Source: Candidatus Dormiibacterota bacterium (GTDB lineage: Bacteria; Chloroflexota; Dormibacteria; Aeolococcales; Aeolococcaceae). Taken from it: a stretch of DNA of 64,000 bases. Under the pieces are notes generated by a model. That model searched no databases. It was not told where the DNA came from and saw nothing but the letters and a program-made list of their open reading frames with translations. Every line of letters starts with the position of its first letter. Position 1 is the stretch's first letter. The DNA lies in the NCBI GenBank assembly GCA_963709585.1, contig CAVPXI010000014.1, positions 256,001 through 320,000 on the forward strand, read 5' to 3'. Positions 1-64,000 of the stretch are shown here, one piece after another. Made by a program: the position numbers and the translations under genes.

Positions 1-1081
1 GTCCGTAGCAGTGCGTGCCGTTCTCCTGCTCGCGCCATCCGAGGTGATCGTCCGCCGTCCTCCAGTGCAGCGGGCGCGACGGCTCGAGCGCGAACGTGAG
101 CCTGGACGCCACCTCGGCGCGAAACCAGTCGATACCGCGATCCGCGATCAGGTACTTGAGCCGCGCATGACGCCGATCGGTGCGATCACCGTAGTCTCGC
201 TGCACCGCGACCACCGCACGAGCAGCCTCGACAACATGCTCCGGTCGCACGTACGCGAGCGGCCGCGCCACCGCCGGCCAGGTGTTCGGCTTGTTCGCGG
301 TGCGGCCGAGGCCGCCACCGGCGAGCAGATCGAATCCGGTGAGGTCGCCGTCGTCGTTTGCGTGGGCAACCAACCCGAGATCGTTGGCGTAGATGTCGAC
401 GCAGTTGTCGCCCTCGACCGCGATCGCGGTCTTGAATTTGCGCGGCAGGTACCGCTCGCCGTAGAGCGTGTCCGGTGGATCCGGTTGATTCGACGCGGCG
501 AGCTCGCCGTCGAGCCAGATCTCACAGTACGCACGCGTGGTCGGGGTGAGTCCGCTCACGAGTGCCGCCAGCGCGCGGTTGATCTCGCTGTGCAGACGAT
601 CGCTCCACGGCGCCGGGCAGGACATGATGTTCCGCTCCTGGTCGCCGCATCCGCCCAGCGTGGTGAGCAGCGACTCGTTGATGGCGCGGATCGCGCGCTT
701 GAGGTCGCCCTTGAGCACCCCGTGCAGCTGCAGGTCCTGACGGGTGGTGATCCGCAGCGTGCCGTTTCCCCACGCGCCGGCGATGTCGTCGTGTGCGAGA
801 TAGGCGTCGGGGCTGACGATGCCGCCCGGGATTCGCGTGCGGATCATCGTCATGTGGTGCTTGTCGAGGCCGAGCTTCCGCGCCTCCTTGCGCAGGTCAC
901 GATCGTCCTGCTGATACACGCCGTGGAACTTGAGGATGACTTCCGCGTCGTCGCTGAAGACCGCCGTGTCCTCGAGCAACTCCTCGCCGAGGCTGCCGCG
1001 AAGACGGTTGCTCCGGGCCTTGACCTGCTCGGCGCCCGACATGCGCTCGAGCTCGGTGGTGCAGCCGCACGCATCGCACAT
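1..1081 (-). CDS. sir: Sulfite reductase siroheme/Fe-S hemoprotein (Sir/CysI family), 5' part; runs off the window
   Basis: Not in the ORF track because it has no stop in the window. Manual translation from ATG at 1081 gives MCDACGCTTELERMSGAEQVKARSNRLRG...KFHGVYQQDDRD...GCGDQERNIMSCPAP...YLPRKFKTAI...RHARLKYLIADRGIDWFRAEV, all typical Sir/CysI motifs. GGGAG lies upstream of the ATG. Confidence 0.92.
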   Translation of the reverse strand, partial: MCDACGCTTELERMSGAEQVKARSNRLRGSLGEELLEDTAVFSDDAEVILKFHGVYQQDDRDLRKEARKLGLDKHHMTMIRTRIPGGIVSPDAYLAHDDIAGAWGNGTLRITTRQDLQLHGVLKGDLKRAIRAINESLLTTLGGCGDQERNIMSCPAPWSDRLHSEINRALAALVSGLTPTTRAYCEIWLDGELAASNQPDPPDTLYGERYLPRKFKTAIAVEGDNCVDIYANDLGLVAHANDDGDLTGFDLLAGGGLGRTANKPNTWPAVARPLAYVRPEHVVEAARAVVAVQRDYGDRTDRRHARLKYLIADRGIDWFRAEVASRLTFALEPSRPLHWRTADDHLGWREQENGTHCYG

Positions 1082-1262
1082 GATCAGACCGACTCCCGGT
1101 CTGCATGCGGTCGGAAAGGGCTTGGTGTTCCGGGCATTTGCGTTGTGTTGTGACCTGTGCTCGCACGCGCGGCTGTCGCGCGCGAATGGGTTTGCACTGT
1201 TCTGGCGCGGCACGCCGGCCGCGATGTGTCGGCGAGGCACCGGAGGTGCCTCAGCGCGAGTA

Positions 1263-1352
1263 CTAGCCGCTACAGTGGGCGATGCCCGAACGGATACGTC
1301 CCCAGTCGAGCCAGAACCGCCGGGTGAGTGTAGGGAGATCCGCGCCGTTCAT
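1263..1352 (-). CDS. Putative leader peptide (29 aa, MNGADLPTLTRRFWLDWGRIRSGIAHCSG) upstream of the sulfite reductase
   Basis: ATG lies 10 nt after a TAGGAT -10 box (1368-1363). It has a C-terminal Cys and resembles recalled actinobacterial sulfur-operon leader peptides. An 8-bp hairpin follows at 1234-1252. Confidence 0.6.
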   Translation of the reverse strand: MNGADLPTLTRRFWLDWGRIRSGIAHCSG

Positions 1353-1384
1353 CTGGCTGCACATCCTACGGAATCCCCACTCGT

Positions 1385-1744
1385 CTAGTCAACTTTCGTA
1401 TTCACGTTCGCGCCGTCGGTGACGAAATCGACCTCGGTGAAGAAGCACGTGCGCTCGCCCGTATGGCACGCGGGGCCGTCGGGATGAACGTTGAGCAGCA
1501 CCGCATCACCGTCACAGTCGATGCGAACCGCTCGCACGTGCATGATGTTCCCGCTGGTCTCGCCCTTCTCCCACAAGCGCTGCCGCGAGCGGCTGAAGAA
1601 CGTCGCGCGGCCGGTGCGAAGCGTCGCTTCCCACGCGTCGCGATTCATGTGCGCGACCATCAGCACCTCCGACGTCGTCGCATTCTGCACGACCGCCGTG
1701 ACCAGCCCGTCGTCGCCGAACCGCGGCCGGATGGGGTCGGTCAC
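1385..1744 (-). CDS. hisI: Phosphoribosyl-AMP cyclohydrolase
   Basis: [20 protein letters not shown] and [10 protein letters not shown] motifs; no HisE domain. Confidence 0.95.
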
Positions 1745-2499
1745 AAGCGGACCTCCACCCCATGATCGTGCAGGTAGCGCTTGGTCTCGGGGACGGGATA
1801 GGCGTCGAAGTGAAAGATGGATGCGGCAAGCGCCGCGGCGGCGCCCGCGCCGGCCAGCACGCCGCGCAGGTGCTCGGGGTTGCCGGCGCCACCACTGGCG
1901 ATCACGGGCACGTCAACGGCCGCCACCACCTCTGCGGTCAGGTCGAGGTCGTACCCGTTCCTGGTCCCGTCCTGGTCCATCGACGTCAGCAGGATCTCGC
2001 CGGCACCGCGTTCGGCGGCTTCACGCGCCCAGTCCACCGCCATCCGCCCGGTGGCGTGACGCCCGCCGCGCGAGTACACCTCGTGACCACTCCCCCTTCG
2101 CCTCGCATCGATCGCGATCACGACGCACTGGCACCCGAACCGGCTCGCGGCCGCCTCGATGAGCGCCGGATCCTCGAGCGCCGCCGTGTTGATGGACACC
2201 TTGTCGGCACCGGCGCGGAGCAGGACGTCGATATCCGCGATGCTGCGTACGCCGCCGCCGACGGTCAGCGGGATGAACACCCGGTCGGCGGTTCGTTGCA
2301 CGGCGTCGAGCAGGATCGCGCGCCCGTCACTCGACGCGGTGATGTCGAGGAACACGAGCTCGTCCGCCCGGTCCTCGTCATACCGGGCCGCGAGCTCGGC
2401 CGGGTCACCCGCATCGCGCAGGTCGACGAATGCGACGCCCTTCATCACCCGGCCCGCAACGACGTCGAGGCATGGGATGACCCGCTTGGCGAGGGTCAT
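1741..2499 (-). CDS. hisF: Imidazole glycerol phosphate synthase cyclase subunit
   Basis: [38 protein letters not shown]; the start overlaps the hisA stop (ATGA). Confidence 0.96.
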
Positions 2500-3230
2500 G
2501 AGGCGGCGCTCTCGACCGCCCGCATCGCGAGCGCGAGGTCGACCCGACCTTCGTAGAGCGCCTTGCCGACGATGACCCCGGCCGCTCCGGCGGCGGCGCA
2601 GGCGGTGATGTCGTCGAGGCTTCCGATACCCCCCGAGGCGATCACCGGCCCGCCGTACAGCTCGAGACAGCTGCGCAGCCCGTCGAGGTCGGGACCGGCG
2701 AGCAACCCGTCTCGCGCCGTGTCGGTGTACACGACACCCGCGGCGGGCCACGTTCGCCATTCGCGGAGCAGCTCTGCCGCCGTGGCTCCGTCCTCGGTCC
2801 ATCCCTCCACCCGCGCGACGCCGGCGCGAACGTCGAGGCTGAGAAGGACGTGGCCGTGCGCGGCAACGCAGATCGCGATCGCAAGGTCCGGGTTTCTCGC
2901 GGCCACGCTGCCCACGATGACCAGCGAAGCGCCGGCGTCCAGCCAGCGCGCGGCTGCGTCGATGTCGCGAATGCCGCCTCCGACCTGCACCGCGCAGCCG
3001 GCCGCGACCGAAACCGCGACCATGCGCGCGACCGCGGCAACGCTGTCCGGCGCCGCCAATCCTCGAGCCGCGTCGAGATTCACCACGTGCAGGCGCGCAG
3101 CACCTGCATCGATGAATCTCCGGGCCGCAACCACCGGGTCAGCCGCGTAGACGGTCGCCTGCGCACGATCACCCTGCCGGAGCCGCACGCACCGGCCGCC
3201 CTGCACATCAACAGCGGGGATCACGTCCAT
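2496..3230 (-). CDS. hisA: ProFAR isomerase
   Basis: [38 protein letters not shown]. Confidence 0.95.
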
Positions 3231-3233
3231 GAC

Positions 3234-3878
3234 TCACCCCGCGCGCTGCGCGGGCACGCGCGCCGCGCACATCGAGACGAAGTTCGCGTACACCCGCAAC
3301 CCCGCGGCACCACTCTTCTCAGGGTGAAACTGCGTGCCCATCACCGAGCCTCGTTCGACGGCAGCGACCAGGTCGTCACCGTATGCGGTCACCGCGACAG
3401 TGTCACCCGGCTCGGACACCGCGGCGTACGAATGCACGAAATACATGTAGGCACCGGACGCGACACCGTCGAGCAGTGCTGACTCCCGCAGGGTCGTGAT
3501 CGTGTTCCAGCCCATGTGGGGCACCTTGAGCCCGCCGCTTGGTGACAGCTCGACGACGTGTCCGCGCAGCAGTGCCAGGCCCTCGCCGCCGTGCCCCTCA
3601 TCACTGCCATCGAAGAGCAGCTGGTGCCCGAGGCACACGCCGAGCACTGGCCGGTCGCGCCGCGCCAGCTCGCGCACCGCGTGGCCGAGACCCGTATCCG
3701 ACAAGGCTCGCGCGGCAACCGAGAACGCACCGACCCCCGGGAGCACCACGCCGTCGCACGCGAGGATCGTGCCCGGGTCAGCGCTGATGACCGGCTCCGC
3801 GCCGGCGACCTGGAGCGCGCGCTCGACGCTGCGCAGGTTGCCGACCCCGTAGTCGCAGACTCCGACGCGCGGGGTCAC
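3234..3878 (-). CDS. hisH: Imidazole glycerol phosphate synthase glutaminase subunit
   Basis: DYGVGNLRSV, GVCLG, PHMGWN, YFVHSY, QFHPEKS. Confidence 0.96.
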   Translation of the reverse strand: MTPRVGVCDYGVGNLRSVERALQVAGAEPVISADPGTILACDGVVLPGVGAFSVAARALSDTGLGHAVRELARRDRPVLGVCLGHQLLFDGSDEGHGGEGLALLRGHVVELSPSGGLKVPHMGWNTITTLRESALLDGVASGAYMYFVHSYAAVSEPGDTVAVTAYGDDLVAAVERGSVMGTQFHPEKSGAAGLRVYANFVSMCAARVPAQRAG

Positions 3879-4465
3879 AGCGTCCCTTTCGTCGACGGCA
3901 CCCCACCACCCACGACGCGAAACGCCTCGCGCGTGGCGAGGCCGAGCGCCTTGAATGCGGCTTCGGCGATGTGATGGAGGTTGTCGCCGCGGATGCAGTC
4001 CAGGTGGATGGTGGCGCCGGCCGCCTGCGCATAGCCCTTGACGAATTCGGCGATGACCTCCACGTCGAAATCATTGATGCGTCCGTGCAGCGGCTCCATC
4101 GCGTAGACGACGTGTGGGCGGCGCCCGTAGTCGACGACACAGCGCACCAGTGACTCGTCGAGGGGCGCGTGCGCCTCCCCGAATCGCCTGATGCCGTCAC
4201 GGTCGCCGAGCGCGTCGCTCACCGCCGCCCCGAGCACGAGGCCGACGTCCTCCACCAGGTGGTGCGCGTCGACGTCGATGTCACCGGCGCCCTCGAGCGC
4301 GACGTCCATGCCGCTGTACTTGGTGAACGCTTCGATCATGTGCTTGAAGAACGGCAGTGGCAAGGAGATCGCGGCGATGCCGGTGCCGTCGATGGTCACG
4401 TCCGCGCTGATCTGCGTCTCACGCGTGTCCCGCCGTATCGTGGCGGTGCGCAACCCCGACTTCAT
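3875..4465 (-). CDS. hisB: Imidazoleglycerol-phosphate dehydratase
   Basis: RDTRETQI, DAHHLVED, NLHHIAEAAFKA, VPSTKGTL; ATG at 4465 overlaps the hisD stop. Confidence 0.96.
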   Translation of the reverse strand: MKSGLRTATIRRDTRETQISADVTIDGTGIAAISLPLPFFKHMIEAFTKYSGMDVALEGAGDIDVDAHHLVEDVGLVLGAAVSDALGDRDGIRRFGEAHAPLDESLVRCVVDYGRRPHVVYAMEPLHGRINDFDVEVIAEFVKGYAQAAGATIHLDCIRGDNLHHIAEAAFKALGLATREAFRVVGGGVPSTKGTL

Positions 4466-5805
4466 GGCTCCCGCGCGACGCGCATCCGAGCGCGAATCGC
4501 TCCCTCGTGCGCGGCCAGTCCCTCGGCCTCGGCGAGGCAGATCGCCACCGGCGCCAGCGCATCGAACTCGGCGTCCGAGAGATGCACGACGCTCGGCCAT
4601 CGGACGAAGTCCATCACCGCGAGCGGTCCTCGATATCGAGCGGCCCCCTGGGTCGGCAGGGTGTGGTTCGGACCGGCGACGTAGTCTCCAATGCTCACCG
4701 GGGACATCGACCCGACGAACACCGCGCCCGCGTTGCGCACCGAGGCGCGCAGCGATTCCGCGGCGGCCCCCTGGAGCGAGAGATGCTCGGGGGCGAAGGC
4801 GGCCGCGAGCGTGACCATCTCCTCGGGGGACGTGCAGCGCACCACCGCCGCATGCCTGCCCGCCGCGATGCCGATGATCGCCTGCCGCACCGCATCGCCG
4901 GCGATACCGGCGAACCGTGTGGCGATCGACTCGGCGAGCACGGCGTCGTCGGTGAGACACACTGCCCAGGCGAGCGGATCGTGCTCGAGCTGCGACACCA
5001 GATCGGCGGCGACCATCTCGGGATCCGCCCCGGCGGTGGCGATGACGACGATCTCGCTCGGTCCGGCAAGCTGATCGATGCCCACGGCACCGAACACCTC
5101 GTGCTTCGCCAGGGTCACGAACGCGTTGCCGGGCCCCACGATCTTGTCCACCCTATCGATGCTCTCGGTGCCGAAAGCGAGCGCCGCGATCGCCTGCGCG
5201 CCACCAGCGGCGACCAGCTCGCGCACGCCGAGCAGATGCGCCGCGGCCGCGACCAGGGGATGGACCCCACCGCTCGGTGCCGGTGGGCTGGCGACCACGA
5301 TGCGCTCGACCCCCGCAACCTGTGCGGGGATCACCGACATGAGCACGGTGCTCGGGTAGGCAGCGCGGCCGCCTGGCACGTAGCAGCCGACGCGACCGAG
5401 CGGCACCGGGTGCAGCCATGCGCCGCCCGCGCCGCGATCGAGCACGTCAACCTGCAGCGCGTGGAACTCGCGGAGCCGCTGCGCCGCGGCGGTGAGCGCA
5501 TTGCGCAGCGGTTGCCCGAGCCCATCCCATGCCGCCTTCATGGTCGCGCGATCGACGTGGACCGCCTCGACGTCGACACCATCGATCCGGTACGTCCACT
5601 CGCGCAGCGCCGCGTCCCCGCGGGCACGGACATCGGCGATGATCTCGCGCACCGCGTCGCGCGCGTCGATCTCACGGTGAAAGAGTCGTTCGAGGCGCTC
5701 GGTGGTCGCCGGATCGATGTCGGTCGCGGAGAATCCCACGCGCTCGCGCCCGACGATGACGGCTCGGAACTGCGCTGGATCGAGAACGGCGAGCTCGATG
5801 GTCAT
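4462..5805 (-). CDS. hisD: Histidinol dehydrogenase
   Basis: YVPGGRAAYPSTVLM, GPGNAFV, IDQLAGPSE, QLEHD, APEHL, GDYVAGPNHTLPT. Confidence 0.96.
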   Translation of the reverse strand: MTIELAVLDPAQFRAVIVGRERVGFSATDIDPATTERLERLFHREIDARDAVREIIADVRARGDAALREWTYRIDGVDVEAVHVDRATMKAAWDGLGQPLRNALTAAAQRLREFHALQVDVLDRGAGGAWLHPVPLGRVGCYVPGGRAAYPSTVLMSVIPAQVAGVERIVVASPPAPSGGVHPLVAAAAHLLGVRELVAAGGAQAIAALAFGTESIDRVDKIVGPGNAFVTLAKHEVFGAVGIDQLAGPSEIVVIATAGADPEMVAADLVSQLEHDPLAWAVCLTDDAVLAESIATRFAGIAGDAVRQAIIGIAAGRHAAVVRCTSPEEMVTLAAAFAPEHLSLQGAAAESLRASVRNAGAVFVGSMSPVSIGDYVAGPNHTLPTQGAARYRGPLAVMDFVRWPSVVHLSDAEFDALAPVAICLAEAEGLAAHEGAIRARMRVAREP

Positions 5806-6456
5806 GCGGCACCTGCGGTGAGGCGCAGAGCTGCGGCGCGGCGGAGCGCGAGCGCGAGTGCCCCCACCGACTCATTGCGAGTTCTTGAGCGCCGCATGGT
5901 TGGCGATCAGTCGAGCGGTGGAAGTCCCCGCCTCGGCGATCTCGACCAGGTTGTTCGCCGCCAGCGTCCGTCCGGTCGCGGTGATGTCGAGCACGCAGTC
6001 GGCGAGGCCGGTCAGCGGCGCAAGCTCCACCGACCCGTGCAGACGGATCACGACGACGTTCAACGAACGCGCGGCGAAGAAGCGGCGCGCGGATACCGGA
6101 TATTTGGTCGCGACCCGCACCGCCTGCGGCCACACCCCACGCGCGAGCGCCGAATCGCGGGGAGCCGCGAGCACGAGGCGGCACTGACCGAAGCCGAGGT
6201 CGGCGAGCTCGTAGCATTCACGGCTGCTCTCCCAGAGCACGTCCTTGCCGACGATGCCGCATTCGCAGCCGCCCATCTCCACGTACACCGGCACATCTGT
6301 CGGGCGCACCTTCACATACACGTCGTCGCCGTCGCGAATGCTCAGCTCCCGGTCGAAACGCGCTGGATCGAGACGGGTGATCCCAGCCGCGTTGAGCAGG
6401 CCGCACGCGCTCTCGAACAGCGTTCCCCCAGGGAGCGCAACGCGCAAACCCTTCAC
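5802..6456 (-). CDS. hisG: ATP phosphoribosyltransferase, short form (probable 1-nt insertion near 5882)
   Basis: DVPVYVE, GIVGKDVLWE, VATKYP, GSVELAPLTGLAD, TGRTLAANNL. Removing one base at 5879-5884 extends the C-terminus (KTRNESVGALALALRRAAALRLTAGAA) to an ATGA overlap with hisD. Confidence 0.93.
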
Positions 6457-7700
6457 GGCACTCGCGCAACGAGCGCAGCCACCGCCGCGTCGACGGTGCC
6501 GTGCTGGTCACGTCCAAGGTGTGACCAGCGAGCACCGGAAGGGCTCACCCTGACGTCACCGTGACCTCCCGCGGCGAGATCGCACGCGCAGGCAACGCCA
6601 CGCCGGCGCAGGCCGCGGGCCAGTTCCAGCGCATCCGCATGCGCGCCGTCGTCCCAGCTGACCTGGAGCACATCGGGTGCGGCGAGCACGCCCGCGCGGC
6701 GCACGATGCTGTCCTGGCAGCGATCAACGTGAAGCACGAAGCCGGTTGCGGGGAGTGCGGCACCGAAGCGAGAGAGGAGCGTGTCGTACCGTCCCCCTGA
6801 CCCCAGCGCGAAGCCCGAGTCCTCGCTGAAGACTTCGAAGGTCGGTCCGGTGTAGTAGCCCCAGTCGCGGACCGCGCCGAGATCAAGGTGCACGCGATCG
6901 GTGATGGCGTGCGCGTCGAGCAGATCCCACAGCTGGGCAAGTTCCTGGAGCGCGCGATGCGGCCGTTCGCCGCGGAGTTCCCCGGCGGCGGTGTCGAGGA
7001 TGTCGCGGCCGCCGCGAAGCGTCGGAAACGCGAGCAGCAGGCGGCGCTCCGCGTCCGCGGCGTCGGTGCCGTCCAGCGCCGACTCGACCGCGACCAGGTC
7101 CCGGCGCGCGAGCGCGGCCAGCACCTCCTCGCGTGCGGTCGGGTCCAGCCCCGCGGAATCGAGCAGCCCGGGGATGAAGTCGGCGTGACCGACGTCGACC
7201 TGGATGTGCTCCACGCCACCGCGTTCGAGCGCCGCGGCGGCAAGCGCGATGCACTCGGCGTCGGCGGCCAGACCGCCGGCGCCGACAAGCTCGCATCCCG
7301 CCTGGAGGCTCTCGCGTCGCCGACCCGCGTTGAGCGCCTGATTGCGCAGCACCGAGCCGGCGTAGCAGAGGCGCAGTGGAAAAGGGCCGTCGTGGAGTTG
7401 GGTGGCGACCACGCGAGCCACACTCACCGTGCGCTCGCCCACGAGCGCGAGCAGCGCTCCATCCGAATCCATGAAGCGGAAGAGGGCCGACTGCTGGACG
7501 CCGCCGACACCTGCCGCGATGGTGTCCAGCGGCTCGATCAGCGGGGTGACCATGAAGCCGTAACCCCATGCCTCGAAGGTCTCGATGAGCCGATCGGTGA
7601 GCACCCGGCGGCGGCCGGCCGGACCGACGAGGTGATCGGCGAATCCATCGGCGCGCCCGCGAACCGATGCGCCGGGCGGCAGCGCGTCGAGGCCTGTCAT
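6453..7700 (-). CDS. hisZ: ATP phosphoribosyltransferase regulatory subunit
   Basis: HisRS-like paralog (PLRLCYAG, QAGCELVG, YYTG, GGRYD) next to a short-form hisG. Confidence 0.92.
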   Translation of the reverse strand: MTGLDALPPGASVRGRADGFADHLVGPAGRRRVLTDRLIETFEAWGYGFMVTPLIEPLDTIAAGVGGVQQSALFRFMDSDGALLALVGERTVSVARVVATQLHDGPFPLRLCYAGSVLRNQALNAGRRRESLQAGCELVGAGGLAADAECIALAAAALERGGVEHIQVDVGHADFIPGLLDSAGLDPTAREEVLAALARRDLVAVESALDGTDAADAERRLLLAFPTLRGGRDILDTAAGELRGERPHRALQELAQLWDLLDAHAITDRVHLDLGAVRDWGYYTGPTFEVFSEDSGFALGSGGRYDTLLSRFGAALPATGFVLHVDRCQDSIVRRAGVLAAPDVLQVSWDDGAHADALELARGLRRRGVACACDLAAGGHGDVRVSPSGARWSHLGRDQHGTVDAAVAALVARVP

Positions 7701-7709
7701 GCGGGGATT

Positions 7710-8777
7710 CTACGTGCGACTCAGGATTGACCCGTCGAGATCCGAGATCGCGGCGAGCAGGCGATCGGTCGCCGCGGCGTCGCCGACGGTGATCCTCAGA
7801 GCGCCCTCCAGGCCGGGAACCGCGAAGTGGCGGACGAGGATCCGCGCATCCCGGAGGCGGGTTGCGATCGCGGCCGCGCTGACCCCCGAAGGCGGCGACG
7901 CGAACACGAAATTCGCATCCGAGGGCGGAACCGTCCATCCGAGTCCACGAAGTCGATCGCTCATGCGCGCGCGCTCGCGGAGCACCGTTTCGACGATGAG
8001 ACGGTGATGCGCCTGATCCTCGAGTGCCGCGATCGCCCCGGCGATCGCACAGCGATCCACGGGGTACGAGTTGCGCACCGCGTTGAGGTCGGCGACCACC
8101 GCCTGGTCGCCGAGTGCGTATCCAACCCGAAGGCCCGCGAGCGCATGCGACTTCGACAGCGTCCGGACAACCAGCCAGTTCGTGTGCGCGGCAAGGAGCG
8201 GGACGCACGAGGCCGGCGCGAAATCGCAGTAGGCCTCGTCGATCGCGACCACACCTCCGGCCTCGCGCAGCCGGGTCTCCAGGATCGCGGGCGGGGTCCA
8301 GTGTCCGGTCGGTGCGTTCGGATTGACGACGACACGGAGAACGGCATGCCGGAGGGCGAACTCCGCCGGCAGCGAGCCGTCAGGGTCGAGCTCAACCGGA
8401 TCGTCGCGGATCGAGAAGAGCGCCGCCAGCACCGGAAGCAGCGAGTACCCGGGCTCGGTGCGCACGACCGTGTCGCCCGGCGATGCGAACGCGCGAAAGC
8501 AGCAGTCGAGCACCTGGTCGGCACCGTTGGCGACGAACACCTGCTCCGGCTCGACGCGATGCCGGCGGGCGAGCGTGCTCCGCAAGGGCTCGGCGACCGG
8601 GCTCGGATAGCGAGCCAGGTCGGCGGCCGCGGCGGCGACGGCCGCGGCCACCGTCGCCGACGGTGGAAGCGGCGACTTGTTGCTGTTGAGCTTCAGCCAG
8701 CCGCCCGCATCCGACGGCTGCTCGCCCGGCGTGTATCCGAAATCGGCACCGAGCGATGCACGCAGGAACCTCGACAC
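7710..8777 (-). CDS. hisC: Histidinol-phosphate aminotransferase
   Basis: NGAD, NPNAPTG, IDEAY, RTLSKSHALAGLRVGY (PLP lysine), LRITVG. The start may be the ATG at 8811 if there is a 1-nt indel. Confidence 0.94.
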   Translation of the reverse strand: MSRFLRASLGADFGYTPGEQPSDAGGWLKLNSNKSPLPPSATVAAAVAAAAADLARYPSPVAEPLRSTLARRHRVEPEQVFVANGADQVLDCCFRAFASPGDTVVRTEPGYSLLPVLAALFSIRDDPVELDPDGSLPAEFALRHAVLRVVVNPNAPTGHWTPPAILETRLREAGGVVAIDEAYCDFAPASCVPLLAAHTNWLVVRTLSKSHALAGLRVGYALGDQAVVADLNAVRNSYPVDRCAIAGAIAALEDQAHHRLIVETVLRERARMSDRLRGLGWTVPPSDANFVFASPPSGVSAAAIATRLRDARILVRHFAVPGLEGALRITVGDAAATDRLLAAISDLDGSILSRT

Positions 8778-8832
8778 GGCGTGATCAGGACGATGCCGTT
8801 GCGCTCTGCATGGGTGGCGAAAGGATAGGTGG

Positions 8833-8862
8833 TTGACGCGATGGATCGACCGCTGCTACGCT
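8833..8862 (+). promoter_or_regulatory. Sigma70-type promoter of the lysine operon
   Basis: TTGACG (8833-8838), 18-nt spacer, TACGCT (8857-8862) with an extended -10 TG at 8854-8855. Confidence 0.75.
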
Positions 8863-8872
8863 GCACCCCGTC

Positions 8873-8950
8873 ATGCAGACGTCCGCGCGCCTCGCTAAAA
8901 AAGCCGTCTCGCTCCCGAGGAGTGGGTTCCTTTGCGCACGGATGAGGTGA
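8873..8950 (+). CDS. Lysine-operon leader peptide (MQTSARLAKKAVSLPRSGFLCARMR)
   Basis: Tandem AAA AAA Lys codons (8897-8902) in an AAG-preferring genome, lying between the promoter and an attenuator hairpin. Confidence 0.8.
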   Translation: MQTSARLAKKAVSLPRSGFLCARMR

Positions 8951-8983
8951 CGGCGACCAGTTAGCACCGGATCAGATTCCGCG

Positions 8984-9018
8984 AAGAGCCCCTTCCTCGA
9001 AGGGGCTCTTTTCTTTTG
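8984..9018 (+). terminator. Attenuator (intrinsic terminator) ahead of homocitrate synthase
   Basis: AAGAGCCCCTTC-CTC-GAAGGGGCTCTT (12-bp perfect stem) followed by TTCTTTT. An alternative antiterminator pairs 8924-8936 with 8980-8991. Confidence 0.88.
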
Positions 9019-9040
9019 TCCACCAGCACATTCGGAAGAC

Positions 9041-10168
9041 ATGAGCATCACCTCGTTTCGCATCATCGACAGCACGCTCCGCGAGGGCGAGCAGTTCGCG
9101 CTCGCTCATTTCACGGTTGAACAGAAGCTCGCCATCGCGAGCGCACTGGACCGATTCGGCGTCGATTACATGGAGCTCACCTCGCCGGTGGCGTCACCGC
9201 AATCGGAGTCGGATCTTCGCCGCCTGGCACGGACCGAACGGCATTTTCGCTTGCTCACCCACGTTCGGTGCAGCCTCGACGACGCGAGGCTCGCCGTCGA
9301 TACCGGTGTTGACGGCGTCGACGTGCTCATCGCAACGTCGTCGCGGCTCCGTCCCGTCTCGCACGGCATGAGCATCGCCGAGATCATCGACGTCGGGACC
9401 GCCGTGGTCGGCGAGATCCGCAGCGCCGGCTGCGAAGCACGCTTCAGCACCGAGGACTCGTTTCGAAGTGACCCCGACGACCTGGTGCGCATCTATCGCG
9501 CGATCGACCGCGCGGGCGTGAACCGGGTCGGCCTCGCCGACACCGTCGGGGTCGCGACGCCGCCGCAGGTCCACGATCTGGTGTCGCTGGTGCGGCGGAA
9601 CGTCGGCTGTGACATCGAGTTCCATGCTCACGACGACACCGGGTGCGCGGTGGCCAACGCGCTCGCGGCACTCGAGGCCGGGGCGACGCACATCGACACC
9701 ACCATCCTCGGTATCGGGGAGCGCAATGGCATCGTCCCGCTCTCGGCGATGATGGCCCGGCTGGTGACCATCCAGCCCGAGCTGGTCGAGCACTACCGGC
9801 TCGAGATGCTGCCCGAGCTCGACGCGATGCTTGCGGAAATGCTCGGCGTCGCCGTCCCCTTCAACGCCGCGGTCACCGCCCCGACCGCGTTCCACCACAA
9901 GGCGGGGATGCACACCAAGGCGGTGCTCCTCGATCCCGGTGCCTACGAGGTGCTCGATCCCGCCCAGTTTGGACGCGAACGCAGCATTCTCGCCGGCCAC
10001 CGCCTCGCCGGCCGCCACGCGATCGGCGATCGCGCCTCAACGCTCGGCGTCCGCCTCGACGACGCCCGTCTGCGAAGCCTCACCGCCGAGGTGAAGCGTC
10101 GCGGCGACGACGGGCCCCTCGACGTCGCGGCCCTCGACGCGTTGATCGTCAGCTGGGAACAGGCGTAG
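9041..10168 (+). CDS. hcs: Homocitrate synthase (Thermus/fungal type)
   Basis: IIDSTLREGEQF, FSTEDSFRS, ADTVG, EFHAHDDTGCA, GIGERNG, HKAGMH; first gene of the LysW cluster. Confidence 0.93.
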   Translation: MSITSFRIIDSTLREGEQFALAHFTVEQKLAIASALDRFGVDYMELTSPVASPQSESDLRRLARTERHFRLLTHVRCSLDDARLAVDTGVDGVDVLIATSSRLRPVSHGMSIAEIIDVGTAVVGEIRSAGCEARFSTEDSFRSDPDDLVRIYRAIDRAGVNRVGLADTVGVATPPQVHDLVSLVRRNVGCDIEFHAHDDTGCAVANALAALEAGATHIDTTILGIGERNGIVPLSAMMARLVTIQPELVEHYRLEMLPELDAMLAEMLGVAVPFNAAVTAPTAFHHKAGMHTKAVLLDPGAYEVLDPAQFGRERSILAGHRLAGRHAIGDRASTLGVRLDDARLRSLTAEVKRRGDDGPLDVAALDALIVSWEQA

Positions 10169-10177
10169 GAGATCGAT

Positions 10178-11416
10178 ATGGGAACCATCACCGAGGAACT
10201 GTTCAGCCGCCGCCTGGAGCGCCCGGTGCACGCGGGGGACACGGTCATCGCCGAGGTCGACGTCGCGATGGCGCACGACGTCACCGGCCCGCTCGCCATC
10301 GAGGCGTTCAGGAGCCTCGATCTGCCGCTCTGGGACGCGAGCCGCATCGTCTTCAACTTCGACCACGTCATGCCCGCCAACACGGTTGCGGCGGCGGAGC
10401 TGCACCGCGTCATCCGCGAGTTCTGCGTCGAGCACGCGATCACCAATCTCTTCGCCGAGGGCATCTGCCACCAGGTGATGGTCGATCGGCGCCTCGCCCA
10501 GCCTGGTGGCATCGTGGTCGGGGCCGACTCGCACAGCACGACCTACGGCGGCCTCGGGTGCTTCGCGACCGGCCTCGGGTCCACCGACATCGGCGTGGTC
10601 TTCGCTACGGGCAAGACCTGGTTCCGGATCCCGGAAACAGTTCGGATCGATGTGCGTGGCGCGCTCCCTCGCGGCGTGTACGCCAAGGACCTGGCGCTCC
10701 ATGTGATCGCGCAGATGGGCGCCGATGGCGCCGACTACTGCGCGGTGGAATGGGGCGGCGAGGCGGTGGCGGCGATGAGCGTCGACGAGCGCCTGACGCT
10801 CTGCAACCTGAGCACCGACTTCGGCGCCAAGACCGGGATCGTGGAACCCGACGCGGTCACGTTCGCACACTCCGGCGGCGAGCCGGTGGACCTGCATCCG
10901 GTCCGACCCGAATACATGCGTACGCTGGTCGTCGACGCCGAGCGCCTGCGGCCGCAGGTCGCGGTGCACCCGAGCATCGACAACGTCCACAACATCGACG
11001 ACGTTGCCGGGACTCCGCTCGACGAGGTGTTCATCGGCAGTTGCACAAACGGCCGGCTCAGCGACCTCGCCATCGCGGCCGCGATCCTCGCGGGGCACAC
11101 TGTACATCCGAACACGCGGACGATCGTGGTACCCGCGTCGCGCGGCGTGTACCTGGAGGCGCTCGGCGCCGGTTACATCGAGACCTTCGCGCGCGCCGGT
11201 GCGCTGGTGCTCAACCCCGGGTGCGGCCCCTGCCTGGGACGGCAGCACGGCGTGGTCGGTCCCGGCGAGCGCGTGCTCTCGACCAGCAACCGCAACTACC
11301 CGGGCCGCATGGGCAGCCCGGACGCGCAGATCTTCCTGGCCTCGCCTGCGGTCGCCGCCGCATCCGCATTGGCGGGTGCGATCACCGATCCCGCCACCCT
11401 GGAGCTCGTCTCGTGA
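10178..11416 (+). CDS. lysT: Homoaconitase large subunit
   Basis: GICHQV, GADSHSTTYG, FIGSCTNGR, PGCGPCLG, STSNRNYPGRMG; operon context. Confidence 0.88.
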   Translation: MGTITEELFSRRLERPVHAGDTVIAEVDVAMAHDVTGPLAIEAFRSLDLPLWDASRIVFNFDHVMPANTVAAAELHRVIREFCVEHAITNLFAEGICHQVMVDRRLAQPGGIVVGADSHSTTYGGLGCFATGLGSTDIGVVFATGKTWFRIPETVRIDVRGALPRGVYAKDLALHVIAQMGADGADYCAVEWGGEAVAAMSVDERLTLCNLSTDFGAKTGIVEPDAVTFAHSGGEPVDLHPVRPEYMRTLVVDAERLRPQVAVHPSIDNVHNIDDVAGTPLDEVFIGSCTNGRLSDLAIAAAILAGHTVHPNTRTIVVPASRGVYLEALGAGYIETFARAGALVLNPGCGPCLGRQHGVVGPGERVLSTSNRNYPGRMGSPDAQIFLASPAVAAASALAGAITDPATLELVS

Positions 11417-11922
11417 GCGGCCGCGTGTTCCTCCTCGGCGACGGAGTCAGCACCGACGCGATCATGCCGGGGCGCTACAACGTCACCACGGATCCCGACG
11501 CACTGCGGCGCAGCTGCCTGATCGAGGCCCGGCCAGACTTCGTCGAGACCGTGCAGCCCGGTGACGTCATCGTCGCCGGGCGCAACTTCGGCTGCGGCAG
11601 CTCCCGCGAGCACGCGCCGCTGTCCATCAAGCGCAACGGCATCGCGGCGGTGATCGCCGCCAGCTTCGCCCGCATCTTCTACCGCAACGCGGTGAACATC
11701 GGCCTGCCGGTGATCCGCTGCGCGGACGCGCACCGTGTCCTCCACGACGGGGACGAGGTCACAGTCGATGCGCTCAGCGGGACGATCGTTGCTTCGACGC
11801 TGACGCTGCACGGCGAGCCGCCGTCGGGCGTCGCCCTGCGCATCATCGAAGCCGGCTCGCTCGTGGACCTGATCCGGCGGGGCGGCTGGGCTGCCCTCGA
11901 GGAGGTGCGCCATGTGTCCTGA
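11413..11922 (+). CDS. lysU: Homoaconitase small subunit
   Basis: [37 protein letters not shown]; GTG start overlaps the previous stop. Confidence 0.88.
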
Positions 11923-12070
11923 GTGCGACGCGCAGGTCGCGGTCGACGCGAGCGTCGAACGCGGTGAGGTCGTGACCTGCCCGGAGTGCAATGCCGAGCT
12001 CGAGGTGGTTGGGCTCGATCCTGCTCGCTTCGTGCTCGCTCCTCCGGAAGAAGTCGACTGGGGTGAGTGA
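11912..12070 (+). CDS. lysW: Amino-group carrier protein LysW (52 aa)
   Basis: Manual translation [52 protein letters not shown]: two CPEC zinc-ribbon motifs, C-terminal DWGE, GGAGGT RBS. Not in the ORF track. Confidence 0.95.
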
Positions 12071-12074
12071 TCGC

Positions 12075-12935
12075 ATGCTCATCGGCATGCTCTGCTCGCG
12101 CGTCCGCGTCGAGGAGAAGTTGTTGCGCGACGCGCTCGTGCACCGCGGGATCGACGTCGAGATCGTCGACGACCGGGAGCTGACCTTCACGCTGGCGCAA
12201 CCCGTGCGGCGTTGGGACGCCGTGCTCGAACGGAGCATCTCGCAGACGCGCGGGCTCGCCGTGACCCGAGTTCTCGACTCGTGGGGAGTGCCAACCGTAA
12301 ACCGTCATGCGGTGGCCGCCACCTGCGCGAGCAAGCTCGACACGTCGGTAGCGCTCGAGGTGGCGGGTGTTCCCACGCCGGCCACCGCGGTTGCGTTCTC
12401 ACCCGAGGCCGCACTTCGCGCGTGCGAGGAGCTGGGCTTCCCGGTGGTGCTCAAGCCGGTCACCGGCTCGTGGGGCAGGTTGCTCGCGAAGATCAACGAC
12501 CGCGACGCCGCCGAGGCGCTGTTCGAGCACAAGGCGCTGCTCGGCGGGCCCGAGCACTCGGTCTTCTACCTGCAACGACACGTCGACAAGCCGGGTCGTG
12601 ACATCCGCGCGTTCGTGGTGGGCGACGAGGTCGTCTGCGCGATCTACCGGGAGTCCGAGCACTGGGTCACCAATACGGCGCGCGGCGCCAGGACGCGCGA
12701 CTGCCCTGTCGACGCGACCCTGCGCCGGCTGTCGCTGAGCGCGGCGGCTGCGGTCGGCGGCGGGGTCCTGGCGATCGATCTGCTCGAGGATCGCGACCGG
12801 CTGCTGGTCAGCGAGGTCAACGCGACCATGGAGTTCAAGAACTCGATCGACGTGACCGGCGTCGACATTCCCGGACGTGTCGCCGACCACGTCCGCGAGG
12901 TCGCTCGCGGCGCGAAGGTTGCGGTGGGAGGCTGA
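12075..12935 (+). CDS. lysX: LysW-alpha-aminoadipate ligase (RimK/ATP-grasp)
   Basis: [48 protein letters not shown]. Confidence 0.94.
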
Positions 12936-12936
12936 G

Positions 12937-14004
12937 GTGGCGCTGGGTATAGACGTTGCGACGCACACGAGAATCGAGGTCGCCGAGCTGCTCACCGCGA
13001 TGCTTTCGGTGCCCAGTCCGAGCGGCGAGGAAGACGCGGTGGCGTCGCTGCTGGTCTCGCGGCTGCTGCGCGCCGGCTTCGATGTCGACGTCGATGCCGC
13101 CGGCAACGTGGTGGCCGGATGGGGCGAGGGCGCGGAGACGATCGCGCTCGTCGGGCACATCGACACCGTCCCCGGTCACATCGGCGTCCGCCGCGACGGC
13201 GATCTCCTCCACGGGCGAGGCGCCGTCGACGCCAAGGGTCCGCTCGCGGCGGCGATCGCCGCGGTCAGCCGGCAGCCCCGCGACGGCGGGCGACGCTACG
13301 TGATCGTCGGTGCCGTCGAGGAGGAGACGACATCACGGGGAGCGCGCCACCTGGCGGCGTCGATCCCGGCTCCATCCGCACTGGTGATTCTCGAGCCGAG
13401 TGGCTGGGACGCGGTGACCATCGGATACAAGGGGAGCCTGCGGCTGCGCGCGAGCGTCGACCAGCCACACGCCCACGGCGCGGGTCGCGAGCCGAGCGCG
13501 CCCGACCGCTGTGTCGCCCTGGTTCGAGCGCTCCAGGATCGCGCCGGGCAGTCCGGTGGCGACGCGGGTGTCTTCGACCGGGTGGACGTCCGAGTGCTGG
13601 GGTTCGAACTCGGGGAGCGATGGCTTGACCGATCGGGCGAGCGTGGATCTTGGTGTTCGGACTCCCCGGGGTGCGAAGTGGACGCGCTGATCGAGGTCGC
13701 GCGATCCTCGGCGCCCACCGCCACACTGACCGTTCTCGGCCGCGAACCGGGGGTGCGCACCGACCGGCGCAGCCGGCTTGCCCGCGGCTTCGTCAGCGCC
13801 ATCCGCACGCGGGGCGGGACACCGCGATTCAAGCTCAAGACCGGGACGTCCGACCTCAACATCCTCGGTCCCGCGTGGGGGTGCCAGGCGGTGGCGTACG
13901 GACCCGGCGACTCGCAGCTCGATCACACACCGCGCGAGCACGTCTCGATCGCGGAGCTCGAGCGGGCGGTTTCGGTGCTCGAACTCGCCCTGGGCGCCGG
14001 ATGA
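12937..14004 (+). CDS. lysK: LysW-gamma-lysine carboxypeptidase (M20 family)
   Basis: SPSGEE, GHIDTVPG, GRGAVDAKGP, VEEE, KTGTSDLN, YGPGDSQLDHTP. A compensating indel pair at about 13607 and 13665 garbles about 20 aa. Confidence 0.92.
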   Translation: MALGIDVATHTRIEVAELLTAMLSVPSPSGEEDAVASLLVSRLLRAGFDVDVDAAGNVVAGWGEGAETIALVGHIDTVPGHIGVRRDGDLLHGRGAVDAKGPLAAAIAAVSRQPRDGGRRYVIVGAVEEETTSRGARHLAASIPAPSALVILEPSGWDAVTIGYKGSLRLRASVDQPHAHGAGREPSAPDRCVALVRALQDRAGQSGGDAGVFDRVDVRVLGFELGERWLDRSGERGSWCSDSPGCEVDALIEVARSSAPTATLTVLGREPGVRTDRRSRLARGFVSAIRTRGGTPRFKLKTGTSDLNILGPAWGCQAVAYGPGDSQLDHTPREHVSIAELERAVSVLELALGAG

Positions 14005-15036
14005 TCCGCGCGGCGGTGGTGGGAGGCGCCGGGTACGCGGGCGGTGAGGTGTTGCGCCTGCTCGCCGGCCACCCTGAGGTCGAGGTCGTCCAGGTCACCT
14101 CCGAGCGTCTCGCCGGAAAGCCCGTTGCCTCCCTCCATCCGCCGTTGCGGGGCCGCACCGAGCTGCGCTTCTCGACACGCGACACGCTCGGTGATTCAGA
14201 CGTCGTGTTCGCGGCCATGAGTCACAGCGAGTTCGAGCGCGGCGATCGATCAACTCCGCGCCGCAGCGCCGGTCGTGATCGACTTGGGCGCCGACTTCCG
14301 GTTGCGCGACGCGGGGGACTACCCACGCTGGTACGGCTGGACTCACCCGTCGCCGGAGCTGCTCGCCACCGCCGTGTACGGCCTCGTCGAGATGCACCGC
14401 CCGGAGATCGCGTCGGCGTCGCTCATCGCCGCCGGAGGGTGTCTCGCGACCGCGTCGATTCTCGGCCTCGCCCCGCTCGCCTGCGCCGGGCTGCTCGACC
14501 CCGCCATCCCGGTGGTCGTGGAAGCCAAGGTCGGCTCCTCCGCCGGCGGATCACAGGCGGGAGACGCGACCCACCACGCGCACCGAAGTGGCGAGATCCG
14601 CTCCTACGCGCCCACGGGCCACCGCCACACCGCGGAGATCGTGCAGGAACTCCACCTCGGCTCTGTGGCGTTCTCCGCGACCGCCGTCGAGGCGGTTCGG
14701 GGCGTGCTCGTCACCGCCCACGCGTTCATCAACGCCGACCTCGACGATCGCGAGCTCTGGCGCGTCTATCGATCTCGATACGGCTCCGAGCCGTTCGTGC
14801 GCATCGTCAAGTCGCGCACCGGTCTGCACCGCTCTCCTTCCCCGAAGCTGCTCAGCGGGACCAATTACTGCGACGTCGGCTTCGAGCGCGACCCGCATTC
14901 GCGCCGCGTGGTCGTCACCGCCGCCCTCGACAACCTGGTCAAGGGATCAGCCGGTCAGGCGGTGCAGGCGTGCAACGTCCGCCACGGCTTCCCCGAGACG
15001 CTCGGGCTCGAGTTCGGCGGCCTGTACCCGATCTGA
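14001..15036 (+). CDS. lysY: LysW-gamma-aminoadipyl-phosphate reductase (ArgC-like), frameshifted near 14232
   Basis: N-terminal GGAGYAGGEVLRLLAGHP in one frame; IDLGADFRL, GCLAT and DNLVKGSAGQAVQ in another. Deleting one T at 14229-14234 joins them. Confidence 0.92.
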
Positions 15037-15827
15037 TGATCGTCGTGAAGATCGGCGGGAGTGTTCGCCGGCTCGACCCGCTCCTCGAGGACATCGCGAC
15101 CACCACCGAGCAGACGGTCGTGGTGCACGGCGCCAGCCGGGAGCTCGACGACCTCTCCACCCGGCTCGGCAGCCCGCCCCGGATGGTCGAATCGGAGCGC
15201 GGGGACGTGAGCAGGTTCACCGACGCGACGACCATGGACCACTTCCTCATGGCATATGCGGGACGGGCGAACAAGCGGATCGTCGAGCGGCTCCGGCAGC
15301 TCGGCGTCAACGCCTTCGGCCTGTGCGGTCTCGACGGCGCTGTGGTGCGGGGGACGCGCCGGCCCACCCTGCGGATTCGGGAGAACGGCCGGACCAGGGT
15401 GCTCCACGGCAACCATGTGGGGCGCATCGATGCCGTCGACGCGGTGCTGCTGGGCAGGCTGCTCGCAGGCGGGGTCACCCCGGTGATCTGCCCGCCGATC
15501 GCCTCGGAGGATGGAACCGCGATCAATGTCGACGGGGACCGGCTCGCCGCCGAGATCGCGGTCGCGCTCGGCGCGACTCTGCTCATCATCTTCGCCGATA
15601 CGCCGGGACTCCTCCGCGACCCCGCCGACGAGACGAGCCTCATCGGACGGCTCTCGCCCCGCGAGGCGGAACACTTGATTCCGTCCATCGGAGGCAGGGC
15701 GCGGGTCAAGCTGCGCGCCAGTGCCGAGGCGCGGCTTCGCGGCGTCGGCGCCGTCTGCGTCGCGGACGGGCGCGTGCCGCGACCGTTGTTCAGCGCCTTC
15801 TCCGGAGCCGGAACCTGGGTGCGTTAG
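15036..15827 (+). CDS. lysZ: LysW-gamma-aminoadipate kinase (ArgB-like)
   Basis: MIVVKIGG, VVVHGAS, SRFTD, NKRIVE, NVDGDR; TGATG overlap with lysY. Confidence 0.92.
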   Translation: MIVVKIGGSVRRLDPLLEDIATTTEQTVVVHGASRELDDLSTRLGSPPRMVESERGDVSRFTDATTMDHFLMAYAGRANKRIVERLRQLGVNAFGLCGLDGAVVRGTRRPTLRIRENGRTRVLHGNHVGRIDAVDAVLLGRLLAGGVTPVICPPIASEDGTAINVDGDRLAAEIAVALGATLLIIFADTPGLLRDPADETSLIGRLSPREAEHLIPSIGGRARVKLRASAEARLRGVGAVCVADGRVPRPLFSAFSGAGTWVR

Positions 15828-15858
15828 GGACCCGTCGGCTACGCTGACCGCCACGTCC

Positions 15859-16652
15859 ATGGTGCAGCGTTCTTTTTTTGGGACATCGACCACGATCGCC
15901 TTCGCCCATCGCGGGGGCGGCGGCGAGGCCCCGGAGAACACGCTGCCCGCGTTCGAGGCCGCCGTCGCCATGGGGTACCGATACCTGGAGACCGACGTCC
16001 AGGTGACCAGTGACGGCGTGCTCCTCGTGTTCCACGACAGCAGCCTCGAACGCCTGACCGATCGCGTGGGGAGGGTCTGCGAGCTCTCCCTCGACGAGGT
16101 TCGCGAGGCCGACGCCGGGTACGCATTCACTCCCGACGGAGGCCTGACCTACCCCCATCGCGGCACCGGGATCGTGATCCCGACGCTAGAGGAGCTGCTC
16201 TCTCGCTGGGACGACGTCTACCTCAACATCGATGCCAAGGCGGATGACACAGTCGCTCCGCTGGTCGCGCTCGTCAAGCGCATGGATGCGTTCAATCGCG
16301 TGTGCATCGGGTCGTTCTCCGATCGACGGGTCGCGCGCATCCGGGCGCTCGCGGACGGACGGATCTGCTCGTCGATGGGACAGGTGGCGACGGTGATGGC
16401 GTACGCCGCATCGAGGACGGGCAGGATGCCCCGGTTCCACGCCGACTGCCTCCAGGTGCCGCCGCGCTGGAGCAGGTTTCGAATCGACAGGCGGTTCGTG
16501 AACGCGGCGCACCACGCCGGGCTCCCGGTCCATCTGTGGACCGTTGACGACGAGACCGAGATGGAGTTCTCCTCGACATCGGTGTCGACGGCATCATGAC
16601 CGACCGTCCTCGGATCCTTAAACAGGTCCTGGAAGCGCGGGGTCTGTGGTGA
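15859..16652 (+). CDS. Glycerophosphodiester phosphodiesterase, frameshifted near 16568
   Basis: AHRGG, PENTL, ETDV, HD, WTVDD. The conserved C-terminus LLDIGVDGIMTDRP...GLW* is in a shifted frame ending at 16652. Confidence 0.88.
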
Positions 16653-16679
16653 TCGCGGCAGCGCGCTATCGTGAAGCGG

Positions 16680-18479
16680 ATGCTGCCCTCTGATTCCGGG
16701 GTGCGGTACATCCCGGCTGGCGATGACGCCGACTGGTACCAGCCGGACGAGCATCTGCGCTGGCTGACCCGCCGGACCGTCGGCGAGACCGCGTGGCCGG
16801 TCGTCGAGGGGGCGCTCCGCGAGCTCGGCACGCTGGTGCCACGGGTAATCGAGCCACTGGCCCGTGCCGCGGACCGGCACCCGCCGGTGCTGCGCTCGTA
16901 CAACGGTCGCGGGGAGCGCGTCGACGAGATCGAATTCCATCCGGCGTACAAGCAGCTCGAATCGACGGTCCTGGGCTTCGGCGCGGTGCGCGCCGCCTAC
17001 GCGCCCGGATGGCGCGGGCTCCCCGGACGCGCGCCGCGAAGCCTGGTCACCGCGATGCTCTATCTCCTGCTCGAGTCCGACCAGGCGGTCACCGGCTGTC
17101 CCATCGGGATGATGGACGCCGCCGCTCGCTGCCTCGAACGCAACGACCCGTCCCTGGCCGCACGCTTTGTTCCCGGCATCATCGACGACGCCGGCAGGCA
17201 CCTCACGGTCGCGATGTTCCTCACCGAGAAGGCCGGCGGATCGGATGTGGGCGCGAACGAGAGCGTAGCCGCTCCCGCGGGCGATGGCACCTGGCGCCTC
17301 TCCGGCGAGAAATGGTTCGCGAGCTGCGCGCACAGCGATCTGATCCTGGTGCTCGCCCGACCGGTGGGCGCCGCCCCCGGACCGCGAGGGCTCGGCCTCT
17401 TCCTGATGCCACGTCTGCTCGAGGACGGAACACGCAACACCTTCATCATCCACCGCCTCAAGGAGAAGTTCGGCACCCACGCGATGGCGTCGGCCGAGGT
17501 CGGCCTGCGCGACTTGTTCGCGTGGCAGGTGGGTGCCCTCGAGCGTGGCCTGCCCCAGATGATGGACATGGTCAACGCGACCCGGATCGGTATCGCCACC
17601 GCCACCGCCGGCGCCATGCGGCGCAGCGCGTTCGAGGCGTTGACACACACGCGGGGGCGATCGACGTTCGGGCGGCGGCTCGATCTCCACCCCTTGATGC
17701 GCGACACGCTCGCGGAGCTCGTGGTGGACTCGGTCGCAGGCCTCAGCGCCGCGATGGGCGTCGCAGACCTCTCCGATCGCGCGGACTCCGGCGACCGCGA
17801 AGCCGGCGACGCCCTGCGACTCCTCACCCCACTCTTCAAGATGCACGGCACCGAGCGCGCCCGAGTCTGCGCCACCGAGGGCATGGAGGTTCGCGGCGGC
17901 AACGGGTTCATCGAGGACTGGCCCGACGCGCGGCTGCTGCGTGATGTCTACGTGCACGCGATCTGGGAGGGATCGGGCAACGTGATCGCGCTCGACGTGC
18001 AGCGCGCCATCGAGCACGGCGCGCTGCCCGGCTTCCTGGGCGACAGCGAGCGCCGGGCCGAGGGGGTCTCGAGCGGCGGAGCTGTCGCGCCCCTGGGTGG
18101 AGTGCTCATCGACACGCTCCAGCGCCTCGAGATCCAGCTGCGGGCGTTGAACGGCATCGACGATCCGGACGCGAGACAGCTGCCGCTGCGTCGCATCGCG
18201 CGACGCATGGCCACAATCGCGATCGGTGCGCGGCTTGCCGAGCAGGCCAACCAGTTCGCGGCCGACACCGGCAGCGGACGCCTCGGCTGGATCGCGGCCC
18301 GCTATCTCTGCCGGCTCGGCGGCGAGCCCTCACTCACGCGGTTCGCCGATGACGCCTCGTGGCTGCCCCATGCTGACGCGTTGCTCCACGGCGGCGAGGT
18401 CCCGGTGGACGTGGCGACGGCGGCGGCGCGACGCACCGCGGCGGCCCTCGGGGCGCCAGGCGCCCTGGTCTCCGTCTAA
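16680..18479 (+). CDS. Acyl-CoA dehydrogenase (AidB-like)
   Basis: MFLTEKAGGSDVG, GEKWF, RLKEKFGT, GGNGFIEDW, IWEGSGNV. ATG lies 7 nt after TATCGT. Confidence 0.88.
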   Translation: MLPSDSGVRYIPAGDDADWYQPDEHLRWLTRRTVGETAWPVVEGALRELGTLVPRVIEPLARAADRHPPVLRSYNGRGERVDEIEFHPAYKQLESTVLGFGAVRAAYAPGWRGLPGRAPRSLVTAMLYLLLESDQAVTGCPIGMMDAAARCLERNDPSLAARFVPGIIDDAGRHLTVAMFLTEKAGGSDVGANESVAAPAGDGTWRLSGEKWFASCAHSDLILVLARPVGAAPGPRGLGLFLMPRLLEDGTRNTFIIHRLKEKFGTHAMASAEVGLRDLFAWQVGALERGLPQMMDMVNATRIGIATATAGAMRRSAFEALTHTRGRSTFGRRLDLHPLMRDTLAELVVDSVAGLSAAMGVADLSDRADSGDREAGDALRLLTPLFKMHGTERARVCATEGMEVRGGNGFIEDWPDARLLRDVYVHAIWEGSGNVIALDVQRAIEHGALPGFLGDSERRAEGVSSGGAVAPLGGVLIDTLQRLEIQLRALNGIDDPDARQLPLRRIARRMATIAIGARLAEQANQFAADTGSGRLGWIAARYLCRLGGEPSLTRFADDASWLPHADALLHGGEVPVDVATAAARRTAAALGAPGALVSV

Positions 18480-19141
18480 GCCCCGACCACCAGGGCGAAG
18501 GCGAATCCGTCCCAGCCCTTGACCCCGACCGTCTGGATCACCGCCGGGGCGATCCGGCGATCGGCCCCCATCTGCTCGATGAGGCGGCGCATGCCCTCGG
18601 CATCTGGATCGTCGCTGCCGGTGTCGATCAGCTTCCCCTGGCGCACCACGTTGTCCACGACGATGAGGCTGCCGGGATGCGAGAGGTCGACGGCCGCGCT
18701 GAAGTACGCGGGCGTGTTGCGTTTGTCGGCGTCGATGAAGACGAGATCGAAGGGCTCGCCACGATCGGCTCGCAACGCCGCGAGGCTGTCGAGCGCCGCG
18801 CCGACCCGCACCTCGACCTTGCCGTCCAGCCCGGCGCGGGCGATGTTGCCGCGCGCGACCTCGGCGTGGTGCTCGTCGAGCTCGAGGCTGATCAGCCGGC
18901 CGTCGTCGGGCAGCGCGCGCCCCATCCAGATGGCGCTGTACCCGCCGAGCGTGCCGATCTCGAGAATCCGGCGGGCGTGGATCGCGCGCGCCAGCACGTT
19001 GAGAAACTGCCCCTGGGCGGGGGACACAGCGATGTTCGGGAGACTGGCGCTGTCCCTGATCGCCGCCTCGAGCACCGGGTCGGCGGGTTGGAGCTCGCCG
19101 GTGGTGTACGCGTCGACGGCGTCCCAGCGATCGTCATTCAT
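18476..19141 (-). CDS. SAM-dependent O-methyltransferase
   Basis: RILEIGTLGGYS, FDLVFIDADK, VDNVV, KGWDGF. Confidence 0.92.
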   Translation of the reverse strand: MNDDRWDAVDAYTTGELQPADPVLEAAIRDSASLPNIAVSPAQGQFLNVLARAIHARRILEIGTLGGYSAIWMGRALPDDGRLISLELDEHHAEVARGNIARAGLDGKVEVRVGAALDSLAALRADRGEPFDLVFIDADKRNTPAYFSAAVDLSHPGSLIVVDNVVRQGKLIDTGSDDPDAEGMRRLIEQMGADRRIAPAVIQTVGVKGWDGFAFALVVGA

Positions 19142-19151
19142 TGACCGCAGT

Positions 19152-19923
19152 CTACCGACGCCGGGCCACCCACACCTCCTCCGACGGCCAGCGCCTCGCC
19201 CAGTCCAGGGTCACATGCGGGTAGCGCGTGGTCGCGGTGCTCGAGGGGCGGAGCTCGATCAGGGCCTCGATGTCGAAACCCGAGCCGCGGAGGAGACGGA
19301 TCCAGTCGCCGTGGTTGAGATGGAATTCGACGCTCTCGTCGTCGGGCCACTCGAATCGATGCATCCCGAAGTAGTCGCGCCGGAGTTCGGTGCCCGCGGG
19401 TCCGTCGGCGTCGGAATCGGTCATGGTGAGCATCAGCAAAGCACCATTGCCGAGGAAGATCAGCCGGCCTCCAGGACGGAGCAGCCGGGCGGCCTCGGGG
19501 ATCCAGCGGTACGGGTCGCACCAGATCGCCGCGCCGTACTCGCTGATCGCCAGGTCGAATGTGGCATCGGCGAGCGGGACCGCCTCGGCGCTGGCGTGGA
19601 TCAGCGGGAAGTGAAGCTCGGTGCTCATCCTGGAGTGCACGGGCGGTGGCGAGCTGGTTCTCGGACAGGTCGATCCCGACCGGCCTCGCGCCGCGGCGCG
19701 TGAGCCATGCCGACACGTAGGCGGTGCCGCACCCCAGCTCGATGGTGTCGAGGCCGGCGACGTCGGGGAGGATGCGCGCGTCGCTCTCCGGTATGCCCCA
19801 GATACCCCAGGAGGGCTGCCCAGCGGCCCAGTTTCGGCGCCCCGGCTCGGCGTACTTGGCCGCCGACATGTTCCAGGAGGCGCGATTGCGGGCGATGTGA
19901 TCGCCGCTCTCGTCTGCAGTCAT
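19152..19923 (-). CDS. Class I SAM-dependent methyltransferase, frameshifted near 19620
   Basis: ELGCGTAY and GIDLSENQL in one frame; FDLAISEYGA and ARLLRPGG in another. Confidence 0.85.
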
Positions 19924-19946
19924 CGCCGGCGACTGTAACCGGGAAT

Positions 19947-20024
19947 TGGGGTGGCCAGCGGGATTCGAACCCGCGACCTCCAGGGCCACAACCTGGCACT
20001 CTAACCAGCTGAGCTATGGCCACC
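19947..20024 (-). tRNA. tRNA-His (GUG)
   Basis: Encoded G-1, acceptor stem GTGGCCA/TGGCCAC, anticodon loop TTGTGGC, GGTTCGAATCC T-arm, encoded CCA; TATAAT upstream (20057-20052). Confidence 0.97.
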
Positions 20025-20109
20025 ATAAGTCTCCGCAGAGGAGGCTCGGCGATTATATGGCGCGGTGACCGGCGTTCCGGACGAATCAGCGCAGGTACAC
20101 TCGCCGCGC

Positions 20110-20185
20110 GCCCCCGTAGCTCAGCGGATAGAGCAGCGAGCTTCTAACTCGACGGCCGTGGGTTCAACTCCTACCGGGGGCGCCA
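20110..20185 (+). tRNA. tRNA-Arg (UCU)
   Basis: Acceptor stem GCCCCCG/CGGGGGC, anticodon loop CTTCTAA, GGTTCAACTCC T-arm, encoded CCA; TACACT at 20096-20101. Confidence 0.95.
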
Positions 20186-20198
20186 CTCCGTTGGACAC

Positions 20199-21836
20199 GT
20201 GGTGGGGAAGGCTTTCCGAATGACAGACTCCGCCGGCTCGGTGCGTGAACACGCGGCCACGCAGGCTCCGTGGACCGGACTTGCGGCCGGCGTCGCGCTG
20301 ATCGTAGCGTTCCGCATCCCCGCGTTTCTCGAGCCGCGGTGGTATTCCGACGAGAGCACCTACGCCTACGTCGGACGCACCGTCTTCGGTGGCGGCGTTC
20401 TCTACCGTTCACCGGGCGCGTGGGACAACAAACCGCCGGTGCAGTACTGGACCTACGGGATCGTGACCCACTTTCTCGGGTACACGGAAGCCGCGATCCA
20501 CCTGGTCCCGTTTGTGAGCGCGATCGCCTCGGTGATTGGTGTCGGCTGGGGCGTGGCCCGGCTCACCGGTTCGCGACGGCGCGCCGCCATCGCCTGCGTG
20601 CTGGCCGCGTTGCTCATCGGCCCACCCATCTTCGATTCCGAGCTCTTCCTGCCGGAGGGGGCGCTGATCGGCCCGATGACCTGGGCGGGCATGCTGATGC
20701 TCGTCTCCGTCGCCTCGCCATGGTGGGCGGCACGGCACCACTGGGCGCCGTACGCCGCCGGTGCGCTGGCCTCGATCGCGCTCGGGATGCAGCAGACGGT
20801 GATCGCCGACATCGTCATCATCGCGATCATCCTGCTCATCGCGCGGCCGGCGCGATGGACAGATCTGCTTCGCTTCTTCGGGGCGGGGCTCGTGGTCACA
20901 GCGCTCTGGCTGGTGCCGACGATCATCGCGTCGGGCGTGGGCGCGACCTGGTTTGCGATCGTCGCGTTCTACGGGATCTACGCCCACAACTCCCTTCCGC
21001 TCACCCTGCTCGCGCGGGTGCTCCACTTCGCGGGGATCGCCGCAGGGGTGGTCGCGATCGTCCTTGGCGCGGCGCTGGTCGCACGCCGAACCCGCAACTG
21101 CTTCTGGATGCTCTGGTTGCTCGCGGGAATCGATCTCCTCGTCGCGGGATCGGCCCACTTCCCCTATCCGCATCTGCTGCTGCCGTCGATCCCATGGATC
21201 TGCTCGGCGCTCGCGGCGACGCCCTGGGATCGGGCGTCCGTGCTCGTCACCGGCGCACGCGGACACCGGCTCTGGTTGGGTGCGGCGCTGCTCTCGGCCG
21301 GCGTGCTGGTCGCCGCCGCGGAGGGTTCCTATGCCGGCTCGTACTGGATCAATGGTCGCAGCCTGTCCACGTATTACGCCGATGGCTACGCCGGGCTGGT
21401 GAACAGTTCGGAACGAACCCGCTGGCAGAACGGCTTCTCCCACAACGTCGTCTTCGACGAGACGGTCGCCGCATGGCTGGACGCGCACCACTACGCCAAC
21501 GCCTCAGCCGTCGTCTGGAACACCTCGGACGAATGGGTCTACCTCTTGACCCCGCTCAACACCGTGCTGCCGACGGTCGGCCTCTTCAACGATGACGTGC
21601 TCCTGGGGAGCCGCGGGGCGATCGGTCCGTACATCGCCCGCCACCGGCCCACGATCATCGTGCTCAACCGGCCGAGCCTGGTGCTCCGGCCCGCCATCAT
21701 CCCGCTGCTCGCCCAGTACTACGTGGCGGCGTACAGCGCCGGCCTGGACACGGTGTACGTCGTGCGATCCCAGCCGCGGGCGGCGAGCTCGGCGACACGA
21801 CGGCGGCGCGGCGATGCCGGCCGCTCAGCCGCCTGA
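20199..21836 (+). CDS. Polytopic membrane glycosyltransferase, GT-C fold (ArnT/PMT-like)
   Basis: WYSDESTY acidic loop after TM1, WDNKPP, about 11-12 TM segments. Confidence 0.75.
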   Translation: MVGKAFRMTDSAGSVREHAATQAPWTGLAAGVALIVAFRIPAFLEPRWYSDESTYAYVGRTVFGGGVLYRSPGAWDNKPPVQYWTYGIVTHFLGYTEAAIHLVPFVSAIASVIGVGWGVARLTGSRRRAAIACVLAALLIGPPIFDSELFLPEGALIGPMTWAGMLMLVSVASPWWAARHHWAPYAAGALASIALGMQQTVIADIVIIAIILLIARPARWTDLLRFFGAGLVVTALWLVPTIIASGVGATWFAIVAFYGIYAHNSLPLTLLARVLHFAGIAAGVVAIVLGAALVARRTRNCFWMLWLLAGIDLLVAGSAHFPYPHLLLPSIPWICSALAATPWDRASVLVTGARGHRLWLGAALLSAGVLVAAAEGSYAGSYWINGRSLSTYYADGYAGLVNSSERTRWQNGFSHNVVFDETVAAWLDAHHYANASAVVWNTSDEWVYLLTPLNTVLPTVGLFNDDVLLGSRGAIGPYIARHRPTIIVLNRPSLVLRPAIIPLLAQYYVAAYSAGLDTVYVVRSQPRAASSATRRRRGDAGRSAA

Positions 21837-23339
21837 GCGCACGTAGAGCTGGATGCCGTCAGCATCCATCACCTGGCGGTAGTCGTGGCCGCCGATGAAC
21901 GCGCGGATATCACTCAGGTTCTCGATCCCTACTGGGGTCACAAGGATCAATTGCGGGGGCATTGCGTTCATCCTCGACAGGATTCCGGCGGTGCCATTCT
22001 CGAGTGCGAGGGTCACGTAGAGCGGACCGCTGCGTGTCGGTGGCAGGAGGTCGTCATCGACCAGGGGCCAGGCGAGATTCGTCCACAGCATGGCGGTCAC
22101 CCCGACGAGGTTGTGACTGCTGATCCATGCCTCGGCCTCGTGCTCGCCGTAATTGAGCGCGCCGAAATACGTGTCGTAGTCGAACTGCGATACCGAGCCC
22201 GTCACGTAGCCGGCCGCGTTGGCGTAATACCCGACACTCCACACGGTCGATCGGTATCCGGCCATGAAGAGCGACCACCCCGTCGACGCGATCGCCGCGA
22301 AGACGGCACCGGCGAGCAGCACGCGGGGACGGCGCAGACGTTGTGACAGACGATCGTGGTGACGCGATACCAGGCCGGTGACGAGCAGGACCAGCGGGAT
22401 CACCACCGGCAGCAGAAAATGCTCGTACGAATACCCCGCCGCGACCGCCGTGAACAGCAGCGCGGTTGCCCAGATGCGTACGAGCTCGAGGCGCCCGTCC
22501 GCCGCGGTGCGGTAGAACCATGCCGCCGCGACCATGCCGAGGACCACGCCGGCGCGCACGAGGTAGGCCGGCAGCCGGTCGCCGAGCGCGTCGTTGAGGT
22601 AGTCGACATACGACGACACCAGTGCGAACCAGACGTTGTGCGCGCCGGCGCTCATGACGAACGGGACGATCACGGCCGCCACCATGAGCGCGAAGGTTCC
22701 GCCGACGATCAGCATCGTCCGCCAGTTGCGGCGCACCAGGCACCAGAGCACGATCGACGCGCAGTCGGCGAGCGCGGTCTGCTGAATGAGGAAGCCGCAA
22801 CAGAGCAGCACGCCGATCGAGGCGAGCGTGATCGCACGCGGCCTTCGCGCTCCCGGACCGGCGGACGAGCAGAGGAACCACACCATCGCGACGGTCACGG
22901 GTCCGATCAGCAGGCTTTCGGGGAGCGCGAGGTTGCCGTCGAGCATCGGCGAGCCGATGATCACCGCGATCACCAGGCCACCCCACAACGCCGCTCGTCT
23001 CGACAGCAGGCGCGACATGCCCCACACGGCGGCGACCATCGCAGCCAGCCCGCTCAGCATGGTCAGGGCGTGAAGCCCCGCCTCGCTGGTCCCGAAGAGC
23101 TTCCCGCTGAGTGCGTAGATGCCGATCAGCAGCGGCGGTTTGTTGTTCCAGGCGTTGACGTAGAGCCCGTAGCCGAGATGGGTGAGCCAGGCGGTCGACG
23201 CGTAGCCCGCCTCGTCCTGATACCACTGCGGTTCGATGAGCGAAGGGATGCGCAGGAGCAGGTACAGCCCCACCGGCAGGATGATGTACAGGTTGCGTTT
23301 CAAGCGTGCGGACCTCGGTGAAGCGCCATCCCGTAGCAT
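21825..23339 (-). CDS. Polytopic membrane glycosyltransferase, GT-C fold; paralog of the neighbour
   Basis: WYQDEAGY, WNNKPP, LPESLLIGP and QQT match motifs in the convergent paralog. Start position uncertain. Confidence 0.75.
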   Translation of the reverse strand: MLRDGASPRSARLKRNLYIILPVGLYLLLRIPSLIEPQWYQDEAGYASTAWLTHLGYGLYVNAWNNKPPLLIGIYALSGKLFGTSEAGLHALTMLSGLAAMVAAVWGMSRLLSRRAALWGGLVIAVIIGSPMLDGNLALPESLLIGPVTVAMVWFLCSSAGPGARRPRAITLASIGVLLCCGFLIQQTALADCASIVLWCLVRRNWRTMLIVGGTFALMVAAVIVPFVMSAGAHNVWFALVSSYVDYLNDALGDRLPAYLVRAGVVLGMVAAAWFYRTAADGRLELVRIWATALLFTAVAAGYSYEHFLLPVVIPLVLLVTGLVSRHHDRLSQRLRRPRVLLAGAVFAAIASTGWSLFMAGYRSTVWSVGYYANAAGYVTGSVSQFDYDTYFGALNYGEHEAEAWISSHNLVGVTAMLWTNLAWPLVDDDLLPPTRSGPLYVTLALENGTAGILSRMNAMPPQLILVTPVGIENLSDIRAFIGGHDYRQVMDADGIQLYVRSGG

Positions 23340-23347
23340 CGCCCTGA

Positions 23348-24019
23348 GTGAGCGAAGCCCCGGTCTCGACCCGCCTCCACCTGGTTCGCCACTGTGACGT
23401 TCGCAATCCGAACGGCGTCCTCTACGGCCATCTTCCAGATTTTCCACTCAGCGAGAAGGGGGTCAAGCAGGCGCATGCGCTCGGCCGCTACTTCGCGCGC
23501 ACCAGCACGCGACAGATCTACTCGAGTCCGCTCGAACGCGCCCGGCAGACTGCCGAGATCATCGCGTCGTACCTCAACTCCGTGCCGATCACCTACACCG
23601 ACGACCTGATCGAAACCCGGTTCGGCCTCTACCTCCAGGGCGTCCCGCCCAGGCAGGTGCCGTGGCGCCGCCCGCTCTGGCTCATCCACATGGTGTGGCC
23701 GGGTCTCCTCGGCAACGACGAGACCATCGCCGAGCTGGCCGCGCGCATCCGCCTCCCGCTCTTGCGACTGATCGCCGACCATCCCGGTGAAGGCGGCATC
23801 TGCGTCAGCCACGGCGACCCGATCCAGGGGTTCTGGGTGGCCTCCGAGGGCCGGCCCCGCTACGCGCTCCACCGCCTGCAGTGTGCCAAAGGAGGGCTCC
23901 TCGAGCTCGATTACGAGGGCGAGGCGCTGCGCCACCTCGCCTACCTCTCCCCCGCACGGGTTGCCGAGCTCGCGCCGGGACGTGATCAGACCGAGGCCGG
24001 TTCTCGGTCGGGGACCTGA
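23348..24019 (+). CDS. Histidine phosphatase family protein (Rv0525-like)
   Basis: LVRHCDVRNPNGVLYGHLPDFPLS, SSPLERARQTA, VSHGDPI. Confidence 0.85.
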   Translation: MSEAPVSTRLHLVRHCDVRNPNGVLYGHLPDFPLSEKGVKQAHALGRYFARTSTRQIYSSPLERARQTAEIIASYLNSVPITYTDDLIETRFGLYLQGVPPRQVPWRRPLWLIHMVWPGLLGNDETIAELAARIRLPLLRLIADHPGEGGICVSHGDPIQGFWVASEGRPRYALHRLQCAKGGLLELDYEGEALRHLAYLSPARVAELAPGRDQTEAGSRSGT

Positions 24020-25407
24020 GGCTCACCACTCGCATCCGAAGACCAGCGCCGATCGAGGGTGATCGGCTGGCGCCGCTTGCGCTGGCGGCGCTCGAGGAAG
24101 GGACGCAGGTAGAGCTTGGTGAGCAGGCCGGTCATGATCAGGATGAACGACGTGTAGACGAGCAGGACACCCTGGTCGTCGTTGACCTGGAACAGCGAGT
24201 ACTGGGTCACCGACGGGAAGGAGATCGAGAAGTCGACGGTCTCGCCGTTGGCGGTGTCGATCGGCAGCGGCAGGGTCTGACCGAGGGTGATCGGGATCAC
24301 CTGCGCGTTGGTGAAATACGGCTTCATCCCGGACGTGTTGAGTTGATTCACGTTCTGCGAAGCGCCACTGTTCAGCCCGAGGTTGCCGACGTACAGCTGC
24401 ATCTCGAGCACCGGGTTGCGCGGCGCGACCCCACCCGGTCCGTACGTCGTGGCCGTCGGGTCGATGGATCCGTTGCTGCCGACCGATGCGATCGGCGTCG
24501 CGTCGGGGAAGAACGACATCTTGGCCCCCAACTGCACCGCCTGCGCGGCGCCCGGGATCGTGTAGTTGAAGTCCGGGACCTTGAGGACGCCGTCCCCCAA
24601 CGCCTTGTTGCCGATGTTGTTGGGATCGTCGAAGAACTGGATGGCCCCGTCGTACACGATCTGTCCGGCGGGATTCTTCACGACGATCGTCGGCGCCCAG
24701 CCGTAGTCCTGCTGGTACACGTTGACGTTGTTGACACTGAGGAAATCGTTGACCAGGATGTCCCTGGTCTCCACCTTCCTGCCGCGGTCGAAGACGCTCA
24801 CGTTGCTGACGTAGTTGCTCGCCTCGCCATTGGCGGCATACGTCGCCTCGAAGCTGTTGAGACGCAATGTGAAGGGCGCGTAGTTACCGTGGAAGAGCAG
24901 CCCCTGCTGAAGGGTGTCGTATCCGGCAGGCGTGTTGGTGAAGCTCTGACCCTGGGTGAGCGTCACCAGACCCTGGTACCCGGTGGCCTTGCCCCACACC
25001 ACCGCGATGAGCAACAGGAAGAACGAGCTGTGAAAGAGCCACGATCCCCACTCGCCCCAGTACTGCGGCGTGCGCTTGTATCCGTGCGCGGTGCGCATGA
25101 TCAGGGCCCGGCCACGGCGTATCACGCACCATCCGAGCGACACGTAGAGCAGGCCGAGCAGCACGTAGAAGACTGGTGAGACGAACACCTGGGTGAGCGG
25201 CAGCTGGAGGTCGGCGAAGAGCACGTTCAGGTTGGGCCACGCGGTCAGGAACGCCTCGACCTTGCCCGGATCCGACGTGTTCTGCTGGGGGACGAACGAG
25301 CCGATGAGGACGATTGCGAGGATCCCGAGCAGGAAAAAGATCGCGGTGCGCATCCGCGTGTACTCGTGCCAGTACCTCCCGGCGACCTCCCCGACCTTGC
25401 CTCTCAC
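23986..25407 (-). CDS. resB: Cytochrome c biogenesis protein ResB/CcsB
   Basis: MRTAIFFL...IGSFVPQ, VFVSPVF, GSWLFH (conserved His), large extracytoplasmic domain, C-terminal TM. Confidence 0.85.
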   Translation of the reverse strand: MRGKVGEVAGRYWHEYTRMRTAIFFLLGILAIVLIGSFVPQQNTSDPGKVEAFLTAWPNLNVLFADLQLPLTQVFVSPVFYVLLGLLYVSLGWCVIRRGRALIMRTAHGYKRTPQYWGEWGSWLFHSSFFLLLIAVVWGKATGYQGLVTLTQGQSFTNTPAGYDTLQQGLLFHGNYAPFTLRLNSFEATYAANGEASNYVSNVSVFDRGRKVETRDILVNDFLSVNNVNVYQQDYGWAPTIVVKNPAGQIVYDGAIQFFDDPNNIGNKALGDGVLKVPDFNYTIPGAAQAVQLGAKMSFFPDATPIASVGSNGSIDPTATTYGPGGVAPRNPVLEMQLYVGNLGLNSGASQNVNQLNTSGMKPYFTNAQVIPITLGQTLPLPIDTANGETVDFSISFPSVTQYSLFQVNDDQGVLLVYTSFILIMTGLLTKLYLRPFLERRQRKRRQPITLDRRWSSDASGEPQVPDREPASV

Positions 25408-26060
25408 CGCAAAGCGCCTGAGCGCAGTAAGCCTTTCGGGTCGAATGCGCCGGCGAGCGCCGGCTCCCAGGTTCGCGTCCCCGGCGGTCTGGATGTCGCC
25501 GTGCGCCCTGCTGCAGGCTCGAGCCGGAACGTGACCGCCGCGATGATCGCCAGACGACCGGCGCTTCCCAGCAGGACCGCGAGCAGGTCGTAGCCGACCA
25601 CGTCCTTGAGCGCGGCGCCGCCCGCCTTGACGGCTTCGCCCGTGGAGAGGACCGCCTCCACGCCCGCCAGGGAGCGCCGAGGCACCTCGCCGCGAGCCAC
25701 CAGCGTGCCCACATGTTCCGAACCGGTGTCCTCGTCCAGGCCGACGATCACGAGCTTGGCCTCGGCCACCGACGACCGCACCCGAGCGACCGTCGCGCCC
25801 GCCCCGGCGCGGACGGTGAGACCCGCCGCGGCCACATGGATGTCGGCCAGCCGGTGCACGCTGAGGATGATCCCACCGTGCTCAGGAGCGCCTGCCGGCG
25901 CGCCAGCGGTCCCGCTGGTCACGATCATCGGGACAGCGTGCTGATTGCAGAGGTTCGCGACCAGCGCTAGCGCGTGCACGTCACCCGGGCTGACCACGTC
26001 GCCGGCGACGCCGTCGGGTGCAACGATCTCGACCATCTGCGCGCGCAGCTCGTCGTTCAC
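25404..26060 (-). CDS. FAD-binding (PCMH-type, GlcE/GlcD-like) protein lacking most of the cap domain
   Basis: TVRAGAG, GGAALKDVVGYDL, GSAGRLAIIAAVTFRL, AFDPKGLL. Confidence 0.8.
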   Translation of the reverse strand: MNDELRAQMVEIVAPDGVAGDVVSPGDVHALALVANLCNQHAVPMIVTSGTAGAPAGAPEHGGIILSVHRLADIHVAAAGLTVRAGAGATVARVRSSVAEAKLVIVGLDEDTGSEHVGTLVARGEVPRRSLAGVEAVLSTGEAVKAGGAALKDVVGYDLLAVLLGSAGRLAIIAAVTFRLEPAAGRTATSRPPGTRTWEPALAGAFDPKGLLRSGALR

Positions 26061-27595
26061 ACGATCAACCCTCTGAGCGACGCCGACGCCGCGGTGTAGA
26101 CGAGCACGATCATGACTCCGAGGATGAGCGTGCCCGCAGTCGTCGCGACCAGGACCGCACTGCCGGCGAACCCGGTGCGCGACCAGCGGTACTCCTCGGC
26201 TCCCACGGCGGGGCGCTGGTACATGAGCAATCCAACTCGGAGGTAGTAGAACGCCGACACCGCGCTGGTTGCGATCCCCCAGAGCGCGAGCGGGACCTGA
26301 CCCGCATTGACGGCGGCCGTGAAGACGAGGAACTTCCCGAAGAAGCCGGCGGTGGGCGGAAACCCGCCGAGCGAGAACAGGAAGAGCGCCATGCTGGCGG
26401 CCACGAAAGGACGGCGATGGGCGAGACCGCGCAGGCCGTCGTAGCTGTCGAGATCCTCACCGCGTCCCGCCATGATGGTGATGACCGCGAACGCGCCGAG
26501 GTTGCCGGCAGCATAGGCTGCGAGGTAGTACAGCACCGCGATCGTCCCGAACGAGCTCGCCTGCCCCGACGGCAGCAGCACGGGGCCGACGGCCACGCCG
26601 ATGAGGATGTACCCGGCCTGGGCGATGCTCGAGTACGCGAGCATGCGCTTGACGCTCGTCTGCGTGAGCGCGGCGATGTTGCCGACCACCATCGACGTGA
26701 TCGCCACCAGCGCGACCACCGGCTCCCAGTGCTGGTAGAAGTGGGTTCCCCCACCGTCGAACGTGTACGTGAAGACGCGCACAAGCGCCGCGAACGCGGC
26801 CACCTTGGTGGTCACGCTCATGAATGTCGTCACCGACGTCGGCGCGCCCTGGTACACGTCGGGCGTCCAGGAGTGAAATGGCGCCGCCGAAACCTTGAAT
26901 GCGAATCCGATGAACAGCAGCAGCACGCCGGCGAGCAGAAGTGGATCGACGGCGATGGTGGTCTGGCTCTGAATCGCCGCGGCGATCTGTGCCAGCTGGG
27001 TGTGCCCGGTCTCGCCGTAGATGAGCGCCATGCCGAAGAGCAGGAATCCGGAGGCGAAGCCGCCGAGCAGCAGGTACTTCAGCGCCGCTTCCTGGGAGCG
27101 TTCCTCGTGGCGCGAGAAGCCACTCAGCACGTAGAGGGCCAGTGAGAGCAGCTCGATGGCCAGGAAGATGACCATCAGGCTCGTCGCCCCGGCGAGCAGC
27201 ATCATCCCGAGGGTGGCGGCGAGGATGAGCGCGTAGTACTCGCCGTAATGCAGACCCCGCCGGTTGAGATAGCTCGGACTGATCATGACCACGAGCCCGG
27301 CGCTCACCAGCAGGATCGCGTCGACGAACAGCGCGAAACGGTCGTAGGCGAAGGAGCCCGAGTAGACCAGGCGGCCGGGATTCGCGTCGAACCACGCCCA
27401 GACCGTGACCCCGAACGTGGCCGCGATACCAACAAGGGCGATGCCCGCGAGCCACGTCCGCCGGGACGGTGGGATGACCAGATCCAGGAGCATGAGCAGC
27501 AGGAACGCGCCACCGAGGACAAGCTCCGGAAGGATCCCGACGAGGTCACGTCCGCCCGGAAACGTCAGCGGGACCGGCGAGGCCGCGATCAGCAT
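26057..27595 (-). CDS. nuoN: NADH-quinone oxidoreductase subunit N
   Basis: EAALKYLLLG, FKVSAAPFHSWTPDVYQGAP, KRMLAYSSIAQAGY. Confidence 0.96.
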   Translation of the reverse strand: MLIAASPVPLTFPGGRDLVGILPELVLGGAFLLLMLLDLVIPPSRRTWLAGIALVGIAATFGVTVWAWFDANPGRLVYSGSFAYDRFALFVDAILLVSAGLVVMISPSYLNRRGLHYGEYYALILAATLGMMLLAGATSLMVIFLAIELLSLALYVLSGFSRHEERSQEAALKYLLLGGFASGFLLFGMALIYGETGHTQLAQIAAAIQSQTTIAVDPLLLAGVLLLFIGFAFKVSAAPFHSWTPDVYQGAPTSVTTFMSVTTKVAAFAALVRVFTYTFDGGGTHFYQHWEPVVALVAITSMVVGNIAALTQTSVKRMLAYSSIAQAGYILIGVAVGPVLLPSGQASSFGTIAVLYYLAAYAAGNLGAFAVITIMAGRGEDLDSYDGLRGLAHRRPFVAASMALFLFSLGGFPPTAGFFGKFLVFTAAVNAGQVPLALWGIATSAVSAFYYLRVGLLMYQRPAVGAEEYRWSRTGFAGSAVLVATTAGTLILGVMIVLVYTAASASLRGLIV

Positions 27596-29145
27596 CACTG
27601 CGTCGCCGGGTTCGACGCTGCGGGCTGGATCAGGTTCACCACGGTGCTCACCGACCCGGTGGAGACGTCGGTGATGGGCTTGGGGTACAGCCCGATGAAG
27701 ATCATCAATGCGACCAGCGGCACCAGCAGGAGTCCCTCGCCGATGCGCAGGTCGTGCACTCCCTCGGTCCGCGGCTTGGGTGGGTCGTGCATCAAGCCCT
27801 GGTGGAGTCGGAGCATGTACCAGGCGGCGATGATCACCCCGCCACCGGCGAGGACCGCATACACCCAGTTGAGCTGGAACGCTCCCAGCATGATGGTGAA
27901 TTCGCCGACAAAGCTGTTCATGCCGGGCATGCCGAGGCCGGCCAGTGTCGCCACCAGGAAGAAGAAGTAGAGCCACGGCATCCGACGCTCGAGGCCGGAC
28001 AGCTCGCCGATGTCGCGCGTCCCGGTGCGCGCCTCGACGAAGCCGACGATCAGGAAGAGCGCGCTGATGATGATGCCGTGGTTGATCATCTGGATCACGG
28101 CGCCGTTGATCCCGTTGTCGGTCAGGGAGAAGATGCCGAGCGCGATGAAGCCGAGATGGCTGATGCTCGCGTAGGCGACGATGCGCTTGATATCACGTTC
28201 CGACAGCGCCATCAGCGCCCCGTAGATGATGCTGAGCACGGCCAAGCCGGCCAGCACGAATCGGTACTTCTCCATCTCTCCCGGGAAGAGCGTCAGCGCG
28301 AACCGGATGAGACCGTAGGCGCCGAGCTTGCTGACGATGCCCGCGAAGAACACCAGCACCGCAGGCGGGCAGGCCTCGTAGAGGTCTGGCAGCCACGTGT
28401 GCAGGGGGACGATCGGGATCTTGATCGCGAACGCGAGCGCGAAACAGATGAACGCCAGTTGCTTCGGGGTGAACGTCGTGACGTGGATGAGCGGTATGAC
28501 GTAGGCGGCGCCCGATGTGATCGGTTGCGCGAGGATGCTCTCGAGATCGAAGGAGCCCGACGGTGACTGGATGTACAGGTAGATGATCGCCACCAGCATC
28601 AGCAGGCTTCCGGCCACGGTGTACACGATGAATTTGAGAGTCGCCGGCCCTCGCTTGTCCCCGCCCCAGTTGCTGAGCAGGACGTAGAGGGGGACGAGCA
28701 TGCCTTCCCAGAACATGTAGAAGAGCAGCAGGTCGATGGACAGGAGCACGCCGGTGGTGGCGGCCTCGGTCAGCAGCACCAGCGTGCAGTAGAAGCGCAA
28801 CCGGTCGGTGGTCTTGCGCGAGATCGCGAGCGCCCCGAGCAGGAACACGCCGGCGTTGAGCGCGATCAGCCACGCGGAGACACCGTCGATCCCGACGTGG
28901 TACGTCGCATTGATCGCCGGCAGCCACGCGTGGGTCTCCTGGAAGTGCAGCGGCAGGGGGCCGCCGGTCGCCTTGTTCCCCGGCATCCAGAGCAGGAGCA
29001 ACGTGACGATGACCGCGACCGACAGCGTCGCGAAGATGGTCAGGCCCTTCACCGCCGCGGTCAGGCGGCGCGGGACGAGCTGCAGCAGGATGGCCGACCC
29101 GGCGGGGATGACGATCAGCAGGGTGAGCCAGGGAATGTGGTTCAT
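27595..29145 (-). CDS. nuoM: NADH-quinone oxidoreductase subunit M
   Basis: FYMFWE, IKIPIVPLHTWLP, KRIVAYASISHLG, SFVGEF. Confidence 0.96.
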   Translation of the reverse strand: MNHIPWLTLLIVIPAGSAILLQLVPRRLTAAVKGLTIFATLSVAVIVTLLLLWMPGNKATGGPLPLHFQETHAWLPAINATYHVGIDGVSAWLIALNAGVFLLGALAISRKTTDRLRFYCTLVLLTEAATTGVLLSIDLLLFYMFWEGMLVPLYVLLSNWGGDKRGPATLKFIVYTVAGSLLMLVAIIYLYIQSPSGSFDLESILAQPITSGAAYVIPLIHVTTFTPKQLAFICFALAFAIKIPIVPLHTWLPDLYEACPPAVLVFFAGIVSKLGAYGLIRFALTLFPGEMEKYRFVLAGLAVLSIIYGALMALSERDIKRIVAYASISHLGFIALGIFSLTDNGINGAVIQMINHGIIISALFLIVGFVEARTGTRDIGELSGLERRMPWLYFFFLVATLAGLGMPGMNSFVGEFTIMLGAFQLNWVYAVLAGGGVIIAAWYMLRLHQGLMHDPPKPRTEGVHDLRIGEGLLLVPLVALMIFIGLYPKPITDVSTGSVSTVVNLIQPAASNPATQ

Positions 29146-31087
29146 CGCGCGATGAACACCCACACGACCACGAGCACGACGGCGAACACGGTGAAGATCG
29201 ATGCGTAATCGCGGATCAACCCGGTCTGCACGAGGCGCAGGTCGAGGCTGAATCCGCGCAGCAGCTCCCCGATGCCCTGGACCCAACTGTCCATGACGTC
29301 GGGCTCCACCACGCGTCTCGCCGTGCGCGCGACGGTTTTGATCGGTTGCACCAGCGCGCGATCGTAGATCTCGTCGAAGTAGAACTTGTTGTACGAGAGG
29401 AGCGGGATCACCCGGGGCAGCCTCGCGAGAACGAACTGCGGATCGGGACGGTGCTCATACCAGAGGCGCATCGCCAAGCCGATGCCGATTAGGCTCGCCG
29501 CCGTCCCGATGACCAGACCTACGAGCGCGAGGCCGAAGGAGGGGTCGTGGAGCAATGGAGATTGCGACCCCGCGAACACCGGGCTCAGGAAGTCGCTGAA
29601 CAGATGGAGCGTGTTGGGGAGCGGAAACTGAAGCGGCCACGCGACGACGATGGCGAGCGCACCGAGGATGACCACGGGGATGAGCATCGGGTACCCCGCC
29701 TCCTTGACGGCGAAGCCGCGCGCGGTCTGGGGCTCGCCCTGAAACACCGTGAAGTACAGACGGAACGCGTAGAGACCGGTGAGCACGTTGACGCCAACTC
29801 CGACCGCGTAGAGGATCCACGGGCCGGCCCCGGACCGGACAGCGTGCCGAACCCGAGCAGGTCCTCCTTGCTGAACCAGCCCGAGAAGAAGAAGCCGGCG
29901 AGCGCGAGTGATCCCGCCCCAAAAGCCAGGTGTGTCCAGCGCATTCGGGCGTGGAGACCGCCCATGAGGCGGATGTCCTGCTCGTCGTTGAGGGCGTGGA
30001 TCACGTTGCCCGCCGCCATGAAGAGCAGCGCCTTGAAGACGGCGTGCATCGCGAAGTGGAACAGCCCCGCGGAATATGCGCCGATGCCGACCGCGTAGAT
30101 CATCAGGCCGATCTGCGACATGGTCGAGTAGGCGATCACGCGTTTGATGTCGATCTGCGAGAGCGCGATGATGCCCGCCATCACGGCGGTCCCCATGCCG
30201 ACGCAGGCCACCATGCCCTCGGCGACGGGCGCGAGGTTGAACAGCACGTGGAAGCGGGCGATGAGGTAGACGCCGGCGGTGACCATGGTCGCCGCGTGGA
30301 TGAGCGCAGAGACCGGCGTCGGGCCCTCCATCGCGTCCGGCAGCCAGGTGTGCAGCGGGAACTGCGCGCTCTTGGCGAATGCCCCGATCGCCAGCAGCGC
30401 GCAGATGCCGGTGATCAGCGCGCCCCCTGCTGGGAACGCCTGGGTGCGCGCAAAGATGTTCGGCAGGCTCAGGGTGTGGGTGTTGAGCACGATGAGGAAG
30501 GCCGCGATCACGAGCGCGACGTCACCGATCACCTGGGTGATGAACGCCTTGCGAGCCGCCAGCACCGCGCTGGGCCGGTCGTGCCAGAACCCGATGAGCA
30601 GATAGCTGCTCAAGGCGACGAGTGCCCACCCGATGATGAGGATCACCAGGTCCGCAGCGAGCACGAGCATCAACATCGAGAAGATGAAGAAGTTCATGTA
30701 GCTGAAGAAGCGGGCGAACCCGGGGTCGTGCTCCATATAGCCGACGCTGTAGACGTGGATCAGGAAGCCGACGCCGGTGATGACCATGAGCATCAGCGCG
30801 CTCAACGCATCGAGCGTGAAGTCCATCCCGACCGAGAGATTGGTGCCGCCGCCGAGGTTGATCCAGTCCCAGAGACGCACGCTGATGGCGCCGTGCCCCG
30901 CCGGTGCGCCGATGACGCTGGCGAGCACGAGACACGCGACCACGAAGGACGCGAAGATCGAGACGGTCCCAGCCATGTTGACGAAGCGCCGGCCGAGCAC
31001 CGGACCGAGGAACCCGTTGAGCGCCGCGCCGATCAGCGGAAAGAGCAACACCAGGACGACGAGCGTCGACGAGGTGCTGACGTTCAC
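29142..31087 (-). CDS. nuoL: NADH-quinone oxidoreductase subunit L, frameshifted near 29830
   Basis: [35 protein letters not shown]. The C-terminal part (LTGLYAFR...KFYFDEIY...VQTGLIRDY) is in another frame; the break lies in a G run. Confidence 0.95.
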
Positions 31088-31395
31088 TCTTTCATCTCGC
31101 TCAGGTCGTCGACATCGAGCTCGCGGCCGAGCCGGAAGATCTGCGTGATCAGCGCCAATCCCACCACGACCTCCGCGGCGGCGACGACGATCACCATGAA
31201 GGCAAAGATCTGACCTTCCTCGCTGTTGAGGAAGCGGCCGTAGGCAACCAGCGCCACGTTGGCGGCGTTGAGCATGAGCTCGATACACATGAACACGACG
31301 ATCGGGTTGCGCCGGATGAGCACGCCCATGGCGCCGACCGTGAACAGGAACGCGGCGAGTCCGAGCAGGAACGGAAACAGATTCGGATTCAACAT
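31084..31395 (-). CDS. nuoK: NADH-quinone oxidoreductase subunit K
   Basis: [28 protein letters not shown]. Confidence 0.96.
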
Positions 31396-31408
31396 CCGCC
31401 GTGCTCCG

Positions 31409-31960
31409 TCACTGGCTCGAGCGCCTGGTCAGGTAGACAGCGCCGATGGCTGCGACCAGCAGGAGCATCGAGGTGATCTCGAATGGCAGGAGGTAGTTGG
31501 TGAACAGCTGTCCCGCGACCGTCTGCACGTTGCCCGCGTTGTTGACGGCGTCCTGCGGGAAGTTGAAGGTGTGGTACGGGTTGCTGGCGCTGCCGACGGT
31601 CGTGGCGTGGAATCCGTTGGTGTTGTATGTGATCCCGTTGCGGGCGGCGACGAAGACCAGTCCCGTCACCAGGATGACCCCGAGGATGCCGATGACGGCG
31701 CGCACATCGAGTGTCGGACGGTCCTCCGCGTCCGGGCTCAGCAGCGCGACGATGAAGACGAACAGCACCATCACCGCGCCGGCGTAGATGATGAGCTGCA
31801 CCGCGAAGAGGAACTGCGCGTTGAGCAGCAGGAACAGGACCCCGAGCATCGACACGGTGAGCACGAGGCTCAGCGCCGAGTAGATCGTCTGGCGGGAGAG
31901 CACGACGCCGAGCGAGCTGACCGCGGCGAGCGCGATCACCACCGCGAAAAGGACCGTCAT
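31409..31960 (-). CDS. nuoJ: NADH-quinone oxidoreductase subunit J
   Basis: [24 protein letters not shown]. Confidence 0.95.
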
Positions 31961-32589
31961 CTCGTCTTCCCGGCTCCCGGCTCGATGACGGTCGGCACGT
32001 CGACCGGCACGCCGAGCGCACCCGGGGGCGGTGCGCTCTCGTGGTCGAGGGTGTTCTCCTGAGCGGCCCACGCCGCGCGCGGCCGCACCCCGGGGTCGAG
32101 GACTTCGCGTCCGGTCTGATCGGCGCCCGCGCCCACCGGGCTCGCCGGGCCCTGCGCCTGCGCGAAGCCGGGCCACAACTCGAGCAGCTCGGCTTTGGTG
32201 ACAACGGTTCGCTCGCGGCGGTAATCGGCGAGCTCGAAACGCGGTCCGAGCGTGATCGCCTCGGTCGGGCATGCCTCGGCGCAGTAGCCGCAGTAGATGC
32301 AGCGCATGAGGTTGATCTCGTAGCGCTCGGCGTACCGCTCGCCGGGTGAGATCGGCGCTTTCGGGTCGTTCTCGGCGGCGAGCACGTAGATGCACCCCAC
32401 CGGACAGGCGGCGGCGCACAGCTCGCAGCCGATGCAGCGCTCGAGCCCGTTGTCGTACCGGTGGAGGATGTGCCGGCCGCGGTGTCGCGGCGATACCGGC
32501 TTCTGCTCCTCGGGCCATTGAACCGTGATCGGGTGCGTCCCCATCTTCTTCAGCGTGAACGCGAGCCCCTTGGCTATCTCCTTGATCAT
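31957..32589 (-). CDS. nuoI: NADH-quinone oxidoreductase subunit I
   Basis: CIGCELCAAACP and CIYCGYCAEACP. Confidence 0.96.
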   Translation of the reverse strand: MIKEIAKGLAFTLKKMGTHPITVQWPEEQKPVSPRHRGRHILHRYDNGLERCIGCELCAAACPVGCIYVLAAENDPKAPISPGERYAERYEINLMRCIYCGYCAEACPTEAITLGPRFELADYRRERTVVTKAELLELWPGFAQAQGPASPVGAGADQTGREVLDPGVRPRAAWAAQENTLDHESAPPPGALGVPVDVPTVIEPGAGKTR

Positions 32590-32608
32590 CGCTGCACCCT
32601 CGCCACGG

Positions 32609-33619
32609 CTATGCCCGGAGCGCGACGACCGCGCCGGTGACGACGATGTTGATCAGCCCGAGCGGCAGCAGCACCTTCCACCCGAAGTTCATGAGCCGGT
32701 CGTAGCGGAGCCGCGGCAGCGTCCAGCGCACCCAGATCATCACGAAGAGGAGCACGAACACCTTGCCGAGGAACCAGATCGGGCCCGGGATCCAGTCGAA
32801 GGGATGGAAGGGCAGGAGCGGCAGCCAGCCGCCGAGGAATAGCGCCGTGGCGATCGAACAGACGGTCACCATGTTGATGTACTCGCCGAGGAAGTAGAGA
32901 CCGAATCGCATCGCCGAGTACTCAGTGTGGTACCCCGCGATGAGCTCCGTCTCCGCCTCGGGTAGGTCGAACGGCAAGCGGTTGGTCTCGGCGAACGCGG
33001 CGGTGAAATACAGGATGAACGCGAGCGGCTGGAGGACGATGAACCAGAGTCCCGACTGCGAGCCCACGATCTTCTCGAGGTCGAGCGAACCGGAGAGGAT
33101 GACGACACCGATGAGCGCGAACGAGACCGCCATCTCGTAGGAGATGAGCTGCGCCGACGAGCGCAGGCCGCCGAGCAGCGAGTACTTGCTGTTGGAGGCG
33201 AATCCACCGAGGAACAGCGAGTACACGCCGAGCGACGTGATCCCGAGGATGAAGAGCAGCCCGACGTTGATGTGGGCGATGTCCCAATGGAAGACGTGTC
33301 CAAACCAGCTGTTGGTGCCCCACGGAATCACCGCGTAGGCGAGCAGCGCAGCGCCGCCCGCGAGGCTCGGTCCGACCAGGTAGAGGACCTTGTCGCGCTG
33401 GGCGGGAGCGACGTTCTCCTTGAAGAACAGCTTCAAGCCGTCGGCGGCGGGCTGGAGCATCCCGAAGGGACCGACCCGGTTGGGACCGTAGCGAAGCTGA
33501 ATGCGCGCCGAGATCTTGCGCTCGGCCAGCGTCAGATACGCGAATGCGGTCAGCAGGAAGACGACCAGGACGCCGCTCTTGATGAGCAGGACCCACCAGA
33601 GATCGTCGGGCCCGATCAC
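32609..33619 (-). CDS. nuoH: NADH-quinone oxidoreductase subunit H
   Basis: ERK, GPNRVGPFG, ETNRLPFDLPEAETEL, LPRLRYD. Confidence 0.97.
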   Translation of the reverse strand: MIGPDDLWWVLLIKSGVLVVFLLTAFAYLTLAERKISARIQLRYGPNRVGPFGMLQPAADGLKLFFKENVAPAQRDKVLYLVGPSLAGGAALLAYAVIPWGTNSWFGHVFHWDIAHINVGLLFILGITSLGVYSLFLGGFASNSKYSLLGGLRSSAQLISYEMAVSFALIGVVILSGSLDLEKIVGSQSGLWFIVLQPLAFILYFTAAFAETNRLPFDLPEAETELIAGYHTEYSAMRFGLYFLGEYINMVTVCSIATALFLGGWLPLLPFHPFDWIPGPIWFLGKVFVLLFVMIWVRWTLPRLRYDRLMNFGWKVLLPLGLINIVVTGAVVALRA

Positions 33620-35559
33620 GCGACTGCCTCGGCGGTGAAGAGCGCCCGTCCGCCGTTGCCCGCGCGCCCGTACGCGGGAAACTCCTCGCGCATCAGCCGG
33701 TTGACCGCAAGCGGATCACCCGATCCCCACCCGACGGCTCCCATCTCCCCGGCGAGGGTGGTCAGGACACGCGTCTCCACCGGGCTTGCGGTCGCCGGCG
33801 GCAGGCCGGCGCGGATCCGTTGCACCCGCCCTTCGAGATTGGTGACGCTCCCCGCCTTCTCGAAGATCGCGTGGCCGGGAAAGAGCACGGTGGCGTAGCG
33901 AGAGACGACACCCGGACGCGTGTCGAACGCCACCACGCAGGCGGCCTTGCGCACGGCGCGCTCGAGCAGCTCGCCGGCGGCTTCGAGTGCCGGGTTGGGT
34001 CCGAGGACGAGCAGACCGTGCATCTCCCCCGCGGCGAGACCCTCGAGGATCTGGCGGCCGTTCTTGCCCGGTTCCGCGATCGACGCATACGCCGGGCCGA
34101 CATTGGGGAGCAATCCGAGGTCCTTGGCGCCCCGCCCGTTCATGCCGCGCGTGATCGTGAGGCGGCGCACCGAACCGATCGCGGCGAGCGCGGTTGCCAG
34201 TTCGGCGGCATGCACGCGATTGGTCTCGTCGGCGATGAGACCGATCCGGGACGAGCCGGAGGCGGCGGCGACCGCGTCGGCTACCGCGACGTCGCTGCTC
34301 AGGCGGATCACGCGCGCACCCTTCTTTCGCTCGGCCTTGTACAGGCGAAGCGTGAGCACCGGTGCCTGCTCTTCCGGCTCGGTGCCGAGCACCACCAGCG
34401 CATCGCAATCCTCGATCTCGGCGATCGCGAGCCCGTGCTCGGCGGCCGAGAGCCCGTCGAACGGCTGGAGTTGATGGTCGACGTGCGGGGTGCCGATCAC
34501 CTGGCGGGCGATCCGCTCGAGCAGGAACAGCTCCTCGTTGGTGCTGGCGCTCGAGCCGAGCACCCCGATCGATGCGGGGCCGTACTCGTCAGCGATCTCG
34601 CGCAGCCGCCGCGCGGCCTGGGTGATCGCCTCGGGAACCGAGACGTCGCGCAACTCGTCGTCGCTGCGAACCACCGGACGGCGGACCCGGTCCGAGCTGT
34701 TCCAGCGATCGAAGCTGTAGCGACCGCGATCACAGAGCCACATGTCATCGACCATCGGGTTGTCGCGCGATGCGAAGCGGCGCACCTCGAAATCACGACT
34801 GTCAACGTTGATGTTGCATCCGTACGAGCATTCGGGACAGATGCTCGCGGTCCGCTGCAGGTCCCAGGGACGCGAGACAAAGCGGTACTTCCGGTGCGTG
34901 AGCGCGCCCACGGGACAGACCTCCGGAAGGTTGCCCTGAAACTTCGACTCCAGCTGCCGGTCGTCGAAGGTCGCGACCAGCGTGTCAACGCCGCGCTGCT
35001 GGAGGACGATCTCCTTCTCACCGGTGATCTCGTCGTAGTAGCGAACGCAGCGCCAGCACAGGATGCATCGCTCCTGGTCGAGTTCGATGTGCTCGGAGAG
35101 CGGCACGGCCTTCTTGAAGTGGACCTTCTCGGTGATCGGAAAACGCGAGATGCCCGGGCCGTAGCGGAAGGTGAAGTCCTGGAGGTCACACTCCCCGCCC
35201 CGGTCACACACCGGGCAATCGAGCGGGTGGTTGAGGAGGAGGAACTCGAGCATCCCCTCGCGGAGCTTGGTCACCTCAGGAAGGTCGGTACGCACGACCA
35301 TGCCGTCGCCGGCAACCGTCGCACATGCCGGCTGGGGCTTCGGAAACTTCTCGATGTTGACGAGGCACATCCGGCACACCGCGACCGGGTCCATCTTGGG
35401 GTGGGCACAGTAGATCGGGATGTGGATACCGGCCTCGGTGGCCGCGTCGAGCACCAGCGTTCCCTTGGGAACACGGAGCTGCCGTCCGTCGATGCTGATG
35501 CCGACGCGGCCGTCGTCCGGCTGCTCGGGCGGCGTTCCCGTCTCCGCCACCGCGGTCAC
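33616..35559 (-). CDS. nuoG: NADH-quinone oxidoreductase subunit G
   Basis: CRMCLV, HPLDCPVCDRGGECDLQ, CILCWRC, CPVGAL and an N7-type CPECSYGC...LCDRGR. Confidence 0.95.
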   Translation of the reverse strand: MTAVAETGTPPEQPDDGRVGISIDGRQLRVPKGTLVLDAATEAGIHIPIYCAHPKMDPVAVCRMCLVNIEKFPKPQPACATVAGDGMVVRTDLPEVTKLREGMLEFLLLNHPLDCPVCDRGGECDLQDFTFRYGPGISRFPITEKVHFKKAVPLSEHIELDQERCILCWRCVRYYDEITGEKEIVLQQRGVDTLVATFDDRQLESKFQGNLPEVCPVGALTHRKYRFVSRPWDLQRTASICPECSYGCNINVDSRDFEVRRFASRDNPMVDDMWLCDRGRYSFDRWNSSDRVRRPVVRSDDELRDVSVPEAITQAARRLREIADEYGPASIGVLGSSASTNEELFLLERIARQVIGTPHVDHQLQPFDGLSAAEHGLAIAEIEDCDALVVLGTEPEEQAPVLTLRLYKAERKKGARVIRLSSDVAVADAVAAASGSSRIGLIADETNRVHAAELATALAAIGSVRRLTITRGMNGRGAKDLGLLPNVGPAYASIAEPGKNGRQILEGLAAGEMHGLLVLGPNPALEAAGELLERAVRKAACVVAFDTRPGVVSRYATVLFPGHAIFEKAGSVTNLEGRVQRIRAGLPPATASPVETRVLTTLAGEMGAVGWGSGDPLAVNRLMREEFPAYGRAGNGGRALFTAEAVA

Positions 35560-36846
35560 GCCACCAGAGCCGTGGCCTGCGCCCTCACCGGGCAGCGTCC
35601 GGCACCACAGTGCGCTTCGAACTCGTCGCGGAAGTACTTGTATGCCGACATCACGAACCAGGTGGCGGTGTCACCGAGCGGACAGAAGCAGCGGCCGTCC
35701 ATGTTCGAGCAGATGTCCGCAAGGCTGGCGAGCTCCGCCCGTGTCGCCTGACCGGATTCGAGCCGGTGCATCAGCTCGGATTCGAAATAGGTCCCCTCCC
35801 GGCAGGGCACGCATTTGCCGCACGAACTCGTGGCGATAGAAGTCGACCAGTCGCATCGACACGTCGACGAGGCAGGTGCTTTCGTCCATGAAGATCATCG
35901 CGCCCGCGCCAAGCGACGACCCCGCCTCCTGGACGGCGTTCATGTCGAGGGGCAGATCGACGTGCTCGGGGAGGAGCACCTGCATGGATCCTCCACCCGG
36001 CTGGAACGCCTTGAGCGTCCGGCCGTGCCACATGCCGCCGCATTCTTCGTCGAGGAGCTGGCGGATCGGCGTGCCGAGCAGCATCTCGTAGTTTCCCGGG
36101 CGATTGATGTGGCCACTGCAGCAGAACACCCTGGTCCCCGCGCTCTTCTCGGTGCCGAGTGACTTGAACCAGTCGCCACCGCGCTGCACGATGTGGGGCA
36201 TGTTGCACAACGTCTCGACGTTGTTCACCACGGTCGGCTGCCCGTAGAGGCCCTTGATCGCGGGGAACGGTGGTTTGAGCCGCGGCTGGCCTCGAAGACC
36301 CTCCAGCGATTCGATCAGCGCCGTCTCCTCGCCGCAGATGTAGGCACCCGCGCCGCCGTGCACGATGACGTCGCAATCGAAACCGCTGCCGAGGATGTTC
36401 CTGCCGATGTACCCCGCCGCGCGCGCCTCCTCGACGGCCCGCTCGAGGAGGAGTCGCTGGTCGTAGTACTCACCCCTGATGTAGATGAACGATATGTTCA
36501 CCTGGAGTGCGTACGACGCGATCAACAATCCCTCGATGAGTTGATGCGGGCTCTCGTCGATGAGGTACCGGTCCTTGAAGCACCCCGGCTCCAACTCGTC
36601 GGCGTTGCAGCAGAGGTAGCGCGGAAACACGTCCTTCGGCAGGAAGGACCACTTCATCCCGGTCGGGAATCCCGCCCCTCCCCGACCGCGGATATTGCTC
36701 GTCTTCACCTCGGCAACCAGCGCCTCGGGCGTGAACTTCTTGAACGCATCACGAAGCGCCTGATATCCGCCAACCCCCTCGTACCCCTTGAGCGTCTGAA
36801 GCGCCTCCGCGCCGAAATCCTTGGTGAGCAGCTTGTACTCAGCCAT
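35556..36846 (-). CDS. nuoF: NADH-quinone oxidoreductase subunit F, frameshifted near 35826
   Basis: GRGGAGFPTG, GAYICGEETAL, NNVET. HES-CGKCVPCREG is restored by removing one base at 35824-35829. Confidence 0.95.
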
Positions 36847-36893
36847 CGGCGCTCGCATGGTCCAGTGCGGATCTACCCATTGGCCGCTGCATC

Positions 36894-37631
36894 CTACTGA
36901 CCAGCCTTACCGCGACGCTGCGTGCGCTTCCTGACGTCCGGGGGTGTCGCTTCCGTGCTCGTCGCTTCAGGCGCCCCAGCGGGAGGCTCGGTGGTCGCGG
37001 GTCCTGTCGTCGCGGGGCCCCTCGCCGCCGCGCGGCCGGGTCTCCTTTCGGAGTCGGCTTTGCTGGAGGGTGACGCATCCTCGGAGCCCGGCCGCGCGGC
37101 GGCGCTGCCCCCCGCGACGCCACCCGCCTTCACCGCTTGCTCCTCGTGGGGCGCCGGCGCCTCTCTCAGGGCTCCGAGGATCTGGTCCACCCGGTCCGGG
37201 GTCAGGTTCTCGGCGAAGTGGTGGTCGACTTGCATGGTTGGGGCGCCGCCGCATCCGCCGAGGCACTCGACGGTGCTCGACCAGGTGAATGCGCCGTCGG
37301 CGGTGGTCTCGCCGGACGGGCAGCCGAGGGTGCGTTCGAGGTGGTCGACGATGCCCTCGGCGCCGCGGAGGGCGCAGGAGACGTTGATGCAGACGATGAC
37401 TTCGTGGCGACCGTGCGGGTGCTGGAAGTACATCGAGTAGAAGGTCGAGACCCCCTCGACTTCGCTGGGGGCGACCTGCAGGATGCCGGCGATCTCGGTC
37501 ATCGCGTCCGGCGTGATCAGCCCGCGCTCGTGCTGCACCGCCCACAGCGCTGGGAGGATCGCGCTGCGCGCAAGTGGGTAGCGATCGCGGGCATGCTCGA
37601 TGGCGGTCCGCGTCTCCGCCTGCAGGGTCAC
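36894..37631 (-). CDS. nuoE: NADH-quinone oxidoreductase subunit E with a low-complexity C-terminal tail
   Basis: VSTFYSMY, CINVSC, ECLGGC, ENLTP. Confidence 0.95.
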   Translation of the reverse strand: MTLQAETRTAIEHARDRYPLARSAILPALWAVQHERGLITPDAMTEIAGILQVAPSEVEGVSTFYSMYFQHPHGRHEVIVCINVSCALRGAEGIVDHLERTLGCPSGETTADGAFTWSSTVECLGGCGGAPTMQVDHHFAENLTPDRVDQILGALREAPAPHEEQAVKAGGVAGGSAAARPGSEDASPSSKADSERRPGRAAARGPATTGPATTEPPAGAPEATSTEATPPDVRKRTQRRGKAGQ

Positions 37632-37668
37632 GCGCGGGGCCCGCGAAATCGCCGTGGCCTGGCGTAGG

Positions 37669-38961
37669 TCATCGGTCGACGTCCCCGAGCACGATGTCGA
37701 TCGAGCCGATCACGGCCACCACGTCGGCGATCAGCTCGCCCCTGACCATGTGGGGGAGCGCACTGAGATTGCTGAACGATGGGGCGCGAACCTTGCATCG
37801 GTACGGCCGGTTGGTCCCGTCGCTCACCAGGTAGAAGCCCAGCTCGCCTCGTGGCGATTCGATCGCCTGGTAGACCTGACCGGCGGGGACGCGCATCCCC
37901 TCGGTCACGAGCTTGAAGTGATGGATGAGCAACTCCATGCTGGTGTTGAGCTCATTGCGTGGCGGAAGCGCGACCCGCCGGTCGGTGGTGTTCACGGGAC
38001 CGTCGGGAAGGTTCTCGAATGCCTGGGTGATGATCTTCAAGGACTCGCGCATCTCCTGCATGCGCACGAGATAGCGGTCGTAGACATCCCCGGTGCGGCC
38101 GATCGGAACGTCGAAATCGAAGTGGTCGTAAGAGCTGTACGGCTGTGCCTTGCGCAGGTCGTAGGCCACGCCACTGCCGCGGAGCACGGGACCGGTGGCG
38201 CCGTACGCCATCGCGTCCTCGGGGCTCAGCCGCCCCAGGCCCACGGTCCGCTGGCGCCAGATCGGGTTCTTGGTGATCAGCAGCTCGTGTTCGTCGATGA
38301 GCTTGGGAAACGTCTTGATGACCGCCCCGACCATCTCGTAGAAGGGATCGGGGACGTCCGCGAGCAGACCGCCGACCCGGATGAACGACGTGTGCATGCG
38401 CACGCCGCTGACCAGCTCGTTGATGTCGAGGAGCTTTTCTCGATCGCGCCATGCGTACACGAAAGCCGTGGTGGCTCCGAGGTCGAGCGCGCTGGTGCCG
38501 TACCAGAGGAGATGGCTGGCGAGTCGGCAGAGCTCGCACATGATCACGCGCAGGTACTGCCCGCGCAGCGGCACCTCGATGCCGAGCAGACGCTCGACTG
38601 CCAACGAGAAGCCGAGATTGTTGAAGAGGGGCGACAGGTAGTCCATCCGGTCCGTGTACGGGATGCACTGCTGATAGGTGTGGCGCTCGAAGTCCTTCTC
38701 GAACCCGGTATGGAGGTAACCGATGTCGGGACGGCACTCGCGCACCACCTCGCCGTCGAGGTTGAGCACCAAGCGAAGCACCCCGTGCGTCGAGGGGTGC
38801 ATCGGCCCCATGTTCAATTCCATGGTGCTGTCGCCGATCTCGACGAGATCGATCGCATCGAGGCCGGGTTCGATGCCGAGCCGCTCGCGGCCGGCTTCGT
38901 ACTGCTCGCTGAGCGGGTCGAGCGGCGCCGTCGGTGTCCCCCGAGGCGGCAGCGCGGTCAT
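37669..38961 (-). CDS. nuoD: NADH-quinone oxidoreductase subunit D
   Basis: NMGPMHPSTHGVLRL, DRMDY, ESPRGE, GDVDR. Confidence 0.97.
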   Translation of the reverse strand: MTALPPRGTPTAPLDPLSEQYEAGRERLGIEPGLDAIDLVEIGDSTMELNMGPMHPSTHGVLRLVLNLDGEVVRECRPDIGYLHTGFEKDFERHTYQQCIPYTDRMDYLSPLFNNLGFSLAVERLLGIEVPLRGQYLRVIMCELCRLASHLLWYGTSALDLGATTAFVYAWRDREKLLDINELVSGVRMHTSFIRVGGLLADVPDPFYEMVGAVIKTFPKLIDEHELLITKNPIWRQRTVGLGRLSPEDAMAYGATGPVLRGSGVAYDLRKAQPYSSYDHFDFDVPIGRTGDVYDRYLVRMQEMRESLKIITQAFENLPDGPVNTTDRRVALPPRNELNTSMELLIHHFKLVTEGMRVPAGQVYQAIESPRGELGFYLVSDGTNRPYRCKVRAPSFSNLSALPHMVRGELIADVVAVIGSIDIVLGDVDR

Positions 38962-39524
38962 CGCGACCCTCCGGGCATGTCCCGCGGCCGCTCCTGCGCA
39001 GGCAGGGCCCACTCGAGGTTGTGCGTGAACGCGATCGGCTCGCCGAAGGATGCGTAGTCCTTGCGGAGTGGGTGACCGTCCCAGTCGGTGGGCAGCAGGA
39101 TCCGCTTCAGGTCGTGATGGCCGATGAACGTGATGCCGAGGAGGTCGAAGCACTCGCGCTCGTGCCAGTCCATGCCGGCGAAGACGCCCTCGAGCGTCGG
39201 CACGTTGGGATCGTCCTCGGTGAGCTGCACGATCAGCCGGCAGACATCGTTGTACTGCAGTGACCGGAGCATGTAGACCATGTCAAAGCGTGGTTCGGCG
39301 GGCTCGCGATCGGGCCAGTCCACCGCGGTGACGAAGACGGGCGTCGTGTAGGCCGCGTCCGGATGGTCGCGCAGCAACGTGCAGACACCGACCAGGTCGG
39401 CACGATCGATCCAGACCGTCACCTCGCCGAATCCGGCGTCGCGACGGCGCACCGCGGTCGGAAGCTCCCGCTCGAGGAGGTCCGCTGCCCGCGCGCCGCT
39501 CATGGGCGATCCCACGGCGGTCAC
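38958..39524 (-). CDS. nuoC: NADH-quinone oxidoreductase subunit C
   Basis: WHERECFDLLGITF, GHPLRKDY. Confidence 0.96.
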   Translation of the reverse strand: MTAVGSPMSGARAADLLERELPTAVRRRDAGFGEVTVWIDRADLVGVCTLLRDHPDAAYTTPVFVTAVDWPDREPAEPRFDMVYMLRSLQYNDVCRLIVQLTEDDPNVPTLEGVFAGMDWHERECFDLLGITFIGHHDLKRILLPTDWDGHPLRKDYASFGEPIAFTHNLEWALPAQERPRDMPGGSR

Positions 39525-39528
39525 GGCA

Positions 39529-40110
39529 TTACCCGAGCAGCGAGCCGGGGAGCTCCCCGGCGATCTTCTGCTGCAGCTTCATGACCGCGTCCAGCAGCCC
39601 CTCGGGGCGGGGTGGACAGCCGGGGATGTAGACGTCGACCGGAACCACCTTGTCGACGCCCTGCACGATCGCGTAGTTGTTGAACATGCCCCCGCTGGAG
39701 GCGCACGCGCCCATGCTGATCACCCACTTGGGCTCCGGCATCTGGTCGTAGATGTGCCGAAGGACGGGCGCCATCTTCTGCGAGACCCGACCGGCGACGA
39801 TCATCAGGTCGGACTGGCGCGGTGACGCCCGGAAGACCTCACACCCGAAGCGCGACATGTCATAGCGCGCGGCGCCGGTGGCCATCATCTCGATCGCGCA
39901 GCAGGCGAGCCCGAAGAGTGCCGGCCACAGCGAGCTGTACCGACCCCACTGGATCACCTTGCCCAGCGTGGTCGTGACGAACCCGCTCTGCAGCGCGGTA
40001 CGTTCGGCTGCCCCGGTTTGGGGGAGGGCGATGGTTCCGGCGTCCGCGTCCGCAAGCAAGATGCTCCGGCCCCCGGTGCGCGGAACGATCAGCTCGTTGT
40101 TCAATCCCAT
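39529..40110 (-). CDS. nuoB: NADH-quinone oxidoreductase subunit B
   Basis: [34 protein letters not shown]. Confidence 0.97.
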
Positions 40111-40457
40111 CGGAGCGCCCCCTTGCGCCAGACGTACAGCAATCCCACCAGCAGCGTCGCGATGAAGATTCCCATCTCGACGATGCCGAAGACCTTGAGC
40201 TCTCGGACGATCGTCGCCCACGGGAAGAGGAAGATCGATTCGACGTCGAAGATGATGAAGAGCATCGCGGTGACGTAGAAACTCACCGAGAAGCGGCGCC
40301 GTGCGCTCTCCCTCGGGACCATGCCGAACTCATAAGGAAGGTCCTTGGTCGGCGAGGGACGCTTTGGACCGAGCACCGCGTTGAGCAGCTGTGCGAAGAC
40401 AGCAAACGCCGCGCAGATGCCGAAGAAGAAGAGGATCGGCGCGTAGCCCGACAGCAT
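40101..40457 (-). CDS. nuoA: NADH-quinone oxidoreductase subunit A
   Basis: [30 protein letters not shown] lies 8 nt after TGnTACGAT. Confidence 0.96.
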
Positions 40458-40627
40458 CGCGGCCGATCGTAACAAACGATCCGCGATTGACGAAGTCGCC
40501 TTCGCCCCGCTCGCACGGCGTTCGGCGACCCCGGCGCGACCATCGAGGCGAGGCGCGTCGATCGTCTCGAACACCCCCGCGACGAGATCCCATGGGTCCC
40601 TGGGGCGACTTTAGTAGGCTTCGGCTC

Positions 40628-43292
40628 GTGACTGTGACCGCTCTCGACCGACCGCCTCTCCAGGACAATCTCACCGAATCGGACGCCAAGGCTCGTGCCG
40701 CACTACTGTCCAATCTCTCGTACGAGGTTTCGCTGGTGCTCAGCGACGACCCGGCGGTCAAGACCTTCCAGAGCGCGACGACGATCCTCTTCGACGCTGC
40801 GCACGAGGGATCGGAAACCTTCATCAATATCGCGGCACAATCGATCGACGAGTGCACCCTGAACGGCAAGCGCCTCACCGAGGCGCAGCACAGGTTCAAC
40901 GGCAATGTCCTGTGGCTTAGCGGTCTTCGCGCCGGCTCCAACCGGCTGTCGGTGACCGCGCAGTGCGAATACCAGCACACCGGCGTCGGCATGCACAGGC
41001 TCCGCGACCCGGTGGACGACGAGGTATACGTGTACACCCACTTCGAGCCCTTCGATGCGCACAAGGTCCTGGCGTGCTTCGATCAGCCGGACCTCAAGGC
41101 CGGCGTGACCATGAGCGTGACCGCCCCGAGCGCGTGGCGGGTCTGCGGGAACGGCCGCGTCCTGCGCATCGAGCCTCGCGGTGACTTGAAGACCTGGCAC
41201 TTCAACACGACGCCTCCGCTCCCGCCCTACCTCATCGCCGTCGTCGCCGGCAAGTACCACACGGTCGAGCGCAAGCACCGCGACATCCCGATGGCGTTGT
41301 GGTGTCGCGAGTCACTTGCCACCTGGGTCGACGCCCAGGCGGATGAGATCTTCGAGATCACGGCCGCCGGGCTCGATTTCTTCGAGAAGTACTTCGGGCT
41401 GACCTATCCGTTCGACGAGTACAACCAGTTGTTCGTGCCCGAATTCAACATGGGCGCCATGGAGAATCCGGGCTGCGTCACCTTCAACGAGGCGTACATC
41501 CACCGCGGTCAGGCGAGCGAGGCCCAGCTCCAGCGGCGGGCGGAGACGATCCTCCACGAGATGGCGCACGTCCATGGTTTCGGCGACGTCACCACGATGC
41601 GCTGGTGGGGCGACCTGTGGCTCAACGAGACGTTCGCGACGTACATGGCGAACCTCGCGATGGAGAAGTCGACCCGCTTCACGAACGCGTGGGTCGACTT
41701 TGCCAACAGCGTCAAAGCGATCGCGGCGCGCCAGGACCAGCTGGTCACCACCCATCAGATCGCCGACCACGTTCCCGACACCGTTTCGGTGCGCCAGAAC
41801 TTCGACGGGATCACCTACCACAAGGGCGCGTCGGTGATGCGCCAGCTTGTGGCGTGGGTCGGCGACGACGCGTTCAAGCGCGGCGTGCAGGACTATTTCA
41901 AGCGGTACCGCTGGGGCAACGCGGACCTGCAGGAATTCCTGGACTGCCTGCGGCGCGCGTCGGGTCGCGACCTGACGCGCTGGGGCCAGGACTGGCTGCA
42001 GACCACCGGGTTGAACACATTTCATGCTCTCCTCGCGGAGCAGAACGGCAGGTACACCGCCTTCGCGGTCGAGCAGACCGCCCTCCCGGAGCATCCAACG
42101 TTGCGCGCCCACCGCGCCGGCGTCGGCCTCTACGACCGCGACGCGAAAGGGGTCGTGCGCCTCCGCCGCCATATCGAGATCGACCTCACCGGAGCGATCA
42201 CCCCGATCACCGAGTTCATCGGTGAGCGCGTCTGCGATTTCGTGCTCCTCAATGACGGTGACCTCACCTTCGCCAAGCTTCGGTTTGACCCCCGTTCGCT
42301 GCAAACGCTCAAGACCGACCTGTCCAACCTTGCGGACCCGCTTGCGAGGGCTCTGTGCTGGGCAGCGCTCTGGGACCTCACGCGCGACTGTGAGATGCCG
42401 ACTCGCGAGTTCGTCGAGCTCGTCGCTCGCCACGCGCCGACGGAGAAGGACCCGCTGCTCGTTGAGCGGGTCACCAGTCAGGCACGTTCGGCGATCGACC
42501 TCTACGGGGATCAGGACAACCGCACCCTGGCCCGGGAGCTGCTGCACCAGGTGGCCGTCGAGCAGGCGAACAGCCACACGCTGTCCATCGAATTGCGGCT
42601 CATCTGGGCACGCATCCTGATCGCCACCGCCGCCTCTGAAGACTCGCTCCGGAGAGTGGCGGCCATGCTCGACGGCAGCGAAAGCATTCCCGGCATCGAC
42701 GTGGATACCGATCTCCGCTGGCTGATCCTGGGCCAGCTCTCCGAGGAGGGGCACGCGGACGCCGCTCTGATCCAGGCGACCATGGCCGCGGACCCGAGCG
42801 ACATCGGACGGCGTCGGGGCACCGCCTGCCTCGCGGCCCGGCCGACCGCGACCGCCAAGGAAGAGGCGTGGCGGCGCGTCGCCGAACTCGAGCGCGCCGA
42901 TGCCGAAGGCCTGGAAGGGCGCGACCGACGGGGAGCTCTCCGTCGCCTCGATGGCGGCGATCCTTCGTGGCTTCTACATCGGATCGGTCGGTGTCGGCGG
43001 CATGATGGCCCACGGACCGAGACCCGAGCTGCTCCGGCCGTACGTCAAGCGCTACTTCGACGCGCTTCCCGCGATGTGGGCGGAGCGCACCATCGACGAA
43101 GCCGAGATCTTCACCGAGTGCCTCTACCCCAACTATCTCGTCGACGACCAGGTGATCGCGGCCATCGACCGCGCCCTCGAAGAGGGCGATCTCCCTGGTC
43201 CGGCGGTGCGCATCCTGCGCGAAGGCCGTGACGGGTCGTTGCGGGCTCAACGCGCCCGCGAAGTGGATCGAGCGGCCGGCGCCGCTAGCTAG
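40628..43292 (+). CDS. pepN: Aminopeptidase N (M1, actinobacterial type), frameshifted near 42886
   Basis: FDQPDLKA, GAMENPG, HEMAH...LWLNE, FDGITYHKG. The C-terminus continues in the 42900..43292 ORF. Confidence 0.93.
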
Positions 43293-44592
43293 CCGCGCTG
43301 CTCATCAGGGCAACGGCCTCGTCGTCCTCATAGCCACACGGGCTTCCGGACGGCTGGCCCTCAACGCTGATGCGGTCGTAAATCGCGGCGAGGCGATCCA
43401 CCGCGCGGAGCCAGGTGAAGCGACCGGCGCGACGGCGCGCCTCATCGCCCATCTCGGCCTTGCGAGCGGGGTCGTCGAGCACGTCGGCAACGGCGCGGGC
43501 GTAGTCCTCTGGGTCGTGGCCTTCGACGAGAAAGCCGGACACGCCGTCCTCCACGACCTCGCGCAGGCCGCCCACCGAGGCGGCAACGACCGGGGTCCCG
43601 AGCGCCTGTGCCTCGAGAGCCACGAGGCCAAAGCTCTCGGTCAGCGAGGGGACGACGCACACATCCGCCATCGCGTAGTACACGGCGAGCTGGTCGTGCG
43701 GCACGGCGCCCACAAATCGAACATGGTTGCCGAGCCCGATACGCGCCGCGTGGCGCTCAAGGCGGTTTCGTTCGCCGCCGCGTCCATCGTTCGCGCCGTC
43801 GCCGCTGTCGTCGCCCGCGACGACCACGGCAAGGTCCGCGAAATCGCTCCGCGTCCTGAGGATCGCTGCGGCGTCGAGCAGGATCTGCGCGCCCTTCAGT
43901 GGTTCGAGCCTGCCGGCGAACAGCGCCACGCGGGCATCTTCGAGACCCAGCCTTCGCCGCAGCCCGGAGCCGTCGTGCTCGGCGAAGAGGCGCGGGTCGA
44001 CGCCGGGTTGGGCAACGCAGATGCGGTCTCTGGACGCGCGATACAGCCGGATGAGGTCTTTGGCCTCGGCCGCGCTCGCGGCGACGAGGCGGTCAGCCTG
44101 GGCGGCGAGCTCACCCTCGGCCTGAGCGCGGAGCGCATCCAGCGGCAGGCCGGCGCGTGCCTTGGTCAGCGCCAGGGTGTGAAACGACTGCACCCACGCA
44201 ACGTCCCACGCCTCTCGAAGCTGCCGGCCCACCAGGCCGCCGTGCCAGTAATGGCCGTGGATGGCCCGATAGGAGCGACGTTCCGACGCCGCGTGACGGA
44301 TGGTCGCGCCGGTGAAGTCGTCGAGCAGCGCCCGGACAGCCTCCTTGCGGAGTGGCTGCGGCGGCCCCACGGGGAGGCGAACCAGCCTGCTCAGCGGCGC
44401 GATCAACTCCTCGTCGGGGCCGGGTCCGTCGCGACGCACGAACACGTCGGTGGGTACGCCTCGAAGCGAGAGTCCCTCGCACAGCCTGCGGATGGCGAGG
44501 TTCATCCCGCCGTTCTCCCCGCTGCCCAGATCCGACAGCGGCGAGGCGTGCACGGAGATGACGGCGACCGCCCGCGGGCCGGCTTGGAGCAT
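43285..44592 (-). CDS. mshA: GT4 glycosyltransferase, MshA-like (D-inositol-3-phosphate glycosyltransferase)
   Basis: SVHASPL...[46 protein letters not shown] lies 7 nt after TACACT. Confidence 0.72.
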
Positions 44593-44670
44593 GGCCTCAA
44601 GTGTACCCACCGGCCCCTTGACGAATCCGCCGGGACCCGGCGCATACTCGACGGCCACATCTGAATAACG

Positions 44671-44820
44671 CTCCGGGTGACGGGAAGCCGGTGACAATCC
44701 GGCGCTGTCGCGCAACTGTGAGCGGGGAGCCGGCGGCCATCGTGCCACCGGGAGGGCGACCTCCCGGGAAGGCGGCCGTGGTCGGTGTTGATCCGCAAGC
44801 CAGGAGACCGATCCGAGGCG
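44671..44820 (+). ncRNA. Cobalamin riboswitch
   Basis: GGGAAGCCGGTG-ACAA-TCCGGC-GCTGTCGCGCAACTGT...GCCAC...GGGAAGGC...AAGCCAGGAGACC (B12 box), upstream of an ECF transporter. A CCTCC anti-SD near 44826 can pair with the GGGAGG SD. Confidence 0.95.
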
Positions 44821-44857
44821 TCGACCTCCACCCCCGCGCACGACGGGAGGAAACCTC

Positions 44858-47152
44858 ATGCGGCGAGGACAACTCCGGCAAGGGTGGAGTTCCCTTCGCC
44901 GCGTGGGGTGCCGACATGGGCAGGACCAGGAGGGTCGCCGCACTGGCGACCACTGGAGCGACGGGCGCAGCGCTGCTCGCCTTCGCCATTGGAACCGGCA
45001 GCGCGGCCACGCAGGTCGATCCCCTGTCGAGGACGATCGAATACCTGCAGGGGCAGCAGTCGGGGAGTGACGGATCGATCCCGGTGGGGGCGAGCACGGA
45101 CGCGGTCAGCGAGGAGTACGCGATCGGGGCGGCCGCCGCCGGTTACGACCCCAACGCGCTGCGCCACGGCGCCGGCCCCTCGGTCATGGCCTATCTCGCT
45201 GCCCACGCCGCCTCCGCCTGCGCCGCCGCCGGGGCGTGTGGTGAGCTCCTCCAGGCGGTCGCCGCCGCCGGGCTCAACCCCGCCTCCTTCGGGGGCGTCG
45301 ACCTGCTCACCACCCTCAACGGCTTCTACGCGGCCGGCACCGGCGTCTTCGGCGACGGTGAGGCATTCACGCAGACCCTCGCCATCCAGGGGCTGGTCGC
45401 CGCCCATCAGCCGGTCCCGGCGGCGGCCCTCGGCCATCTCATCACCGCCCAGGACAGCGACGGCGGCTGGGACTTCAAGCTCGTCAAGAACGACACCGGC
45501 TTCGACACCAGCGACACCAACTCCACGGCCATGGTGCTCATGGCCCTGGACGCCGCCGGGATGCACAGCCGGGATGGTTCCGCGCTCGCCTGGCTGCACA
45601 CCCAGCAGGACCTGACGAGCGGCGGCTTCCCCTACCAGGCCGGCTCGGGCACCGACCCCGATTCCACCGCGCTCGTCCTCCAGGCGCTGCTCGCCACCGG
45701 CCAGAACCCGGACGGACCCGCTTGGGCACCCGGCGGCCACGCGCCGCTCGCCGAGCTCATCGCCACCCAGAACAGCGACGGCGGCTTCGCCTTCCCCGGC
45801 AACCCCACCCCCGATCCCTTCACCACCGCTCAGGTCCCGCCGGCGCTGGCGATGCAGCCCTATCCGGCGCAGGTGGTCTTCACCCGGGGTCTCACGCCGG
45901 CAGCGGAAGCGCACGCAGCGACCGCCTCGCTGCTCTACCTGCAGGGGCAGCAGTCGGGGAGTGACGGATCGATCCCGGTGGGGGCGAGCACGGACGCGGT
46001 CAGCGAGGAGTACGCGATCGGGGCGGCCGCCGCCGGTTACGACCCCAACGCGCTGCGCCACGGCGCCGGCCCTCGGTCATGGCCTATCTCGCTGCCCACG
46101 CCGCCTCCGCCTGCGCCGCCGCCGGGGCGTGTGGTGAGCTCCTCCAGGCGGTCGCCGCCGCCGGGCTCAACCCCGCCTCCTTCGGGGGCGTCGACCTGCT
46201 CACCACCCTCAACGGCTTCTACGCGGCCGGCACCGGCGTCTTCGGCGACGGTGAGGCATTCACGCAGACCCTCGCCATCCAGGGGCTGGTCGCCGCCCAT
46301 CAGCCGGTCCCGGCGGCGGCCCTCGGCCATCTCATCACCGCCCAGGACAGCGACGGCGGCTGGGACTTCAAGCTCGTCAAGAACGACACCGGCTTCGACA
46401 CCAGCGACACCAACTCCACGGCCATGGTGCTCATGGCCCTGGACGCCGCCGGGATGCACAGCCGGGATGGTTCCGCGCTCGCCTGGCTGCACACCCAGCA
46501 GGACCTGACGAGCGGCGGCTTCCCCTACCAGGCCGGCTCGGGCACCGACCCCGATTCCACCGCGCTCGTCCTCCAGGCGCTGCTCGCCACCGGCCAGAAC
46601 CCGGACGGACCCGCTTGGGCACCCGGCGGCCACGCGCCGCTCGCCGAGCTCATCGCCACCCAGAACAGCGACGGCGGCTTCGCCTTCCCCGGCAACCCCG
46701 CCCCCGATCCCTTCACCACCGCTCAGGTCCCGCCGGCGCTCGAGCGCGGCGCCTACCCGTTGACCTGCGGGAGCGCCCGCTGTTTCCAGCCGGACGCGAC
46801 GCTGAGCGGGCCGTCGCCGGCGCCAACGCCGAGGCCGACGCCGGCACCCACCCACACGCCCCATCCGGCCGCGACGCCGACGCCGGTCTCCGCTACCGGC
46901 GGGGCACCGTCTCCGGCCCCGACCGGTTCCGTTTTGGGAGCCGCCGCGACGCCGACACCCCAGCCCACGAGCATCACGACCACGGCGCCCGCGCCGCCGA
47001 GCCCGAGCGCGAGCGCACTGCCGCCTCTGGCGACGTCTCCCGCAACCGCGAGCGGTTTTCCGACGGCCGCCATCTACGTGATCGCGGCGCTTGCGGCGGC
47101 TGTCGTGGTGGCCGGCGTCGTCCTCGGCACGCGCCGCCGGCGGGGAGCATGA
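44858..47152 (+). CDS. Membrane-anchored surface protein with two tandem alpha/alpha-toroid (prenyltransferase-repeat, transcobalamin alpha-like) domains; frameshifts near 44890 and 46071
   Basis: Signal peptide; QxxDGG[WF] repeats, DTNSTAMVLMAL, DPDSTALVLQAL, TTAQVPPAL; Pro/Thr stalk, TM helix, RRRR tail. The ATG at 44858 has a GGGAGG SD and comes into frame if one T at 44887-44892 is removed. Confidence 0.8.
45042..46740 (+). repeat. Near-identical intragenic direct repeat: 45042-45847 and 45936-46740
   Basis: 806 and 805 bp copies. Differences noticed: a 1-nt C-run deletion near 46071 and one substitution (NPTP vs NPAP). The 88-bp spacer is unique. Confidence 0.95.
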
Positions 47153-47960
47153 GCCTCGAGTGATCCGTCGCCTGCTTCGCTTCGCGCTCGCCCTGCCCGT
47201 GATGGCGGTCGGTCTCGGTGCCGCGTCGAGCGCCGCCAGCGTGGGACCGGCGGCGCCGCTCTGCGCCCAGGCGGCGGTCGCGCACCGCGCGGGTGTGGTC
47301 GTCGAGCACGGAGATGGGCGCGTGATCCGGCGCTGCGTGGGCTTCAGCACCGCCACGGCCACGGCGCTCGCGGTGCTGCAGGGAAGCGGGCTCGAGGTGG
47401 GAATCTCGTCGTATGGCGGAGGGCTCGGTGCGGCCATCTGCCAGATCGACGACGAGCCCTCGACCTACCCGCCAGGCTGCTTCACGTCCACCGGCTCGTA
47501 CTGGGTGCTCTTCGTGTCCCGCGCCGGCGGCGCATGGACCGTCTCCGATCTCGGCGCCTCGAACGTCGCGGTCGGCAATGGCGACGACATCGGCTTCCGC
47601 TACAACTCGCAAAACGGTGCCGACCCGCCGCCGCCATCGCCGGCCGGGACCTGCCCCGTGGTCACGCAGCCACCCGCGCGAACACCGACGCCCGCGGCCA
47701 GAGCGACTCCTCCGCCACGAGCCACGCTCTCGCAGTCCGCCACGTCAACAGCGCACCCGGCAACACCACCGGCACCCACGACACCGACGGCCGGGGTGCT
47801 CGGTGTTGCGACTCCCGGCGCGACGCCGATAGCGGTGGGATCGCTCAGATCGGCGAGCGCCCCGCCTGGCGTCAACGTCGGGGTGCTGCTCGCAGTAGTC
47901 GGGGCGGGAGGGCTGCTCGGGCTGCTCGGCGCTCGAGTTCTGCGACGGCGCCGCGAGTGA
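47149..47960 (+). CDS. Membrane-anchored DUF4430 / transcobalamin beta-domain-like (beta-grasp) protein
   Basis: Signal peptide; TALAVLQGSG...GAAICQIDD...YWVLF...W...LGASNVAVGNGDDIGFRY; Pro/Thr stalk, TM helix, RRRR tail. Start is GTG at 47160, or ATG at 47149 if one base is missing. Confidence 0.78.
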
Positions 47961-48781
47961 ACCCTCGCGCGCTCGCCGCCTGGTCGGTCGCGGGCATCAC
48001 GATCGCGCTCGCATCGGGCAACCCCGTGTACCGCGTGCTGGTGCTGCTCTGCGCGCTCAACGTCCTGGTCGCCTTGCGCCGGCCGGATGTCTCGCTCCGC
48101 GGCATGGCGATCGCGCTTTCAGTCGCGGCGCTCATCGCCATCGTCATCACCACGCTCGCGAGCCACACCGGTGATCACGCGTTCCTGGTGCTGCCCGCCG
48201 GAATCCCGGTGTTCGGCGGCTCGTTGACGATCGAGGCGGCGCTGTTCGGCGCGTCGATCGGCCTGGGGATCGCCGCAGCCGTGGTGGCGGCGGCGCCGCT
48301 CTCGCTCGTGTTGATGCCGAATTCGCTGGTTGACGCCCTCCCGAGCGCGCTCGCGCGGACCGGGGCAGCGATCGGCACGGCGCTCAACCTGATCCCCGCA
48401 ATCGCGCGGAGCGCCACCGAGATTCGCGACGCGCAACGCATGCGTGGGTGGCGTCCCCGCCGCGTTCGGGAATGGCCGGACCTGGCGGTGCCGGTCGTGC
48501 TCACCGCGCTCGAGAGCTCGATCACACTCGCCGAGGCGATGGAGGCGCGCGGCTACGGGTCGGGGGCGCGAACCCATTACACCGACGTCGTGTGGCGCGG
48601 GGCCGATGTTGCGGTGGGCGTGGTCGCCGCGCTGGCCGCGGTCGCCTTTGTGCTGCTCCGCGTCGCCGGTGTCATCGGCGACTGGTACCCGTTTCCCGCC
48701 CTATCGGTGCCGCCGGTCAACGTCATCGGCGTGGCGTGCTGTCTTGCCCTGGCGATGCCGGCGCTGGTGTGGCGGCGATGA
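47957..48781 (+). CDS. ecfT: ECF transporter T component
   Basis: Coupling-helix motifs IRDAQRMRG and LAEAMEARGY. Confidence 0.9.
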   Translation: MNPRALAAWSVAGITIALASGNPVYRVLVLLCALNVLVALRRPDVSLRGMAIALSVAALIAIVITTLASHTGDHAFLVLPAGIPVFGGSLTIEAALFGASIGLGIAAAVVAAAPLSLVLMPNSLVDALPSALARTGAAIGTALNLIPAIARSATEIRDAQRMRGWRPRRVREWPDLAVPVVLTALESSITLAEAMEARGYGSGARTHYTDVVWRGADVAVGVVAALAAVAFVLLRVAGVIGDWYPFPALSVPPVNVIGVACCLALAMPALVWRR

Positions 48782-50145
48782 CGCGGCCGTCGGTCGCAGC
48801 GCTGTCGGGCTTCACGTATCGCTATCCCGCGGGCCAGACCGACGCACTCGACATCGCCGAACTGCGCGTCCACGAAGGCCTGACCGTGATCACGGGCGCG
48901 TCGGGCTCCGGGAAGTCGTCGCTCCTTCGGGTGTTCAACGGGCTGGTGCCGCATTTCCACGGCGGCACCGTCGGTGGGAGCGCCGTGGTGCGCGGCCGCG
49001 ATGTCATCACCACCCCGACCCGCGTGCTCGCGACCGAGGTCGGCTTCGTGTTCCAGGATCCCGAGCTGCAGTCGGTGTACCCGACGGTTGAACGCGACGT
49101 CGCGTTCGGGCTCGAGAACACCGCCACGCCGCCGGCAGCGATGCCGTCACGGGTCGCCGAGGCGCTGGAGCAGACCGGCATCGCGCACCTGCGCGGCCGT
49201 GCGGTCGCCACGCTCTCCGGCGGCGAGCGTCAGCGCCTCGCCCTCGCCGGCGTCCTCGCCATGCGTCCTCGGGTGCTCGTGCTCGACGAGCCGCTCTCCC
49301 AGCTCGACGAGGATGGCGCGCGATCGCTGGTGGCCATCCTCGCAGCGCTCGCCCGATCGGGCACCGCGGTGGTGGTCGCCGAGCATCGCCTCGACCAGCT
49401 CGGTCTGCTCGATGGACGCCGGCTCGCGGTGCAACGCGGGCGCGTCGCCGACGCGGCGACAGGAGGCCAGGGCCGGATCGCCGAGATGCCCACATTCCCC
49501 CCAGCCGCGCAGCCGGCACCTTCCCGGGTCGCCTGGCAGCTCAGTGGCGTCACGACCGGACCGGCGGGCATCCCCATTCTCGAGCCGGTCTGCCTGCAAG
49601 GCCGCGCGGGCGAGGTCGTCGCACTCGTCGGCCCCAACGGTGGTGGCAAGACGACGCTGCTGCGCACCATCGCCGGGCTGCTCGCACCCCTCTCCGGGCA
49701 GGTGCATCGCGAGCCCGGGAGGGTTGCGTTCCTGCCGCAGAATCCGATGGCCCTCCTCCACCGCGCGACCGTCGCCGCCGAGGTGGCGTGGACGGTGCGC
49801 GGCGATCCACGGAGCGATGACGCTCACACGATCATTGCCGACCTCGGTCTCGCCGACCTGGCCGAGCGAGATCCACGCGATTTGAGCACGGGCGAGCGTC
49901 AGCGAGCGGCCATCGCCGCGGTCCTCGCCGGTGAACCGCGCATCGCACTCCTCGATGAACCGACTCGCGGCATGGACGACGCGGCACGCGACGCACTCTG
50001 CCGTGCCATCGGCCGCCTGCGCGCGGCGGGCAGCTCCGTCGTTATTGCCACTCACGACAAGAACCTGGCTGCTGCGCTGGCGGATCGGACGCTTGCCGTG
50101 GGTGCCGGGCTGGTGCGGGAGCTCACTCCGGTGGCGGTGGCGTGA
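48778..50145 (+). CDS. ecfA: ECF transporter ATPase (fused A-A')
   Basis: Two Walker A motifs (GASGSGKS, GPNGGGKT), FQDPE, LSGGERQR, DPRDLSTGERQR, LDEP twice. Confidence 0.92.
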   Translation: MTRPSVAALSGFTYRYPAGQTDALDIAELRVHEGLTVITGASGSGKSSLLRVFNGLVPHFHGGTVGGSAVVRGRDVITTPTRVLATEVGFVFQDPELQSVYPTVERDVAFGLENTATPPAAMPSRVAEALEQTGIAHLRGRAVATLSGGERQRLALAGVLAMRPRVLVLDEPLSQLDEDGARSLVAILAALARSGTAVVVAEHRLDQLGLLDGRRLAVQRGRVADAATGGQGRIAEMPTFPPAAQPAPSRVAWQLSGVTTGPAGIPILEPVCLQGRAGEVVALVGPNGGGKTTLLRTIAGLLAPLSGQVHREPGRVAFLPQNPMALLHRATVAAEVAWTVRGDPRSDDAHTIIADLGLADLAERDPRDLSTGERQRAAIAAVLAGEPRIALLDEPTRGMDDAARDALCRAIGRLRAAGSSVVIATHDKNLAAALADRTLAVGAGLVRELTPVAVA

Positions 50146-50921
50146 GAGTCGGCGCGATCTCGATCGCGGGGCTGGCACTGTTTCTGTGGCCCTTCGTGGC
50201 TGCGGACACGCCGCCGGCGGCCACATCCCTGGTCCTCAGCCTCGGCGTCGTCGCCGTGCTGATCTTCGTCGAGGCATCGACGCGACGGCTGGATGCACGG
50301 CGGTTTGCCCTGCTGGCGGCGATCGCCGCGGTCGACGCCGGACTGCGACTCGTGCTCGTCACCGGGTTGGGCGGATTCAGCCCGATCTTCTTTCTGATTC
50401 TCGCCGCCGGCTACGTGTACGGACCGTCCTACGGGTTCCTCGCCGGGTCGGTGGCGCTGCTCGCGTCGGCGGTTGCGACCGGCGGGATCGGATCGTGGCT
50501 TCCCTACGAGATGGTGGGGTGCGGTTTCGTGGGGCTGGTTGCGGGCCTGGCGGGCCTGCGCCGTTCCGGGCCCGTGACCTGGCGGGACATCGTGATCCTG
50601 GCGATCGTCGGAGCGATCACCGGCTTCGCCTATGGCGCCCTCCTCGATGTCTGGGACTGGACCACCTTCTACCGGGGAGCGCCGGGCTTCGGATGGCAGC
50701 CGGGGCTCTCGCTGACCACAGCGCTCGCTCGGTTCGGTCGTTTCTACGTGGCGACGTCTCTGGTGTACGACAGCTTCCGGGCTGCGGGCAATGCACTCGC
50801 GGTGATCTTCCTGGGTGCGCCGGTGCTCGCCGGGTTGCTGCGCATGCGGTCGCGTTTCAGCGTGACCGTCCTGGACAGCTCGGCCCACGCTTCGGTGCCA
50901 TCGCCATTCAGCCCGAGCTGA
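50142..50921 (+). CDS. ECF S component, CbrT-like (cobalamin)
   Basis: FSPIFFLILAAGYVYGPSYGFLAG...GGIGSWLPYEM; lies in the riboswitch-controlled operon. Confidence 0.82.
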   Translation: MRVGAISIAGLALFLWPFVAADTPPAATSLVLSLGVVAVLIFVEASTRRLDARRFALLAAIAAVDAGLRLVLVTGLGGFSPIFFLILAAGYVYGPSYGFLAGSVALLASAVATGGIGSWLPYEMVGCGFVGLVAGLAGLRRSGPVTWRDIVILAIVGAITGFAYGALLDVWDWTTFYRGAPGFGWQPGLSLTTALARFGRFYVATSLVYDSFRAAGNALAVIFLGAPVLAGLLRMRSRFSVTVLDSSAHASVPSPFSPS

Positions 50922-51282
50922 GCGCTAGCACCGCGAAGACGACCGCGACGATGGCGCCGATCAACAGCGGCAGCTTCGACAGCGGCCACGGCATTCGCCG
51001 GCCGACCGCGAAGGTCACACCGAGCGTGACCGCCATCCCAGCTCCGTAGAGATAGTGCTGGGGTGCGTGCGTGGGACGGTGGCCCATGAGATACAGGGCT
51101 CCACCCAGGACCACCTGAACGGCGACCGCCAGCAGCAGCAGCCGCAGGTAGATCTTGAGAACGATTCCCACGAGCGGCGTCACCAGCGAGATCAGCGCCA
51201 CGAGCGCGCCGAGCACCGCTGCAACCACGAGGATGAATCCAAGCTTCTGATGCAGGGTCACCCAATCGATCGAGGCGATCAT
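50908..51282 (-). CDS. Small 4-TM membrane protein of unknown function
   Basis: Four hydrophobic segments, His in TM1 and an HYLYG motif; TGATG overlap with fpr. Confidence 0.7.
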   Translation of the reverse strand: MIASIDWVTLHQKLGFILVVAAVLGALVALISLVTPLVGIVLKIYLRLLLLAVAVQVVLGGALYLMGHRPTHAPQHYLYGAGMAVTLGVTFAVGRRMPWPLSKLPLLIGAIVAVVFAVLALSSG

Positions 51283-52034
51283 CAATCCGGCCAGTACTGC
51301 TCTTCGCGAATCGCCTTGTTGTCGAAGCCGGCGCGACGCATGATCGCCCGAGCGCCGCTGATCATCCCGGGGTGACCGCACAGGAAGACCCCGCCGTTGC
51401 CCGGGCGCATTCCCGCGGCGTCAGCGTACTTGCGCATGACGTCCTCGACCCGCCCCCACTCGCCGTGCCATTCGGGGTCCTCCCACGGCCGGCTCACCGT
51501 CGGCACGTAGGTGAGCCAGTCGAACTCCCGCTCCAGGGCCACGAGCTCGTCGGCGTACCCGAGCTCGACGGAGCGCGCGGCGCCCTGGATGGTGACGACC
51601 GGTACCGGGGTCCAGTCGCCGGCTCTCGCCCGCGATGCGAGCGTGCGCAACAGGCTGACGAACGGCGCGATCCCGGTCACGGTGGCGACGAACAGGTGCG
51701 GCTGGTCCAGCAGCGGTGCCTCGCGAAGGAAGAGTCCCTTGGTACGCCTGCGCACGATCAGGTCGCCGCCGACGCCGAGGGCGAACAGCGGATCGGAGAG
51801 CTCGCCGTCCGGGACCCGCTCGATGAACAGCTCGATCTCGTCCTCGAGGGGCGACGAGCAGATCGAATACGGGCGCTCGATCACCCTGCCGTTCGACTGC
51901 AGCCCGAGGGTCACGTACTGGCCGGGGCGGTACGGAAGCTCCGTGTCGGGACGTATCCGGATGATCCAGAGGTCCGGAGCGGGGTCGCGACGTGACACGA
52001 CTGTCGCGGACGTGTATTTTTCCGGATCCATCAT
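51282..52034 (-). CDS. fpr: Ferredoxin--NADP+ reductase (bacterial type)
   Basis: PGQYVTLG, RPYSICS, TGIAPF, CGHPGMI, C-terminal EQYW. Confidence 0.9.
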   Translation of the reverse strand: MMDPEKYTSATVVSRRDPAPDLWIIRIRPDTELPYRPGQYVTLGLQSNGRVIERPYSICSSPLEDEIELFIERVPDGELSDPLFALGVGGDLIVRRRTKGLFLREAPLLDQPHLFVATVTGIAPFVSLLRTLASRARAGDWTPVPVVTIQGAARSVELGYADELVALEREFDWLTYVPTVSRPWEDPEWHGEWGRVEDVMRKYADAAGMRPGNGGVFLCGHPGMISGARAIMRRAGFDNKAIREEQYWPD

Positions 52035-52106
52035 GAGCGCGCTGAGAGTGTAGGGGGAAGTACGCGGCGCGCCTCTTCTCCCCGAAGGGTGGAGACTGTT
52101 CGTCCA

Positions 52107-52814
52107 ATGTACGGTCCACTCGCTCTCGTCGGCGGCGACGAGTTCCACCCCGGCAACGAGCACCAGGACGAGATTCTTCGCGATGCGTGTGCCGGACGAC
52201 CGGCCTTCGTGGTCGCGACCGCGGCGCAGGACTTCGCGTCGGGAGCCGTCGACGCAGCCCGGCGCTGGTTCGCGGGCCTGGGCCTCGACGTGCACGAGCT
52301 GCGCATCCGGACCAAGGACGACGCCAGCTCGCCCGAGGTCGTGGCGGAGGCCGCCGGAGCGGGGCTCGTCTACATCGCCGGTGGCGATCCCGGGTGGGTC
52401 GTCGAGGTGCTCCGTGCGAGCCCTGTCTGGAAAGCGATCGCCGCGGCATGGCGAGCCGGTGCGGCGCTCGCCGGGTCGTCCGCCGGCGCGATGGCGCTGT
52501 GCCAGTGGTGCCTCGTCCAGACGAGTTGGCCCGGCGAGATCCACGAGCGCTCGGTCGATGCCCTGGGCCTCGTCCCGGGCTGCGCGATCCTCCCCCACTT
52601 CGACGTCCTCGGCGACGCGTGGATTCCGTGGGCACAGGAGGGCCTCGCCCAGGAGGCGCAGGTCATCGGCATCGACGAGCGCACCGCCGCCGTGCTCCGC
52701 GAAGGCAGGTGGGAGGTGTTCGGCCCGGGCGCGGTGACAATCCTGCAGGGGCAGGTGCGCCACCGCCACATCGAAGGCGAGCGCATCGAGCAGATGTCCA
52801 ATCCGGAACCCTAA
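52107..52814 (+). CDS. Peptidase S51 family (cyanophycinase/dipeptidase E-like)
   Basis: IAGGD, GSSAGA nucleophile elbow, PHFD, GIDERT. Confidence 0.85.
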   Translation: MYGPLALVGGDEFHPGNEHQDEILRDACAGRPAFVVATAAQDFASGAVDAARRWFAGLGLDVHELRIRTKDDASSPEVVAEAAGAGLVYIAGGDPGWVVEVLRASPVWKAIAAAWRAGAALAGSSAGAMALCQWCLVQTSWPGEIHERSVDALGLVPGCAILPHFDVLGDAWIPWAQEGLAQEAQVIGIDERTAAVLREGRWEVFGPGAVTILQGQVRHRHIEGERIEQMSNPEP

Positions 52815-52915
52815 GGCCGCGCAGTCCGTAATCCGAACGTAACCCTGGTCCGTTTACTTGTATGACAGCGTGGATAACCTGATCAGCGAAGGCATCACGT
52901 GAGACAACGAGCGAC

Positions 52916-53254
52916 ATGAGCTTCCAAGGCGCAATCACTGACATGGACGCGGCGAAAGCGCGCGCCGAAGATGCGAAAGCCCGCCGCAGGCTGCGTATCC
53001 AGCATATTCGCCGGCTCGAACGCGTACTCGACACTGTCGAGAACCACAACCTGCAGCGTGATCGCCAGGTGCCGCCGGACATGTGGCGGCAGCTCGCAGA
53101 GCTCGAGGTCGTCCTGCCCGTCCCCGCACCCGCGGCGCTCTGGCAGGCACGCAACACCGCCCGGCTCCATGACGCGCTGCTCGATTGGGAAGCCGACCTC
53201 CTCGACGAGGTCGCACCGCACCGCGTCGCGTACGACGACACCCACGACGACTGA
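52916..53254 (+). CDS. Hypothetical helical protein
   Basis: 112-aa ORF with protein-like composition filling the intergenic gap; no family recognised. Confidence 0.6.
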   Translation: MSFQGAITDMDAAKARAEDAKARRRLRIQHIRRLERVLDTVENHNLQRDRQVPPDMWRQLAELEVVLPVPAPAALWQARNTARLHDALLDWEADLLDEVAPHRVAYDDTHDD

Positions 53255-53291
53255 GCTCACCGTCTGACGCTCGTCTGGCACACTCAGCGGC

Positions 53292-54419
53292 GTGACCACC
53301 GCTGAACGCATGGCGCTCGTCGAGCGCCACACCGCCGAGGTCATCGGCGCCGACGAGCTGCCGCCGCTGATGGACGCCGGGCTCGAGTTGCGCCAATACA
53401 TCGGATTCGAGATCTCCGGCAAGGCTCACCTCGGCACCGGGCTGATGAGCATGGCGAAAGTGCGCGATCTCACCGCGGCCGGCGTGCACTGTTCGATCCT
53501 CCTCGCCGACTGGCACACCTGGATCAACGACAAGCTCGGCGGTGACCGCGAGTTGATCCGCCGTATCGCGACCGGCTACTTCACCGAGGCGATCCGCGCC
53601 TCAATCCTGTGCGTCGACGCCGACCCGGGATCGGTCGAGTTCGTACTGGCGTCGGACCTGTACAGGGACGACGACGAGTACTGGGCGACGGTGATCGAGG
53701 TGAGCAAGAACACGACGCTGGCGCGGATGCAGCGCAGCATCAGCATCCTCGGCCGCCAGGAACGGGAGAGCGTCGATTTTGCCAAGCTCATCTACCCGGC
53801 CATGCAGGCCGCCGACATCTTCGCGCTCGGTGCGCATATCGCCCACGCGGGTATGGATCAGCGCAAGGCGCACGTGATCGCCCGCGACGTCGCCATGCAG
53901 ATGCGCATCCACGCCCTTCGTGGCGTGAGCGGGGCACCGATGAAGCCGGTTGCGCTGCATCACCCGCTGCTGCTCGGGCTCCGCCGCCCCCCGGTGTGGC
54001 CCGTGCCGCCGGAGGCGGCGCGCGACGTGTTCGCAGCCATGAAGATGAGCAAGAGCGATCCCGGTTCCGCGGTGTTCGTTCATGACAGCCCTGACGAGAT
54101 CACGGGCAAGATCAGAAAGGCGTTCTGTCCGCCTGGCGAGGTCACCTTCAATCCGATCATGGACTGGATCGAGAAGGTTGTCTTCGATATCGCCGGGGGT
54201 CCCTTCATCGTCGACCGGTCGGAGGCCAACGGCGGCCGGGTGAGCTTCGACGCCTATGACGAGGTGATCACCGCGTACATCAGTGGCGCACTCCATCCGA
54301 TGGACGCCAAGGCCGGGCTCGCCGCCCGGCTCATCGATCTGCTCGAGCCGGCGCGCCTGCATTTTTCGAAACCCGAGGTGCACGCGATGCTCGACGAGGT
54401 CGACGCCGCGATCGCGTAG
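53292..54419 (+). CDS. tyrS: Tyrosine--tRNA ligase, archaeal/eukaryotic type
   Basis: YIGFEISGKAHLGTG, ADWHTWINDK, YPAMQAADI, GMDQRKAH, KMSKSDP, KIRKAFCP, LHPMDAK; no C-terminal S4 domain. Confidence 0.92.
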   Translation: MTTAERMALVERHTAEVIGADELPPLMDAGLELRQYIGFEISGKAHLGTGLMSMAKVRDLTAAGVHCSILLADWHTWINDKLGGDRELIRRIATGYFTEAIRASILCVDADPGSVEFVLASDLYRDDDEYWATVIEVSKNTTLARMQRSISILGRQERESVDFAKLIYPAMQAADIFALGAHIAHAGMDQRKAHVIARDVAMQMRIHALRGVSGAPMKPVALHHPLLLGLRRPPVWPVPPEAARDVFAAMKMSKSDPGSAVFVHDSPDEITGKIRKAFCPPGEVTFNPIMDWIEKVVFDIAGGPFIVDRSEANGGRVSFDAYDEVITAYISGALHPMDAKAGLAARLIDLLEPARLHFSKPEVHAMLDEVDAAIA

Positions 54420-54423
54420 GCGA

Positions 54424-55431
54424 TCAGCGCAGGCCCACGGCCTCCTGCACGCGCCGCAGCGTCGCGTCTGCCACGACATGCACCCGCGCGGCGGAATCCG
54501 CGAGCAGGCGGCGGAGGGCAGTGTCGTCGCTGCGCAGCTCCGCGTATCGCGCCTGGATGGGGCCGAGCGCGTCGACGACGGAATCGGCGACGGCACCCTT
54601 CAGCACGCTGTAGGTTTTTCCTTCGAAGGCACCCAAGGCCACGTCGGCGCTGATTTCATGGAGGGCTGCGTAGATCTCGAGCAGGTTGGCGACGCCTGCA
54701 CCGAGCGGTTTGTGGACAGCCGGCTCGGTGTCCGTGGTCGCGCGGGCGATCTTGCGGCGCACGACCTCCGGCGGATCGAGCAGCAGCACCGCATGTCCCG
54801 GACGATCCACGGCAATGCTCTTGCTCATCTTCTCGTCGGGCGTGTCGAGTCCCATCACCCGAGCGCCCACCTCGCTGATCAAGGCTGCGGGCACCTTGAA
54901 CACATCGCCGCGCTGCGAGTTGAGCCGGTTGGCGAGGTCGCGGCAGAGCTCGATGTGCTGGCGCTGATCCTCACCGACGGGGACGAAGTCGGCGTCATAC
55001 AGCAGGATGTCCGCAGCCATGAGCACGGGGTAGGTGAAGACCCCGGTGTTGATCCGCTCGCGTCCCTGCGCCTGGATGCGCGCCTTGAACTGGGTCATCC
55101 GGTCGAGCCAGCCCATGGGAGTGAGCGTCTCGAGAATCCAGCAGAGCTGGGTATGCGCCGGAACGTGCGATTGGACGAAGATCTCGCAGCGATCGGGGTC
55201 CAGGCCGCAGGCGATGTACATCGCGGCCAGCTCCATGGTCAGCGAGCGCAGCCGCTCGGGGTCCGGGTGCTGCGTCAGCGCGTGAAGGTCGACGATGCAG
55301 AAGTAGTTCTCGAACCGATCCTGGTCGCGGGCCCAGTTACGCAGCGCACCGAGGTAGTTGCCGAGGTGCAGGCCGAAGTCCGGTTGGATGCCGCTCAGGA
55401 CACGGGGGCGTGGGGCAGCGGTCGGCGACAT
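54424..55431 (-). CDS. trpS: Tryptophan--tRNA ligase, bacterial type
   Basis: SGIQP, HLGNYLGA, YPVLMAADIL, VPVGEDQRQH, KMSKS. Confidence 0.95.
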   Translation of the reverse strand: MSPTAAPRPRVLSGIQPDFGLHLGNYLGALRNWARDQDRFENYFCIVDLHALTQHPDPERLRSLTMELAAMYIACGLDPDRCEIFVQSHVPAHTQLCWILETLTPMGWLDRMTQFKARIQAQGRERINTGVFTYPVLMAADILLYDADFVPVGEDQRQHIELCRDLANRLNSQRGDVFKVPAALISEVGARVMGLDTPDEKMSKSIAVDRPGHAVLLLDPPEVVRRKIARATTDTEPAVHKPLGAGVANLLEIYAALHEISADVALGAFEGKTYSVLKGAVADSVVDALGPIQARYAELRSDDTALRRLLADSAARVHVVADATLRRVQEAVGLR

Positions 55432-55450
55432 CTCGGGCACCAGCCTAGCG

Positions 55451-56323
55451 TCAGGCGCTGCGACGGCGCTGGCGGCGCGGCTTCGCGACCGCCCGCGGTG
55501 ACCAGCACTCCGCGACGAATCCAGCGATCTCCGCGGTGAGCCGTTCCGGCCGGAGGCGCAGCTCGAGGATGTTCGACGCCTCGACGAGACGCGCATGCGG
55601 GAGCTCGCCGGTGAGCACGCCGGCGTCGGAGAAAGGATGCACCGGATCGATGTGGTGCCCGATCACCAGCGCCGGCATGGTCAGCTCACGCCGCTGCGCG
55701 CTGTACGGGGCGATGTGGCTGAAGAACAAGCCCTGGAGCAGCGCGGCGCTCGGACCGGGGTCCTGGCGGACCACGTCAAGCGCGACATTGCCCCAGAAGG
55801 GGACGAGGCGCCGCGGGATCCTGCGAAGCCCCGCAGCGACCGGCCGCATGAGGCGCTCGCCGAAATGCAGCGCCACCAGGAGCGGACCGAATGCGATCAC
55901 CGACGCCACCAGTGCGTTCTCCAGCACCGGCATCTCGATGATCATGCCGCGCACCCGCCGCGGCGCCGCGTGCGCGATCTCCAGGGTCACGTTCGCGCCC
56001 AGGGATGTGCCCCCGATCACGGCCTCGTCGATGTCGAGGTGGTCCAGCAGCGCGATCGCGTCGCTCGCGAACGACTCGATCGAATACTCCGCCATCTCAC
56101 TGGGACGGTCGGAGCGCCCGTGCCCAAGCGGGTCGAGGGTGAGCACATGCGCCCCATTCGCGGCGAGCGCCATCGCAAGGTGTTCCTGCATCAGCGCCGG
56201 GATGAGCAGCCCGGGCAAGAGCAGCACCCAGCGCTTGCCGTCGCCGAACTCCGTGTACGCCAGGCGATGGCCGCGAGTCGTGAACGCCGACGGCACGACC
56301 GGCGGGGGGCGATCAGCGGACAT
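55451..56323 (-). CDS. Alpha/beta hydrolase
   Basis: DPLGHGRS, GTSLG nucleophile elbow. Confidence 0.85.
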   Translation of the reverse strand: MSADRPPPVVPSAFTTRGHRLAYTEFGDGKRWVLLLPGLLIPALMQEHLAMALAANGAHVLTLDPLGHGRSDRPSEMAEYSIESFASDAIALLDHLDIDEAVIGGTSLGANVTLEIAHAAPRRVRGMIIEMPVLENALVASVIAFGPLLVALHFGERLMRPVAAGLRRIPRRLVPFWGNVALDVVRQDPGPSAALLQGLFFSHIAPYSAQRRELTMPALVIGHHIDPVHPFSDAGVLTGELPHARLVEASNILELRLRPERLTAEIAGFVAECWSPRAVAKPRRQRRRSA

Positions 56324-56360
56324 CGCCGCGAACTATGCCCCAAAAACGGCGCGAGCGCCG

Positions 56361-56573
56361 CTACTCGTTCTCGTACTTGAACGAGACGTTGAGGCGGGTG
56401 CGGAACCGCGCGACCTTGCCGTTCTCGACGGTCAGATCGAGCTTGACCACCTCGGCGATGCGCAGGTCGCGCAACGATGAGGATGCGGTCTCGATGGCGA
56501 TCTGGGCTGCCTTCTCCCAGGACTCGGCGCTGGTCCCGACGAGCTCGGTGACGCGGTAGACGCTCTCAGCCAT
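56361..56573 (-). CDS. Dodecin family flavin-binding protein
   Basis: SVYRVTELVGTSAESWEKAA...LRDLRIAEV...VSFKY. Confidence 0.9.
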   Translation of the reverse strand: MAESVYRVTELVGTSAESWEKAAQIAIETASSSLRDLRIAEVVKLDLTVENGKVARFRTRLNVSFKYENE

Positions 56574-56678
56574 GCAGGTACCCCCTGGACAATGGACGCA
56601 GGAGCGCCATTCTGACCGCCGAGGCGCGCGACCGGTCGCGCGGTACAAGTGACCTAGACATCCCACGGGGATAAGTCG

Positions 56679-57893
56679 TCAAGCAGCAGCCTGACGGATG
56701 GGTGGCCAGGCCACGCGTTCGGAGTAGCAGCAGCGATGTTCGAGACAGCCGTGGAGGATGCCGACGAGACGGTTGGCGAGGGCACGCAGCGCCTGATGGT
56801 GGGTGTGGCCGCGGGCACGATGAGCCGCGTAATAGGCACGTGCGCCCGCTGAATGCGTCAGGGTGCAGAAGGCCCACAGGTAGAGCGCATCGGCGAGACG
56901 GCGGTTGCGCGTCACACGCGCCAGGACCACCGACCGAGTGCCTGAGGCACGAGTGATCGGAGCGCTGCCGGCATAGCAGCGTCGCGCTCTGGCATTCTCA
57001 TAGCGGGTCCGGTCGTCACCGAACTCCGCCAAGACCCGGGCGCCGAGGATCACACCAAGTCCGGGCAGACTGCGCAGGATCTCGGCGTCCGGGTGATCTT
57101 CAAAAGCCTCGGCAAGCTCGGCCTCGAGGGTGGCGATCTGCGCATTGAACTCGCTGATCACGCGCACCATGGCCAGCACCGAGCTGCCATACGCCCTGGC
57201 GAGCAGCGGCGGCGGCGCCAGTTGCGGCGCACGCAGTGCGCGTTGCAAGGCCGCAGCGCGGGGGGCGATCCCGCGACGGCGCCCGCTACGCGCCAGCACC
57301 ACCCGGAGCTGGTTGAGAGTCAGCCGCCGTCCTTGCTCGGGCGTGGGTGCTCGGCTGAGCAACGCCAGTGCGTCCCGACCGGCCAACTCCGTGCCCAGCG
57401 CGTCCAGTGCAGCGGGATAGAACTCCCGCAGCGCGCTGCGCAGCTGATTGGCATGCCGGACGCGCGCCCACACCAACGTCTGATGGGTGCGGGCGAGCAC
57501 TTTCAGACTCTCCGCGAGCTCGCTGTCGCCCGCCATCGGGCGATGGTTCTGGCGATCGGTGCGGACCAACTCGGCCAACACCTTGGCGTCGCCCGGATCC
57601 GACTTCGCCCGCGACACGGTATGGCGATCGCGGTAGCGACTCACCGCGAACGGATTCAGGGCATACACCTGATACCCGGTGGCCACCAACCCTTGCACCA
57701 GCAGACCGCGGTCGGTTTCGATGCCAACCACCACGGTCTCGGGTTTCGAGGTGTGCGCCCCGACCAGCTCATGGATGCGTGCCAGGCCTTCGATCCCATC
57801 GGGGACGCGCGCCTTGTCGAGACGGGCTCCTGCCTCGTCAAGGAGACACACGTCGTGGTGCGCCTCCGCCCAATCGATGCCGAGGTAGACCAT
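56679..57893 (-). CDS. IS110 recombinase (RuvC-like DEDD plus Tnp20 domain)
   Basis: LGIDWA, GIETD, KSDPGDA, SLPGLG, YAGSAPITRASG (catalytic Ser region); AGGAGG RBS before the ATG at 57893. Confidence 0.95.
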   Translation of the reverse strand: MVYLGIDWAEAHHDVCLLDEAGARLDKARVPDGIEGLARIHELVGAHTSKPETVVVGIETDRGLLVQGLVATGYQVYALNPFAVSRYRDRHTVSRAKSDPGDAKVLAELVRTDRQNHRPMAGDSELAESLKVLARTHQTLVWARVRHANQLRSALREFYPAALDALGTELAGRDALALLSRAPTPEQGRRLTLNQLRVVLARSGRRRGIAPRAAALQRALRAPQLAPPPLLARAYGSSVLAMVRVISEFNAQIATLEAELAEAFEDHPDAEILRSLPGLGVILGARVLAEFGDDRTRYENARARRCYAGSAPITRASGTRSVVLARVTRNRRLADALYLWAFCTLTHSAGARAYYAAHRARGHTHHQALRALANRLVGILHGCLEHRCCYSERVAWPPIRQAAA

Positions 57894-57914
57894 GTGGCGC
57901 TCCTCCTGTGTGAA

Positions 57915-58108
57915 CGCGACAACGAGCCGGAGGAGCATCGCGGCGCCCTAATGGATCAGTGCTCGGGGCACGACATCCCACCGGCCGTCTTGTCTCCTCG
58001 CCAACCGTCGGGGCCACGGTCTAGGCCTGGAGCTCAGCGCTCTGAGTCGAAGAGTGGTCACCCGCCGGCGGCTCGGGAGCAGCTTGCTCCTCAGCCGAGC
58101 TGCTCGCC
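57915..58108 (-). ncRNA. Predicted IS110 bridge RNA (5' hairpin, target-binding loop, donor-binding loop)
   Basis: GTGGGATGTC (57981-57972) is identical to the element right end; CCATTAG (57954-57948) is the reverse complement of the left end; GACTC and GGCCTAG match the flanking target. Boundaries approximate. Confidence 0.85.
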
Positions 58109-58128
58109 ACCCATTAGAGTCTGGAGCC

Positions 58129-58521
58129 ATGCGAACGCTCATACGAACCGTCGGCCGCCTCTGCATCTCCGGGATCTTCGTTTACTCCGGCTACGGGATG
58201 ATCAAGAATTCGGAGCGCTACGCAAAGCTGGCGGCGGCTGCGCTGCCGGTGCCCGAGGACCCGATGATCGCCAGAGCCCAGGGCGCGACCATGATGGTGG
58301 CCGGTTCCACCCTCGCCCTCGGCATCCTGCCGAAAACGTCTGCCCGACTCCTCGCGCTCACATTGATCCCCAACACATTCGTCGGCCATCCGTTCTGGAA
58401 AGCCCAGAAACCCGAGGATCGGCGCAGTCAGCTCGTCCACTTCCTGAAGAACGCGGGGCTCTTCGGTGGCCTGCTCTATGTGGGCGCGGACAAGCGGACC
58501 GAGCCCCGTCTCGAGGACTGA
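58129..58521 (+). CDS. DoxX family membrane protein
   Basis: GRLCISGIFVYSG, GHPFWK, HFLKNAGLFGGLL. Confidence 0.88.
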   Translation: MRTLIRTVGRLCISGIFVYSGYGMIKNSERYAKLAAAALPVPEDPMIARAQGATMMVAGSTLALGILPKTSARLLALTLIPNTFVGHPFWKAQKPEDRRSQLVHFLKNAGLFGGLLYVGADKRTEPRLED

Positions 58522-58523
58522 CG

Positions 58524-59394
58524 TCAGCGCGGACCTCCGGCCTCGGCGCTCGCCAGGTAGGCCCGAAGCCCTTCCTGCCAGTCGGGCAGCAGCGGTTCGC
58601 CGAGGTCGCGCCATCCACGGTTCTCGAGCACCGAATAAGCGGGGCGCGCCGCCGGGGTCGGGTACTCCGCGGTGGTGATCGGGACGACGTCGACCGCCAG
58701 ACCGCGGGCACGGATGGCGGCGACTGCCAGGTCGTACCAGGTGGTGGCCCCGCTGTTGGTGAGGTGGTAGGTCCCGGTGGCGCCGAGGTCGAGCAGGCGG
58801 AGCATCGCGGGCGCGAGGTGGCCCGTCCAGGTCGGTGCGCCGTGCTGGTCGGCGACGACCCGAAGCGGCCGGCCCTCGGAGGCGAGGCGCAGCATGGTGA
58901 GCACGAAATTCGGACCCCGGCGCCCGTAGAGCCAGCTGGAGCGCACGATGACATGGTCGGCGCACCGCTCGCGCACTGCGAGCTCGCCGTGCCATTTGGT
59001 CCGCCCGTACGCCGATCGCGGCGCGGGCGCCGCGTTCTCGGGGATGGGCGACGTCGCGGTGCCGTCGAACACGTAGTCAGTGCTCACATGACAGCATCGA
59101 ATGCCGGCGGCCGCGCACGCGCCGGCCACGATGCCGGCGCCGGTCGCGTTCACTGCCTCAGCCTCGGCCTCGTGCTTCTCGGCGGCGTCGACCAGCGTCC
59201 ACGCCGCGCAGTTGATGACCGCGTCGGGCCGCGCCGCGTCGATCGCACCCGTGACCGCGACGGCGTCGGTGATATCGCACGCCTCGCGGCTCAGGCCGAC
59301 CATGTCGTACCCGTGGCGCGCGCCCTCGTCGACGAGGTCGCCGCCGAGCTGTCCGGGCGTGCCGAGCACCAGATACTTCAGCGCCGCTCACCAT
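58524..59394 (-). CDS. rfbD: dTDP-4-dehydrorhamnose reductase (start uncertain; likely indel near 59385)
   Basis: KYLVLGTPGQLG, NCAAWTLVD, STDYVFDG, YGRTK, DQHGAPT, RPAYSVL. Confidence 0.92.
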
Positions 59395-59439
59395 GCGACC
59401 GACCGGCCGCGGGCTCGCCGGCCACAAGCGCCGTCGCCG

Positions 59440-60501
59440 TCAGAGCTCGACGCGCGAGTGGTCGCCGAGCATGAGGCGAACCGCGGTCGGACGAGCCGGC
59501 GACTTGCAGACCTCGCACTCCTTGCCGATGAGCGACCCGTCGATCTTGCCGGCGATGTCGTGGATGCGAGTGCCCTCGAGGACGATGCTGTTCTCGATCT
59601 CGGCGTTGCGCACGACGCAGTCGAAGTAGATGGACGTGAACGGGCCGATGTAGGCGTTGTCGACGACTGTCCCGCTGCCGATGATCGCGGGTCCGCGGAC
59701 GACGCAATTGCGCAGCGTCGCCCCCTCCTCCACCACGACCTTGCCGTGGAGCCGGACGTCCTCACCCACGGTGCCGTCGCAGCGGGCTTCGAGCGTGTCG
59801 AGGATCATGCGATTGGCCTCGAGGATGTCGTCGAGGCGACCGGTATCCTTCCACCAGCCTTCGATGATGTACGGCATGACCCGCTTGCCCGTGTCGATCA
59901 TGCGCTGGATCGCGTCGGTGATCTCCAACTCGCCGCGTGCACTCGGCTCGATCGCGTCGATGGCCTCGAAGATCAGCGAAGAGAACAGGTAGACGCCCAC
60001 CAGCGCGAGGTCTGAGCGGGGCACCGACGGCTTCTCCACCAGCGAGATCACGCGTCCGTCCTCGAGCTCCGCGACCCCGAAGCGCTGCGGCTCGGGGACC
60101 CGGGCCAGCAGGATCATGGTGTCGGCTTCGGAGCGCTGGAACTCGTCGACGAGCGTGCCGATCCCCTGGGCGATCAGGTTGTCGCCGAGGTACATGACGA
60201 AACTGTCCCCGGCGAGAAAGTCGCGGGCGATGCCCACCGCGTGGGCAAGACCGAGCGGCGCCTCCTGGGCGATGAAGGTGACCTCGGCGTCGAACTTCGA
60301 CCCGTCACCCACCGCTGCGCGCACCTCGTCCGCGGTGTCCCCGACGATGATCCCGATGTCGTGGATCCCGGCCTGGGTCAGCGCGTCGATTGCGTAGAAG
60401 AGAATCGGCCGGTTGGCGACGGGGATGAGTTGCTTCGCGCCGGTATGGGTGATCGGCCGCAGCCGCGTCCCCTTGCCGCCGCTGAGGATGAGCCCCTTCA
60501 T
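59440..60501 (-). CDS. rfbA: Glucose-1-phosphate thymidylyltransferase (long form)
   Basis: MKGLILSGGKGTRLRP, KQLIPVAN, LGDN, EKP, RGELEITD, WWKDTG, C-terminal hexapeptide repeats. Confidence 0.94.
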   Translation of the reverse strand: MKGLILSGGKGTRLRPITHTGAKQLIPVANRPILFYAIDALTQAGIHDIGIIVGDTADEVRAAVGDGSKFDAEVTFIAQEAPLGLAHAVGIARDFLAGDSFVMYLGDNLIAQGIGTLVDEFQRSEADTMILLARVPEPQRFGVAELEDGRVISLVEKPSVPRSDLALVGVYLFSSLIFEAIDAIEPSARGELEITDAIQRMIDTGKRVMPYIIEGWWKDTGRLDDILEANRMILDTLEARCDGTVGEDVRLHGKVVVEEGATLRNCVVRGPAIIGSGTVVDNAYIGPFTSIYFDCVVRNAEIENSIVLEGTRIHDIAGKIDGSLIGKECEVCKSPARPTAVRLMLGDHSRVEL

Positions 60502-60731
60502 CGGAGGCTCGGAGCTCGCATAGCCGCAGCGTACCAGCAGCTCACCGGGTCAGCCGGTGGGGCAACGGATCGGCAACGACGTCAGATGCCCCGGTTTCGA
60601 TGGTGGTGGCGCTGCAACGGGCCGCAAAGATCGGTCTGACGAACGCTCCAAACGCCTCGCATCCCCCTACGCTGAGTCCGGCGACGCTCCGAGAGGGGGA
60701 GCGCCGCTCCTACCCCTTGTAGGATGCGCCG

Positions 60732-62429
60732 ATGGGTCGCCATCTCATCACGAGCGCCTTGCCGTATATCAACGGCGTCAAACACCTCGGCAACCTGGTC
60801 GGTTCGATGCTCCCCGCCGACGTGTATGCGCGCTACATGCGCCTGCGTGAGCACGAGGTCCTCTTCATCTGCGCGACCGATGAGCACGGCACACCGGCCG
60901 AGCTCGCCGCGGCGGCTGCGGGGCTGAGCGTTGCCGAGTACTGCGCCGAGCAGCACCAGATCCAGGCCGACCTCGCCCGGCGCTTCGGGTTGTCCTTCGA
61001 CCATTTCGGGCGCAGCTCGTCGGCGCAGAACGCCGAGCTCACCCGGCACTTTGCCGAGCAGCTCCGAGCCAACGGCATGATCGAGGAGCGCGTCACCGAC
61101 CAGGTGTACTCGCTCGATGACGAGCGCTTCCTGCCCGACCGCTACATCATCGGAACCTGCCCGCACTGCAGCTACGATCGTGCCAATGGTGATCAGTGCG
61201 AGAACTGTGCACGGCTGCTCGAGCCGTCGGATCTGATCAACCCGCGGTCCGCGATCTCGGGCAGCACCCGGCTCGAGGTACGCGCCACCCGCCATCTCTT
61301 CATCCGCCAGTCTTTGATGGCCGACCGGGTTCGCGCCTGGATCGACTCACACACCGACTGGCCGATCCTGGTGTCATCAATCGCGCGCAACTGGCTCAAT
61401 GTCGGGCTCGAGGATCGCAGCATCACGCGCGATCTCAAATGGGGCATCCCGGTGGGATGGCCGGGATTCGAGGACAAGGTCTTCTACGTCTGGTTCGACG
61501 CGCCGATCGAGTACATCGGCGCAACCAAGGAGTGGGCCGACCTCGACCCCGGGGTCCGGGACTGGCGCTCCTGGTGGTTCGACGCCGGCGACGTCCGCTA
61601 CACCGAGTTTCTCGGCAAGGACAACATCCCCTTTCACACCATCAACTTCCCGATCACGCTCATGGGATCGGGTGAGCCCTGGAAGCTGGTGGACTATGTC
61701 AAGGGCTTCAACTACCTCACCTACTACGGCGGCAAGTTCTCGACGAGCCAGCAGCGCGGCGTGTTCATGGACGCCGCCATCGAGTTGCTGCCGGCCGACT
61801 ACTGGCGATATGCGCTGCTCGCCTCGGCGCCGGAGTCGGACGACGCCGAGTTCACCTGGGAAAGCTTCGCGCTAACCGTCAACAAAGACCTGGCCGGCAT
61901 CTTCGGCAACTTCGTCCAGCGCACCCTCAAGCTGACCGAGAAGCTCTTCGGGATGACCGTTCCGGACGGAGGCGAGCCGGGTCCGGAGGAGGCGGAGCTC
62001 GCCGCCTCGCTCGACGCGGCGCTGGCGGCGTATGCGGGGGACATGGACGCGATGCGCTTCCGGCCCGCCGCGTTTGCCCTGCGCAGTCTCTGGACGCTCG
62101 GGAATCAGTACCTCGATCGCTGCGCGCCCTGGCACGAGACTGACATGGCGCGGGTCGCGTGCATCCTGCGCACGGCCATCAACGTCGCGCGCATCGAGGC
62201 GATCGTGTCGGCTCCGTTTGTGCCCTTCGGCTGCGATCGGCTCGCTTCGATCCTCGGTCTTCAAGCCGGCGAGCGCTCGTGGCCTGGCGCCGCGACCGAC
62301 GAGCTGCTGACGCTCGGGCCCGGGCGCACCCTGCAGATGGGCGATCCCCTGTTCCCGAGAATCGGCGACCGAAGCACGCTCGCAACCTGGGTCGCCGAGA
62401 TGGAACAGCGTTTCGGCGGCCCTACCTAA
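60732..62429 (+). CDS. metG: Methionine--tRNA ligase
   Basis: [18 protein letters not shown]...CENC zinc knuckle, [24 protein letters not shown]. Confidence 0.95.
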
Positions 62430-62495
62430 CGTTTGGCGCTTCTGGTGCGTTAGTAACCTTTTCGACAGGTCTCCGAGGTATTCTGTTGGGTACAG

Positions 62496-63344
62496 ATGCC
62501 ATCCGATTTCCCGGCACCACCACCGCCTCCTCCGCCGCTGGCCGAGTCCCTGGGTAAGGGAACCGGTCGAATTCGGCTGTTCGTGATCGGGCTGGCCATT
62601 GCGGTCGTCGGTGCCACCACAGGGTTCATCGTGACTCACGCCGCATCACCGAACTCGGCGAACACCGCCGCGGTGACCAAACCGAGCCCTTCGCCGTCAG
62701 CGCACAAGCCCTCGTTCGGCGGCCACAGCCCAGGCGGTTCGATGTGCGGAGCACCGTTTGCAGGCGACGGGTTTGGCGGACCGTCGTTCTTCTGCGGCGG
62801 GGAGACCGGCACGGTCATCAAGATCAGTGGATCGACGCTGACATTGCGGACGCTCGCGGGCACGGTCACGGTCACCACCACTTCGTCGACCACCTACAGC
62901 CGTGAAGAGCAGCAGGTACACCTCAGCGCCGTCAAGGTCGGCGACGTCGTTGCGGTGCGCGGGAGCCGGACCGGCACGTCGCCGACTGTGACCTCACCGA
63001 TCGCAGCGACAGCCATCACCGTCGAGGTACCGAGCATCTCGGGGCGCGTGCAGTCGGTGAGCGGCAAGACCGTCACGCTCGTTACCGGCGATGGGCAGCT
63101 CGCATACATCACCATCTCGAGCTCGACTGCGTATCACGGCGTCCGAGGCGCGACTGCGAAAAGCAGCTCGGTCAAGGCCGGGGTGTACATCGTGGCGCAG
63201 GGAACGCAGGTCGGCCTGACGACGCTCAACGCAGACAACGTCCAGGTGCTCGGGGCGTTGAGCTTTACTCCACACGGCTTCCCTGGCCATTCCAGCACTG
63301 TGCCCGAGCCCGCACAGTCAGGGAGCCAGGCCACCGCCGCTTAG
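62496..63344 (+). CDS. Membrane-anchored protein with tandem OB-fold-like (DUF5666-like) repeats
   Basis: N-terminal TM followed by two repeats of the type GTVxxISGSTLTL...TTY...VKVGDVVAVRG. Confidence 0.65.
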   Translation: MPSDFPAPPPPPPPLAESLGKGTGRIRLFVIGLAIAVVGATTGFIVTHAASPNSANTAAVTKPSPSPSAHKPSFGGHSPGGSMCGAPFAGDGFGGPSFFCGGETGTVIKISGSTLTLRTLAGTVTVTTTSSTTYSREEQQVHLSAVKVGDVVAVRGSRTGTSPTVTSPIAATAITVEVPSISGRVQSVSGKTVTLVTGDGQLAYITISSSTAYHGVRGATAKSSSVKAGVYIVAQGTQVGLTTLNADNVQVLGALSFTPHGFPGHSSTVPEPAQSGSQATAA

Positions 63345-63410
63345 GCTTGCGCCACGCCGAGCGCCTCGATGAGCGTTCAGGCACAGACGTCCTCCCAGGG
63401 CACGGCCGGG

Positions 63411-64000
63411 TCATGGTGACCGCTGCCGCATCGCGCGCGCCCGGCGGCGCAGCTCGCGACGCTGCTCAGCCTTCGCCCGGAGGTCACGGGCACTGTCGAG
63501 GCGCTCCTGCTCGCGTTCGAGCTTGCGCTTCGAACTCGAGGCGCGCGAGCACGGTCGGGTCGCCGGCCGCGGCGTCGCGCACCGCGCATCCGGGTTCCTT
63601 TTCGTGCTTGCAGTTGCGGAATCGGCAGTGCGCTGCAACCTCGGTGAGGTCGCCGAACACCTCGTCGATACCCGCGCCGGCGTCCCACAGACCGAGCTCC
63701 CGTGTGCCCGGCGTGTCGATGATGAGCCCGCCCCCCGGGAGCTCGATCAGCTCCCGGCGCGTGGTCGTGTGCCGGCCTTGCCGTCCGCGCGCACCTCGCC
63801 GGTGGCCAGCGTCTCGTTACCGGACAGCCGGTTGACCAGCGTCGACTTACCGGTACCGCTGGGCCCGACCAGGACGGCGACCAGGCCTTCGAGCAGCACC
63901 TCGCGCAGCCGCGCAAGCCCCGCGCCGGATGCGCTGACCGCGATGACCTCGGTGCCTCCCGCGACCGAACGTGCGGCGCGAAGATCGGCGTCGACATCGG
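63411..64000 (-). CDS. rsgA: Ribosome small-subunit-dependent GTPase A, 3' part, with frameshifts near 63778 and 63534
   Basis: Manual translation: GPSGTGKSTLVNRL, (G)RHTTTRRELI, IIDTPGTRELG, CRFRNCKHEKEPGC. Confidence 0.9.

Follow-up and report, generated by a model that had tools for sequence, protein, structure and literature searches.

An IS110-group insertion sequence and its predicted bridge RNA in a high-GC soil bacterium

Given that a bridge RNA has been predicted in 85.7% of IS110-group elements, with thousands of IS110 bridge RNAs predicted (PMC11208160, in the portion of that paper available to us), the question raised by this locus is whether the long non-coding end of an IS110-group element from a soil bacterium encodes such an RNA, with guides that can be read against the element's own termini and against the site that it occupies. 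The window, by which we mean the whole stretch of 64,000 nucleotides analysed here, very probably contains a complete insertion sequence of this group, to which IS621 also belongs, probably still mobile and encoding a predicted bridge RNA. The basis of this reading is its borders, an empty insertion site, a conserved fold, covariation of four guides and of the handshake dinucleotides with the DNA, and the catalytic residues. IS621 serves as the model for what would happen next: how the RNA is transcribed, a circular intermediate, a promoter at the junction, and the chemistry.

Borders, copies and the empty insertion site

The element lies on the minus strand at 56656-58117 and measures 1462 bp, the CT core at both ends included. 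Three near-identical copies (100, 99.93 and 99.86% identity) occupy different loci in the draft genome, and the ends of all three coincide exactly with these borders. With slashes marking the borders, the flanks of the copies read CCAGACT/CT..CT/AGGTCAC, AGTGACT/CT..CT/AGGCTCG and GTTGACT/CT..CT/AGGGCGC, a comparison that yields three independent insertions with GACT-CT-AGG in common. This shared sequence is composed of the core-adjacent part of the left target guide and the complement of the right target guide. All three copies have the CT core dinucleotide on both sides, and terminal inverted repeats are absent. In the copy under study, the left end reads GACT/CT-AATGG (58121-58111) and the right end GTGGGATGT-CT/AGGTC (56666-56651). 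The non-coding ends differ in length, the left one being long (224 nt, 58117-57894) and holding the RNA region 5' of the gene, and the right one short (23 nt, 56678-56656). The features of the element are collected in Table 1.

Two divergent genes flank the insertion, one coding for a DoxX-family protein and the other for a dodecin; the insertion lies upstream of the DoxX start codon, at a distance of 11 nt. The genome of this soil bacterium is a draft of 3.52 Mb in 24 contigs with 66.8% GC and 88.8% completeness, so that copy and site counts are lower bounds; the nearest contigs carry the label Candidatus Dormibacterota.

Relatives from the same genus provide the unoccupied state. Between the DoxX and dodecin genes, the element is absent from 18 of 18 relatives with a readable spacer; a single CT is present at the empty site in 16 of these and TT in the other two, and GACTCTAGG is intact there in 15. 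In the closest relative (G008, locus L031) the minus strand reads ..CAAGACT-CT-AGGTCACTCGG.., the site containing AAGACT-CT-AGGTCAC. On the plus strand this is GTGACC-TAGA-GTCT, which confirms the empty allele of the form GTGACC-TAGA- that the first-pass annotation of the window had predicted. A contig assembled from a soil run (X12) agrees, joining 56654 to 58115 and thereby skipping exactly the element (1460 bases, with the four letters TAGA ambiguous), with 91 letters on the shorter side of the join; several of its flank positions disagree with the window, which assigns this contig to a relative rather than to the strain itself. Other skips in the contig table (56574 to 58115, 56574 to 58169 and the like) have short sides of 20-36 letters, belong to more distant relatives and were set aside.

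Table 1. Features of the element and of its insertion site, ordered from the left flank to the right flank
Feature	Position	Strand	Basis or remark
Left target half GACT, host flank	58118-58121	minus	same in 3/3 copies; equals the core-adjacent positions of the left target guide
Left CT core copy	58116-58117	minus	letters, three copies, empty site
Left-end donor half AATGG	58111-58115	minus	letters and homolog ends
5' stem-loop, 8 bp: GAGCAGCT (58105-58098) with AGCTGCTC (58084-58077)	58077-58105	minus	letters
Closing helix, 5' half CCGAGCC	58070-58076	minus	encloses both binding loops; helix 2
Target-binding loop	58003-58069	minus	14-pair stem, left guide, GAGC/GCTC mini-hairpin (58042-58030), right guide
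Left target guide CTTCGACTC	58044-58052	minus	covaries with flank -6 to -1
Right target guide GGCCTAG	58021-58027	minus	covaries with flank +1 to +5
Candidate target-loop handshake dinucleotide AC	58019-58020	minus	complementary to GT just left of the core, right end
Donor-binding loop	57930-57999	minus	GAGGAG/CTCCTC stem, CGGC/GCCG stem, left guide, GTGC/GCAC hairpin, right guide
Donor-loop stem GAGGAG with CTCCTC	57999-57994 with 57935-57930	minus	letters
Left donor guide GTGGGATGTC	57972-57981	minus	10/10 identity to right end 56666-56657
Donor-loop mini-hairpin GTGC with GCAC	57971-57968 with 57962-57959	minus	letters
Right donor guide CCATTAG	57948-57954	minus	exact reverse complement of CTAATGG 58117-58111
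Candidate donor-loop handshake dinucleotide GG	57946-57947	minus	faces CT on the immediate left of the target core; one wobble
Closing helix, 3' half GGCTCG	57923-57928	minus	probable minimum 3' extent of the RNA
Recombinase gene, 404 aa	56679-57893	minus	Pfam, NCBIfam; ribosome-binding site AGGAGGA 57906-57900
TTGACG, candidate -35 box	56677-56682	minus	contains the recombinase stop codon TGA
Right-end donor half GTGGGATGT	56658-56666	minus	letters and homolog ends
Right CT core copy	56656-56657	minus	letters, three copies, empty site
Right target half AGG, host flank	56653-56655	minus	same in 3/3 copies; complementary to the right target guide

A predicted bridge RNA in the left end

The first-pass annotation had read a 5' hairpin, stems, four guides and TTGACG from the minus strand, and a check of the letters finds all of them in place, together with the proposed agreement of both donor guides with the ends of the element (Table 1). 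The two target guides also pair as it had described: the left one matches GACT and the C of the core, with two U-G wobbles and two mismatches further out, and the right one pairs over 7 nt with one G-T wobble. Within the 64-kb window, GTGGGATGTC occurs exactly twice, as the guide and at the right end, where 0.17 occurrences are expected; at least two were obtained in 2 of 100 shuffles. That the guide matches go beyond chance is evident from three independent insertions reading GACT-CT-AGG and from the covariation in homologs.

Folded as a single sequence, the left end did no better than its shuffles (z = -0.74), and its minimum-energy structure lacks the loops. Such a fold is uninformative in a GC-rich sequence like this one, and the case thus rests on comparison with the other copies and with homologs. 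A search of 57894-58117 against Rfam 15 returned no family at E up to 1, and a bridge RNA model may not be among the families of that release.

The consensus of nine left ends taken within the genus shows a 5' stem-loop and two loops, the first closed by a long stem and the second by GAGGAG/CTCCTC. For the fold test, a further 80 loci were found with the recombinase protein and 53 distinct left ends were aligned; these were refolded with RNAalifold, the guide columns being held unpaired, and pairs were then counted on the resulting structure. Across the 53 sequences the fold comprises 42 pairs in seven helices, with 93.1% of cells paired as against 35-47% when the 3' partners were slid by 1-3 columns, a comparison that somewhat favours the fold because the structure was derived from the same alignment. 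Changes on both sides were seen in 30 of the 42 pairs (14-19 with slid partners), and these compensatory counts are the stronger argument for the fold. No shuffle reached any of the fold measures (0/500).

Compensatory change is spread over several helices. In helix 1, the 5' stem-loop, the five inner pairs are all compensatory and 86% are paired in the 53 sequences, and in helix 2, which closes the structure by pairing 58076-58070 with 57928-57923, five of six pairs are compensatory at 88.6% paired. The target-loop stem (helix 3) has 12 of 14 compensatory pairs at 96.8% paired, and the mini-hairpin of that loop (helix 4) three of four. Helices 5-7 make up the donor loop, whose GTGC/GCAC hairpin is invariant in 53/53 sequences. 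When the same 53 sequences were folded by RNAalifold with no constraint, the DNA donor end CTAATGG was paired with the right donor guide. This pairing was rejected as an artefact, since it arises from inclusion of the first bases of the element, whose place is at the proposed -10 box or upstream of it.

Covariation of the guides with target and donor DNA

At each homologous locus the guide columns were read together with the 10 bases that flank CTAATGG on its left; downstream of the gene, we took the segment that best matches the left donor guide, and the 10 bases that come after it. Eighty-nine sequences entered this survey. Eleven in which a regular expression found no hairpin anchor (L049, L054, L055, L067, L068, L074, L088, L110, L114, L118 and L125), one with too little upstream DNA (L090, as inferred from the anchor position) and three exact duplicates were left out. 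Three of the 74 aligned rows are missing from the table owing to gaps at the left end (L093, L099 and L107), and 15 of the remaining 71 have no usable right end or 10-nt flank. Four rows have a non-canonical left end (L011, L012, L079 and L120), and two of these were dropped as their ends could not be fixed, CTAATGG lying about 650 nt upstream of the donor loop in L011 and a recognisable right end being lacking in L012.

Both target guides track the flanking host DNA. Over the last five flank positions on the left, 260 of 335 positions match the element's own guide (67 pairs, 52 guides), compared with a shuffle mean of 109.8 and a maximum of 142, and 0/5000 shuffles come up to this total; on the right, where the first five positions were counted, 239 of 275 match (55 pairs, 37 guides; shuffle mean 118.8, maximum 149, 0/5000 reaching), although shuffle counts of this kind overstate significance because related loci are not independent. 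From position -8 to -1 on the left, identity to the own guide runs 0.34, 0.37, 0.55, 0.57, 0.76, 0.82, 0.84 and 0.90, against 0.29, 0.24, 0.26, 0.27, 0.30, 0.29, 0.27 and 0.46 for the guides of other elements. From +1 to +8 on the right, the corresponding values are 1.00, 0.95, 0.82, 0.87, 0.71, 0.22, 0.16 and 0.31 for the own guide and 0.58, 0.51, 0.30, 0.36, 0.31, 0.22, 0.18 and 0.32 for others. In this clade the outer four bases of the nine-base left target guide thus show weak or no signal (identity 0.34-0.57 against a background of 0.24-0.29), and the target that is effectively read is about 5+2+5 bases.

The donor side is nearly constant. Guides with GGGATGT accompany GGGAT(G/A)T ends and guides with GGGGTGT accompany GGGGT(G/A)T ends, position 6 of the left donor guide covarying with the right end in homologs, and a right donor guide CTATTAG is accompanied by a left end CTAATAG in two loci (L053 and L078). 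This donor covariation depends on few variable positions, and the test is partly circular, similarity to the left donor guide having served to find the right ends in homologs; no such circularity affects the target tests. Covariation of the guides with target and donor DNA, which the first-pass annotation had named as the check on its reading, is accordingly found at both target flanks and, for the donor, at few positions.

The two bases 3' of each right guide behave as handshake guides, a concept taken from IS621 (PMC11208158, as far as its accessible text goes). Of 67 loci, 76% have a donor-loop dinucleotide whose first position complements target position -1 (54% when shuffled), and in 43% the dinucleotide complements position -2 (23% when shuffled), with 0/2000 shuffles reaching either value, and the dinucleotide of the target loop is AT in all 12 elements whose right end stops in AT. 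At the handshake positions of this copy, AC stands opposite GT, while GG stands opposite CT, the latter pairing including one wobble.

One could instead regard GTGGGATGTC and CCATTAG as protein-binding sub-terminal repeats and the leader as a translational or antisense regulator of the recombinase gene, with no RNA guide involved. Consistent with such an arrangement, the leader is directly upstream of the ribosome-binding site, the donor motifs are nearly invariant in the clade and donor covariation is confined to few positions. It cannot explain, however, why two segments of the loops track the flanks of 67 and 55 independent insertions by way of 52 and 37 guides, or why the two bases that follow the right donor guide vary with the target, and we give it hardly any credence.

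Under the bridge RNA reading that we prefer, the 224-nt left non-coding end would encode an RNA of about 180 nt made up of the 5' stem-loop, the target loop, the donor loop and the basal closing helix. By analogy with IS621, the element would excise as a circle in which the right end, CT and the left end are joined. At this junction, GTGGGATGTC of the donor loop would pair with the bottom strand on the left side and CCATTAG of the same loop with the top strand on the right, and the target loop would pair with about 12 nt of host DNA that have GACT-CT-AGG at their centre. Strands would then be exchanged at the CT core by a recombinase tetramer of the DEDD/serine type, leaving CT on both sides of the inserted element.

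Recombinase, mobility and relation to known elements

The recombinase carries the Pfam domains PF01548 DEDD_Tnp_IS110 (1e-37) and PF02371 Transposase_20 (2.9e-15), and residues 3-387 match NCBIfam NF033542, 'IS110 family RNA-guided transposase', with 204 bits at a cut-off of 140. Routine annotation would already give the protein that name; the model names the protein only, and the RNA, the guides and the ends are not annotated by it. A plain phmmer search of the recombinase against PDB gave no IS110-family match, and a profile of 17 homologs was needed to reach ISCro4 (9t56, E = 6.3e-15) and IS621 (8wt6, E = 1.3e-14), which places the recombinase far from IS621.

Residues D7, E59, D99, D102, S317 and G318 are invariant across the 17 homologs. 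In the profile alignment, D7, D99, D102 and S317-G318 correspond to D13, D104, D107 and S243-G244 of the 8wt6 chain, whose numbering is offset by two from native IS621 (D11, D102, D105 and S241-G242); the catalytic residues described for IS621 include D11, D102, D105 and S241 (PMC11208158, accessible text). The glutamate of IS621 and ISCro4 faces G57 in the HMMER alignment, two columns from the invariant E59, and we infer from invariance and motif alone that E59 is the catalytic glutamate. The first-pass annotation had also called the recombinase reprogrammable; the natural diversity of the guides (52 left and 37 right target guides) suggests that it may be.

The same annotation had proposed that circularisation brings TTGACG 18 nt upstream of TCTAAT and so forms a promoter. 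The geometry holds: when the ends were joined by script, TTGAC fell 17 or 18 nt before TCTAAT in 42/42 distinct junctions, the junction of this copy reading TTGACG, 18 nt, then TCTAAT. Sigma-70 and actinobacterial -10 boxes, however, need A at position 2, and the candidate -10 TCTAAT has C there and fails a promoter scan rule demanding A. The invariance of TCTAAT is equally explained by donor recognition. A promoter and terminator scan of the integrated element detected no sigma-70-like promoter and no terminator. In IS621 a promoter is formed across the circle junction (PMC11208160, accessible text), and by that analogy a junction promoter is plausible in this element, with the spacing and the conserved TTGAC in its favour and the missing canonical A against it.

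The three near-identical copies argue for recent movement: 0-2 changes separate them in 1462 bp, and every reading frame is open, copy 3 having an extra A, a 1-nt insertion, inside its left target guide. On both strands of the 3.52-Mb assembly there is no free GACTCTAGG, all three such sites being occupied, and among sites with one mismatch and the core kept, 0/79 are occupied (only three copies were found in the genome). That the element has filled its perfect target sites in the host genome is suggestive only, because the numbers are small and CTAG occurs only 2438 times (both strands) in a genome of 66.8% GC. No contig joining the ends back to each other was seen among the contigs of four runs; contigs are a poor way to see a circle, and this search counts neither for nor against activity. 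Nor does the finding that, among the runs listed for the stretch, none is recorded as RNA.

Could this be a true IS110 member with a bridge RNA whose copies are now silent or defective, for example since the RNA is not transcribed in this host or the recombinase is impaired, the matches being a record of past activity? Several observations are compatible with this: contigs yield no circle junction, no run listed as containing the stretch is on record as RNA, the integrated element has no promoter-like site, the guide of copy 3 is interrupted and no perfect target is left free in the genome. Set against them are the near identity of the copies with all frames open, the presence of every catalytic residue that is invariant in the 17 homologs, and the weak expression of the bridge RNA from integrated copies, which for IS621 is reported to be normal (PMC13626964, accessible text). 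We therefore consider silent copies unlikely and retain an element that is probably still mobile.

The mechanism, the architecture and the covariation approach are already known from Durrant et al. 2024 (PMC11208160), whose accessible text describes a covariation analysis of 5,511 target pairs and of 2,201 donor pairs; excision is the subject of later work (PMC13626964; bioRxiv 10.64898/2026.08.31.748434; both seen here as partial texts). The assignment to an IS621-type RNA-guided architecture, given as established in the first-pass annotation, stands on domains, CT core, long left end, fold, guides and handshake features, the layout of the loops being that of PMC11208158 in its accessible part. 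Like IS621 of E. coli (PMC11208160; Hiraizumi et al. 2024, PMC11208158; PDB 8wt6), the element has a two-domain DEDD and serine recombinase and encodes its RNA in the long left end, upstream of the gene. The order of 5' stem-loop, target loop and donor loop is shared, as is the construction of each loop from a stem, a left guide, a stem-loop and a right guide (PMC11208158). The CT core lies inside all four pairings, left guides reading the bottom strand and right guides the top, handshake dinucleotides are found 3' of the right guides, and a candidate -35 box in the right end faces the junction.

In other respects the two differ. The recombinase has 404 aa here and 326 aa in IS621, the extra length lying between the two domains, and the element resides in a soil bacterium of high GC content (66.8%). 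About 5+2+5 nt of target covary here, whereas 11-14 nt with a nine-base left guide are given for IS621 (PMC11208160, accessible text). The right donor guide pairs contiguously over 7 nt, whereas in IS621 nine RNA bases pair discontiguously with seven DNA bases (same source and extent). A covarying basal helix closes both loops here, and none is mentioned in the IS621 descriptions available to us, the RNAs being compared by description only. ISCro4 transposase (9t56) is the best match among solved structures; its first aspartate, D..D pair and SG motif align with those of the clade profile, and the relationship is at profile level only. Elements of the IS1111 group share the recombinase family and the RNA-guided principle, but their bridge or seek RNA is encoded in a long right end, and they possess inverted repeats of 7-17 bp at sub-terminal positions (PMC11208160, accessible text). 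The present element is not of that type, because its right non-coding end has only 23 nt and its RNA is in the 224-nt left end.

Recombinases of the clade measure 396-404 aa, the donor junction GTGGG(A/G)TGT-CT-AATGG is almost fixed, and the contigs concerned are labelled Dormibacterota, Actinomycetota, Acidobacteria and Chloroflexi. Whether the clade represents a structurally distinct sub-type of bridge system, with an extra covarying helix tying the target and donor loops into one multi-branch fold and a short 5+2+5 target, is doubtful, and we put it forward tentatively. Should the closing helix have a function and be lacking in IS621-like RNAs, the two loops would be held differently relative to each other, and an orthogonal bridge recombinase adapted to high GC would be gained as well.

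Regardless, the element is well supported but ordinary for the IS110 family. The literature searched contained no paper coupling IS110 with 'Dormibacter', and an IS110 bridge element in this particular lineage seems undescribed. It offers a clean, readable natural case of RNA-guided recombination from an uncultured high-GC soil lineage, and its clade constitutes a compact natural data set of about 50 target guides on one nearly constant scaffold and donor, a data set that defines the target positions that are read (about 5+2+5) and suggests a scaffold helix not found in the descriptions of IS621 available to us.

Target-site occupancy and element copies

A whole-genome search of the source genome, covering both strands, found no unoccupied GACTCTAGG; three such sites are present in occupied form. 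One-mismatch versions that keep the core number 79 in the same genome, and none of these (0 of 79) carries the element. Just 2438 occurrences of CTAG were counted over both strands, at a genomic GC content of 66.8%. At the insertion locus itself, the target 9-mer is kept in the DoxX–dodecin spacer of 15 of 18 relatives.

The element separates the DoxX gene from its former upstream DNA, the GGAG ribosome-binding site being kept, and on its other side the recombinase gene is oriented toward dodecin, which is encoded 83 nt downstream. In the second copy, on contig C13, a single base is substituted, at element position 681. The third copy, on contig C7, likewise has one substitution, in addition to an extra A, a one-base insertion that falls within the left target guide at around element position 72.

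Features located in this part of the analysis (window coordinates unless stated)
Feature	Position	Strand
Region toward the dodecin gene, which lies 83 nt downstream	56573-56655	
Match to Rfam RF02464	56988-57069	+
Conserved donor loop, raised contig depth	57941-58007	
Region of the element's left end, which is 11 nt upstream of the DoxX start codon	58111-58131	
Third element copy (L003)	contig C7, 92761-94223	
Partial second donor-loop copy region	locus L120, about 429-700	

Homologous loci with unusual ends or bin labels

One Acidimicrobiaceae locus, L120, carries, 183 nt upstream of the complete copy, a second and partial donor-loop hairpin with the right donor guide, joined at ..GCTGCTGGGG..; this join resembles the product of a rearrangement involving the donor loop and the left end. 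Unusual ends are also seen in two homologs that are more distant. In L011 (genome G043), CTAATGG lies ~650 nt upstream of the locus's own donor loop, suggesting that its left end is long or interrupted. In L012 (grouped with L025, genome G036) no right end could be recognised, and the gene has a gap. The same end motifs also accompany a 63%-identical recombinase at L068, on a contig labelled as part of a Nitrosotalea (archaeal) metagenome bin. The explanation is one of two: mis-binning of a bacterial contig, or cross-domain transfer.

Database matches in the recombinase gene and depth over the donor loop

Antisense within the recombinase gene is a match to Rfam RF02464 (Ms_AS-4, 'Actinobacteria sRNA'), scoring 54.8 bits, which exceeds the gathering score (50). 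The strand facing this match holds recombinase codons 275-302, which encode the invariant SLPGLG..FGDD segment of the Tnp domain, and the family may just pick up conserved IS110 coding sequence. Residues 131-368 of the protein match the NCBIfam model of the TIGR-Tas RNA-guided endonuclease only weakly, at 31.7 bits, below the cut-off of 100.

In two sequencing runs, the summed contig depth over the conserved donor loop reached 288 (X5) and 333 (X12), compared to about 4-8 and 92-121, respectively, in the adjoining bins. Many related elements in soil metagenomes thus have this near-invariant stretch in common.
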